NCBI GenBank assembly: GCA_026023565.1
Contig: JAPETS010000020.1
Coordinates: forward strand, 434,001-498,000
Direction: 5' to 3'
DNA length: 64,000 nucleotides
From: Cirrosporium novae-zelandiae
Lineage: Eukaryota
The position numbers were made by a program, and so were the translations under genes. The stretch's first letter is position 1, and each line of letters opens with the position of its first letter. Shown here piece by piece: positions 1 to 64,000 of the stretch. The notes under the pieces were generated by a model. It was given only the letters and a program-made list of their open reading frames with translations, searched no databases and was not told the DNA's origin.

Positions 1-181
1 TACTTGTAAAATACTAGGTAGGTTGGTTAGGGAAGCAAAAGCGCAATACGTTGGGTCCATTGTGACGGGGACGATGTGTCGTCGTCACAGACCAAGGTAA
101 CTCGGAGACTTTCATATGAAAGTTCTTGAAAATGACAGAGGTGGAAGTGGGGGGGGGGCCTAGATAGAAAAGTTTTTTTTC

Positions 182-1421
182 CTATTTTTCATCGTAGTAG
201 AACCATTCGGAACTTGTCGCTACATATAGGATCGAGATACCCATGATGGGAGCAAGCGTGCCATCAGAATTCAACATGGGGGAATAATCTGTGGTGTTGT
301 AGAAAGCTTGCACGGATAATTCATCGCCTATGTTGAGGAAGCTTTGCTTTGGATTGCATGTAATTGAGGAGATGTGTACCATTTCCATGTCCATGTCCAT
401 GCTCATACTCATGTTCATGGACTCGTCTGATGCCATCTCGATATAACCAGGGCTCTCTCCATATGCGGCAACGCATTCAGATAGGATGTTATCGTTTTTC
501 AAGACTTCGAGGTGTGTTCCGCCGTCATGGAGATGTCCCCATATCAGATTTATTTCGCCGGAAAAGTCTGCTGTCCAGGGTGGTTCCATGGAGTATTCGA
601 ACGAAGAATTTGCCATCGCTGGCATCTCCGAATTGGACGTGCAGTTGCTGTCGATATCGAGCCAGATGGAAGTCACCGGTTTGAAGGTTTGTGGGACAGA
701 TGAGATATATTCGTAAGTGATGGTGACGACAGCTTCGCGAGGGTCTGGGGTCTCGTTCATCAGCTCTACCACCATGGCCAAATAGTCGTTTGATTTTAGA
801 TAGTAGCCAGCTTTTTGGGTCCTAATATAGCGTCAGCGTTAAGCCCATTTGACTTCGTGTAAAAAGCCCTTTACCCATTGACACACAGATCAACCGGGGT
901 CCGCTCATTTCCGGACGCAAAGAAGCGATCTCGGCTCAACCATCCAGCCGAAGTTCCACAGGTCGTGCTGGCCCTTCCCCCATTGAATATCACAACATGG
1001 TGAAGCCACATGCCCGTGTTTGAATTCGCATAAGTTCCATTTGGATATTCAAGGCCACCTCGCATCCATGTTATCACGCAATCAGAGCAGGGCATCGTGA
1101 TATTGACATCGAAATATGACCACATCCCACTGTTGTTGGTGTTTGATGGTGCGGTATAAGGCCCATAGCTTATTTTAACCCTCTCAGAATGGTATTTGGG
1201 AAAGTATTGCGGATCCAGGTGAACAACGTTAGTATCATTTATTATATTTGCGCTGTCTACAAGAATTTTCGTTAGATAATGATAGAATAAACATGTGGAT
1301 AAATTAGCAATAGGTGCTACTTACATGGAGCTCCGGCATTCGTTTTTTTGGCTTGAACACCTGCAGAAACTGCAGTGAAGATGCTTAGAAAACCATTGAG
1401 GACTTTAATAAAGCAAACCAT
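182..1421 (-). CDS. Secreted SURNod19-like protein, possible copper type II monooxygenase-like fold (3 exons: ~1421-1325, 1256-875, 821-182)
   Basis: ATG at 1421 gives a signal-peptide-like start MVCFIKVLNGFLSIFTAVSA. GTAAGT..TAG and GTAAAG..TAG introns with CTAAC/CTGAC branch points join ORFs 871-1125 and 182-781. Motifs WLHHVV, RFFASGNER, GHLHDGG and PIMGI. Confidence 0.65.
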
Positions 1422-3654
1422 CTTGCTGACGAGAATTGTTTAATTAACATAGTTATAAAGTCGGGCTCAAGTCTATATATAAGGAGCTCCATGGCTCAAG
1501 GCATCCATGGGTAGAGGAATGTGAGGTCATATTAACTCACACAGAAGCCTTCGAGGATTTGGCTGTGTAATGTCTTGCTCGTATTTGCATTTTCAGCGTC
1601 TTACGAAGGCATTCCATGCTGTACAACTGTCAAGAAACTCATGATTGGTCATTTTTGAGGCGTTGAGCTGGTGGATCTAAAACAAGAATTCAACACGTTG
1701 ATTAATTAGTTGATTGATTGATTTATTAAACCGATCCTTATAATTTGTCCATTCAGATATACTATACGAGAACTAGCAATATCATATCGAGGCATGGTTC
1801 AAGGTTGATAGTTTGATGGAGGATTGTTGACCTGGTAGGAAAGGACTGTTTGTTATGTTTGCAATCATATCGAGCTGTGACTTCATGATGGTGTAGAGCT
1901 TGAATCTGACATGTTACAAATCTTGATCTATTCCAAACTACCTAGGTAGATACGTTGTCGTTGTTGCCTGGAAATTCAGCCAAGTGATCGCCAAATACTT
2001 CAGGGCAGACTTCATTAGCAAGGCCATCCATACCGGACTGACGTCCACAACATGGTATTACTCACGTCTCATCCTTTGGGAAACCCTGCACCGAATCCAT
2101 CCGGGATACCACAGTAGCCTAAAATAATGTCGATAGTCGTTATACAAGTGTTGTTCACACCTGAAGTACCTCAATATTGCGACAACAATCCCGCTGTGCT
2201 CACTTGTACCCCTTCACACCGATGTACAGTACGGTACATTGCCGGGGAAGTCGAGAGACCTGGCAGGCCAGAAAAGTAATGACAGCACGCCAAGGACGCG
2301 ATCACTCACTGCAAGATCTTGCACCGTTGACCTCCTTTCTGTTGAAGAAGCGCGATTCAGCCACTTCATTCCAGTGATATTACAGTATATAGAGGTATTT
2401 ATGGTTGCAAATAAGCTGCATCAGACAGTCATCAATGATATCCCTTTCAAAGACATTAATTATACAATCAGTGCTTCCCCCACTCAATGAGTTACCGATT
2501 ATTAGGGATATGAATTCATCGGACACTCAATATTAAAACTCATAATTTCTAATTAGCTAACATGAGGGATATCTCTCGGAACGTAGAAATAGTCTTATGT
2601 CAAACTCACGTTTAATTAGAGCCGCACTAGACCTTAGCCTTGATATGTTTAGTTTGACAAACTCTTTCACAGGAAGGATAGACTATGGTCTCCTCTACTA
2701 ACCTCTGAAACATACTCATTCCCAAGGTAGATGGAATATCTCAAGCAAAGTTCTAGTGGATATTGTCAAGGCACCTATTGGAGCAGTATTTATAGACGGT
2801 GGTTTCTCTGTGGCCAGGGCATGTACGCAAACATTTCTCCTGAATATCCTTATTCAATCCTTGACGTTCGGCCCACCGGTAGTGGTAGACAGTCACGCAA
2901 TACAAATACCTAGAACGCAACAATCGGTATCAAGGTAGAACTATTTATCAACCATCAGGTTCTCAACCAAGCTGTGCTTCTGGAGGCCCTGGCCTATGTG
3001 TCCTGTGAGAGAGATACTTTCACGGAATGTTAATCACAAAGGCGCAACAAGGCTTGCCTCAGGTGCTATCGACAATTGCGCGGGGGTATGGAGAAAAGAC
3101 GTCAGGCGATCTAGGTAAGTGGGTGAAGCGCCAGAGTGTTGAGGATTAAGCTAAATATCTTAACTCTTCAGCCAAAAAGACGTGGTTACCCGGTAGTTAA
3201 GGCGAATAACCTTATTTAGCTATATAAGCTTGCTGCCCGTAACAACTTAAGTCCTTACGCAACACACTGGATTTATGACCATGGCCTAAGGCATGTCTAT
3301 ATGGACAATAATATGCATCATTATCTACTTCTTCCTGCTTTGATTGATTGGCATAGAACCTACATCAAGGCCATTCGCATTTATTCTTATGGCTGTGTAC
3401 GATGAATGCTTCTGTTATCAATAGTCCCAACTAATTCTACAGCCACAAGTCCTTCCCCTCTTTTCCCTCTCACACCTCTATACCACAATAGTAATCATGG
3501 CTCTATTTAGACAAAGCCATCGAGGAAGTAAAAGTTGAATTTTTAAAAGTATTCGGAGACCTTATAATCGCATTATTCTCCCCCAACAATATGTTGTCGC
3601 TCCCCTTCCTATGGCCTCGCCTTGTTGAGAAAAACCCAGTCATCTTCCTACGTT

Positions 3655-4622
3655 ATGTATCATACACTATTTCCTTTTCTAACCATCCTCTTTTTATGCC
3701 TATCCTTTGTCCTCGTATCTTCCGATTCCCCTTGCTATTTCCCTGATGGCAGTTGGAGTTCCGATGATCACCCCTGTTTTCCAAACCAACCACAAAGTTT
3801 CTGCTGCGGCGAAGGCCACAGCTGTATGTCAAATGGTCTGTGCCGATGGCCAGATATATATATGCCTGCACCTCTAGCGTATATAAGAGGAAGTTGTACC
3901 GATCGAACCTGTAGGTCTTTTTGAGGACATTACTTTTCGCCGTTACGTGCTAGAGTTGCTGACGAAAAGCTCCAAAAGGGCTCAGTGAATCATGCTCACA
4001 GCATTGTGCAAATATCCTCCCGGGACTGTGGAATAAAGTCATCCAGTGTTCTACCAATGAATATTGTTGTTCGCCCGATAACGATAACAGCCAGTTCTGT
4101 TGTACCGGGGGCAGTAGTAGCTCATCGGCTTTTATACCAAGCGCTAGTCGTACCATTTTTGACCTCGCCATGGCTACGACGGTTACAGTTATTGGTGTTT
4201 CCTCAACTTCGACTCTAGGCCAGACGGCGAAAACAACTATGATATATCCCAGTAGTTCCGTGGTATCTTCAAAAACATTAACAACTTCTACAACTTCTGC
4301 ATCATTGACGGCCACTCCCAACCCAACCCCCATTGATTCTTCCAGCCGTAGCGGTAGTGCAGATATTGGGATTGGTATCGGCGTGGGACTTGGGGCCGCT
4401 CTGGTCCTCGCATTTTGCGGTTGGCTCTTTTGGCGGAAAAATAGGAATTCTGAAAGACACAGAAAGCAACTGAACAGAAATGAATTGATGTATGGCAGAG
4501 TGTTTGAACAGAGCAGAGGTCAAGAGATGGGTGAGATGGGGTTGGATGATAGAAAGATGATAGGTGTGGATGGAAAAGCAGAGCTAGAAGGAAGAGGGAT
4601 AAGACCGGAGTTGCCTGGGTAA
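3655..4622 (+). CDS. Single-pass membrane protein: signal peptide, Cys-rich ectodomain, Ser/Thr stalk, TM helix, short tail (Mid2-like architecture); intron 3911-3978
   Basis: Hydrophobic N-terminus, then CYFPDG..DHPC..SFCC..CMSNGLC..YIRGSCTD. A GTAGGT..AAG intron with GCTGAC restores W-L-S-E-S-C. S/T-rich run and TM segment IGIGIGVGLGAALVLAFCGWLFW followed by RK. Confidence 0.75.
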
Positions 4623-5298
4623 TTCTAGATACCCTTCAAGACGAGAACACTTATCAAGGTGACCAAAGACTTTCAAGATGTAGGAACATTATTTAATTCT
4701 TATATTGATCCTGCGTCCCCACTGTTCAACCAGAATACCTGCATTACACCTAGCCCTCATTGGCTGATGCGTAATCTCCCGTCTAAAGAGAAGGATGATG
4801 TAAACGAGAATACCAATGTAAAAAGTCATAAAAGTGTCGCTCTGGAATGTGAATCCCGCTTATTTTGGGACCCCTGCGTGCCATCCTCCTGTAATAATCT
4901 CATCCTTGGCATCAACCGCACTTGAGCATCTCCTTTCCCATTTCAGATTCCTCCAATCCACTCTAACAAGAATAATTAGGACTTACATTTCCTCGGCGCA
5001 TCGCTAGGATCAAAAATAAGCCTAATGGGGTTTCTAACCGCTAGGTCGCATGCTGTTAAGCATCGCCTACAAAAGAGCTGTTCGCGCCCATGTAGGCCTC
5101 GCTAGACGTTCGCCTTCCTCACCATGCGTCTAGGACACGATTGTACATAGGATTGTTATGGCTTCAGAATATTCCGAGGAAAGCTCTGCGCTGCCTACCT
5201 CAAGAACCTCTGGACAATGTCATTCTGTTGATGCTCATATAACAACTAGTGCACGACCAGAGAAGCAATGTTAGTGAATTTATAAGCTCCGTTAGAAA

Positions 5299-7063
5299 AT
5301 GACGAAACTCATAGAAGTAGGGACTGCCCGAGAATATGCAAATGCAGTCGATCGTCATGCTGCAGTATCTACTGCCGACTCCTTATTTCCCGGTCATAAC
5401 TATGGGAACCTTGCGTCCTACCTATTACAACCTTACCAAATCCGTGCACCAACAATAGCTTCTAATGAAGTCGGTTCAAGCACGATCAAAAACTCTGATA
5501 AATTCGCAAGGCTGTATAACTTAAAGGACCCGGGCCCTGAAAGAGCAAAATATCTTGGGTCTGTTAAAGAACTTATCGATTTACCGGATACCACTAGCTC
5601 TGAGGGATGTCTCGCACAATTACTTTTCCTTTGTGGTCATCCCTCTCCGGAATGGCTCAACGCCTTAGGAGCGAAGTATCGGATTGACCCGGAATACTTT
5701 CAAAGGCATCTAGACTTTAGGTCTACAGTTGGAAGACCCGATTATTTCCCTTTACCCTCATTACCTTGCGCTTTTCCCAATATGATTCGACTACCGTTGA
5801 CATCCATCGGGTGCCGGATGACTAAAGGGAGGACAAGAGATGATATTTCACAAAAGGAGCTTGATGGGCTGAGGAAAGAGACATTGGAAGCTATGAAAAA
5901 ATACTTGGAGAAACTTTCCCAGGGGCGCGAGTCCGAATTAAAGCTAGGCGATTCTATCGTCCGGCATTTTTCGGTGCATGATAATCAGCATTTTTCGTTC
6001 GAACAAGATATCTCTATATATGTGGGAAAATCTCAGAAAGGATGGATAGGTAGGCAACAAACTCATATTCAGCCTTGGACCTCTGGACTGATTTACCGTA
6101 GCAATTGTGTGGCTTGATGTAGGGAGTGATTTGGGCGAGGGACCCGCTGGCCCTTGGCAACCTCAATTTCTACATTCAGATTCCTGGGCTATCAACTACT
6201 TTCCGACTATCCAACACAGATCTCGGATTGCCCTCAAACAACATAGCCGATTTACCCCATCACCGAAACATGATATAGAATCCCCTTCCAAAATCCAACA
6301 AAGCGCATCTCTTCTTCCTCTTGATTACGGGCGGAAGTTAGATGCGGAAATGATGATATGCGATGCTTTCTACCTTCTTAGTGATATCTTTCGATTTGTG
6401 GCCTTTACAGAAGTGCAATTTGTGAATATGCTAGAATCAAAAGCACGAAAAGAGCTTGACCACACAACCCTTGTTCGTCAGGACACTCCGACACTCTCTA
6501 ATCTCCTGTACTATAAGCAGATTTCAGAGCGTCACATCTCGCGACTCCGTGAAATAGTTGATTTTATTGACTCTCGATCCGATCTAGATTGGCCTAAAGC
6601 CTCAAAGCCAAGCCATCAGGAAATAGGGGAATCGACTGCAAAGTCACTCTTGAAGGATTTTCGTTACCTTCTTCTTCGAACAGAATCTGTTGCCACAAAT
6701 TGTGATAGAGGAATGGATATTGTCATGAACAACGTTATGATCAAGGAGTCACAAAAAGCAATTCTCCAGGCCGAAAGAGTAACTAAATTGACACAGCTAG
6801 CCTTTTTCTTTATCCCATTGTCCTTTACAACTTCATTTTTTGGCATGAACTTTACACAATTTGGTAATGGAGCACTTCTTAATGTTTGGGTTTGGTTTGC
6901 AGTATCTGTCCCCATTCTATTAATTTCCTTGGCTTTTATGTTTTGGGACCTAACCACCATTACGCGATTTACAAAATCTCTATCATTACGAAATCAAGCT
7001 ACCACCGATGCCCTTCTTCAGGAAAGAAGTCTTGCGATGCCGAGTTCAACATCCTCAGTCTAA
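5299..7063 (+). CDS. Fungal CorA-like family membrane protein (two C-terminal TM helices, GMN motif); intron ~6050-6101
   Basis: ORFs 5299-6117 and 6107-7063 join through GTAGGC..TAG. N-terminal LGAKYRIDPEYFQRHL and C-terminal VTKLTQLAFFFIPLSFTTSFFGMNF..VWVWFAVSVP are typical of fungal CorA-like proteins. Confidence 0.75.
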
Positions 7064-7112
7064 TCCTGTCTTTGTTACTCTATACCATATTAGAACCCCA
7101 CGGATCCGAGCC

Positions 7113-8748
7113 TCATTTTTCACTTGATCTGTTGCTGATACTTCCCGGTTTCGCTTCTTTGCTCGAGAGCAACAAATAAACTGGGGCAATAAAGAAGGCT
7201 AAATTCACTAACCCCAGGAGACTGTTACCCCAGCCCATCCCTAAGTGGTCATACAATCCTTGCCCTGAAAGTGGCAGCGTCGCACAGGCTACAGCTCTGG
7301 TTACCACACTTGCTGCCATTGCAGAAGCAGACCGAGAAGGGAAAGCCTCCAAGAGATAGAGTTGTGTTGCGAGCTATATCGGACAACATGATTGAATATC
7401 TCAGATTACAAGTTTTCCTGTACTGGCAAGAACGGGTAACACTCACAAGTGTCCCAGACATACCAAATCCAACGACGAATAGGCCTGCAAGCGGCACTAA
7501 CCAGAATGAGTGTTTTTCGATTGTCCAACCATACCAACACAAACCTCCAGACGCCATAGGAATCCCAATCAGTATCGGTGGTAAGCGAAATATAGGACTT
7601 CTCTTTTTATGTTTACCCGTTAGATGTTTGACGAAACGGTCACTAGCGGTACTGAAAACGGCCAGGCACAACAGACTGCCAGTGCTGCTACTCAAATAAG
7701 CGAGACCCGCGTTCCTAGACGAGAAATGGTATTGGTTTTGAAATACGGTGCCCAGGGTGGTATAAATGATGTTGCAGTAGCCGATTAAACAGGCTGCAAA
7801 GACGTAAAGGGCAAAAACGGCAGGGGACGAGAAAAGGATCTTCAGTGGATGCAACCAGGTTTTGACGAGAGATTCACCCAGTTTCTCCTTTGGATGAGAG
7901 ATATGGGGTGGATGAACTTTTTGATTTGCTTCGTCTGACCGCGAGACCCTCCGTTGGAGTAATGTTGGCTGGTGTGTCTCCTGGAGGAACATGAAAGCAC
8001 AAACAGCACAAGCTCCGCTCTTTTGAACTATGAGCCTTGTTCGCTTGACAAATGTGAAGAATCGCAGGCTGTGACTCACAAAGATAGCCACGATCCAAAA
8101 CAGCCACCTCCACCCCACTGCCTGCGTTACTACCCCTCCGACCACAGGCCCGACCAGAGGGCCGAGGATAGGCCCTATTGTGTAGCCAGCCATTGCCTTC
8201 CCCAATTGCTCCTCGACCACTAGGTCGGCAACCATCGCACCCCCAATTGCTATTGGAGCTGCACCTACGCATCCCGCCAGAAAGCGAAATGCCACCAACA
8301 TGTGCAGGTTTGTAGCTAGGGCGCATCCGACTGTGAAAATGAGGAAGAATATTATGCAGAAGCGATACACAATGAGACGGCCATATCGCTCAGAAAGGGG
8401 TGCGAATATAAGAGGTCCCACAATAAACCCAAGTACATATATAGATATTGATAGAGTTGCGAGTGTCTTGTCATGGGTGTGGAGCGAGGCGAGAACAGAT
8501 GGAATGGATGGTGCATACATCATAGATGCTAATGGTCTGTTATTTTAGGTTAATCTAATTCCAGCTGTTTGTTCATTTTAAGTTTGTCAATTAAGATGAC
8601 AGACGTACGTGAGAAATTCGACGAAGCTGATGAAAAATATGATCAAGAATTTGCGCCATGACGTCCAATTTCGAGGATTTGCGGGATTCGAATCCCATCC
8701 ATCAACTTCTTGGATTTCTAGACTGGTTTCGCACTTTGGCGCCGACAT
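7113..8748 (-). CDS. MFS multidrug transporter (DHA1 family), multi-exon
   Basis: Exon 1 from ATG 8748 reads ..WDSNPANPRNWTSWRK. Motif A region GPLIFAPLSERYGR, plus FRFLAG, GPVVGG, GWRWLFW and QETH. Terminal exon AFPSRSASAMAA..LGMGWGNSLLG. Confidence 0.85.
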
Positions 8749-9277
8749 ATCTACGCATTCAAAGTACTGTAAAGTGTTGACTGCAAGTTTGTGCTTTCTG
8801 GAGGACTGTTATGTATGTTACGTCCATCTCACTACCCCTTGCTATTGGAAATGTTTACGCTCCTGTCGCTGCAGAAGCCGCGGTGTGATTTGTGTCAACT
8901 GTGACAGGGTTTGCCGAATTAATAAGTCAGATAAACACTAGACTAACAACTGCATATTGTGTATTCAATTCTATTCGACCGGCTATAACCAAAGCCGTAA
9001 TGTTCATTTCCCCATCAGCGATCATATCTCAAAAGAATCCACACCTGCAAAATCTCCACAATTTCATGCTCATCTAACAAGGGTACGGCTGTCTGATCGC
9101 AAGTCAACATTTGACAAATGAGGTCAATTCTAGTAGTCCATCCTTGCGCCGCCAAAATACTAAACCAAAGCCAATGGTTGTAGGGTTGTGCTGTTCGTCT
9201 TGAAAAGGCATATATCTGATAGCTCTGTATTGGTAGGAATATTTCTTGGATTCAGGCTCTGCTTGTTAATTGAGAGG

Positions 9278-10471
9278 ATGCAGTCGACTAGACATTCACA
9301 ATACCAATATTTTCCTAGTATCAAGACAGTATCAAATGGTGATTCATCAGTTAAGGATGATGGAGAGCTTCAGGCTGCGATGCATTTCCTTACAAGAGAC
9401 CCTCTTTTTGATTCCGAAAAGCCTTATAGCATGCGTTACCCTCCCCAAGGAGATCTTCCACAATCGAATATCAAAAGAGAGAAGCATTTGCTCGAGATAC
9501 ATAATATGCGGCAAAGGCTTGACGATTTGAAATTTGAACAATGCGGTTTTGGAATGATGAATATGGATTCAGATATGAGTTATGATGATTTCAACGACGG
9601 ATCTAAAATCACCTCTGTTTACCTACAAGAGATAGGCGAGGCCATGAAAAGGACACTAAACGCCAAACATGTTTATGTGATAGACTATGCGGTGAGTATT
9701 ATATTGGACAAAGACATTTAAATGTTTTAGTTAATCATATCAGGTCCGTCGTCGTCACTCTGAATTTCCGATATCTACTGGCAAGAACTATAAATACGAC
9801 CAGCCTACGGCTATGGCTCATATTGGTTAGGAAAACACAATGTTACAATACTTCATTCTAATTACTTGCTGTTAGATTTCACTTGTGACGAAGGTCGGAG
9901 AATGCTTCAGGTTCTGTATGGGGACGATGCAGATAAGGTAATTCAGGGTCGCTGGCAAATTATCAAGTACTTATCCACCGTTTACGACATTGAAATCGAT
10001 ACCGAAAATTCTAGCTTACAACCCAACAGTGCATGGCGACCTCTTCGAGGGCCACTCAACGACTGGCCACTTGGCCTTTGCGACGCTCAGTCAGTTGACT
10101 TTGCAAATGATACGATGGCCGGTGACATAGTTTTTCGTGACTGGGCTACTGAAAATATGCAAGTTCGCTATAACCCGATGCAGAAGTGGTACTATCTCCC
10201 AGATCATATACCCTCTGAGGTCTTAATCTTCAAGAGTGCGGATTCCGAAGGTGACGGTGCAAATGGTGAGCTTGAAATCTTTAATCAACACTATCTTAGG
10301 ATACGGTATGCGCTAACCTCAAAAGTCTGTCCTCATGCTGGCTTTTTCAATCCACAAGTCAGAAAACACGAATTACCTCGCGAAAGCATTGACTGCCGGG
10401 CTTTTGTTCTCTATGCTGATTTGGATGAGTATCCTCCCGAGGTTGGGAACCTTTTTCAAGGGCACATGTGA
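9278..10471 (+). CDS. AsaB/CmcJ (GA4-desaturase-like) hydroxylase/desaturase family protein, multi-exon
   Basis: Motifs EKPY, VRRR, AHI-D across an intron, AWRPLRGPLNDWPLGLCDAQS, QKWYYL, EVLIFKSADS, CPHAGF and PRESIDCR. Introns start at ~9692, ~9826, ~9967 and ~10266. Confidence 0.78.
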
Positions 10472-11765
10472 CGAAGACTTCGCATTGGAGTAGCTTGCAG
10501 ATCCTGAACCTGAACAAGGTATATACTAACAGTTGTTGAAGGTATATGCAAATAGGATTATATCTCTGCAATATATCAACTTAGAAATCTTAGCCGAGAA
10601 AGCTTCACTACTAACTCCAGCCTTAGCAATCACTAACAAGACATATAAATATATTATTCAAAATCTTGAAAGGGATAGAACTAAACTAGACAGGTTGTGA
10701 TGGGTTAGGGATACACAATTCCTATACCATCTACAATATATTCGACCTTGAGCTTCCAGAAGTTGATGAAAGCCATAGCTTGAACGGTCTCATTTTCGTA
10801 ACATAGGCAGCTTGAATGACAAATTTGACCGTAGTAAATTCCCCTGCTTCTTCGTCCGGCTATCTTCATTTCTCCCAACAATTCATTACCAACCCGAGAA
10901 GCTGCCGCAGTTTCATGTCTCACTCTGTAGCTACCTCGGACACAGGCCCTGAAATATTCCCATCCAATATGACAGTTTCCCCTTTTAAAAATCCATGCTG
11001 GGTGCCGTTATTCTTAAGACCAATTTCTCCGGATGTTCCAGCTACTCCGGGAGACGCTGCTTTGGCTGGCCATTGTGCCTTCCACGGCTGAGACTTTTGG
11101 ATATTTGTACTCGAAGGCATTGTTGCGATTTATGGATGGGACTTTGTGCTGTCAGAGACTACTCTTCCACGAGAGCTTAGATTCAATGCATACCTTGAAG
11201 AAGACTTTTTCGGTTTCGTAAGATGACTTGTTTGCGGACTACTATCCCTAAGGCTCCTTAGGATATGTCTCCAATTTATGCATAGACAATTGTCATTCCC
11301 TAGGGTAAAGACGCAGAGTTGTGATCTTCTCTTCATTTTAACCCTGCAGTCACACCCAATCCAGCTTGGTTTTGCTGTGCTTATGGAAGGAATATATTCC
11401 TTGGCGAGAGCTCATGTCATTGGGCAAATATCCCTTATCTCTTGCAGCCTCAGCTCGTGCATATCTTACATTCCCAATTTTGTGTTAGTGGCAGTTGCCT
11501 GTTCGCATCAACTACCTTGCGATGCTGGGCTCTGTTATAAATTAACCTTGTATGATCTAAAGCGGGGGTTCACGGGAACTCGGTGATAGAACGCCTGGCT
11601 ATCACAAAGCCTTGGGGCGACTCCCCATAAAGTCTACGCTAAGACTATTGGACTTAGATACCCTGGTTGCATTCTAGTTTCCCTATTCACAGTATTGCAG
11701 CTTGATTTCTTGGATGGTTTCACTATAATATTCCAACTTTTACAACTCTAGCTGTCCTAAAAAGC

Positions 11766-14700
11766 ATGGCCACGCAAAAGATCAAGTCCCCGTCCACACT
11801 GCGAGAGCTCGAATTTCTTACCTATGGGCAAACCGAAACCGAAACCGAGTGAGTCTAACCTTTAATATTGCCCACACATATAGTATTAATATTCACGGTA
11901 CAGCCTTATCCTAATTGCTGGAGTTGGGTCTTGTTCGGTTGAAGAGTGGGGCATCTGCTCGGGGCAATGGTATGAATTTTACACAAAATTACATACTCGT
12001 ATCAGAGTCCTAGCCTTTGAGCACGGGGTATTTTTGGACGAAGCCTTCTCCTGGCAGTTGTTGCTAGATAAAGGTGGTGAACTCCTCAGTGAATTATTCG
12101 AGTTATATGCCTCGGATGACTCTCCCCGACCTATGGTTTTCATGTGCTACAGCTTAGGCGGCATTATACTAAAGCAAGCCATCTGCATCGCCAACATGCA
12201 GCATCACAAATATGCGTCTCTTCTCAATTGCATATCAGGGATAGTTTTCATTGGGGCACCTCATTCTTTGGCTAGCAGTGACGCCCTTGGGGAAAGGGCC
12301 TTATTACTGATTGACTGCTTTCCAAGTGAGCAGTACCATAACAAACAATTTAAGGCTCGCTTAAAAGAGGAGTCCTCGAAGCTAACCAATATCGCAAGTC
12401 GTTTTCAGGATGTCAGTCTACAGGTCGACATTCTGTCGGTATATGAAAGTGAAAAAACCAAAGTTGCAAAGAATCATATCTTTTCTAAGCCTCGAAAGGT
12501 TATCATTATCGATAAAGAAATCAGCTCAACTCATGCACCATTGGAACAATGCGTAGCCCTTCCTATAAGTCATGGACTCCTTTATAAGTTGACACAGGAA
12601 GATGGGAGGCCTAATCAACAAGTCCAGACTTGGCTTGGCTCTGTAATCGAAAGCTCTGTCAACAATATACAAGAGCGAATGCGTTCATACCACATACGCC
12701 ATACACCCAGTCTCACATCTAGCAGCTTCTCATCATTTGCAGCCAAAGAGGTGTTAAGCAAGGACTTGGGAACTGAAGTCACCGGCCAAGGCTCTAGCGA
12801 TGGTCAGTATGGATCTTCGACTTTCGATGCGGAGATGATCCCTATCCTTGATGGATTCTCCCCTCCTAGAAAAAAAGCGAAGCTTCCTTGCTTCATGGTA
12901 GACACATTTGTGAAAAACCGCGAGTTTTTCGGTCGTCAAGATATCATAGAATTATTAGACTCAACGCTACTGCCACCAAGAGATTTACTTGTCTCATCAG
13001 AGCCAAATACTATGAAATGTGTTTCCCTTTGTGGTATGGCTGGACTTGGAAAGACAGAGATTGCCATCGAATATGCCTTCTCCCGGAAAGACAGGTTCGA
13101 TGCTATTTTCTGGGTTAGTGCAGATAACCTTGAAAAGCTGGGGTCAGATTTCTCCCGGATCGCCACAGTCCTAGACCTTGAAGACCCCAATGAACCACAT
13201 AACCAAGTTGTCAATCGAGAATTGGCCAAGGGTTGGCTCTCACATCCTCTAAAATTTTTGGATCAGAACCATGATTCTGTTGGCCAAGCGGAGGCGTCTT
13301 GGTTGATTATATTTGACAACGCCGATGACCCGGACATACTTACAGATTACATCCCAATATTTGACAGCGGCTCACTTCTTATAACTAGTCGGAACCCACT
13401 TTCCAAGACGAATTCCTCACCCACCACTCTAGGAATCGATCTGATACCATTCAAAGAAGAGGAAGCGGCGCTGTTTCTGCAACAGCTTACTCACAAAACC
13501 AATGAAGGTGATATTGCGAAGCAGGTTGCAAATAAATTAGGGGGTCTTCCATTAGCAATATCCCAAATGGCGGGAGTCATACGTCGACAATATCTATCCT
13601 TCCCAGAGTTTCTTGAGCGATACGAGGACGAAGAGGAGAAGGAAGGCCTCCTAAACCTTGAACTCCAGCCCCATAGAGTGACGGCTAGGGGTACAATTGC
13701 ATCTATATGGGCGATCGAACAGCTTTCCAGGCCAGCGAGAAGCTTCCTGGAGGTATTATCTATTTTTGACCCCGATTGTATCCAGGAGGATGTATTGATC
13801 AATAGATTGGAAGTCATTGACACTTTGTCAGAATATCCAAAGAAGAAAGCTGCATACTATGCAGCAAGAATGGAGCTTTTGCAGACCTCATTAATAAAAC
13901 GCAATGAGGAGAGAAAGGAATTTTGGATGCATCGAGTGCTCCAAGATGCAGTCAGAGCTAAAATGGAAGCCCAACATTTATTTAGAGTTTTCTCGGCTGC
14001 AACAAATCTCATTTCAGCAGCATGGCCTCCAGCTTCATTGGAGAAAAGGCACAACACTGATCGCTGGAAAGCCTGTCAAGATTTGTATCCTCATGTTATA
14101 AGCCTTCGGAATATATATATCAAATACTTCACTCGGAAGGATTATAGCCTCAATGCTGAGCTGGCCGCCTTGTTTAGTGAAGCTGGGTGGTGGCAGCACG
14201 AGCGTGGGAATGCGTCTGCAAGTAAATCTCTCTTGCAACATGCAGAAGTAATATGCCACAAACTGCCCCTTGATGGCAGAATTGGTGATATTCTCTGTGA
14301 TATACACTATGGCTTAGGTGCTGTGGCAAACGAGTCTAATGATGCAGAAAGCTGCCTCCGACATAATAAGGAGCTCCTAGCGAAAAGAATGGATGCAGCT
14401 AAAGAGGCTGGCTTGGTCGATATACGTCTTGCAATAGCCCACAACCAAATCGGTACAGGCTGGATGATGGCCAAAGAGTATCAGAAGGCCTCCGAAGCCT
14501 TCAAAAATGCGATTGAAGTCTATCAGAGCCTTCCGGACTTCTCTAAAGGTATGCTATCAGTGCCTCTTGCTAATTTAGGTCTTGCATACTGGCTACAAGG
14601 TGATTTGGACAAGGCTTCAATAACATTAGAGAGGGGGCTAAGAGACCGAGAAGAGTTGCTTGGGGTCATGGATAAGGAATCTTTTCGGTACGTCGATATC

Positions 14701-15171
14701 CTTGATAGGTTCATAGTGAAATTGACTTTTTTCAGGACCGGGAGATTTCTTCATGCACTGGGAAACATACGCGCAGATCAAGGCCAGATGGAAGAAAGCG
14801 AAATCTACCATCAGAAAGCCTTGGCGCAGTATCAGTCAACAATTGGTAACAGCCACCATCGCACGGCAGATGTTTGCCATAGAGTTGCCCAGCATTGCAT
14901 ACGACATGGCGATTTTGATACAGCTCGAATCCTGATCGATCAGGCACTCAAGGTCTGGGGAACCGAGCGATCACTGTATACGCCTGAGATTGCACGCACG
15001 TCATTCCTAAAAGCAAAGCTACTTTATCGAATAGGTGATGAGGAAGAGGCATCGATCTTGGTGCGACAAGCAGTTGCCTTGAGAAACAAGATAGCTCCAA
15101 TTCCTACCAAAGATTACAAGATGTTGACTGAAGAAAGTTTTGATGAACTGGTTACGTTTTGGTCCAGGTAA
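11766..15171 (+). CDS. Fungal NLR-like STAND protein: N-terminal alpha/beta-hydrolase (SesB-like), NB-ARC, TPR repeats; introns 11849-11903 and probably 14688-14735
   Basis: Hydrolase elbow CYSLGGIILK, VFIGAPH, SVYESEKT and LPISH. Walker A GMAGLGKT, Walker B WLIIFDNAD, LITSR, GGLPLAISQ and WMHR. Helical TPR-like repeats to the C-terminus. Confidence 0.88.
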
Positions 15172-15498
15172 TAGAAACTAATTCCTTTGATAAATGAATG
15201 TTTCATGAAGTTCATGCAAATAGGTAATGCTACTCTCTTGATGCATATCAAAGAGAATCAACGCTCAAAGATATGAAAAGTATGTGGAGTGAGAGTCTAA
15301 GGAATATCTCAGTAATTTTAAGCTGATACTCTTTCAGTAAGAAACAACTTCTCCAGTTTCGGATTCCCCCTGTTTATATTCTTTCGTGCTCCTCGCATTC
15401 AAGTTCAATCATTTAGTCTCCTCTACTTGGAAGCTTCTCATTCCCTTCCTCGATAGCAACGGGTAATTTTTCTAAACAGGGACATATTATCTTGCATT

Positions 15499-17571
15499 TT
15501 ACCATATCCTAGAGCCCGTTTTAACTAGAGTGGCCCTCCCGCTACTTTTCAGGAATTTCTGTATAGTATCAAGCAATATCACATCGGAGCCTGGGGAACC
15601 AACCAAATCAACAACGACGGGGAGAAACTCTTCCCGGCCACTGATGCGAGACTCATAAGCCCATTCCCCAATTGGAATGGCAACATCTGGTGATCCTAGT
15701 ATTGGTGGTATAAAGAGATCATCAAACCCACTTTGTGGTGTAGGTTCCCCGGGGGGGATATCTCGATAGTCGGGTTCGACCTTGGAAATCGGAAGGACGA
15801 GAAATGACTCCTTCGCTTCTTGATGCATGACATTGTCGAGAAACCATCGCTTGTACACCTCAAGACGATGCATTCCCTCTTTATACTGAAGGTCGGTTAC
15901 CTGTTCTCCGAGCGTCCAGCGCCAATGGACAAATGAGTTTACGTATGGCTTTTTTTGGTGCTTTTTCCAGTATGATACACGGAAATCATCTGTGCTGTGA
16001 TAAAAATCGCGATAGTACGTGTGGATAACCACGTCCTGCAGGTAATCTCTCACCGGTTGCCCCTGCGCTTCAGAGGGAGGCGATTTATCCCAGAGGGAGG
16101 CAATTGAAACCTTGACGGCATCAGTTCCAAGATAGGATTCAAGGTCATTTACAAAGGAATCAATGAGTTTCATCTGGTGTGGGTTTCCAACTGGGAGATA
16201 GTCTAGAGGATATATTATAGACGGCCGTTTGCTTGGAAATTTATCTCTCAACAGGGTTTTGGATGTGTACCAATGCTGAATCACTCCTTTGAATTTAGTT
16301 AGATCTCTCCCAAAGAGACACGGGGTGTCCCAGGGCAGAAATGTCGGTATCATTCCATCAAGAGATACGGCGTCATGTGTGGGTCGCATTTGGAATACTC
16401 CATTGAACAACGCAGGTCTCCGCCCGCTGCCCGAGGTGTCTGTTCCGATTGCAAAGTCCAACCAGTCATAGGCGGCAACAGCGGCTGCACTTCCACTGCT
16501 ACTACCGGCTGGAGACTGATAGCCGTCACCTCTTGGGTTGAACGGTGCCTGATAATCAACAGCTTCCGTTGGCTCTTCCCTAGAGATCAAAGAGCTGAGT
16601 TTTGTAACCCCAAGCACCTGAGCACCTGCATCCGTCAACATCTGCACGATTGAAGCTGTAGATTCTGAAGGAGGACTGAGATCATAGTATGCACGATTGC
16701 ACAACGATGTTTTGAGACCCTTGAGCCTGTAGAGATCTTTGACGGCTATCCGAAGGCCCTGAAGTGGTTTGTCTTGTCTGCCAAACGTTCGTGGAGGTAC
16801 AGCGACACTAAGGGTCTGGTAGTTCTGTCCCGTAATCCGTAGGTTTTGATAGAGGCCGTCGTCGTCGTCGTCCGATATTGAACTATTATTACCCATTGGA
16901 ACCAGGCTAGCCAGGAAAGCCCCCTGGATATCATCATGAAGCCTAAAGGCACTCCACAACACACCTTCCACCAATACGCACGGTCCGAGTCCGTAATTAT
17001 GACCAGGTATAAATTCATACCAGAGGTTACGTCTCGACTTCAGAAGTTCAATACTCTCAACGGGAAGTGGCGGCTTCTTCTCACCACCCATCGTGACCAG
17101 GGAAGCATCATCATCATCATCATCCACCACCTGAAAAACCACTCCTTCCAGAAACTCTTCCCGAAAAACATCATCATCTCGCATCATCTCTTTCAATTTC
17201 CCATTCAACCACTCCGGACTCAACGTCTCATCATTCTTACACTCTATCACTGTCACCAACGAGGAAGAGCTGGAAAACAGCTCTGCTCCCCCTTTCGCTC
17301 TCACAACCCCATCATACTATATACATATAATACATATATATCAATTAGTAAACAAATAAATTCTGTTTTTTTTTTCAAACGCGATATATAAGTCACAGCC
17401 AAAAAAAAAAGCAAGGTTCTTTGTCAATGTAGAAAAGAGTAAAAAAAATAATTGGGGGGAACCAACTTTTTGAGGGTTACAGGCTGCGTAATTGGACGAT
17501 CCGAGTTTGAAGAGGTAGGTTTGGTTGTGTTTGTGGAATCGTGAGATATTGAGGGTAGGTGGAGATAGCAT
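15499..17571 (-). CDS. Amidase-signature family enzyme (Ser-cisSer-Lys); probable first exon 17571-~17466
   Basis: LRIAVKDL (Lys), PAGSSSGSAAAVA and GTDTSGSGRRPA. The upstream ORF YLFKLGSSNYAA can splice (GTTGGT..TATAG) in frame to YDGVVRAKG. The start is less certain than the family. Confidence 0.83.
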
Positions 17572-18300
17572 TGCGGTGGTGGTGGTGGCTCCGGTGTTGT
17601 TATTGTTGTTGCGTGCTGCGTGTCGTTGTTGTTGTTGTTGTTGTTGTATTCACTGGGGGAGGAATTAAATAGAAAGCGAGAGAGAGGTAGATTATAAGTA
17701 AGCTACAGACGGACAGACAAGTAGACTAATAGATAACTATAAAACGAAAAAATAAAAAAATAAAAATATAATAATTACATACCATGCATCATTCTTTTAA
17801 CAAAATCAAGCCCGTAAAGAACAAATAACAAATTCCCTTTTTTTTTTTTTTTTTTACTTTGTTTCCTTTATATAAATACCCAATCAACGTCCCTAGAACT
17901 TGAAGTAATTAGACTATGTCATGTAAAAACTAATGTATATGTATATATGCATGCAATGTAATGCAAGGTTTTACACTAATAAAAAAATACTATGGTAAAG
18001 AGAGCGCTTATGCGCATGCACACACTATGCATATGATAGCACGGGCGATGCATGCATGGGATGTATGTGCAGGGGGTTACTGTAAAAAGAAGAGGGAGGG
18101 AGGGATTGTGATTTAATAGGTGGGGGGGATTCGATTGATTCATTAATAGTTTACTCGAGTAATTAGTTCTAACAAGTTACTAGTCTAATGCTTTGGTTTA
18201 AGAATAAGCATCTATCCTAATTATTTGTCTAATCTATCTATCGATAAGTACGTAGACGTATTATAGTGATTAGAACTACCTCCCTACCTAACTAATTAAA
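17300..18300. repeat. AT-rich microsatellite/homopolymer island: poly(T), poly(A), (GTT)n, (GGT)n, ATGC-rich
   Basis: (GTT)7 at ~17625-17646, a long T run at ~17838-17855, several A runs and TATGCA repeats are directly visible. Confidence 0.8.
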
Positions 18301-18330
18301 AGGGTCCAAACATATATATAACCTACGACG

Positions 18331-21300
18331 ATGGAATTTATTAATATTCTTGAAAGGAATTCGAGCAATTTTTCACGCTTAATCAGTCATTTGAATGCCC
18401 AGTCCAACCTCTGTTTGCCAAATGAGGAGATCAGCAGCCCCTCTGACCGTAGAAGTAAGTACGGTGACCTCCCCATAAAGTGTCGCAGCTTGCTTCAGCA
18501 AGGCTTTTTTGGTTGTTGGATTAGTCCTGCAAATGTCATTAGCGAAGTTGAGGGATTGTTTACCATAGATGAAAGTGGAGGCAGGCACTCTATTCTCTCC
18601 ACCGCTCCGTCAGAGATGTTACTCAGTTCCATTGTGGAACTGCTAACTTGTAAGTGTCAAGAAGCAAAAGAAATTGCTTCTTTGCTTGCATCAGGCTATT
18701 TTGATGATGCCTTTGACGATGAAATAACGGATACCGAGGAGGGATTCCAAACAGCTCCTCCATCACCAACCATTGGCGCGGAGACTTTATACGATCCTAG
18801 TCCTGACTTGGTAGAGGAGATAGCCGATATTCATTATCCAAACTTGCTACCACTGAAGAATGAAGAAGTGCCCACGAAGGAAAGAGGTTCGAAAGCTGAA
18901 TCAACAGATGTTCCATACTATCGGGATACCCTAGATGGTGATTTCCATGAAATCCATCAATTACAATCGGTTACTTCAACTACAACTGTGCAGATAGCGT
19001 GTGCAGATTCTGTCACAGAAGGACTTGAGAACCTAGATCTTTCTGCTGGGCACTTCTCAGCCGAGCTCAAGAGGTGCCACAACATCGAACACAACCTGCA
19101 GCTCAAGGGTCCATTCCGGCAGGAGGGGGATCCGAAGGTGACACTTTCCTTTCGCCATCGGTATGAGTTAGAACGGGTTTCGAAATTGTGGAACGTTCCC
19201 CTTCGCTATATTGTGGATGGGCAAAAACTTTCCGATGATTATGACCAGTTTTGGAGATGGCTGACGAGCCACCCAAGACGAAATGGATTTATTCCGTGTC
19301 CAACCACTCTGAATGTTTGGAAGCTCGCTCAAGGGCGATGGAATGAGCCAAAATCGCAAAGATTCGTTGTGCTCACAGGTCAGCTCAAGAATACAAGTTG
19401 TGATGACGGGCATTTTAAACTTGAGCTGAGCCCTCTCAAACTGCAAAGTGGTTGTCGTTTTTTCCGTCGTTTCGGATCTGACCGTTTTATGGCATTAACA
19501 GTCCCATTTCTGGACAACTACTGTAAATGCCCCGAATTTCGCAAACATGTAGCACACTGGCTAGCAAGAGGACAGCACAGACTTCTCGGCAGGGTTTGGA
19601 GGCCATTTCATATCGAGGAGATCCAGAGAAAAGGTCATAAGATCATGTTTTTCGCTGTTGCTGGTGACGATTTTCAGACCTCACCACGACTGCAAATATC
19701 TCCTAGGCTCGAAAAAGAAAGTGAGCATGCGCAGATGTCCGTTGATGCTTTGAGAGAGTGGCATGTACCATGGAAGCAGAACTTTGGCGAATCAGACTGC
19801 AAATTATTCTATCGCATCAAACTAGGACTCTCCAGCACATACGCAACGGCGCAGCTTGAATCTAGTAATATAATCAGGGTTCCGGATAAGGTAGTCGGGA
19901 GCAAAGTTATGAATGACGGGTGTGCAAGGATGTCCAAGAGCCTTGGCAGCATGATCAGGACTTTTCTAGAAATTGAAGGTCCGGTACCAAGCTGTTTCCA
20001 GGCAAGGATCGGAGGAGCAAAAGGAGTTTGGATGGTCGAACAACATGACGCTGTTCATGAAAATTTAAATGAAGAAGTGTGGATTGAAATCTCGCCATCA
20101 CAATTGAAGATCAAACCATACCCCGGCGCAGCCGACAGCCACCCCGACCCGGAACTGTGCCAATTTGAGGTGGTCGGTTGGTCGCAAAGTTTGCGACCAT
20201 CACATCTTAGTGAGCAGCTTTTGGCAGTTTTGGAAGACTGTGGGGTGCCAAGGAAAATATTCGAACAGCTGCTGTATCACAGCATGACATACATCTCCGA
20301 CAGACTCATCGAGGCTGTTCAAAAAAATGATCGAAATTGGTGCAGAGACCTACTCGCACAACTGGGAACCGTAACCGACGAACGTTTCACCGAAAACAAA
20401 TGGCCCGTGAGAGATTTCGACCAAGCGGCATTACTGTTGGAGAGTGGCTTTGAACCGCATTCGTGTTCTTATCTCGTAGATCTACTTAGGCAGTGCTTGA
20501 GCTACAACCTAGACAGTTACATACAGAAACTTCGCGTTCCTATCCAATGTTCCACGTCTGCATATTGTATCGCTGATCCCTATGGCGTCCTCGAATCAAA
20601 TGAAATCTGCTTGTCATTCTCTCAACGGTGGGATACAGGAAATTTCAGCGGGACCTCTCTTGTCAATACTGAAGTATTAGTGGCACGGCATCCAGCGGTG
20701 CGCTCATGCGATATTCAAAAGCGAAAGGCAGTATGGAAACCTGAATTAAAGCACTTCGTTGACGTTGTAATATTCCCAGTCAAAGGATCATTTCCACTGG
20801 CTGATATTCTCTCGGGGGGGGACTACGATGGCGACCGTGTGTGGATTTGTTGGGAGTCTGATATTGTGGATTCATTTATTAACGTGGAACCGCTAGAATG
20901 TGAACAAAATAACGGAGATGTTTACCTCACTCATTGCAAGTCACCGGTGATAGCCCCTCCAATGGAGAGTTTCTGGGTGAAGATGTTTGACTTCTATCTG
21001 GAGAGATCTCAAGTGGGGACCTGCACGCAGATCCATGGAGAGGTATGTCGCTCTTTTGGGATGAGGTCTGGAGCCTCTACACTCATAGCATCTATAATCT
21101 CCAGACTGCTCAGCGGTCAAAAATCCGGTATCACCCTGTCTCCCACAAATCTATCCAGCATCAGAAAAATAGCCAAATCGAATATCGCCCATACCACCAC
21201 TGCAGACTACCTCCGGCAACGTGCAGCAGAAGGTAAGGACCAAATACTGACACGATATCATCAAAATTATAGTTGGACGAGCACGACGAAGGTGGATGAC

Positions 21301-21804
21301 GATATCATGAATGTGTGGCGGGAAATAAATGAACGGGGAGAGCGAGAACTACGATATAAGAATCAACGATTATTGTCCAACGCGCTTAAAGATTTAACAC
21401 AAAGAATTCTGAATATTCAAAAAACAATTTGGACATGTTACCGTAAAGGCCACGGTCGTGAACATTTTATGGCCATTGTCCAGGAGGCTTCTCAAGCAGT
21501 TCAAGACTTGCAACCGAACGATTTCGATCATCCATTGAGTCATACATGGATGAACAGCAAACGTGAATGGAATAGGATCCGTGCAGCCTACATATATTAT
21601 CATAATCGGGGAGACAAATTTGCCTGGTTTACGGTCGGTCGGGTACTTTGTTGGATTAAAGCCGATGGTGGATTTACTTTCCCTATTCAGGCCGACACTT
21701 TATGTTATTTCCGTTTTAGTAGCAGCCATTTCAGACGACTTCAACCCCAGGAGCTACAAGACGAGGAGCTACAAGACGGGGAGCCACAAGACGAGGAGAA
21801 TTAA
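18331..21804 (+). CDS. Cellular RNA-dependent RNA polymerase, QDE-1-like (RNA silencing), single exon
   Basis: Uninterrupted 1157-aa ORF with RFFRRFGSDRF, MNDGC, CFQARIGGAKGVW, SQLK, YCIADPYGVL, VLVARHPA..DIQ and catalytic LSGGDYDGD (DxDGD). Confidence 0.93.
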   Translation: MEFINILERNSSNFSRLISHLNAQSNLCLPNEEISSPSDRRSKYGDLPIKCRSLLQQGFFGCWISPANVISEVEGLFTIDESGGRHSILSTAPSEMLLSSIVELLTCKCQEAKEIASLLASGYFDDAFDDEITDTEEGFQTAPPSPTIGAETLYDPSPDLVEEIADIHYPNLLPLKNEEVPTKERGSKAESTDVPYYRDTLDGDFHEIHQLQSVTSTTTVQIACADSVTEGLENLDLSAGHFSAELKRCHNIEHNLQLKGPFRQEGDPKVTLSFRHRYELERVSKLWNVPLRYIVDGQKLSDDYDQFWRWLTSHPRRNGFIPCPTTLNVWKLAQGRWNEPKSQRFVVLTGQLKNTSCDDGHFKLELSPLKLQSGCRFFRRFGSDRFMALTVPFLDNYCKCPEFRKHVAHWLARGQHRLLGRVWRPFHIEEIQRKGHKIMFFAVAGDDFQTSPRLQISPRLEKESEHAQMSVDALREWHVPWKQNFGESDCKLFYRIKLGLSSTYATAQLESSNIIRVPDKVVGSKVMNDGCARMSKSLGSMIRTFLEIEGPVPSCFQARIGGAKGVWMVEQHDAVHENLNEEVWIEISPSQLKIKPYPGAADSHPDPELCQFEVVGWSQSLRPSHLSEQLLAVLEDCGVPRKIFEQLLYHSMTYISDRLIEAVQKNDRNWCRDLLAQLGTVTDERFTENKWPVRDFDQAALLLESGFEPHSCSYLVDLLRQCLSYNLDSYIQKLRVPIQCSTSAYCIADPYGVLESNEICLSFSQRWDTGNFSGTSLVNTEVLVARHPAVRSCDIQKRKAVWKPELKHFVDVVIFPVKGSFPLADILSGGDYDGDRVWICWESDIVDSFINVEPLECEQNNGDVYLTHCKSPVIAPPMESFWVKMFDFYLERSQVGTCTQIHGEVCRSFGMRSGASTLIASIISRLLSGQKSGITLSPTNLSSIRKIAKSNIAHTTTADYLRQRAAEGKDQILTRYHQNYSWTSTTKVDDDIMNVWREINERGERELRYKNQRLLSNALKDLTQRILNIQKTIWTCYRKGHGREHFMAIVQEASQAVQDLQPNDFDHPLSHTWMNSKREWNRIRAAYIYYHNRGDKFAWFTVGRVLCWIKADGGFTFPIQADTLCYFRFSSSHFRRLQPQELQDEELQDGEPQDEEN
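21748..21798 (+). repeat. 15-nt coding tandem repeat (about 3.4 copies) giving an acidic RdRP tail QELQDEELQDGEPQDEE
   Basis: caggagctacaagac / gaggagctacaagac / ggggagccacaagac / gaggag. Confidence 0.85.
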
Positions 21805-22149
21805 TTATTGATAGTTCAATGAAGATAAAATAGAAAGTTACTGTTAGGGCATGCCAAGCATCACGTCTATGCGCTTACGAAGCGCTCGCTTGGCGCCTGA
21901 GTAATCCTATAAAGAAGAACGCTACCCCACGTATTATGGGGACAGCGTTCAACTTTTGCATCTACCTCAGAGGGCACTCCTAAAGCTATCATTATCCTGG
22001 CATCTCGAATGCGAACCCTATAGTATTCTAGTTAGTTGTCCAGTACTTAGATAGTTATCCTATCACACAGCCTGAATTAGGCGCTGCCCTTACAGTTACA
22101 TATGGACTATGGATTCAACATCCATAGTAAATGAAGCGGGCGATGCAAA

Positions 22150-23000
22150 ATATAAAGAATATCTACAAGGAGATTATATGTGACAAAAAATCCTCATAAT
22201 AATTAATATCCCGAGAGGGAGAAAAAGGAAGGAAATGGCAATTGTCAACAAGGGTTTATTTATACATGGTAAGCAAACTTCCAAATTAAGCAAATATACA
22301 GAAAGTGAATCATAATCAAACTATACGTCCATCAGTAATAATAGTAGCATTATCCAAACATCTGAAACCCACGACAGATGAACGGAAAGAAACCACTAAT
22401 TACTATGAAGCTAAAAAATTGATTTCCTAAAAAGTGGTGGTTGGTGGATAAAAAAATAAAAATCAATCTTCCTGTCAACATTGCCCATTTCTATCTATCT
22501 AGATACACATAGCCTATAGGACAAACAAACAACCTAAACATATGAAAAAAAAAAAAAAACTAAAAATATATCCAAAGCATCAGCTATAGAAAGAAGAAGA
22601 TACAATATCATTCAAATATTAGAGAAAAAAAAATTACAAAAGACTTTTTAAATCTATTTTTAAATAGGGAAATGATTTGATCGTTTCAACCTCTCCCCGG
22701 CGGAAAGTGTAGCCATGAATGAGTCAAGAGTCGCGCGTATCATGTAGCATAGCATAGCATAGCATATTCTTGAGACTAAGGCCTGTACATCACAAATACT
22801 GTAGTCCATACCAAACATACCAAACATACCAAACACACCAAACACAATCCTCCTTCTAGAAGCACTTTACTTTACCTCTACTGTACTATACAGTATATTA
22901 CACTCTCAAAAAAAAAACTTCTTCAGCGGCCACTTTAGGTACATGTACAGTAATTACAGTACCAGCCACACAAATTTCAGGGCCATGATAGCAATGCATG
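22150..23000. repeat. AT-rich low-complexity island with a 9-nt tandem (ACCAAACAT/C)x4, (CATAG)n and poly(A)
   Basis: Visible at ~22810-22846, ~22748-22765 and ~22545-22559. Confidence 0.75.
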
Positions 23001-23436
23001 CATGCACTTCCCTCCCCCTAGATTTCGATTCCGCCAACCCCCCCCTGTGAAAGGCATGGTTATCCATCTACCATTTGAAATGCCTACAAGCGTACTCAAG
23101 CAGGCTCCTCCCTACTTAAGATTCTTCACATGGTTCTTCAGTGCTACTGTAGACAAAAATACGACAAATCGTAAGACTTTGGACTCTTAATCCCCTATGT
23201 CTACTTTGCTCTCAAAAGATATCCGAACTTTTGTCCCCCCTCGAGAACGGTGGATTGGATTTGCCTAGGCAAAAACATTATGCTTTGTATATATGTATGT
23301 TTTGGGTGGGGAAAGGACGGAGCAAGGAGCTTATATAGCGGAAAATGAAACAAAGGGAGAAAAATTGAGCAAGTAGTGGCTCATCATGATAATGAACTAA
23401 AAGCTTCCTATAATCATTTCTGGTTCATAACCCTGT

Positions 23437-23784
23437 CTACAGTCCATGTTTGCTTCCATCATCCTTCATCGTGACTCTGGTGGTGTTTTCTGATGGTGGT
23501 TTTGGTGCAGTCTCTGGTGCTGTTCCTGGTGCTGTTCCTGGTGCTGTCCTTGGTGGTGACTCTGGTGGTGACTCTGGTGGTGTTTCTCCTTTACACGATG
23601 GACAATCAATCCTCGGATCATCCTCCTGCAGGATATGTACATCCTCTCTCTGACGACAAGTAACTCCAGTTCGACGGGTCACAGCAGCATGGCATCTTAC
23701 AAGATGCTTCAGTCGTAGCGGATCTTCTCCCTTCGCCCCATGTCCGTTCGAGCATCGGTATCTTGCATAGACATTCTGACACAT
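23437..23784 (-). CDS. Small Cys/His-rich protein with Pro-rich repeat tail (115 aa); 5'-UTR intron 23838-23785
   Basis: A GTAAGC..CTAAC..TAG intron ends immediately before the ATG, and a TATA-like run lies at ~23972-23980. Pattern MCxxxxxxxxCxxGH..C..C..CPSC, with 12-nt repeats encoding PPES and TAPG. Confidence 0.55.
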   Translation of the reverse strand: MCQNVYARYRCSNGHGAKGEDPLRLKHLVRCHAAVTRRTGVTCRQREDVHILQEDDPRIDCPSCKGETPPESPPESPPRTAPGTAPGTAPETAPKPPSENTTRVTMKDDGSKHGL

Positions 23785-24889
23785 CTATTTTTGAAGTTAG
23801 AATCATTCTGGTTACGTTCGCGTTCAAAAAGTGCTTACCTTTGCTTGGGGGAATGTTGAATTATGTTAATTAACGCTGTCTCAAAAGAAATGACCTGTTC
23901 GAAACTTGTTAGACTTAAGACTGAGTATGGCTTCTGTGGGCCATCTCACTTATTCACAAGAGCGAAGACAGTATATATAAGTTGAACTTGGATTGACTTA
24001 ACAGTCTGAATTCAGTAAGTAAGATATGATGCCCGAGGAAGAAAAAGTTGGAACAAAGGAATCATATTCTCCCACCTACCGCTAATTTAAGAGAATGTCT
24101 GATCCATCACCATACTGTTGGCAAGTACACTGGAGATCAATACGCTCTCCTGATCGGCGAGCGCTCTTGCCAATAACCGCCCAAAGGAACAGCTGTTAGA
24201 CTTATGGCTGTGTTGAATGCATTGATTTAAGCATCATCATAATCACCATCATAGACCATGATAATAAATCAACATCGAGGAAACCACGACGGTATTTAAA
24301 AATCGAAAGAACAACATTTAAAACAGCAACTTCTGAGGCAGGCGGTGCATGCATCTTCGATAGCTACAACCCGCAAGATCTTGTGTCTACACGCCCCGGT
24401 ATGCTCATTGCCCCCTATAAGGCTAGCAACTTCGACTCAACCATATATATTTTTTTCTTTCACCAATATCCAGAGTTTCACAAACAACAGCGCGTGAGCA
24501 ATGGAATCGGAGCAAGTGCCGACAACGCTAAAAACGGATAATTTTTCCCATTTTCGAGTAAATAATAAATGATAGGACTATTAGTGTATATATAACGAGC
24601 ACACTTTTCAACCCAGTTGTTGTTGTTGTTGAAAAGTAAACTGTTTTGCCTTGGGTGGCAAATGATGGGTAATGAGGTTTGGAGACGTTGCACCGAATAT
24701 ATTTTATATTAGGGTATAGGAGTATTTCAGCGATGAAAAGGTAAATGAAGGCGAATGAATAAATGAATGAATGTTGAGCTGTTCCATGATTGTGTTCAAG
24801 TATAGATTGTTGCAATTTCTTTGTTCTGACCAAGTGAAATTATTTTCGATTCTAATACCACTCTAGTAAACCCTCCCCTATGGACAACA

Positions 24890-27347
24890 TTATCCCATCC
24901 CACGCATTTTGACCTTCATCTTCCGAATCTTTCTTTCCATGTTTTCCTCATACTCCTTCATCCCATTTTCTAGTCTCACCAATTTACCTGCCTTGAGATG
25001 ATATACAACACCTGTTTGTTGGAGTTCTTCATCATCGCTATCACTCTCATTATCATTATTTTCTTTCTCTCCTTCAATTACACGTCTAATAAACCATCTA
25101 TCATGGCTCACAACACACAGTGCAGTTTTCCATGACTCTAACTCCTCGGCAAGGGCAGTTATTGTGTCAGCATCCAAGTGTGTCGTAACTTCATCCAACA
25201 CCAGTAGGTGCGGGCGTTTTCTTGTCACCTCAGCCAAAGCAACTCGAACCTTTTGCCCGCCAGATAGAACTTGAAGTGGGACATCAGCTGCAACTCTACC
25301 ACGCAAGCCAAGCTCGCCTAGAATACCACGAGCCTCAGATTCAGTTAGCTGCTCGTCGTCTTCGCTTGCTGAATTATGCAGGAGATATGAGAGTGCGGTC
25401 AGAGATGGATCGGCAAGACTAAGCTCCGTGAGATCCTCAACTGCTTGCTGAGAAAACACGCTAATTCGAGCACGAGGATGGCGTGTTGCTGTTCCTGAAC
25501 CGGGGTTCAAGCTTCCGGCCATGAGTTTAATCAGGGTAGATTTGCCAGCCCCATTAAGCCCAACAATTGCAATACGATCAGAAGGATGGATTACTAAATT
25601 AATGGAAGAGAGGACGCTTGTCTTTGCTTCGGGATACCGATAAGCGACCGTCTCAAACGAAACAATGGGGCCAGGAAAACGAAGGGAAGGTGGTACTGCT
25701 GAGAGAACAATGGAAACTGGAGGGTCCATATCCGGAATCTCGATATCAGCTCGTGCAGTCAAATGGCAACCGACGAGATCGCGATTAAGCTTGAATCGGG
25801 TTCCTTTGGCGGAAATTTCAAGTCCGTTCCGTTCCTCGAGTTTCTTTCTCCTTGAAGCTGCTTGTTTCAACTTCTTGTCATCACCAGTGCGTTTTGCAGA
25901 ACGTATATTAGAGGAAATAGTGTCCTCCATGTGTTTATTCTTCTTATCTTGGGCTTGTTTCATCCGAGTCATCCGCTTTATCTGTTGATGGCGGTTATTC
26001 TCGTAGGCAGAGAGATTACCCTTGAAGGTTTCCAATTTATGTTCAGGTACCAGCTTCAGTAGGATAAGTTCTTGTCCAACTGCGTCCGCGAAATCTCGGT
26101 CATGTGTAACAACTACAACTGAAGTGGCCGGCAGATTCGTTGTGATGTGATATTGTAGCCAGATAACGGCAGGAAGATCGAGGTAGTTTGTAGGCTCATC
26201 CAAAAGTAGAATATCCGTCTCCTGGGTAAGTGCACACGCAAGATCACACCGAGTTCGCCAACCACCGGATAAGGCAGAAACAGGCTGGCCAATCATTGTT
26301 GTGGAGAATCCAAGCCCAAGTAAGACAATACGGGCTTTGGAGTCAGCACCAGAAGCATCCATTGATTCAAGTGAAAGGCGGAGGTTGTCTAGGTATTCGG
26401 TCGCAGCATTCATTTCTTCCTGAAAATTTGCAGTATCAACTTGCACATCGTTTTGTTCCGCTCTAGGACACTCGAATCAGTTTCCCCAATCCAGTTACCA
26501 AGACAAACGTACAATTGTTTGTAGTTTTCCACCTGCTCTTCCATCTTCCTAAGAGTTTGGCGGGCCCTAAGGCCGCGAGCTCCAGTCCGCTGTGAGTCAG
26601 CCTGCTGCCGTTGAAATAAATCACGTTGTGACTGCTCATAATTAAGCTGTCGTAATACTTTTATAGCTGCTAAAGAATCCTTCGTATTATCCAGGGCAGA
26701 GGATAGCACTTTGGAATAATCAGTTCAAAATCCTAAGGTTGCAATGCCCAGCTCAAACAGAATAAAGGATTAACCTCACAATCGGCTTCTCGTAGGATAG
26801 ACTGTCGTCTCTTATTGCTTCGTACAACATACTCGAGGACCATCTCAGAATTCTTATTGTCGGAAGCGGATCCAAGCCCTTCTCCATCATCACGAAATTC
26901 AGTTCGGGATTGGCCGAGTAGAAGAATACGCAGATTCCACGGAATATCAGGAATTCGGTTCTCTGCAAGGGCTTTCAATAATGCTGCATTATGATCTCAG
27001 TCAAATCTCATAAAGATTATCTAGAAGATGAGGGTCCAACTTGATTTTCCTGTCCCATTCCTTCCAACTAATACGTAATGCACTCCTTCTTTGATTCTAA
27101 GCGCTGCACGTTCAAGTATCCTCTTCTCTCCGACTGAAATACTCAAGTCTTTAACGTCAACCTAAATCGTGGACTCATAGATCATCAGCAGGTCTTACAG
27201 TACTACTTATGAGATCAAGGGAGGTAAACTGACTTCCTTAGAATTAGGTGCATCATTTGCAGCGACGTGGAAACGACTCTGCTGAGAAGTAACGGTTACT
27301 TCCGAGCCAATGGCAGTGATAGCTTTTGTCTTGCTTCCTTTCGGCAT
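24890..27347 (-). CDS. ABC-F family (non-transport, dual ATPase) protein, multi-exon
   Basis: Exon 1 MPKGSK..VTSQQSRF. NBD1 has GRNGTGKS, LSGGWR and LLLDEPTN; NBD2 has GLNGAGKS, LSGGQK and LVLDEVTTHLD. No TM segments. Confidence 0.88.
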
Positions 27348-27741
27348 GTTTCACAGATTCTGTCAATAGCCAATGAATCAAATATATGACACAACTAAAG
27401 AAAAAAAGAAATCAAGTCAATGTCTTGACCGAGAATAAAGAAAAGGTATCAACAGATGCAGCTTTAAGCATTTATTTCATCGTAAACAATCTACCTTTGG
27501 TCCGTCCTGTGTACCTGAAAGGGCAATATTGATTGACTTCTGTGACCCCCCTTCGAGGGATGTTGGTGACTCAGTGAAGCCACGTTTCATAGTAATGTGC
27601 TTGTCAAATGCTTCACTTTGGTATAGTGCCTCTATGAGTCACTAGCAATGAATTAATTCTTTGTTTTGAGGTCTCAATTGTATGCAGGTGGTAGAAGCAA
27701 AGTCGACCTTTTGACGGGCATTAAGGGAGGTCTTTGCTTGG

Positions 27742-27774
27742 CGGCCCTACGATCGGCCCTACGATCAGCCCTAC
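27742..27774. repeat. 12-nt tandem repeat CGGCCCTACGAT (about 3 copies) upstream of the ABC-F gene
   Basis: cggccctacgat cggccctacgat cagccctac. Confidence 0.7.
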
Positions 27775-28155
27775 TAGGGATTATTGAGCACCGAAATATT
27801 TGCCTTAGGCGTGAGAATTACGTTTTCCCCTAAAAATAGACTCTTATAATAGTGTTACAGCTCATAATTGAGGCATATTTTATTTCTCGTCTGAATAGGA
27901 TAATAAACTTGGGTATTTTTAATCTAGAGCAGGGCAAAAGTAGAAACCAAGGACAAATGAAAGAGAAAATAACTAAAACAACCTATCAACAACATCCCAG
28001 GGAACCTTGCTAATATCTAGACAATCGAAAGCCAGAAATCAATCCGGGCATGTCGAACAACACAGGAAACAGAGACAAAATGTATCAAAAGAGTGCTTAA
28101 ACCTTTGCAGTTTTTAGGTGGGCATTTGGTACAACCACCCGTAAAAGAAATCATC

Positions 28156-29389
28156 TCAAACTTCCTCCGAATCCCGTTCCTTTTCTGCATTACGCCTTAG
28201 TCGGAATATTGGTTTCTTTGGCCTTGCTTGCTCACCTTCAACAAGAGGCGCGGAGTCCATCCTGGGAATCAGCTCCGCTGGGTTAAAAATATTGAAAACG
28301 ATAACACAAGAGGCCATCATGGTGCCATCAAGCGCAATAAAGTATCCTTCATGCTCGATCAAGTATCCCCTCCAACCTTGAAGCAATTCAATAGTTCGAT
28401 AAATGCTTCTTATGACAATCATAACTATAGCCCAGATAGTGGCACCAAGCAAAAGCTGTACTTTTCTCTCTTTTAGAGCAGGCACCTTGAGTTTGAAAGC
28501 ACGGAACACCACGAGGAAGAATAGCCATGTGAAGACTAGGACGGAGGCTAATTGGAAAACGATACCAGCAACCATGGTGTGTGTTCCAATGGCCGTATCC
28601 CCATCATTGTTCAAAGCGACCGAGGCGCTGCCTCCACCAACAGCCTGGACGACAAGGGATATCGTATCAATAGTGCAGAAAATGTAGAGATAGAGTTTAG
28701 GAGATAAGGGAGAGGTATCTTGTCCAAATACATAAATCAGGCGACCGAGTATCACGTAAATTCCGGCAGTAAAAAACGTAGGTGCTGTCAGAATAAACAT
28801 GTCAGTCTCAGATGAATAAATTCAAAAGGCTATAAACTTTTGCACAAGCAGAACCATCAGCCCAAAACTGAGACGACCTCACTAAAAGAGATCCCCTTGA
28901 AATTTAATGAAAACGTTCACACACCAATGATCAAGGTTGATATTTGCATAAGAAAGGGTTTCTGGTCGTAGGGACACTTTGCGGACCATGTTCTAGCGAC
29001 CCAACCAAGGACTTCAGCTATCGGTATCGTTAGTACACATTATCAAACCCATAGAAATTTCCAAGGAGAAATGAGCCACAACTATCATGGAAGTCTAGAA
29101 ACAGAATAGAAGCCTCTTACGGCCTAATATTCACCAACCACCTCCTAGTAGCTTTGAGTGGCCTCCGGGGGAAACTTGACAGTAACAAGATAAACATACC
29201 AAGAGCACCAATAGCAAATACTAAAAGCCACCATCGTTTCCGTCGTACAGCCTCAACGATATGACCGATCATTGACAGGCCAAAGAGAACACAGAAGGCA
29301 GCTCCAGCCCCCAGAGAAGGTTTGTATCCATACTGGTTGTTCACACCGTCGACCCAGGCGTGACAGCCCGAAGTGAGAGAGTTAACCAT
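28156..29389 (-). CDS. RTA1-family 7-TM lipid-translocating/resistance protein (3 exons: 29389-29200, 29017-28925, 28784-28156)
   Basis: YGYKPSLG, EVLGWVAR, APTFFTAGIYVILGR, DTISLVVQAVGG, IRSIYRTIEL..GWRGYL..HEGYFIALDG. Confidence 0.88.
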
Positions 29390-30279
29390 ATTATAAGGGG
29401 AAGGTTGAGTGAGGAAGAGACGGTGATTTAATCAATATAGGCCTTGTAGATTACCAAATTCAAAAGAGAAGCTTATGGATATATATTCAACAAGGAAAGA
29501 ATGTGAGCGACAAGGCTAAAGAAAGATATATTAACAACATGGAGAGAAAGTACCATGTATATAAGAAACAAGTAGTAGGGGGGAGGGGTATACGACCGAG
29601 CCAGTAAAAATACATAGCGAGTCAGTGTGGGAGACAGAGACTTAGGAGAAAGCCAATTACCAGTTCTAGTGGTAAGACGGGGTGAAAAAATCCTACACAA
29701 TGGTAGGGTTGATATCAGAGCACCTTGAATCCTCCTGGGTCAAGATAAAGCAGAATGACGCGGGAATTGGGAAAAAGCCACCGCTTTTCCCGCAGTTAGG
29801 GTCCGTGGGACAATTATTTCCCCGCGCTGGTCTCTGAACATATTTTAATTTGCCTCCTCGTAAATTCAGAAAAGCTTGAACCAACTCATTAATTACTGTT
29901 CATAAATCTATGCGTCTGAAAAATTTATAATTTATATCTCGTATAGCTGATGTTGTGTACTATGTATTAGTTTCCACCTCACTCCTTCTCATTTGCGATA
30001 TCACCACCAGCTAATTCTACGAAGGCGCTCCACCCAGCCTCACCTCGTCAATCTAAGTCCCTTGTCGTAAATCTTTCCCCAGGGGGTTGGATTCTTCGAA
30101 ACACGTAAACTATACCTAGTCGGGCTTAGCAGAAATAACTCTAATTACTACTATTATTATTGATTCAAACGATCCACAGTATCTGTCCCACCTTTCTGGC
30201 ACCAATCAGTCCAACAGCAATGCACCGTCTGATAGTCTCACGGATATCGATATGAAGTCGAATCGGTCGGTTGCAAGTA

Positions 30280-32165
30280 TTATGGAGGGGGGGAATGGTC
30301 TGCACCCACGCCCAAAGCCGATACGGAAGTCTTCTCCTTAGCGAGCATAGACGCGCAATGCTCAAAAATATTGTATGAGAAGTTCCACTCGTAGAATTCC
30401 TGCGGGTTTGCTAATTTATATTGTTATTGTGAGCCATGCTCATACTTAGGTGGTGGCGAAAGCAATGTTAACCCTCGGGATATACATACACGGCACTACT
30501 TCCCCATCGGGGAGATACTTTGCTGCTTTATCTTTGATCCTATCAGCCTCCTCTTGACCTACAAGAGAAAATATCTGAAGAAGAGAGGCGCGAGGTTTTC
30601 GGATGGATTCGAAAAGGGCTAGGCGAGATGTGATGTCTGCTAGCTTTGCTGATAAAAGGGGGGGAGAGAAGATAAGGCTGAGAGCAGCACCGTCTTCAAT
30701 TGCTTGGGCGCCACCCTGACCTTGGTCTTTCGGGCATGGGGGGTTAGCAAATACCTCTGATGCTAAAATATATTTACATACGGGGCAACATTGGGTGTGC
30801 AGCATCGCCAATTACGACGAGACGAGAGCGGTACCACGTTGGGATTGGCTCCCTGTATAGAAGTTTCCAGAGTTTGAAGTCCGTACCCTTGCTGAAATGA
30901 ATGGTAAGTCAGTATCAAAACGTTGCTTTGAGACAGTTAAAATGTACATACCTGCAAATCCTCAGTAAATCAGGATGAAAGTTCCCAAATTCAGCGAGAA
31001 ATTCTGATACCGACGTTTTGACATTCCATTCTGGTAAACATTAATAGCCGTGAGACATTATGAACTAAAATATTCAACGAGAATAGAAATAGGTACCTTC
31101 TCGAGCACGAGATATGCTGCTGTCAGGATGGATTGCGGCAAAGTTTTGCATCTGGCTCCTTTTCAAAGTGAATGAGTCAAATGTACTAAGAAATAAATCC
31201 CTTGGAAAGAAGAATATTCCAGTACTTACTTACGACAAGGGTACCAAACCACTCTCTTGTCTCCCTCCCCAAGAAATAGCTTCATGGAGCCGTCATATTT
31301 CAATATTCTTTGACAAGTTTCATCTTGGGCAATGTCTTCGGTAGGAATAAGAAATCGGAAAGCTGACATATTCGTGGGAACAGCGGGTACTGGTTGACCT
31401 AGTACTATGTTCGATGCAAAAGAATGAACGCCATCAGCAGCTATAATGAGGTCTCCGTGTAGGATAGAAGAGTCTTCAAGGGTAATTGTGCCGGCCTCGG
31501 GGTCCTGAAACGTGTTCCCATCAGTAAAGCAGATAAACATACCCCAGATTAACATACAATGTCCTTGACACAAGTCTTGACAAGAATCTTAACCGGAGCA
31601 CCGTCTCCGTCCTGTTGGGTTGCTAAAAGTTTCAATTCCCCGTGTAAATCTGCTCTGTGGCAAAAAAACCACGGTGCTCCATAATTTTCTTCAATTGTGG
31701 TAAGGTCTTTCGGGACACCGATAAGTTCTAATGTCTTGCCATCAAAGTTTACAGCCTAAATGTAATCGGCCTATGGTCAGATAGAAGCTCTTCAATATAA
31801 TATGACACCCATCCACGTTCCAACTTGAAGAGGATTTAAGAGGCTAGGCAGGAAGATTAAGCCAAAAGATTTGTTGAGCATCGCAGCTCAATTTTAACTA
31901 ACCACACGAGCAAGGTCCACCATTGCACGCTCAAAGTCAAATCCCCATTGTGATAGAATTCTCGAAGCATTCGGTGGTATATGAATAGCAGCTCCCACTT
32001 CGTTCAAGGACGAAGACTTTTCGACTACCTATTATCACCCGTTAAGTTCAACAGCGACACAGAAATTAGTGCTATAGAGCGTACCACAACTGTGTGCCCG
32101 GCTCTTCGAAGGCCGATTGCTGCTGCCAGTCCAGCAATGCCAGCACCAACAATGATAACATCCAT
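30280..32165 (-). CDS. FAD-dependent monooxygenase (salicylate hydroxylase-like, group A), many introns
   Basis: [13 protein letters not shown] (GxGxxG), [28 protein letters not shown] and [22 protein letters not shown]. The last exon ends at TAA 30280. Confidence 0.88.
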
Positions 32166-32577
32166 AACCAGTCCACGGATAATTTATGGTTCAAACTGTA
32201 AAAGAAAGGATATAGAAGAATAGTTTCAGATAAGGAATAATTCAAGGACCAATGTATGGAAAGGCGTAATAATAAAAATGAAGTTGGGTTTGGGGGATGA
32301 TTACATGTATTTAACCTATGGATTGACAGCACGACGAGAGACATCAACGTCACCGAGAAGTATCCGATTGCTGGGATCTCCATTCGTACATCAAATAGTC
32401 TCAGATGGGATAACAAGTGATAAGCAGACATGAAATAGACTCTTGTACGCGTGATAGTAAAGATTATGCTGCATAAAAGAGGCGCTAAAGCTTATACGCA
32501 GTAGTCTAAGTTACATGGGCATAAGTACCTTAACCTTATATCACGACAGCTTACTTCACAACCCTTGCTTCAAACCT

Positions 32578-33372
32578 TTACACAATGACCGTCTTCTCAT
32601 TAAATCCTGTCGATTGACTGAAGTAGTATCCCCTTTGATTCGCAATAATCCTTTTCCCGGTAATGGGGTCCACGAAATCGCAATTGAAATGTGTATGGCC
32701 AAAGGCCCACACCTTGACACTTTGGCTGGTCCAGCAGACCTCATCAGCCAAGTCAGATGAGAACGCCGAGGAAATCCTACTGTCGGCATGAGCGGGATCG
32801 ACAGCCTGAGAGCTAATAGTTGGGCAGTAGTGAGTAAGGATGATTATTTTCCGATGAGGTTCGCACTCTGTTATCGACTTAACATGAGCATTTAGCCAGT
32901 TTAGGTCCTCCATGTGTGCCTCGCTGTGGCGCGCAACCGACCAGTTATCGATATAGTAGAAGTCATTGAGTCCAAAGCTGACACTCTCAGACTGTGATGC
33001 TAAAATGTTTGAAAACAATGTGCAGCCCAAGATGGTAATGTCGGATGAGAGGTCATACCGAGTCTGGTCCAAGAAGATGAAGATTCCAAAACTCTCGTCC
33101 GTATACTTTTCGCGAGTCTCTCTTTCGAATTGTTGTATCTTTTGCTTGGCTGTTGCCCAGCTGCTATGATATGGCTCGTAATTGCCGAGGAGGATAAATA
33201 CAACTTTGAATTTAGTTAATTGTCTCTCAATGAAGGAGAAGTATCCGTCGTCTTGTATACAGCCAATGTCGCCCAGCAGCGCGAGGCAAGGTGCCACAGG
33301 AGCGATTTCAAAAATATCATAGCTTTTAGGCGCCTCGAGATGAAGATTGGATAGAAGTTGTATTACAGACAT
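32578..33372 (-). CDS. Calcineurin-like metallophosphoesterase, two motif residues substituted (possibly inactive)
   Basis: Motifs S[N]LHLE (usually SDLH), LLGDIG, GN[Y]EPY (usually GNHE), LGCTLFS, LTHY and FGHTH. Confidence 0.8.
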   Translation of the reverse strand: MSVIQLLSNLHLEAPKSYDIFEIAPVAPCLALLGDIGCIQDDGYFSFIERQLTKFKVVFILLGNYEPYHSSWATAKQKIQQFERETREKYTDESFGIFIFLDQTRYDLSSDITILGCTLFSNILASQSESVSFGLNDFYYIDNWSVARHSEAHMEDLNWLNAHVKSITECEPHRKIIILTHYCPTISSQAVDPAHADSRISSAFSSDLADEVCWTSQSVKVWAFGHTHFNCDFVDPITGKRIIANQRGYYFSQSTGFNEKTVIV

Positions 33373-33790
33373 TGGTTATTATCTTGAGAATACTTAATCT
33401 ATCTATATAAATAAGTTTATTACAGTGAAACGTTTCCATATAAGGCTGGAGCTATAAACATATAGTTTGGCCCTTAAGAACTCTTTTACGCCCCGTGCAC
33501 GGATTTTGAAAAGTAAAATATGCTTTATATTGGAGCATCTTCGGCCCTTCTACTTAATAAGTAAGAGGAAATAGTCTAGGCGAATCATCATAATTAGTAC
33601 TTTCCAGTTATTAATGAACATATACCTAGAATCTATAAATTCATCAGGAGGGTCGAGGGTCTTATACATCATCTCAAGGCTGTTGTGTTACACTAACCTT
33701 TGCTGCTCTGATTTTTTTCATGGAAGTACCTTGCTTCAGTGAATACACTCTGTTAAACACCATGCAAAATATTTTAACTCTCTTATAGCC

Positions 33791-34574
33791 ATGATTGAAT
33801 TCAGTCTCGACACTACTGTCATCAACGAAACCCTAGTTGGAAATATAGCCCGTGTTCTAGGCAGCAAAAAGATACCTTGCGTCTTATGGGGGAACTATCT
33901 CCTCACAATTTATGGAGTTCCATCAATCGTTGACGTTGGTTTCCCCCTTCCTTTCCTTTGTCGATGTTATAATTGACATTCCCTAGTCGATCGACTTCGT
34001 CGTGCCAGACGAACTAGTCCCAGCAGCAGTGTCGGCCCTTCAGCATACCAGTCTGGGAGGTTGCACAGAGCCCAAAACATGTACCGCAGTCGCTGAGTCG
34101 CGGCCATCCCCCATCCCGGTAGCTCATTTCCATATCGACTCCGAGATCACGGTATCACTCTATAAGAAGTCGTCGATGCTATGGTTCCTCCCCTCTTTGA
34201 GACTTTCCCCTAGCCCCAACAACACTGCGCCAGACATCATTCTGGCAACTGACTCTCGTCTCCCACCTCCAAGGCTGGGCCGCGGACATGGTGCTTTTCA
34301 AGCCGATTGCTTTCCCGTATGTGTGCCGAGTGCACATCGCCTCTTGGAAGCTTACATACGGCTTATTGCAAGGACTCATGGGCGATCATACGAGTACTTT
34401 TGGATGGCCATGCTGACCTACATCGAGGAGTATGTGGATGGGGATGGCCTGTTAGATGAAGCGAGTTTGGAGAAGCGGTGTCGGATATTCTATCAAGAAC
34501 TTAAGAAATGCAAAAGACCTGTTGCAACGCTACTCGAGGAGCTTAAGGCCAATTTAGCCAGATCTATGGATTGA
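33791..34574 (+). CDS. Hypothetical protein with a nucleotidyltransferase-like N-terminus; intron 33935-33986
   Basis: A GTTGGT..TTGAC..TAG intron joins the two ORFs in frame, giving IPCVLWGNYLLTIYGVPSIVD|SIDFVVPD. Confidence 0.68.
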
Positions 34575-35130
34575 GTGCATTGTGGATATTAGGTTAGTGG
34601 AGGTCATAGGGGTGGCAGATCAACGGGTAGGGAAGAATGCGGAGGTGGCAATGGGTTGCAGCAGTTTTGATCTTCAAGACAGGGAACTCTGGTCGGATAT
34701 GTGATTAGCTACCGTATGCAATAGTATATACAAAGTCCAGACAGCTTCTAGAATTTGGGCCTGGGGCCAGTACCTACCTGTATTTAATGCTTAATAATGC
34801 CAAGAACTTCCACCCCTAAAGGGGTGAGCATCTTTATCGCTTGTATAGCTTAATGACTTAACCATCTAAACTCCTAGTGCTACGTGATGACAATGTGTTG
34901 AAATAGACAACAATTAAATAATGATGGGAACAAACAAAACAAACAGTATTAATATGGAATATTCACGCGCACAACTAGCAGGTGCACGGACCTCATATTA
35001 TGTCATCGATACAATCAACGCGTTTCCCCATGCCCCTCATCTCAATTGACACAAGACCCAAAAAACAATCAACCACACCAGAACAACCAAGCCTATCACA
35101 GACAAAAAAAAGAAAGAGCACCGAATAATA

Positions 35131-35733
35131 ATGCCACTATCGAGCTCCAAATCATCCTCCCCCTCCCACCCATATCCAACAACCCACATCCCCAAAAAGC
35201 AGCTCACGCCGATCGAGCGGGCCATGATAATCGGCGCCCACAAATGCTCTGCCTCCTACACCCTCATATCCGCCCGCCTCGGTTTCCCCCGCAGCACCAT
35301 CCACAATACCATCAAGAACGCCACCGTTCGCGAGAGCTGCTGCATGTCCCGTCCGCGGCCCGGTCGTCCCAAGAAGCTTGATAAGGGGGACCGGGAGAGG
35401 ATCGTGGAGGCCATAGAGCGGAATCCGAAGGTTACGAATAATGAATTGAGGGAGATTATAGGGGCGAGCGTGTGCAATCGGACTTTGATGCGGTTTCGGA
35501 AGGAGATGAGGGTTGCGAGGGCGCGGGAGGGTGGGGGGGATGGTTTGGATGGTGGACACAACGAGAGAGGGAAGAGGAGAGAGGAGAGTGCAGCTGGTAT
35601 TGGTTGCACTGATTCTGTGGTTCATGAATACCCCATCACTCCGAGCCATAGTCTAGATGGAAACACTTTTTTACCTGCAGATTTACAGCAACTTGCCGAC
35701 TTTCACGGCATGGAAGGGGCTCTGGAAAGCTAA
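35131..35733 (+). CDS. Tc1/mariner-type bipartite HTH DNA-binding protein lacking the DDE domain (transposase-derived)
   Basis: LTPIERAMIIG..ISARLGFPRSTIHNTIK, a GRPKK linker, and a second HTH PKVTNNEL..VCNRTL. The ORF ends without a catalytic domain. Confidence 0.65.
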   Translation: MPLSSSKSSSPSHPYPTTHIPKKQLTPIERAMIIGAHKCSASYTLISARLGFPRSTIHNTIKNATVRESCCMSRPRPGRPKKLDKGDRERIVEAIERNPKVTNNELREIIGASVCNRTLMRFRKEMRVARAREGGGDGLDGGHNERGKRREESAAGIGCTDSVVHEYPITPSHSLDGNTFLPADLQQLADFHGMEGALES

Positions 35734-35756
35734 TATATAACGATACAGACTTTCGG

Positions 35757-37700
35757 CTAACGTCTTTCCCACAATCGGGCCTCTTCACGTTGCAGAGCTT
35801 CCTCGTCCCGCATTATACGATGCGATTGGCCCATACACCAACAGCATTCCATCTTTGCAAGCCGCACCCACATGCGTTCCCACGCCTGCCCATACGCTCG
35901 TTCTGTATACATAAACCCGCTTACCCTCCTCCTCACCTCACTCCACTCATTTAATCGAAACTTCGCTTTCTCTTCCAGCAGTCTTTCGCCAAACCATGTC
36001 CTCTCCTTGAGCAGCGCGATGGCAAACCAGTCATCTTCTTTAAACTCTGATGCCACTCCAGCGCTATAGAACCCCAAAAGGAGAATCCATAACCGCAGGT
36101 CTAAGGGGTAAATATCGTATGGTATTCGAACAAACGCAGCATAAAGGTTGGTGACAAGAGGGTTGGCAAGCGCAAAGACTGGAAGAATACTCCATATTGC
36201 AGTTTGCAGAAAAATCATAAAGGCGATACGAATGGGCTCTCCGAGGAGCATTGCGGTTCCTGATGAGCTAGTGTAGTCGGCGACAATTAGAAGTTTGTGT
36301 TCAGCAATGGGAATAAGTACTTCTGGCAGCTCCGCCGAGGGAGCCCCTTCCAGTGCATCAGTAATTCGCTGTAGCAATATCAGGCATTTATTTAGCTCTG
36401 GATATAGCATAGTCGCGATCCCAGGGTCTTGAAAACGTGATCCCAGATACTCTACTCCTACAGAGCATGGGACATATTCCAGAGTGAGTTCCTCGAAGAT
36501 AGAATTCCACCGCGAAGGTAATGGAAGGGTTAGTTTCTTCTGGTTGATCATCGACCATTTAGTATCATGCAGGACCACATCAGTCAAAAAACTGCCGTCT
36601 AGATCCTCAACCCCTCCTCGGGCCATGATCAACTTCTCAAACCCTTCGGTATGAACAGACACTGCAGTTGGGTCATCCAGCATTGCCTCCAAGGTTCTTA
36701 ATAGTGTAATGGCAATGATAGTATCGTCTCTCGTAGCCTTCACCGGGTCTGCTATATTAGCACGGAGCAACTGCAAGGCCTTATTCTTATGATACATGGC
36801 ATTGCGTAAGACCTTGGCAGCGTGTGATGGCTGTAAGGAATTAACGTCGAGTATTTGAGGGGAGAATCCCTGCTTCATAATAATCCAAAGCGCACCAGAA
36901 GCGCAAACGGCGTCAAAAAGAGGGGATGTCGTTGATGTTTCAAAGGCCTTGGAAGAAATGAGTTGAAGTGTAAATGTTGGCTCGATAGGGTAGTTCTGAC
37001 ACCAAAGCTGTCCTATAGATAAAGAATAGTTAGTCCTAAGATATCTCCCAACATAATATTTCCCTAGAGATGGGGGAACCGGAGTAGAGGATAAGAAGAC
37101 GGGAGAATTGAGAAACGCACTGCCTAGTATGAACTGCTGAAAATACTCAAACATTCGAGCGTCCATTGACATGCCCCCAGCTGCTCCAGCAGTTTTAATC
37201 CCGGACAACAAAGTATTGCCGATATTGTTTTGCCTCCCATTATTCTCTCGAACAAGTTGCTTTCCCCAATTTGATGTAATTGCTATATCATCTGCAGGAC
37301 TAGATATTTCCTCTTTGGATTGTCTTTCCACATCACGTCTTTTATTCTTACTGGGTTGTATAAAGGATACAGATGGTTTAGGCAAGACCACCACCTCCTT
37401 CCATGTTACATTTGACTTTTGTTTTTTAGCTATGCTTTCTTTTCTCTTGTAATCACGCATAACATGAGCGCGTATGCGCTTCCTGTCCATGCTTGCAGGG
37501 CTTGTTGACGGACCATTGTTCGCAACGAAGGTAAAAGTCGGGATTTGAGGTGATTCTGATGAAGGTAGTTCTGAGACAGGTGGCTCTATGGAAGAAGAAG
37601 GTTCAGATGATGAGAATTTAGCCTCGTTTTTCGGATTCCAGTTTTTCTTCAATCTGTAAACTCCTTGATGGAACTGAGCACTCGCTTTCGCGTTCGGCAT
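35757..37700 (-). CDS. Fungal transcription-factor-like protein (fungal-specific TF C-terminal domain, no Zn2Cys6 cluster visible)
   Basis: 647-aa ORF with FTFV..RKRIRAHVMRDY, HKNKALQLL..DDTIIAI..E..HTEG..LIMARGG and LRLWIL. Confidence 0.68.
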   Translation of the reverse strand: MPNAKASAQFHQGVYRLKKNWNPKNEAKFSSSEPSSSIEPPVSELPSSESPQIPTFTFVANNGPSTSPASMDRKRIRAHVMRDYKRKESIAKKQKSNVTWKEVVVLPKPSVSFIQPSKNKRRDVERQSKEEISSPADDIAITSNWGKQLVRENNGRQNNIGNTLLSGIKTAGAAGGMSMDARMFEYFQQFILGSAFLNSPVFLSSTPVPPSLGKYYVGRYLRTNYSLSIGQLWCQNYPIEPTFTLQLISSKAFETSTTSPLFDAVCASGALWIIMKQGFSPQILDVNSLQPSHAAKVLRNAMYHKNKALQLLRANIADPVKATRDDTIIAITLLRTLEAMLDDPTAVSVHTEGFEKLIMARGGVEDLDGSFLTDVVLHDTKWSMINQKKLTLPLPSRWNSIFEELTLEYVPCSVGVEYLGSRFQDPGIATMLYPELNKCLILLQRITDALEGAPSAELPEVLIPIAEHKLLIVADYTSSSGTAMLLGEPIRIAFMIFLQTAIWSILPVFALANPLVTNLYAAFVRIPYDIYPLDLRLWILLLGFYSAGVASEFKEDDWFAIALLKERTWFGERLLEEKAKFRLNEWSEVRRRVSGFMYTERAYGQAWERMWVRLAKMECCWCMGQSHRIMRDEEALQREEARLWERR

Positions 37701-38412
37701 GACCTTGGAATTATTTGCCGAGTTGCTTTACTTATCGCTTGAAGAGAGAAAGGCTGCCTAGCATTGGTCAAAACTTGAGAAAGAGAAGATCTCGAAAGGA
37801 CGTAGAAGAGAAGATCATGCAAATATGTGACATGGTGGGACAGTGCCTACATGCCCCCGATGATATTCTGTAGTGTAAAGGCTGGAGTTAGATGAGCCCT
37901 ACCTCAATAATAGCTTGCATGCAGAAACCTAACTCAGGTGTGACAAATGATAAGCTTGGATATGATAATGTATATTTTAGGGTATAGCTGGGTTTCCTTT
38001 ATATCCCATCCATGGATTTCCCTGTGTTTTAGTTAGTGTGGCGAAAGTGGCAATAGGTCTAGAAGTCATGCTGGACTTTGAACGAATTAATAGCGAAAGC
38101 TGAAAAATATTTGTGGGAATCCATCGTGCTACAAGTAGATAAGACAGAGTAACTATTATACAAATGTATATGCAGGGAATTTTTAACAATTTCGTACTAT
38201 AGTTGTTGTGTTGGTATGAAATTTGATGTTAAAGTTCATGCCCATTTACATACACCACCCACTTTTCTTGTCAACCGTGGGCCACCCTCCAGCGCTTCCC
38301 CTCTCGATTACGTAGTGGACATAATTGCTGCAGTACCCTCCTCCAATCCAGTCCTCCAAGCCTCTATCTCTCTTCCACATATATAATTCGCTACATTCGC
38401 ATATATATTAAA

Positions 38413-39599
38413 ATGGCAGCAATCCATAGTCACTCGCACGATGGTGGCCATGCCCACACACATGGAGGGGTAGAAGCACATGGTCATACACACGAAATCC
38501 TTGATGGGCCCGGCTCATATCTACGGCGGGAGATGCCAATTGTTGAAGGAAGGGACTGGAGAGATCGAGCCTTTACAATTGGAATCGGGGGGTAGGTCCT
38601 CTTATTTTATTTAGGACATTTGACTTTCAATTGTGGAAATATTTAGCGGATCTTTGCATTGAAGATGTCTATCGGAATACTCACCTATAGACATCCTTGT
38701 TTGGGACCTAAATAATAAGGGCCCTCAAATGCAGCTGTGCATTTTATTTGAAGGCCTCCCTAACCCCAATTGACGAATGTTTCTGCTTTTAGATACCTTT
38801 AGTGGCCTAACGGGTTGGGTGTGTGAAAGGGCTAGATCTTCATAGCCTAGCACTTTACATGTGAAATATAAACTATGGTTACTGACGGTACGGAGTAAAG
38901 ACCTGTAGGGTCTGGCAAAACAGCTTTGATGCTTGCATTATGCAAAGCTCTACGAGACGAATACAACATTGCCGCAGTCACGAATGATATATTTACTCGG
39001 TATGCCTATCCCAAAATCTAATTGATACCACTGCTGAATCTCTTGCCCACCCTAGCGAAGATGCGGAATTCCTAACTCGGAATCATGCCCTCCCTGAGGA
39101 CCGTATCAAAGCCATCGAAACAGGTGGTTGTCCACACGCGGCAGTTCGTGAAGACATAAGCGCCAACCTTCTCGCCTTGGAAACCCTGCATCAGAAATTC
39201 CATACCGATCTCCTTCTCATAGAGTCAGGGGGTGACAATCTCGCAGCCAATTATTCCCGTGAACTTGCAGATTTTATTATATACGTCATCGATGTTGCAG
39301 GAGGCGACAAAATTCCTAGAAAAGGTGGACCTGGTATAACAGGGAGTGATTTGCTGGTAATCAATAAGATTGATCTTGCAGAAGCTGTTGGCGCCGATCT
39401 AGGGGTCATGGAGCGGGACGCTGGAAAGATGAGAGAAGGAGGACCGACAGTGTTTGCAGTGATTAAAGATGGAAAAAAAGGCGTCGATGATATTGTGACA
39501 TTGGTATTAAGCGCTTGGAAAGCATGTGGCGCTTATGATCTAAGTGTTGAGAGATGGAAGAAAGAAGGGAAAAAAGTAGTGGGCAGGTATAGTGGGTGA
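38413..39599 (+). CDS. ureG: Urease accessory GTPase UreG (introns 38592-38900, 39000-39055)
   Basis: His-rich N-terminus, IGIGG|PVGSGKT P-loop, [41 protein letters not shown] and INKID. Confidence 0.95.
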
Positions 39600-39749
39600 A
39601 GTTGGGAACTATAAGGGCTTCTAGAGAGAATTTATAGCAAGGTCTACTATTCAGATCCTATTTGCATGGCTGTTTTAGCAAGGGGCTTATATTTAGGAGA
39701 CCCAAAACGAATATTGTTTCTAGAATGGCAGTCCCGAGCTAGGCTCAAG

Positions 39750-41400
39750 CCTTAGATGGCTCAGAAAACAATGTCCTTGAGCGTGTTTAAGCATCCTCAG
39801 TTTAATTTGAATGTTCAACAAATTTTTATCACAGTAAACCTCCTTTACATAGGTTTGAAAGTTGTACCTGTCAGACCTCTTCTCAATTTCATGGAGATGT
39901 AAAGCAAGCTTAGTACTAACAACACTTCTATAATACCTTTTGGAATGGAGTTTGGGGTTTGAATAGATGGTTCTCTTCTGGTACTTCATTAAAGAGTTCC
40001 AGGAAAGCCCCTAGTATCTAGTCCGCGGTTTCTTCTTTCTCCTAAAATTTGTTGTTACAGAGAGAATGTTTTGAATCATAAAAGCTACTCACATGTACAT
40101 GTACCTATCACTTGCATCACCGCATAAAGCATTCCTAATAGCTGGTGTTGATAACGAACCACTGAACACCAGCTTTCATTCTTTATGGCATGTCTTGGAA
40201 TGGACTCGATAAATAAATTAATATCTCTACAAAGATACCTGTAAGATACAGCCGATGATACCAAGGAGCTTGTATCAGAAGCCATTAAGAGTCATCAAGT
40301 GTTAAATTCTATCAGGGTTTCCAGAATCTGGGGCTCATCATGCTCATTTAGATCATCAGGTACGGCAACTTGGAAAGCAAAGCGAGAGAGCTCTCGGGAA
40401 GTGAAAAAAAAACAAGAGAGTCGACGATTAGGTCCTCTTGATTCTACAAAAGTTCTTAGATCTCATTATCCCTGGCGTGTTATATGTGTGCCTCACGCAT
40501 TTGCCTAATGATCCATCCCTAGCTATTCAAGTTTAGTGAATCTGCATTGTGATATTGGCACAAGAAATAGGATACAATATTATTTGGATCTTTGAGACTA
40601 CTTCAATGTGCCATGACACTTTTTCTGTCTTCAAGTCTCTCGACCGTCGCAGTGTCGATGGTGCGATCATGCTATTTTGAAATATAGGGGGATGATAAAT
40701 CCAATCGCATGCCATGAATACATTGCTTCCGGAACAACTTCTATACAAACGTATAATCATGGCTCCTAGTTAACAAATCTAGAAACCCCTCTCTTACATG
40801 CCCAGCTTGTCGATGTTGCCATACTAACCTTTAGCTCTGAGAATGAGCATATTATTGGTTTGTGATCTGTTCGAACGTAACAGCTAGGCTTCAAAATACT
40901 GCCATTTTTGCTTCATATCAGCTTGAAGAAGCCTTTTTTGTTTCAGTCGAATATCTTTAGATAATAATGAAACTTGAATCGAAACTCGCGCTCAACAGAC
41001 GGACGTGTGATGATTGTAAAACAATGTCCCCTGCAATGAGATGGAGTTCTGCTATAAGGGCTATATTCTCTAAATTGTGGACAGGAGCGACAAATTTGCA
41101 TCAAAGGAGGGAAGACTTTATTGAAATAATGATAAGGAAATTCATTGTTCTAACATTCGTTTTTTTTTTTCACAGTCAAGCAGTCTTGGAGTTAGTTGTT
41201 GGTTCAATGATGCTCAGGCGAGACCATTACCGGAGCTACCGCTGAAATCCCCGTCCAACATGACTACACCTACAGAGGGCCGAGGGACCCTTGATTGACC
41301 TTTACTCTTTCATCCGAGTAATCGAAAAGCAATGAGATGCTTCATGACAACCCTTGAGAAATGCATACCGAAGAATAATTGGTGCTCTAAAGGCCTCAAA
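39750..41400 (-). pseudogene. Decayed NACHT-type NLR gene relic (many stops and frameshifts)
   Basis: Fragments in mixed frames but correct order: YFNKV..CRSCPQFREY, HDY..KLFRKQCIHG/CDWIY..FQ, VSYFLCQYHNADSL..IIRQ, DINLFIE, IRNAL..YM*VAFMIQNI and VVSTKLALHLHEIEK. The upstream boundary is approximate. Confidence 0.6.
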
Positions 41401-42157
41401 GTGCCGCAGTCAACCTCCTAACTACGTTTACGAGACTATCCATCTATCACCAATCACCTTTAACCCCCCTCCAATGAAATGAACCTATCGCAATACTATC
41501 AGCCTTCTCCTCCGATTTACATGAAGCTTGCTATCGAGAATGATATTGGCCATGGCATAGTTCCACATGCATTCTTGTTTCGAAGAAAATTATTCAGACC
41601 ACACAACAAACTTTGTCTTGAAATCTTTTTCCTGGCATTGAGTTAAGATATCAAGATATACAGCCCTAGGATAATCAGTGGCTACAGATAAGCCTATCTT
41701 TCTAGAACCTAGAGATAACACCTAGCTGTGAGACGCCCTTATCTCCATCCCCAGACCATTGTTATATATGTCTGAACGTCTCAATATTTCAAATGCAACT
41801 TCTTATCAGAAGCTTGTTCGAACCGAAGCTTCACTTGTGTCGAAAGCCTCCCCAGCATGAGTTAATGAATTTCATCTTCTTTAAAACCTACTAATTATTG
41901 AGGTTTCTAAATATAAGAAAAGGTTGGGTGCTAATAGCCCGGTACAAGACACAATGATTTCATTTACTGACGACCGAGCTGGCATTGGAAACCGTGAAGT
42001 GGATGAAAGTGATAAACATGCATTTGTATCAATATATAATGTACACGCATCCTTCTCTTCACCATATTAGGATTACATCGCTATTTTAACGAAAGAAAGT
42101 GATGTCTTCCCATCAAACGCCATCCCATATTAATACCAACGTTAGTTTGTTTACCCA

Positions 42158-43480
42158 TCAATGACTGCGGAGCTTCAAACAATTAAGAATATCAACGCAA
42201 CAATCCTTCAAAGACTTTTCCGTTTTCCACCGTAATTCTTCATGTGCACGTGTGGCTCTAGCAACACAATATCCAACGTCGCCTTCCCTTCTTCCAACAA
42301 CTCGAGTAGCAATCTTCTTTGACGAAGCAGTTTCCATCGCGTCAACCACTTCCCGTACAGAATGGCCACAGCCCGTGCCCAAGTTAAAGGTTCTGAAAGG
42401 TTGGTGGATTCGTCCCTCGTTGGCGGAGGTAAGAGCAGTTATATGACCTCGAGCAAGATCGCTAACATGGATGAAATCTCGAACCGCGGTACCATCCTTG
42501 GTCTCCCAGTTTGCTCCAAAGACTTGAAGGGCCTCCATTTCGCCTTGCATGGTTTTAACAACCAACGGCATCAGGTTACTTGGTTTGCCTTTTGGCTCTT
42601 CCGTCAAGATACCAGATTCATCACAACCGACAGGATTGAAATATCGAAGAGCAACGATCGTCCAGTCCGGATCTGCAGCGGCAAGATCTGACAAAATTGC
42701 CTCGCACATCCATTTGGTGCGTCCATATGGATTGGTGATACCAGTACTACCTGTTTCCTGGGTCTGAACGACACCATCTTCGTCTTCGAAGGTTTCAGGT
42801 TTGTGGACACAAAACTCCTCTCGGATGGGTTTCCCCGAGTTTGCCAACGTCCCGTAGACAGTGGCAGAAGATGAAAAAATAAATGTTTTGATTCCGTGAT
42901 CGCCAAGCAGCCCCAGAAGGTCAACCATCCCACATACGTTATTGGAATAGTATCTCAAAGGGTTTGCGATGCTCTCCTCGACAGACTTGAAGGCTGCAAA
43001 GTGAATAACACCAGTAATCTTTGATCTTCGGGGACCATGTTCGGAATCCCAGGTGGATGGTCGATCATATTTTTCAATAATGGACTCCATGGTAGGAATA
43101 TCTTGATAGTCGATATCATAGAAATCCAGGGCGGGAGCGGCGCCTGCTTTGCCTTGGTAGTACCGGTCTCTCAGAAGATGAATCCTGTCGAGCACGTCAC
43201 GATATGAATTGCTTAGATTGTCGATAACGATGACATTATAGCCAGCTTTCAACAGTTCGACTGTGGTGTGGCCTCCGATATAGCCAAGCCCTCCGAGAAC
43301 AAGGATATAACGATCGTCGTGAAGCAGAGAATCAAAAAAAGGCAGATCATGGTCCCCGAAAATAACAGAGCGCTCCGTGGCAGGTGTCTTTGCACTGGAG
43401 GGGGAACTGGATCTGGATGAGGATGAAGGGGAAGAGCATAATGATGGAACGCTTCTGGAAGTGGGATAAAAACAATCCAT
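42158..43480 (-). CDS. uge3: UDP-glucose/UDP-GlcNAc 4-epimerase of the GAG cluster
   Basis: GGLGYIG, IHFAAFKSV, FSSSATVYG, YGRTK (YxxxK), LRYFNP and RDFIHV, with a Ser-rich N-terminal extension. Divergent from sph3. Confidence 0.9.
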   Translation of the reverse strand: MDCFYPTSRSVPSLCSSPSSSSRSSSPSSAKTPATERSVIFGDHDLPFFDSLLHDDRYILVLGGLGYIGGHTTVELLKAGYNVIVIDNLSNSYRDVLDRIHLLRDRYYQGKAGAAPALDFYDIDYQDIPTMESIIEKYDRPSTWDSEHGPRRSKITGVIHFAAFKSVEESIANPLRYYSNNVCGMVDLLGLLGDHGIKTFIFSSSATVYGTLANSGKPIREEFCVHKPETFEDEDGVVQTQETGSTGITNPYGRTKWMCEAILSDLAAADPDWTIVALRYFNPVGCDESGILTEEPKGKPSNLMPLVVKTMQGEMEALQVFGANWETKDGTAVRDFIHVSDLARGHITALTSANEGRIHQPFRTFNLGTGCGHSVREVVDAMETASSKKIATRVVGRREGDVGYCVARATRAHEELRWKTEKSLKDCCVDILNCLKLRSH

Positions 43481-43741
43481 AATGAATAGGGATAAACGAA
43501 TGGCTACAGATATTTCTGCTTGAAGAGCGAATGAATCTCAGGAAAGCGTCTGATTTACTGGATGACTTGAGATTGCGGCCTTGGAGCCTTTATATCTCAA
43601 GAGGTCGGTGAAAGCATAACAATCAAATTCCCACGATTGAATTGGGTTTTTCACATCAGGTGGAGATGTAGGAAGTGTATAAATGTGGTGACACAATTGC
43701 TGCAACAGTTAACTGGCTTTTGTTGAAAGGCTTGGCAGCTG

Positions 43742-43765
43742 GTACTCGATACAGTACTCGATACA
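43742..43765. promoter_or_regulatory. Tandem GTACTCGATACA x2 in the uge3/sph3 divergent promoter (candidate TF site)
   Basis: A perfect 12-nt direct repeat is seen; regulatory function is inferred only from position. Confidence 0.35.
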
Positions 43766-44009
43766 CACAGTTGGAGAATTTACTTTGCTTACCCTTCCTC
43801 CTTATCCCTGCAGGGTATCTTGTGGACATCCATAGTTGGTCGTAGCTATTTCTACGCTGGTTCAGCCGGCCGACCTGGGTTCTCAGGATCGCCCTTTAGT
43901 CCACGCTGTTTTTTTCGCTTTCATCGCTCGCTTCGAATTGTGAACTTGGTTCTATTTGGGATTTTGACTTATCCAATATAAGACCTGTACGTTTCATCTA
44001 TTTACGCCA

Positions 44010-45418
44010 ATGAGGTTGCTTCAAGGCCGTACCAAACGTTTCCGTCTTCTACTTGCGGCAGTCATCACAATTATTGTACTTGCCATTGTTATTCCTATTG
44101 CGGTTGTATTTGGACGAAAACACACAATGCCTCCGAAATCGAATGTTCTTGTCCCTCTTTACGTTTATCCCGCCCCCGGGGCTTGGGATCCTCTTTACAA
44201 AGTGTCAGTCTCACTCTCCAACAATTGTGCACTGAGTCCCGGCCTTGGCAGCCTTCCTATTAACCCGCTATTTCAGGATCGAGACTTATCCTCATGTTAA
44301 ATTCATTGTGGTTGTGAACCCCAACAGCGGGCCAGGCTCCACTGCCGTCCCAGATGCCAACTACACGTCTGCAATCCCCAAATTAACCTCGCATTCGAAT
44401 GTGCGTCTCTTGGGTTATGTCGCCACGACGTATGCCCAGAGGAACTTTTCAGCGGTTCTGGAAGACGTGCGAACGTATGCGGAATGGTCGAACCAGACAT
44501 CCTATCCTGGACTTTCCGTAAGCGGCATCTTTTTCGACGAAGCGCCCAGCGTATTCAATGAATCTCACTTTCAGTACCTGTCCAGACTCAAATCGGCAGT
44601 CAAGAGTTACAGTGGGCTGGGACCGGATAACTTGGTATGTCCAACTTGCTTCTCGGACTCGATCAGTCCCGGGGGTGTCCCCTGAAGCGTGGTCTTGCTT
44701 TCATTGATGATTTGGTACTATTGTTACTTTCCAATCCCGATGTCGCTCATGGGTGTAAAAATCCATAAACCTTGCATCCAAGATCGCGAGCTGCAGTTGG
44801 CATGGCACAATGTCACGCCATACCCCTGTTCACGTTCATGCCCATGCTCTTCGATTACATACTAGCGGCTTTTCAAAGCCTGTTCGAAAAATTTCCGTAT
44901 CGTTACCCCACCCTTGTCGATACCAAAATAACCGATTACCTCCTTCATACAATCCCATCCATACACTAGCACCCCTGAACTCTCGCCAAGCCACACCCTA
45001 CCACCTCCCCCACAAAAGCTTAACCAAATTTAGCCAAACCCCTTCCGCTATCCATTGTAACTCTAACACCCACCGGCTAATTCCCGCGACTTTACTTTAG
45101 GTCATCCTCAACCCAGGCACAATCCCAGCAACGCAATATCTCTCCCTCGCGGACTCCACCGTCGTCTTCGAGGAACGCTACTCCACCTACCGCGCCCGAA
45201 ACTCCTATAAAGAGCTCAGAGCTGTGCACGAGGGTCGCAGCCGCAAGACCATTCTCATGCACAGCGTTCCCGACTCGCTGACCTTGAAGGAAGACAGGGA
45301 TCTCGTGCATGATATGAGGCGCGTGGGGGCGAATTTGTTTTTGACTCATTTGGCGAGTGACTATTACGCTAGGTTTGACCCGAAGTGGTCGGAGTTTATC
45401 AGGTATATGTCCGAGTGA
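44010..45418 (+). CDS. sph3: Spherulin-4-like GH135 alpha-1,4-N-acetylgalactosaminidase (exons 44010-44203, 44277-44634, 45101-45418)
   Basis: N-terminal TM anchor, VLVPLYVYP..AWDPL, VVVNPNSGPG, LLGYVAT, GIFFDE, VILNPG and VVFE. Confidence 0.9.
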
Positions 45419-45449
45419 GTGAGTGGGTGAATAATGGAGCGAGGGAAAG

Positions 45450-48400
45450 TGGGATGGATGTTTCCCGTGCGATTGATTGATTGACTGTTAGTGGTGCGTG
45501 GCGGGTGTAGTCTGGAAGGTCGAGACTTTTTTTTTCAGCCCTCCTTGTAATTGCAGACAGACAAGACAGACATGAAATGAAATGTAAAACTTGTTTACTT
45601 GATTATTTTTCCCCCTTCTTTTTATTACATACTTCATTGGTGTTTAGAAGAAGAAAAAAGGCTACTTCAAACCATTTTTTTCGAAGTTTTGCAATGTTTA
45701 CTACAACAACAAGTAACGTGTACGTCAAACCTTTTTTTTTAAAAAAAATATCAATATTTGCTTTCTTCTTTTACGCTTTTTTGAAACCAAACTCTTTGTT
45801 CTTGTTCCTGTTCCTGAACGTAATAGCCCCTCTCCCCCCCCCCACACGCTTACGGGTCTTTTTCCTATGGTGGTGTATCGAGTATCAAGAATCCCCAAAC
45901 TTTCTCTCTCTCTATCTCTCTCCCTAATCACAAATCCTATCTCCTCCTCGTCCTCCTCGTGTTTGTCATAAATCTAATATCGATATCCCCTAAGACCTTA
46001 TGATCATGATCGTAATAACAAAAATAAAAGGCTTGGAAGGACTATAAAAAAACATAAACCTCCAAAATCCCTTTTCTCGGCTTTTTTTCCCTCATCTTTT
46101 CTCCTCAATCTCCTCGATATTTCTAACTATCTAGATGTTTAGATGTTAATCACCGCACCTTATCATGCCCCCCTCTCTCTGTGCCCCTCCCCCTCTCCCT
46201 ACCTCCATATCCCAAACTGTTAAAACTTACAAAACCTCATTTAAAAACAAAAAGAGGATATATATTGTTTATTGTTTATTATACCCCATCTTCTGTCTTG
46301 TGGGAAGTTTAAAATCTTGCATCCTATATAGTTTGGTTGGTTTGATTATATTGGGCGATTAGTTGATTTGTTGGTTAGTTGGTTGTGTTATTTGATATGA
46401 TGGATTTGGTGGATTTGGTTGGGGCTTTCTTCTTCTTCCTCTTTCTATAACAGGAAAGGAAAGGGGAAACAAAACTCACCTACTTACCTACCTCACGGGA
46501 CTTACTTACCTTACACCTCACACAACTCTCCCTGCACCAACCAACCTAAACTCCACACTCCCCCCCCCCCCTCTCTCTCTCTCATATGACCACAAAAAAG
46601 AACCAAATAAATTAAATATCAAAAACAGGATCCATGCGTGTATACGAAAGTAATCAAATAAGTTACGGATATAACCGAGGTGAAAGTATATAAAATCATG
46701 TAATAGAGTAATAGAAGTGTAGGTTATAGAATATAGAGTTATAAAGTATAGGGAAGTGGAGCGTTGTATCGAGGGTATTAGATGCATGTCAGTGTACATG
46801 TCAAATTAGAATTAGAAGTTTAAGCGATGGAGGATAAGGAAAGGTTGTGTGTAGGTTGTGTGTAGGTTATGTATATATGGATGTATCGAATGACTGACAG
46901 GTACCATGATACTATACCCGTCTCCCCCTCTCCTCTCCTCTCTTTCTCTCTCTCCAATAACCCAAGCTTTACTTTCCATACTTTACCTTCTAGACTTTAC
47001 CTTCCTTCATCCTCATTAAAAGAAAATACTTCCAACACCCGAAAGTAAAAAAATAAATAAGAAATTAGACTACCTCTGTAGATTTTAAGTTTCTTAGATT
47101 AAAAAATAGGATGTTTTTAAACGAAACAGAAACAGAAAGGAAAGAAAAGAAAGAAGGGAGTTGGAATTGGAGTTGGAGTTTGATGATTGATTGATTAATT
47201 AACTTTATATGTTTAGCCTAGGTGGTTTCTTTAACCATGTTTGTTTTGTTTTTGCCTACTTTAGACTTTACTTTACTTGACATTTCTTGTGTCCCTAGTA
47301 ACCTTGAACAACAATACGACGGTAATTAAATTACATGCCTAATTCCGTGTCCAATACAAATACACACACAATACAAACCCTTCCCTTTCCCCCGCCAAAC
47401 TGTTTTTTTTCTTTCCACAGACCACCCACCCACACCTCACCCAAGCAATACCAACACCACCAACACCACCAACCGGGCCTCCCATTCCCCCGACGACCCG
47501 CCTTAACCAAGACATTTTCAACGAAAATATAAACAAGGAATTCCCCCCATTCCCTTTATACTTAGCTAGGTAACTTACTTCTTGAAGGGACTAGAAGGGA
47601 CGGACGAAACTCCGATGGTTTTATGTATTTTTATTTTTATGTTTATGCACTTTAGTTAACCTTACATTGATACATAAGATACATATTAATTAAAGGATTT
47701 AAGCGAGCTTTATGCTTCTTCTTCCGGGGGTGGTGGGCGTGTGTAATAAGAATAGTAATAAATAACACTAGGTAACATACTGTGTATAAGAAGGCAAGAA
47801 CCTGAAAATTTCCTACTTTTGTAAACTACTTTACTTTCGTTTTTTCGATGACTGAGTTTTTTTGTTTTCTTCGTTTCTGGGGGTTTGCCACTCCTCTTGG
47901 GCGTAGCCGCATCTAAATACGAGGCATGAAGGAAGAAGGGATTGGAAACGGACGACCGTGATGCGATGCGATGCAATGTAAATGCCAATGCCACCCACAA
48001 GACTTCTTTCAGTTTATAACCGTTAAGCTGGCTTGTCGTACCCCCACCGGAGTTAGTTCAAAGTCCAGGCCACTCCAGCACTCCAATCCAGTTATATTCT
48101 CCATACAACCAGAAATAGCAATGGAAATACGAATTTGATGTGTCGTAGTAGTAGTAGTAGTTAAATGTAGTTGGTGAACCTTTTTTCCTTTCATATACGA
48201 GAAAAGGTGGGAAAGGTGAACATTAAAGCAAAAAAAAAAAGGGTTCTTGGCCCTTTTTTTTCTGTTTAGAGAGAACGAGGAAAAGAAAGAAAAAATAGAA
48301 TCTTGGTAAACTACGTAGAAGATGTCTTGTTTGTTGGCTTGTTGTGAATGGATGGTTAATGTCGTGATCTTCGTGATTGTGGAGGTGTTTTTTTGGTTTT

Positions 48401-48600
48401 GGAATTAGGGCTGCAGGAGAGAGGGGAACGTGGGAGGTTACGGATGAAATTGTTGGTATTTAACGTTATTTGTGCGTATTTGTTTTTGTTTGTATTAGTT
48501 TTGTATTTTGTATGAAGAATTACTAGTAATGACGTCATTATCAGTCATAATTATGGGAGAAGCACAGGCAAAAGCGTTAGTTTTCCGTACTTAACTTAGA
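45450..48600. repeat. ~3.1 kb microsatellite/homopolymer-rich non-coding island
   Basis: Poly(C) followed by (TC)n at ~46560-46583, (GTA)n at ~48145, (GATT)n, (GGAGTT)n and many A/T runs. Only low-complexity ORFs. Confidence 0.8.
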
Positions 48601-51600
48601 GAGAAGTGGCTTAAGAGCAGGGACCGCTGTGTTGTCGTCGCTCCCTCCTTGATTTAGTGCTGGATAACTCGCTATTAGCCTGATTTGAGATATTGCAATC
48701 TGCATTCTCAATTATAATTTATTAGATACTCTATCCCACCCACCTCTTTATACATGATACATTATATTGACTCCCGACATTGGATGCGGGGATCATGACT
48801 GCCTCATCGCAACCTAGATCCACCAGAAATACATCCCCTATCCTGATTTTCCACGTGGGGATCTTCTGATCCATTCGAAGGATGGGAAACCGCATCGGCA
48901 TTGGCTTCAGAGCCTCCTCTGTCGGTTTCAAAGGTACACAGCAGAGGCGAATGATGAACCATGGAACACGAGCATAGGCGAAGCCCTCAGCATGTTGCTG
49001 CAGATTGCTTGACAATTTACGCGCATGGATAACCCGTAGCCATATCGGATGGAAAGAGGGAGGGAGATATTAAGATCTGGGTTCCCCGCCTGTGTGGCGG
49101 TGTGTCGGCTTCCAAAGTCCTTCTGTCAGAAGATCTGTTCTAATCATAGGTCTGTCATTGACCAGATACCTGCCGCCACCCATCTGTGATCGGAATATTG
49201 TACACAGTAGACTTTATGAATTCTGTCATGCATATGTCGGACTTTAATTCCTCTGCTGGGTCCGAAAAGGGACCAGGCGGGGTGGAAGGACGAGCCTCTG
49301 GCATAAGGAGTTAAGACTCCAGAATCGGAAGGAGGTTATGCAACTTTGGATGTCTGAGGGGAAGCTCGTAAGCTGCTAGTCATTTCCCTCGCTATAAAAT
49401 TCCTATTTGCTGCTCATACTCATCCTACCCCTAACAAACGTTATTGTCGCAGAGAAAGGCCAAGATTTGCAGTCGATTCGAGAAGATTATTGTGAATTTC
49501 CTGCCCGAGCGCATTTCCTAGTGCTCACTCCGATACTCCGTTCTGGATTTGTGCACAGGGATTAGAGCAAGGATCCAGGATTCAGTAGACAGGCAAGTCA
49601 GTCAAGTAGAAAGTATTGGGGTGGCTGCTCATACATCCGACCCGAATGCGAAGTCTTAAAGTATCGTCGTGGATATGTTGGTATTGGAAGAGGTATTCAG
49701 TACCAAATACCAGGACGTAACATATGCTAGGTCAACGTTTCTTCAGAATTACATCCAGATGCGGTACTGTAGAGCCAAGGCGCCATGGCGGCCATAATAT
49801 CCCATAGTCTGTAGACAAGCCGGGGAAATCGGATAGGCACATAAAATCGCATTCTCTAACGGGTTATAGATGACAATCGAGGAGGACTATCTGTGTGCTC
49901 TACACCATACAGAGTGAGTGGTTGATACTTGACTATACGTTTGACTATGGCCGTGCTATTGGGTCGGCTAGATAGCCTTTACATAATCGATGACAGGCTT
50001 TTTGCGATAATCAATAATCAGATTGTCAAGAGCATTGCCATGGATGATGGATGACGGATGATGAAGCGATGTTAGTTATGTGGTGAATGGAAAGCAGGTC
50101 CTTTCCATGCAGAGCATAAAGGGGTACGGATTTAACCAAAGTAGTTAATATCCATGAGACACATTGGATGATGGTCATGACAGTTCCCCATTAATAGTCG
50201 GTTAGAAAGAATCAGGAGAGTATGATATTTCTCCACAACCCAATGGGATTTGTCTGTTCCTGAGGCTCTGATGTAAGATCTTAAAGTTACATCTGGAGTT
50301 TCCGGGAAGCCACGGCTAATCTAAGCGAGCTGAAGTTTTCCCGGTATCTCCATCAGGAAAGGCTTCCAAGTTCCACTTTATTGTCAATAAATGCTTAGAA
50401 ATGCTAGAATAACATTATCCTTCAAAATTGTTGAATGGTGTAGTTTCACAATACTTTAACATTGGCAAACACCTTGAGTAAATCGATGTATAGACTAACC
50501 AAAGTCCAACCGAGTATTTTGGACCTAGCTACAGGTCAAAGCATATCACCAAATAGTTATATGCTTAGCTCCAAAGTAATTATCTTCAATGTTGGCCAGT
50601 ATATCATCATCGTTCCGATAGTCAGCTCAAATGAACAGCTGGTCAATGCCACAGCCGCTGAACCAATAGGATAACCAAATTCACTGCTAAATTATGTCGC
50701 GTTTTCGTTCCTCTGACCACAACCTTCACTTGCCACCAGAGGATTGCAGTAGACAACTTGTGTTAAGGGTAAAATGGTCATCTATTAGCTATGTATTATC
50801 TAGTGCATCGTTAGAACTTTGTGGCGGACCGTGCCGCCAAACTGATGTCAATTTAGAACTATTTCAGGGATACTAGCTGTCAAAACTGATAAGTGTTCCT
50901 GACTAGAGGCCCCGGATCGCTAACTGGTAAAGGTGAAAGAGGTGGAAAGCATGTCTATCGTGACTGGCGTTCTTCGAACAAAATCCAGATCTGGAGTCAG
51001 GTCTTGAAACGCGAGGGAAGCATAAATTTAGATTCTGGAAGTTTTAGGAAAGTAAATCTCCAATTTGATACAGCAGTCTCCCTAGTTGACTTTAAGGCTA
51101 GATGGATTATCAGAAGGGTAATCCATGATCCATGGCTGGGTACCATGGCAAGTACGAGCATATTTGCGGGAGTTCTTTCACTGTACTTGGTACTAGCTGT
51201 GAAGCCATGCCTCTAGATATGGGAGAAATGGGAGAAATGTGAAGGGTTGCCATAGACGTGGCAATGACAACAAAGCAGCAGCTAGTAGAAAAGGCATGGC
51301 AATGAGCTCATAGTTGGTTATAAACAGTCCAAGATGGACTGAGGTTGAATTTAGAGTCTTGGCTAAGGGGTAGGCGGTATTGTATTTTACACTAGCGTAT
51401 TACCGCCAAACAGTAAAATAGTAACTGTTCGTATGACGTTGTTATCGACACTAAGCATACGAGACCATACCAGATAGAAAAGTACCGGCATATTAGACGT
51501 CAAATAACGCCAGTAATTATTGCACAAAGTAACCTTTTCACTAAGGGAAGGATCCTTCAACCTAAAGCACCTTTTTTCGACGTTTCTAATGTTTCCAATA

Positions 51601-52832
51601 ATGGCTAAACACCCTGCCATGCCAAATGCTAAATGTTACATGCTTCTTTCAATATGCGGAAATATCCTTTGAGACATTACAAAACGCTGGAGGAGAAACA
51701 AAAGTTGCGATGAGCGACACGTGGTGTGCATCGGCGTTGCAGACAGATCTTTCTATGAACTTTACGATCCCATGGAAGAATATTCCATCAAGCATGGGCG
51801 ATGAATAATGAAAATGCATGCATACACTGCTTCCCTGCTGGGGGATTACCAACCAGGGTATCATTAAGGTAAGATGATTAGGTTCTAAGGTTACATGTAT
51901 AAATAGTGGGTTTCTTATTGTCTCGTATGAATAATGAATTACCCCGATTGGGGATTTGCAATAGAGTTCCTTGCATCTCATTCAGGATAAACAACAGGGT
52001 TCTCCACTTTGATCGCAAGGACCTGCGCTTTCGGCACGAGTCAGATACATGGTGCCAAGACATAGAACCCGAACAATAAATTCTTGGCTACCCTATGGAG
52101 AACAGCTTTCTCTTGTTACTACAGTCGGGGTCTTGATGAATACGAGCTCTCAGATGATATGAGCATTTGGGTAATATCCATATGCACCGCCATTCTTCCG
52201 CAAAATTCTCTTCACATTGCGAGAGATCGATAGGTCTGGAGGAGCAGGCGGTTGGACATGATGAGGCAGGGCTTTTTGGAAATACGATCAGCGCCTGATT
52301 CCCCAAGCTAAGAGTAACATTAAACGGCTTGTCTCGTCAAATATTCTGTTGCACAGCATCTACATACATGCGTGGAAATACTTGTATAGTGTTGGCTGAA
52401 GTCAATACTGGTCATGAGCGGATGCAGGTTCTACTTCTCGGCGGTTCCACAGTAGACCGTGGCCTTTCATTTCCATTATTGTGTCTTGACTCATAAGGTA
52501 TCTTAGATGAAATAGAAATGTAGTATTACAATATTGGTAATCCCCTATTCATAATTCGAGTTCTCTTCCAAAAGTTCCAATATACAGGCCATTCGGTGTC
52601 GAGTTTTCCAATATTTCCTAGCGTCTCTTCCGAAAGATATCCGCCCACCTATACCATGAAAACTCCCTAATCTCCAAGATCACTCCCTTGTAGTAATTTT
52701 CGAAACCTGTAGAAATGTAGGCGGACCATGGGTGATGTACCTTGAACACCCAAGCAGATATGATGGCAGATATGATGCACATACATCGTAGGAAACACTG
52801 GTCTGTCGACTGAGTTTCTTTTCCATTTTCCG

Positions 52833-53846
52833 TCATGAACATTCAGTTACCCAATTGTCCAAATCCATATTTTTGATAACAGTTGAGAAATTAGTGGCCT
52901 GGGAGCTGCCGCAAACATTGTTTTTCTGTGATACGGTGATATGGGGTGCAGAGGAAGGATACTCGATGTGAAATACTGGCTTGTTCTGCTGGATGAACGG
53001 GTCGTAGGTATCGCATTCATCATACTGAATACATTGTTCGTTGACAGACCATTGCATCCAGTTGATGACATCAGGAATGATATCTCCAGCATTTTTAAGC
53101 CCAATAGACATGTTCCGCGAATGAGCCCCATTGGCAAGAAATTTCATATAGTTGATCGAGTCATCCTCGGTCAGGCCCAAGCCATTCGAATTATCGTAGC
53201 CATCGACATTGTCAGGATCCACTCCGTCGCAGTTTTTTGATACGGCCAGGTCCAGGCGGTCAAGCATAATGTTCCGGACGTTGTTCGAGTTGATATCAAG
53301 CCATTTCTCATTTGCCCAGCCATCAAGAGTCTTTCCCAAGTCTGACTTCTTGAACTTGTCCTTGTCGGGACGCCAATTCTCATAAGAGCCAGCAGAGAAA
53401 TAGCAGATGACTTTGCGGTTTTGCGAGTGAAGTTGGTCGATTATAGAAGCATTATTGATGAAGAGATCAATATCCCAAACAGTGGCATCAACATCAGTAT
53501 CATTGAGAGGGTATAGTAGTTCAATCTGCCATGTTGCCTTGACTTCAGGCTTCCAAAAGGTTCCATTTACAGCGGTTGTGTTTCCGGATGTTGGGCTGGT
53601 GGTCGAGCCGCCCTCGTTATCATTACCCGACGAGCTTCCCCTAGTCAGTCCTATGCCCAATCCTATTGTCAGGGCAGCGATAATGACAATAAGAAGGACA
53701 CATCCGGCAATCTTTTGCCACGTTGGCCGGCGACTCCACCAGGTAGATTTGGAATTTTTGTCATATGCAAAAGCCATATTCTGGTAGCTCTCTTCGTCCT
53801 TGGGATTATGATGTAACATGGAAGAAAACAGATTGTAAGAAGACAT
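52833..53846 (-). CDS. ega3: GH114 endo-alpha-1,4-polygalactosaminidase with N-terminal TM anchor
   Basis: TM helix, then FWKP..TWQIEL, WDIDLF, KVICYFSAGSYENWRPD, CDGVDPDNVDGY, IGLKNA, VNEQC and KPVFHIEYP. First in-frame ATG at 53846. Confidence 0.9.
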   Translation of the reverse strand: MSSYNLFSSMLHHNPKDEESYQNMAFAYDKNSKSTWWSRRPTWQKIAGCVLLIVIIAALTIGLGIGLTRGSSSGNDNEGGSTTSPTSGNTTAVNGTFWKPEVKATWQIELLYPLNDTDVDATVWDIDLFINNASIIDQLHSQNRKVICYFSAGSYENWRPDKDKFKKSDLGKTLDGWANEKWLDINSNNVRNIMLDRLDLAVSKNCDGVDPDNVDGYDNSNGLGLTEDDSINYMKFLANGAHSRNMSIGLKNAGDIIPDVINWMQWSVNEQCIQYDECDTYDPFIQQNKPVFHIEYPSSAPHITVSQKNNVCGSSQATNFSTVIKNMDLDNWVTECS

Positions 53847-54349
53847 ATAGGGATGGAAATAGAGGGGCCAGGCTGGAATTAAAGTGCAAATATGGTTGCT
53901 TTGTCCCCGAGATTTGAGGCAACAGTGGATCAGATACAAGGATAGTTGGACGCCGGGTAAAGAGCTGATGAAGGATAGCAAAAACTAGTTATAAATGAGA
54001 GGATTATCTGGCTGTAATGGGCCAAGAAGTTGAATATTTAAGGGCAAAACGATAACAAAGTATTGTTGTTGCTAATGATAACGAAAGAAATGTCCGAAAT
54101 TGGAATGCGCATTGGAAGGAAATGCGAAAAAGATGGGGTGATGGTCCCGTTCAAATGCGATGGAGGATTTGAGGGCTTTGAGGGCTTGGAGGGCTTGGAG
54201 GTCTTCATCTCGGGTGCTATAACCCCCGAATAGTTGAGGCTGTGTTGTTGTTCTGCACCCAACCAAAATTGGTAGCCAAAGAAAGCCCAAAGGTTCAAGC
54301 CCTAGGACCACTTGCATGAAGCCGTTTCGCAGTTGGGAACAAATTCAGG

Positions 54350-54385
54350 GCCGAGGTCGAGGGGGTCGAGGGGGTCGAGGGGTCC
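54350..54385. promoter_or_regulatory. Tandem GAGGGGGTC repeats giving three AGGGG (STRE-like) cores upstream of ega3
   Basis: ccgaggtcga gggggtcgag ggggtcgagg ggtcc. A separate 9-nt TGAGGGCTT-like repeat lies at ~54170-54205. Confidence 0.3.
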
Positions 54386-55000
54386 ATCGGCATTCTTTGC
54401 CCGAACTAAACTTTTACTTTCAAACGGCTGCCTATGAGACTACATTTTATTAGACTATTGCACTACTTGAAGGAGAAATTTAGCCAAGCTGAATGAATCA
54501 TTAGATCCGAGTCAATATTCCCCTTAACGGCCAGCTCCACTGCATTCTAACCCCAACAACGTCCTGGCGTGCCTGATTGACCTGGTTTTGAGACAAAGCT
54601 TCTGAGATGGCACTAACTTTATCCCGACTTCAACCTTTCAATATTTACAGGTGCAGGGGACTGGGCTGCCTTTACATCTATCCATGTATCGACCTCACAT
54701 CGCTATCCGCCACAAACTCTAGACCGCTCATCTGGAATACGGATGTCCGGTCATCTGATGTTTCCACCATCCACCTATTACTTTCAGCTTCTTCAGTTAG
54801 CCCGTCATCTTATTTTCCAATGTCAACATGGCTTCCTGCGAAAAATCATATATAATTCATACTATAGATACCTATCTATTACTGAGGACAGAGGGCATAC
54901 AGGCGCTATCCAACCCAATTGTAGCTAGTCACCATTTGCCATAAAACATGAAACACTTTGAAGCACAAACTAAAATACACAATTGGCCAAAGCCACAATC

Positions 55001-57435
55001 TTAGATAGCAATAGGTGTCTGAAGGGTGAACGAGACAGCGGACCCAGACATCTTAACCCAGATGGTCAGAGGGTCACTGCCCAGTTGTTCGGTGGTGAAG
55101 CCTTGGGTGCTGGTAACTGGTCCAGGAAGGGTCACAGGTACAGTAGCACTGCAAGTGTTACCATTCGTAGATAGTGTCACCCCCGTAATAGCAGTCGGCT
55201 TTGTGGAGCTACCCGATCCCGAAGTGCTGAAGGTATAGCTCAAGGCTGGAGTACAGGCATCTCTCGTAATGCGGTTGGCAAAGTCTGTAGCAATATCATC
55301 ATGTTTGAGTGTAATGATTGGCCAGTTGACTAGCCTCACCATCTCTTGCACGATCGTTTCCACCCAAATTTGGAGAAGAGAATACTGGCCACTGACTCCA
55401 TTGACAGTGGTCGAAGAAACATCAGATTGGCGTAAATTGGCTTGATGGAACATATAAGGAGCATGGCTAAGTGAGAGCAGGTGCCTGGTGTTGGTGGTCT
55501 TCTCGATAGCCATGAGGTTTTCAAACCCTCCGGAACCAGCAGAAGTAGCAACCCATTCTGTGTAAGTGCAGTTGGGAAGATCACAGTTATAGTAGATGGC
55601 CGTTGCCCAGCGGGGAGTAACTTGATATCCATCATATCCGTTAGCTGCCACCGTTGTTATATAAGGCCAGTTTCCATTTTGCTACAGACTTGTTAGCCGT
55701 CGTACAATAATTGGCACGAAGGGTGAGGCAAACCGAATTCATAAGAACGGGGCGAGTATTATCTCCAACGGCATTACTCAAGCCATTATCATGCCAAGCT
55801 TGGAGAACATCCCCATTATGCAACCCAGTGATTGCAGGAGGAATAAGGCCTTTACTACTAAAGTGTGTTGCGGAGGCAAACCCAGTTTGATTAAGCCATG
55901 CTTGATTAAACTGGATCTCCTTTGCGGCATCACTATAAGTCGCATTGTTGAGCTCAAGGTGGGTAAAGGTGTGGCTAACGAAAGCGAAAGTATCTCGATT
56001 ACTGGTGGTAGCCAACCATGTCTCAAGCGCATCAGCTCGGACACATGTGGTTGAGTAGCCATATACTGTTGGCGTCGTGGGCCAAACATTAGTTCCAGAC
56101 CCGAGGGGCTTTTGGAACTCAAGCGGAGTGTCTATTTGGTCAGCGTACTCAATGGCTCCAGGTGAGCATCGGGTTCCAGTGGTGTCGGAATTATCGGAAT
56201 TCTTAGAGCGTTAGCTGACAAGCTGCTGAACGAGGATAATGAGAAATGTTAGGAGATACCTCAATGTTTCCATTACCATTAAGCCCAAGCTCAACAAAAT
56301 AGCTACTGCCTTTATTCATTTTGCCGTTGATAGTAGTAGTCCATGTCTTATGCGTGGCGAGATCGCTTGGGCGAACGCGGAATGTTGTTCCATTTGGAGT
56401 ATAGAGGTCTGTTTCAAGAAACACATCATCGACTATCACTAGGGTTAGCAATGAGAATAAAGAAGAATGGTTGAAGCCACGTACTTTGAGTGCCAAGGTA
56501 TACTCGTCGATAGCCAGTGTCTATCAGTATTGTCAGTAACACAAGGTTGAGTTCCAAGACGTCGCTTAATCTTACATGTTGAACGAGTAGCCCATGTAAT
56601 CCACGTATGAGCAAGGAAGTTAGAGGTTGCACTCCAGGTCATTCCGAAACTGGTGAAGAAGACCATCTAGAAAATCTCGTAAGCATTCCAAACCGGAAAA
56701 TTTCAGAGAGCCATATCACCTGTTGACGCCCCCCGATGTTGTTAATGACACCAGCGGTACTGTTTGATGTGAATTGCGTATTTGGTGCAAATTGCAGAAA
56801 CTCTGTAGCAATCGAACTATTGGTAATTGTTGCCGGGTAATGCCATAGTCCGGATGAGCTCATATTGGCCCATCTATATAAGATTAAATTAACAATGAAA
56901 GATCAGGTATGCATGTATCATCAAAGTGCACTTACGTCTTGAGGCCAGCTGCTGAAAAAGCGGTACCATTTGAGATTGAAATGTACTGTTCAACTCCTGT
57001 GTTGCAGCAACCTCCAAGTGGAGATGTACCGAAATCAGTGGAGGGGTACACATTCAATTGGACCATTCGAACACCATAGGCGATTTGATAGTTGTATAGA
57101 GTAGTCCATTGGCTTGAAGTCAGAGCACTTGCATATCCGCTGGTTGTTCCATTGGTATAGTCATAGCTGACTTGGGAAAGAACAACAATGGCGCCAAAGT
57201 TTCCAGTAGAAGTCGAGTTATCTGACAAGACAGGCAATGTTGTCCCGGTTTGGGGTACAGCAAGGACTTGATAAGGAATTCCATACCCGTCAAGTCCTAA
57301 TGTTGCATCTTGCGCTGCTGTGCTGTCTGTGGCAATGACGAGAACAGTTGCTTTCGTAGATAGACAATTGGCAAACGATATTAGGTACGATATTAAGGTC
57401 AAACAAACAGAGAATGAAAAGACTGAGGCAGCCAT
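55001..57435 (-). CDS. agd3: Secreted GAG deacetylase (CE18), multi-exon
   Basis: Signal peptide, YQIAYGVRMV, RVYLGTQ|IDDVFLET, SHTFTH, IPPAITGLHNGD, VGDNTRP, TPRWATAIYYNC, PYMFHQANLR and EQLGSDPLTIWV. Confidence 0.9.
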
Positions 57436-59063
57436 CTTGAGCTGGAAACAGACTAAACGAGTGTATAGAAAGATGTGGAGTCACAGTGTATCAACAGTAG
57501 AACGAATGACGGTGGCAGTAATGAGTCCTTCACCAAAAAGTGGAGGATCCACGCTGCAGATATAGTTATATAAAACATCGTAGAATGCATGTAAAATGCA
57601 CATCTAAGGGAGAATACGAGGAAAATTTCAATATGCCGTCTAGGCAAAGCCATCCCTTCAACCAGGGGATACCCTTCATGCCTCTTTTGGATGATTGCCC
57701 TGGATGCGCATTATTGACGGGGACTCCACGCGAGATTAACTTAGAATCTTTGCATCGAGGCCAACGCCCTTGGCTGTCCAGAAGTTCCAAAATGAGATGG
57801 AAACATGGTGAAAGCAAGTCCCGCCAATGCAGACTGCAGAAGGAGATTCTGTTGGTACGGAAACAAAGACTCGGTTTATGAGACCAGAGGCGTCCTTGAT
57901 AGGTCAAACAAAGGGTCGCCACATAGCAAAGTATCTTATCCTTGACGGCAGATTAAGGAAGGGAGATGACTATGTGGGGGAATATAGGTTAGGATATGGG
58001 CTCGATGGTGTCGCTAATTTTGTACTCGAGGTAGAGTACTTTCAATGCTTGCCGCTGCAGGCTGTAGGCCAAGATTATTACGAGCTGATTAACTACCAAG
58101 TATGGGCCGGCATTCCGAGACGATTGTTACAATACCCGTTAGTTTTTACAAACCATACATGTACTGTAATAAAACAACAGGGTCTTTAGCGGTATCTGTC
58201 AACCTTGCTCGTATCGTACCAAATGTAGCGCTAAAACGGCCGGGGATCGCTATGTACTGTAACCATTCTACTTCGGAATAGCCTTTCACCTTCTTTAGCC
58301 ATCTGCCAACCTCTCCAGCTTCCATTCTTCCACCACATGTATGTCTCTGATTGACACGCCGTAACCAACCTTCAATCGAGAACCCGATGCAGTCTTACCT
58401 GCAGTACTCTCCTTGGCCATTACGCTCGAACCTATTTGCTCCCCTGAACCTTGAAGCCGCCGGCCCCTGACCCGTGTCACGATATTTTCTTTCCCTCATT
58501 CGAGGCCATACTTCTTGCCTAGCTAACTCGTATGAGATGCGGATACATGTGGTCCCCTCGAGACTCGGGCACAGTAGTAAGCCTATGATGGGAAATCAAA
58601 GATGAACGTGTGAAAAGTAACACCCACATTAGTTCATAATGAATCTCGGACAAATGCTATTTTGGACAATTTGCACCCGCCACTTCTCTCTTGCTTGGCC
58701 CCTTGTTCCCCTCGTTTGGTCAAACGACGGTGACAATGTAATCATCGATGATAGACCGTCCTCTCCGAGGACCGAATTCAGATCGTGGGGATAGGCTAAG
58801 CAAACCCTGTTACTCTATACTAATAGAGCCTTTTCATTTTCTTGAATAGGCCTTAATGAAGGGACCTTCAAGCCGAGCTGCCACAGTAGCCCTCATTCTA
58901 TGGCATTATTCTTCATTCTCTACATTCCCCCACGTTTGGTCGTTTCTATATTCCCTTCTCATCACTCGTTGTAAATAACGTTCCCTTGCTTTACTGGGTA
59001 TTCCTACCATGGACACTTTGTCCTAATTTTCTTCACACTCGTTTGCGACATATAATCTTGACT

Positions 59064-62000
59064 ATGGCAGAGGTACTCTCAGTAGACCTGGTGGGGTGGG
59101 GTGGAATGACAAAATACTGGTGGCAATGGGTTCGTTCATAGTCCTGATATATGGGAGATATTTCGCTAGCTAACATGCGATTACAATAGATACTCATCGT
59201 ACTTGCCATTCTTACTATCGCCTTAGGTTCTTCATATATCATTTACCTCATTATTAAACAGTTGATACACTACCTGAAGGTAGGTTTTGTTCATTTGGTT
59301 TAATATAATTATGGCTTTCCCAGGCGCTTCTGACAACTCATTGCAAATAGAGAGCACCTCCAGAAATAAAAACCCCCTCTGCTATCCAAAACCTCTTCGC
59401 AACTCTCTCAAATACATTTCCCCCACTAGTCAGTGAAAAGGGCAGCAAGAATCGGCCAACAAAGTTTGGGGTATACCTTGGAGCATTTACAAATCCACAA
59501 ACGGAACAAGAGTTGCAGCTGCTCTCCCGATGGGACTTGCTTATACTAGACCCTTTCCAATCAGGGATTCAAAATGCGCTATCATCCTCGCAATTATTTG
59601 GACACCAGAATTTTGTTGCAAGGCTGGATTTCGACAAGCTTATCGATAAGACGGCTGCGGACAGCCTGAAAACGTTATCCGAGGCCTTAAGTAAACTTGC
59701 AGAGAATATTCGGCTACACTGCTATAAATCAGAAGCGCAAGCCCCTATTTTCAATGGGCTATTATTGGCTAGATGGGAGGAACGTCTGTCAGGGCCTGTT
59801 TTCAGAGACCTTGTCGACTTTTTGGCCGGCCTTGGATTTCAAATTTACGTGGAAGCCTCGCCTCCCCAATTCCTTGACGATTCTAGCATCCTGCAACTGT
59901 CAAGCATATCTGGGGTGATTGTGAGAAATGCCACAATTCTCCAAAATGGCGAGAGGAGAGATTATTTTCAGATGGAAAAGATGAAGCCTACACTCAAAGC
60001 TTTTGTGGCCGAATCTTGTATGCGCGATTTTCTGGTCATGATGTGGGAGACGGTCGATGACGACGTTCAGATCTCTAACGCTGTAGCGCGACGGAGCTTC
60101 AGATGGAGCAGCTTTTATAATGCCATTACATTCATATGTTCGGCTTCTAGCTTAGTTGATTCTCAATTGAGTACCGACTGTCATGAACCGCTTGGGGCCT
60201 TCGACTGGCTGAAAGAAGCCACTGTCATGAAAATTCACAAGATCTGGAGAGCTAATACTGGGTTAACAGCCAATGCAAAATCGGATTTATCGGCTTGCAA
60301 GGCGTTAGAAACAATGATACCCAGTATGGGCGCTCTGAGTTCTTCTACAACTATTGCCGAAAAAGAGAAAATCTACTGTCCTAATACCCTGCCAAGTCTC
60401 CCCGAACGGCTCATCCACTCCCGACGAGTCAGAGGGAATCCATTATCTTATGGTCCATCTGGAAAGCCTTACAACTGTTTGGGATGCTTTCCTCTTGGTA
60501 CTCATGCCAACAGCTCTACATTTTCGGAAATCTTACTTACTCAAGAACGTCTCCGATCGAAGGGTCTTCTAGACAAGCTTTCCTCATCCAAACTTCAGCG
60601 ACTGGGGATACTTCTTAGAGAATTCCACGACCACTTATTAGTGACACAGTGGTCACATTCATTTCCAATCCTCCAAGCTTTAAGGCAACTCTCGGAAGGA
60701 CTTAACAAGGATAGTGCTGAGGCGGGCTCTGTTCAGATATATGTCGGCATTGATTCCGGGTTCCAGAAGAAATCCGATTCCCGCTTCTGGGGTGTATATC
60801 GCTCAGACACTTTCTCTGGCATGGATCTTTACATTTCGAAGAATGCCCAGGATCAAGCAAGCACTGTCCTTCATACGTGGCTATCAAGCCAGGGCTGTCC
60901 AAGGAATCAGTGTTATTTGGCAGAACTAGCTTTGTCGGACTGGTCACAAAAGTCTGGTCGCTTCAGACTACCAGAAAGGCTCTGCCAAGATATTGAATTG
61001 CTAAACCCTTCCGAATGTATTTCCTTCTTTCGACATCTAAAACTTTCGGAATGTGAGGTAGACCCTCTTTTAGGTCAAATTCAGTCTCTATGCAGATTTC
61101 AACTCATGGACCGTCCATCTCTTGCACAAATGAAGGAGCAAAATACCATTGCTTATTTGGATGGTTCTGTAACAGTACAAGATCTCCTAGAAGCTCGATT
61201 AAAGTGGTATCGTGAATATGGTTGTAGATGCCCTGAATTATCTGCAGCCGTGACCTTCTTTTTAGATGTTGACGCCCAGTTAATAGCGTTCCTAAAGAAC
61301 CGAGACGAGGATAGTATTAATCAATTCACTACAATTCTCAATGGAATGATCAAGGACGACCAGATCGACATATTTGGGGACCTATTCGCTCTCTCGTTAT
61401 TTTGCGCCGCCCGAAAAGCCGCCTTTGATGAAGTTTATTTAGAAGTTACTGATCGCAACCCATTATTCAACCAGTATTCTGACCAAGCAGCAGTATTTGC
61501 TGAATGCTTTGCCCTTGGTTCCCAATGCGAAGCCTACTTTGACGTATCCCCGAGTGCCTTCGGAAAACTACTTTCTGATAAATTCAGGAAATATTATCTT
61601 CGAAAAGAAAACCAGCCCCCCCTTTGGCTCGATGGTGCACCGTCTTTTGCTACCGCATATGGCGCAGCTGAACTTGACATTGACCCCAATGCAAAACCCC
61701 ACAAAATGAATGAAGCCACCCAATTCACTTTCCTTAGTGTATTTGCCATTCCTGCCCTGGTCGATATCATGATGTTGGTCTTCACGGGGCGCGGTCTCTA
61801 TCTAAGTGCCTTCATGAGCATTGCGGAAAGGCAGAGTGCAACTGTGGCCTTGATGATATCCCTCCTGTTATCTGGTGCCATAGGGACATGGATTACTTGC
61901 GGTAGCACATACTACCTTGTGTCAATGGCTTTTACTGCTATGAATATGTTTATATATATTCGTCTGATTGCAGGACTGGCATTTACTCTGATAGTTGGCC

Positions 62001-64000
62001 TTTTATGCTTAGCTATAGATGGGGCCTCACGTGATTTTGCTGCCGGAATTGTCTTCTTCCTCTACCTCTTCGCGCTCACAGCTTACTTTACGATATTGGC
62101 TGGCCTTGCTGGCCTGCAATTTCCAGGTTCAGCTTTCAACTCAGTAAGATTCTATTTCCATGCTCTTATGTGTCATAAAATTGCTAACCTCTTTCCCAGG
62201 GGAGAAAAATAATCTTGTTCTCCATACCCATTCTTTTCATTTCCCCCATCGTTACCATGTGGGTACGTAATCACGATACATTGATATATCTTGGGGTCAT
62301 CTATGCGTTCATTACAATCTTACTCTTTGGATTGAGACGCTGCACCACAAAATGGGCGACTTGGTTTCATAAAATCGTATTCACGAATGATGCAGAACTC
62401 AAGGACTGGTATCTCAAAACCAAAGCCGGTGGCGATGAGACAGCGCTGCCAAAGAACGAGCCAGCGGCACTGAAGCTGGCGAGAAAAGCGCTACTTATCG
62501 ATGTTCTTGCCGAAACCAAAAAAGGGCCATTCTCTAAAAAGACCAATGATGAGTTCGTTCGAAAGCTTGCGGCGAGCTGGGAGGCGACACACTTTCTTAT
62601 GGATTGGTATTGTCCGTATTCTGATACTGCCAAGCCTATCCCTTTCAGTTCATCGTGGAATGCAACCACCAAGGGCTCTGTCAACGTACTCAAACAGACG
62701 CAGAAAGGCATTCGCTTACATAGCGCCTTCGTTTTATGGCATCAAGCTGGCGACGAGATTGGCTGTGGTGTGCTGTACTTCTTGGTTGCGCTCCTCGATA
62801 AATGGACTGGGCTAGCTGCCAACAATCCGCTTCTCGGTCTTGCTTCTGGTGCTGTTCAATCCTACCGGATAGCTGTTGGACTAGGATTAGCTTATTACCT
62901 AATAGGTGCCGTGATTCTAGATACTCAGGCACAGAAACTCCATGTTTTGGCAGCAAAAACCAACGTATCCCCAGTAGCGACAGCACCCGACGTCCGACAA
63001 GCTCAAAGAGACCACGCACGAATGAGGAATCAACTTTACTGGAAAACATTGATGCATTTCTGCTTCTGGCATGTGTGGAGTTTGGCAATAACCGCATCTT
63101 TGGTTTGGACATTCCAAGATAGCAGGGACAACACCTTAATGTTCATACTCTATGTTTTTGCTTATACTGGTCTGCTATGGTATCAATATACCAAGATCTT
63201 TACGTCACGTGCACTTCTACCGCTTTCAATCGCAGTTTTGATTGCCCTACCTGGAGGAATCATCGCTAAAAAACTTCAGCCTGGATTTATTTATACTGAC
63301 GTTCTTGCGCTTGCAATTGCAACCTGGACTGCCGCCATAGGAACGCTTCTGAGAACTGATATTCGGCCTCCCAAGTATGTTGACATGTCGCCAACGGAAC
63401 TTGACGAATCCTATCATGCTTACAGTGAACCATGGGAAGATGAAGATTGGTCACAACAAGAGCTAAAGTCTTTATTTGATAGTCTAGCAGCCCTGCCGGT
63501 CGATGACTGTTTCAAACTGGAACCTGAAATACATCCTGGATCCGTTGTGCAAACCACACTTCTAAACTACCTCACAAAATTCGGAGACCCGGCGATCAAG
63601 AAAGCTTTCCCCGCAGCTCCTCAATGCGTGGAGCGTTGCATCCAAGATTGGAGAGTTGGGCACATCGGATTATTTTTGATTCCTCGACGGGCCCTTGCTG
63701 GGTTTAGTCAAGGCATTCGAGCTATTAGCCGTACAAATCCTGATGGGACAATACAAATAATGATTGGGGTTGGGAGAGAGGGCGAGGGAGACAGGGCTAT
63801 TGACATCAACCGGTTCTGCTTCGACGCAGCACAGATAGCGCTTCACGCCGTTTCCGAGACTATTTATAGCCTACCCCATAACCACTCTTACTTGATGGAG
63901 TCCCTTCTCACCCCTCTTACAGAAGACCCGGTGGAGTTTTTGTATGAAGACTACAACCGTCCTCTATTGTCTGGTTCAAATTTTTCGGGTAAGTATCCAA
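59064..64000 (+). CDS. gtb3: Large multi-TM GAG synthase (Gtb3-like glycosyltransferase), 3' end outside the window
   Basis: Two short 5' exons splice into the 899-aa ORF, followed by intron 62144-62199 and a frame open to the window end. Motifs FGVYLG, RRDYFQM, FDEVYLEVTDRNP and FLSVFAIPALVDI. Divergent from agd3 as in the known GAG cluster. The GT domain itself is not in the window. Confidence 0.8.

Follow-up and report, generated by a model that had tools for sequence, protein, structure and literature searches.

A conserved NLR–dioxygenase–CorA linkage with a small protein gene in Cirrosporium novae-zelandiae suggests a peptide-controlled defence unit

Do the genes crowded around an NLR gene of Cirrosporium novae-zelandiae form a unit, and which of them belong to it? 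The window, that is, the whole analysed stretch of 64,000 nt (JAPETS010000020.1, positions 434,001-498,000, forward strand), contains such a group at 5299..17571, which the first-pass annotation had proposed as a module of five genes: CorA-like, MFS, AsaB-like oxidase, NLR and amidase. The analysis described below suggests that an NLR, an oxygenase, a peptide gene and a CorA-like gene travel together across distant moulds as an undescribed peptide-controlled defence unit.

Gene content of the locus

All five genes were intact, with stop-free frames and GT-AG introns in the spliced models. The layout described earlier agreed with measurement: the CorA-like and MFS genes converge with 49 bp between stops (as claimed), the MFS and dioxygenase genes diverge with 529 bp between ATGs (claimed as ~530 bp), and the NLR and amidase genes converge with 327 bp between stops (claimed as ~330 bp). 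Such spacing by itself is ordinary in fungi. PKS, NRPS and terpene domains were absent from the 26 ORFs scanned, in line with the claim that no backbone gene is present. The gap of 1294 bp between the dioxygenase and NLR genes, which had gone unreported, contains a sixth gene, lying tail-to-tail with the dioxygenase and head-to-head with the NLR (Table 1).

Table 1. Features of the module region, with positions in the window and proposed roles.
Feature	Position	Strand	Structure	Proposed role
CorA-like channel gene	5299..7063	+	exons 5299-6049, 6102-7063; 570 aa	module member, swappable effector
MFS gene	7113..8748	-	exons 8748-8609, 8536-8080, 8019-7447, 7373-7113; 476 aa	within module span
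Dioxygenase gene	9278..10471	+	~322 aa, start codon uncertain	core member
66-aa ORF	10920..11120	-	unannotated	core member, candidate modified peptide
NLR gene	11766..15171	+	exons 11766-11848, 11904-14687, 14736-15171; 1100 aa	core member
Amidase-signature gene	15499..17571	-	main exon 605 aa; 5' exon structure provisional	

The earlier family labels were upheld by profile matches for the CorA-like protein (PF01544, E 1e-9), the MFS protein (MFS_1, E 4e-44), the amidase (Amidase, E 1e-30) and the oxidase (CmcJ/NvfI profile NF041278, E 6e-33). The spliced NLR model was identical to the database model P0001. Its alpha/beta-hydrolase-like N-terminus (CYSLGG) is followed by NB-ARC with the Walker A motif GMAGLGKT, DUF7779 and TPR, the last three domains as assigned by Pfam, and with Walker A present in 81 of 87 homologues it belongs to the fungal NB-ARC NLRs. 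The AlphaFold model (pLDDT 82) gave the STAND-TPR protein 6mfv as the best Foldseek match, and the best NCBIfam match was the FxSxx-system TPR protein (E 4e-66; 224 bits against a cut-off of 300). On the features of a SesB-like hydrolase NLR, an alpha/beta-hydrolase N-terminus with its nucleophile elbow intact, the observations are mixed. The N-terminal domain had no Pfam match and resembles a DUF676 paralogue; the Ser of CYSLGG is retained and His251 is invariant across 26 rows. This N-terminus varies among homologues, and the nucleophile elbow in 35 readable hydrolase motifs is Ser in 25, Gly in nine and Cys in one; it is therefore probably the neighbouring genes that provide the output. Amyloid-signalling NLR pairs carry matching amyloid motifs at the NLR N-terminus and the effector C-terminus; compared by eye, the N-terminus of the window NLR had no motif in common with a neighbour.

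The dioxygenase is a CmcJ/NvfI/AsaB-type Fe(II)/2-oxoglutarate enzyme with complete HxD...H and RESxDxR motifs; its main exon alone, with HxD...H and the Arg present, scored 111 bits against the NF041278 cut-off of 80. When its homologue P0102 was used for the structure search, NvfI structures were matched (E 2e-20), NvfI being the nearest.

The CorA-like protein is predicted to be a two-helix membrane channel of CorA fold with an enlarged cytoplasmic domain. The AlphaFold model of P0170 (pLDDT 79), whose residues 142-703 correspond to residues 9-570 of the window protein, aligned with T. maritima CorA over 309 residues (VIA Z 16.3, rmsd 6.6). The CorA fold, the two C-terminal helices and a GxN loop place it in the CorA/2TM-GxN group, the loop being GMN in the window protein and in 111 of 181 sequences and SMN in 16 of them. 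Its nearest Atlas clusters are all ascomycete. A housekeeping CorA Mg2+ transporter was rejected as an identity, given 21 bits against the TIGR00383 cut-off of 200.75, from exon 2 only. A CRISPR-associated CorA effector was likewise rejected: cas10 and NrN/SAM-lyase neighbours were absent, and the PADLOC CorA models matched membrane helices only (13-19 bits). The fold matches listed included no CRISPR CorA entry, though kinship may still exist.

The MFS protein is of drug:H+ antiporter type (TIGR00880 match), which we take to be DHA1, and has 43 matches at E<=1e-10 in the Cirrosporium genome. The amidase keeps the K and GSSSGS motifs (PF01425); neither of its two paralogues (45% and 37%) lies near the NLR matches listed in this genome.

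The 66-aa ORF, overlooked by the first-pass annotation, carries the motifs QPWxxxWPA and HGFxKGExxIxDGN. It has no family in NCBIfam, Pfam or Atlas, and a single-sequence search found no second copy in the Cirrosporium genome. Fungal RiPPs of dikaritin type have a signal peptide, repeated cores with KR sites and a DUF3328 oxidase. This identity was rejected: a hydrophobic signal peptide is absent (maximum N-terminal hydropathy 0.33), there are 0 KR/RR sites, and Pfam found no DUF3328.

Linkage across fungi

Adjacency of the NLR and dioxygenase genes was observed in 11 named species (6 with accessions or tags that follow one another, and 5 more with merged gene calls), on five unannotated contigs (4 of 7 flanked metagenome contigs, plus L164) and at two other Cirrosporium loci. 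Three of the four dioxygenase genes of the Cirrosporium genome stand beside an NLR (P about 4e-4 to 6e-3), and no NLR match was found in the ~20 kb read around the fourth (C96). The linkage is incomplete: 3 of 8 testable dioxygenase matches lie away from the NLR match of their own species, and the gene is absent from 3 of the 7 flanked contigs. NLR-CorA linkage was found in 13 named species (8 of 12 named matches, 3 of 6 further ones, and 2 merged calls among the NLR matches) and on one contig (L089), a survey that covers a minority of the CorA-like family (992 representatives at E<=1e-30). CorA matches without a listed partner numbered 3 of 12 and 3 of 6 among named matches, and four other CorA-like loci of the Cirrosporium genome had no NLR match in the ~20 kb read around each. 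True oxygenase-NLR or NLR-CorA fusions were rejected, and the apparent ones were counted as adjacency only, since their junctions resemble merged gene calls with truncated ends.

The linkage is maintained between loci whose proteins share 27-50% identity and whose genes differ in order and orientation, and the catalytic motifs and the 66-aa ORF are conserved while the flanking genes change. The third partner is swappable, being a CorA-like protein, DUF7580 or an AmpC-like hydrolase. Congruent gene trees, which had been named beforehand as a check, were obtained: the tree of the NLRs matches that of the CorA-like proteins (Mantel rho 0.80, p 1e-4, for 15 pairs picked for being linked, with kinship inflating rho), and Diplogelasinospora (Sordariales) falls outside the Sordariomycete clade of support 100 in both. 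It is this comparative evidence, not the spacing, that puts the linkage beyond chance, and a chance neighbourhood of five multicopy genes was dropped as an explanation.

The small ORF recurs strongly at seven other loci, including L164, where it was found prospectively (36 bits) after the profile had been built; the proteins range from 66 to 88 aa. In a leave-one-out profile test, 8 of 10 candidates ranked first of 2297, the weaker candidates of L089 and C36 ranking only 3 and 18. It stays with the oxygenase where the effector is swapped (L092, L164, C36, C52), and is thus tied to the enzyme and not to one effector. The gene was missed or merged by gene callers.

Of the proposed five-gene unit, the NLR, dioxygenase and CorA-like genes proved to be neighbours in many other fungi, so that for these three the refuting condition set out earlier does not hold, and the membership of the MFS and amidase genes was unsupported; the conserved unit consists of NLR, dioxygenase, CorA-fold channel and 66-aa ORF. 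The database-wide homologue searches used the NLR, oxygenase and CorA as queries. No MFS gene lies between the members in three triads with consecutive accessions, and 0 of 317 database proteins checked carried a merged MFS piece and one an amidase piece. In Xylaria multiplex, a CorA model carries a merged amidase C-terminus of 38 aa. There are only weak hints that the amidase may be a member, and both genes are probably local passengers.

A search of genome_contigs with the oxygenase alignment returned one locus of intron-bearing fungal DNA, and none was returned from viral_contigs, by a seed-based search that is weak for distant relatives. A scan of the same kind and weakness found 0 oxygenase or CorA matches at 66 distant, probably bacterial, metagenome loci (L096, L098-L162).

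Possible mechanism and alternative explanations

We tentatively favour, at slightly less than even confidence, a co-inherited NLR-centred defence or cell-death module of Pezizomycotina working through peptide, oxygenase and channel. The 66-88-aa protein would act in the cytosol as a peptide substrate of the dioxygenase encoded next to it, which would oxidise the conserved Pro-Trp and aromatic motifs. The peptide would be bound by the TPR domain, and NB-ARC would be turned on by the state of the peptide's modification or by loss of the peptide. The active NLR would then trigger the product of the third gene, a CorA-type channel leaking cations or, elsewhere, DUF7580 or the AmpC-like hydrolase. 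The conserved 66-aa ORF points to a peptide product over a small molecule. Against this reading, the characterised relatives NvfI, AsaB and CmcJ act on small molecules and not on peptides, and the CorA form of the module lacks a peptidase. It is possible, if rather doubtful, that the module is a RiPP-like immune switch, in which an oxidised ribosomal peptide is the NLR ligand and the NLR gates interchangeable executioners, the CorA channel among them. An intruder would be sensed indirectly, through peptide modification lost or changed by depletion of oxygen, iron or 2-oxoglutarate, or by proteolysis.

The same genes may instead follow a guard or toxin-antitoxin logic, which we consider somewhat unlikely. 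The small protein, unmodified, would inhibit the NLR or channel or serve as its decoy, and the oxygenase would itself be guarded or would turn over a small-molecule second messenger, like the NrN or SAM lyase beside CRISPR CorA. The small-molecule substrates of the known enzymes, with NvfI as nearest structure, suit this logic, as do, in the available parts of the respective papers, the guard model invoked for fungal PLP-1/SEC-9 (PMC12881547) and the degradative partner enzyme required by CRISPR CorA (PMC10600005). However, a second-messenger synthase was absent from every locus read, and the small ORF keeps to the oxygenase under effector swaps.

We regard as unlikely a biosynthetic or detoxifying cluster, for a small molecule (the version of the first-pass annotation) or a fungal RiPP, in which the amidase or AmpC-like hydrolase matures the product, the MFS exports it, and the NLR-like protein is a ligand-sensing STAND regulator and not a death switch. 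It would account for the MFS and amidase genes flanking the window module, the amine oxidase and MFS at C52, the GNAT and amidase (of a different subfamily) at L088, and the AmpC-like hydrolases, which retain SxxK and YxN and whose four close copies all stand beside NLR matches. Nevertheless, besides the triads lacking it, an MFS gene was present on only 1 of the 7 flanked contigs, 6 kb off and at 26% identity. The peptide has neither signal sequence nor repeated KR cores, Pfam found no DNA-binding domain in the NLR, and the alternative neighbours are DUF7580, caspase-like and HET genes. An accessory block without joint function, moved jointly within NLR-rich regions by duplication or horizontal transfer, would fit the patchy distribution, the deviation of both trees from the species tree, the decayed copies at C43 and C118 and the about 90 NLR-type loci of the genome, but is very unlikely given a linkage that survives such divergence and shuffling with its motifs and small ORF kept.

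Relation to known systems and significance

The closest analogues are the bacterial peptide-processing/AP-ATPase-TPR systems and the CRISPR CorA effectors, and the module belongs to neither. In the portion of Kaur et al. (2020, PMC7159879) available, the peptide-processing systems are always accompanied by AP-ATPase-TPR, and the role of the FxSxx-COOH system is itself predicted. The likeness is one of architecture only: in both, an NB-ARC/AP-ATPase-TPR gene is accompanied by a modifying enzyme and by a small protein that evolves fast, and the FxSxx-system TPR protein is the below-cut-off best NCBIfam match of the window NLR. Unlike the peptide of that system, the window peptide lacks the FxSxx, RxD and acidic C-terminal motifs, and it has no NCBIfam match; zincin/HEXXH, radical-SAM and vWA-MoxR-VMAP are absent from the loci scanned; and the module has an NvfI-type enzyme, a CorA channel effector and a eukaryotic host.

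CorA is a gated immune effector in type III CRISPR, according to the available part of Chi et al. (2023, PMC10600005), and, on that description, shares with the window protein a CorA-type transmembrane domain, a large soluble N-terminal part and an enzyme neighbour in a sensing locus; the module, however, has no Cas10, NrN or lyase, and sequence similarity is limited to membrane helices. In the sections available on fungal NLR-effector pairs (nwd2/het-S amyloid signalling, protease/gasdermin, plp-1/sec-9; PMC9815663, PMC12881547), an NLR with a variable N-terminal domain likewise lies beside a presumed effector, whereas here the NLR is partnered by an oxygenase, a peptide and a CorA channel, with no gasdermin. 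The word CorA had 0 whole-word occurrences in the parts of the fungal-NLR literature searched. In Morchella importuna, the polymorphic CorA-domain gene mimpvic32 is a candidate for vegetative incompatibility by mapping; it is likened by description only, and differs in its 773 aa, its 8 introns, its status as candidate only, and in that the available excerpt names no NLR or oxygenase partner (PMC8940278). With secondary-metabolite CmcJ/NvfI/AsaB dioxygenases the module enzyme shares family and metal triad, but no backbone synthase lies near it, and what is conserved beside it is an NLR gene and a small ORF.

No prior description of an NLR-peptide-oxygenase-CorA module was found in the literature. 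To our knowledge, neither ligand nor output is known for most fungal NLRs, and this module supplies a candidate for each (the 66-aa peptide and an executioner), together with a candidate modifying enzyme, within four short genes. The conserved linkage holds regardless of mechanism. The RiPP-like switch, if true, would parallel, in a eukaryote, both the peptide/AP-ATPase systems of bacteria and the CorA effectors of CRISPR. Two large orphan families, the CmcJ-like oxygenases linked to NLRs and the CorA-like proteins of ascomycetes, would gain a role, and immune effectors of CorA type and STAND receptors coupled to peptides would extend from bacteria to eukaryotes.

Gene content of the locus

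The window was drawn from a 31.4-Mb assembly and represents fungal DNA with short introns. All five genes named in the first-pass annotation were present, with clean spliced frames and agreeing Pfam and NCBIfam labels, and the intergenic gaps were 49, 529, 1294 and 327 bp (in order from the CorA-like gene to the amidase), the first, second and fourth matching the spacings of 49, ~530 and ~330 bp reported there. The reported lack of a PKS, NRPS or terpene backbone gene was also borne out, with no backbone synthase domain found by Pfam in the 26 ORFs scanned. Such gene spacing is ordinary for a fungus, and linkage was therefore judged by comparison across genomes. The module is a conserved four-gene NLR unit, one gene of which is new, instead of the five-gene unit proposed.

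Features of the locus, its surroundings and related loci of the same genome (window positions unless marked; G000, this genome; C, its contigs; L, DNA loci)
Feature	Position	Strand	Remarks
CorA-like	5299-7063	+	570 aa; clean splicing; label confirmed by Pfam/NCBIfam
MFS	8748-7113	-	476 aa; clean splicing; label confirmed by Pfam/NCBIfam
Dioxygenase (oxygenase)	9278-10471	+	about 322 aa; clean splicing; label confirmed by Pfam/NCBIfam
Predicted 66-aa ORF	11120-10920	-	inside the 1294-bp dioxygenase-NLR gap
NLR	11766-15171	+	1100 aa; identical to database model P0001; label confirmed by Pfam/NCBIfam
Amidase	about 17571-15499	-	label confirmed by Pfam/NCBIfam; 5' exon structure approximate
Single-pass membrane protein	3568-4622	+	Cys-rich, Ser/Thr-rich; part merged onto the CorA gene in database model P0170
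RNA-dependent RNA polymerase, RNAi type	18322-21804	+	PF05183, E 9e-115; directly beyond the amidase
Epimerase, spherulin-4, GH114, Agd3, large membrane protein	about 42100-62200		Pfam; resembles the known galactosaminogalactan cluster
C36 module	G000:C36:103.5-111.9 kb (L021-L022)		AmpC-like PF00144+DUF3471 hydrolase replaces CorA; divergent 69-72-aa ORF (WAA...PW)
C52 module	G000:C52:520-531 kb (L025-L026)		AmpC-like PF00144+DUF3471 hydrolase replaces CorA; divergent 69-72-aa ORF (WAA...PW)
Decayed hydrolase and NLR pair	G000:C43:99-104 kb (L067)		stops, frameshifts
Decayed hydrolase and NLR pair	G000:C118:272-275.6 kb (L064)		stops, frameshifts
Diverged CorA-like gene	L024:4237-6400; G000:C52 about 509-511 kb	-	by eye; loop ALH; about 10 kb off the C52 module; missed by the window-type CorA profile

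The oxygenase, whose nearest solved relative is NvfI, kept HxD...H and RESxDxR in the window, C36 and C52 copies. A full CorA fold was predicted for the CorA-like protein (pLDDT 79; Z 16.3, rmsd 6.6, 309 aligned), which scored far below the cut-off of the NCBIfam housekeeping CorA profile; of 181 sequences, 111 had GMN in the loop and 16 had SMN, and the family comprised 992 representatives at E<=1e-30, with ascomycete nearest Atlas clusters. The NLR is a STAND-TPR protein. Some relatives have different domains in place of its N-terminal hydrolase-like region, and among 35 hydrolase motifs readable in its homologues, nine had Gly at the nucleophile position.

Linkage of the NLR, oxygenase and third gene

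For three of the five genes (NLR, dioxygenase and CorA-like), the joint occurrence proposed in the first-pass annotation was found in gene neighbourhoods of other fungi. Among 87 proteins returned by the NLR database search, the window's own included, six models carried an oxygenase at the N-terminus and two a CorA-like region at the C-terminus (32% and 30% identity to the window protein over >500 aa), P0020 carrying both; the junctions resembled merged gene calls and were therefore counted as adjacency, and true oxygenase-NLR or NLR-CorA fusion proteins were rejected. The NLR and oxygenase had consecutive accessions or tags in Copromyces, Annulohypoxylon moriforme, Cladobotryum, Apiospora rasikravindrae, Chaetomium sp. 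and C. fimeti, and were merged in A. saccharicola, A. marii, Fusarium decemcellulare, F. austroafricanum and Pseudoneurospora, giving adjacency in 11 named species. When oxygenases were compared with same-assembly NLR matches, 8 of 28 named cases were testable, of which five were adjacent and three (Cadophora gregata, Sordaria macrospora, Cercophora scortea) were not. In Cladobotryum, two distinct CmcJ-like sequences (P0064, P0100; KAK5995287/88) lie beside one NLR. Raw-DNA comparison covered 80 metagenome loci, including seven close ones with at least 1.9 kb of flank: four had the oxygenase, one of these (L089) also CorA (34% over 575 aa), and three had neither. DUF7580 stood head-to-head with an NB-ARC NLR at L091, L092 and L164 (the last with a zinc-finger N-terminus), accompanied by the oxygenase and the predicted peptide in two of the three.

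Twelve named CorA matches were assessed, one self-fragment being dropped. Eight lay within 1-5 accessions of an NLR match, one on a contig equal in size to that of an oxygenase match, and three had no NLR or oxygenase partner among the matches listed. Ten further CorA representatives, six of them named, were examined: the Peltula CorA, closest to the window's, was two tags from the closest NLR, the Diplogelasinospora CorA and its NLR were each on a 95,678-bp contig, the Aspergillus mulundensis CorA was a merged call with an NLR, and the other three named ones had no partner among the matches listed. NLR-CorA linkage thus extended to 13 named species, the two merged calls among the NLR matches included, with full consecutive NLR/oxygenase/CorA triads at KAI1456284-6, KAH6624105-7 and KAK3290455-7. 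Module members spanned Sordariomycetes, Lichinomycetes, Dothideomycetes and presumably Eurotiomycetes.

The gene trees were also congruent. Pairwise identities of 15 linked NLR/CorA pairs correlated (Mantel rho 0.80, p 1e-4), a value inflated by kinship; both trees contained the same 7-member Sordariomycete clade with support 100 and paired the window with Peltula. Diplogelasinospora (Sordariales) fell outside this clade in both, as did Trichoderma, whose branches were long and unsure.

Five database proteins join CorA-like models to extra regions (P0248, P0276, P0297, P0254, P0278), namely an N-terminal region, in which P0248 and P0276 show a trypsin-like GDSG motif (by eye; no Pfam match), ankyrin repeats in P0254 and a DIOX_N dioxygenase in P0278; they suggest that the channel family may have other immune contexts.

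Of the proposed five genes, the NLR, dioxygenase and CorA-like genes were linked elsewhere, but no MFS was found in the triads, a view limited to genes within them, and traces of the amidase were few. The genome gave 43 MFS matches, the window gene among them; at L092 an MFS (26% identity) was 6 kb away, and C52 had a different one. One Xylaria multiplex CorA model starts with 38 aa resembling the amidase C-terminus (45%), and the L088 amidase belongs to another subfamily than the window's. Membership of both genes is unproven rather than excluded.

An NF041278 search found four dioxygenase genes in this genome. Three (window, C36, C52) had an NB-ARC-TPR gene no more than about 5 kb away; the fourth, on C96, had none in 19 kb. 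The C36 and C52 NLRs were the closest paralogues of the window NLR (about 27-30% identity), and gene order varied from locus to locus. The chance of an NLR neighbour for two of three unselected dioxygenases was 4e-4 (23 NB-ARC-type loci) or 6e-3 (93 NLR-type loci in total), these counts being lower bounds; accessory-gene clustering would increase the chance values. The AmpC-like hydrolases at C36 and C52 had intact SxxK and YxN; all four close copies lay beside an NLR match, the decayed pairs at C43 and C118 included, and two distant relatives did not. The 30 kb surrounding each decayed pair contained no oxygenase match. The C52 module continues into an amine oxidase, an MFS and a HET gene. 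Identical-score matches on paired contigs (C32:689 kb and C94:13.6 kb; C35 and C47) probably reflect duplicated assembly contigs.

A small ORF beside the oxygenase

Both motifs of the 66-aa ORF recurred in small ORFs tail-to-tail with the oxygenase at L088 and L092. They were also seen in pieces joined to gene models by merged calls, namely in F. circinatum, F. decemcellulare, A. marii and the CorA representative P0194; L089, C36 and C52 gave more divergent candidates. With a leave-one-out profile, 8 of 10 candidates ranked first among 2297 sequences against a background of small ORFs (C52 by a thin margin), the exceptions being L089 (rank 3) and C36 (rank 18). As a prospective check, genome_contigs was scanned with the oxygenase alone. 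In the single locus found, L164, the oxygenase was accompanied by an NB-ARC gene, DUF7580 and a caspase-like gene. The locus also held a 78-aa ORF, tail-to-tail with the oxygenase, that scored 36 bits to the previously built small-ORF profile. L164 (contig NYXK01000028.1) is intron-bearing fungal DNA within a bacterial metagenome-assembled genome, probably as contamination. The predicted peptide matched no family in NCBIfam, Pfam or Atlas.

Known systems and possible function

The enzymes that Kaur called metallopeptidases are presumably alpha-KG-HExxH beta-hydroxylases. A reference title within PMC12912966 gives alpha-KG-HExxH domains as beta-hydroxylases. The text consulted of Kaur et al. 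2020 (PMC7159879) describes bacterial small-protein/processing-enzyme systems always coupled to AP-ATPase-TPR; the layout is alike, but peptide motif and enzyme both differ. In the corresponding text of Chi et al. 2023 (PMC10600005), the CRISPR CorA is an immune effector that binds a ligand and depends on a partner enzyme; homology of the window's CorA-like protein to it is confined to the membrane helices. A mapped CorA-domain candidate incompatibility gene appears in the portion consulted of PMC8940278. The NLR-oxygenase-peptide-CorA module was absent from the text examined of PMC12258605, PMC9815663 and PMC12881547, supplementary neighbour tables of the first two possibly listing its genes. 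No literature linking CmcJ/AsaB-like enzymes, CorA or the peptide to fungal NLRs was found in searches mostly covering journals outside subscription and partly swamped by general NLR papers; within that coverage, the module is apparently undescribed.

Our tentative model, held at slightly below even chances, is a peptide-oxygenase-NLR-channel defence switch, in which the oxygenase would act on the peptide, the TPR would bind the peptide as its ligand, and the NLR would gate the CorA-type channel. Guard/antitoxin or small-messenger logic is a less likely reading; the small ORF was retained beside the oxygenase when the third gene changed. Somewhat less likely again is a metabolic or RiPP cluster regulated by a STAND protein, and neither a hydrophobic leader nor KR repeats were found in the predicted peptide. 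Hitch-hiking without joint function is improbable. From its content, linkage, co-inheritance and intact motifs, the locus is very probably a functional unit. NLR biology and the DUF7580, caspase-like and HET neighbours point to a role of the module that is probably in defence or cell death.
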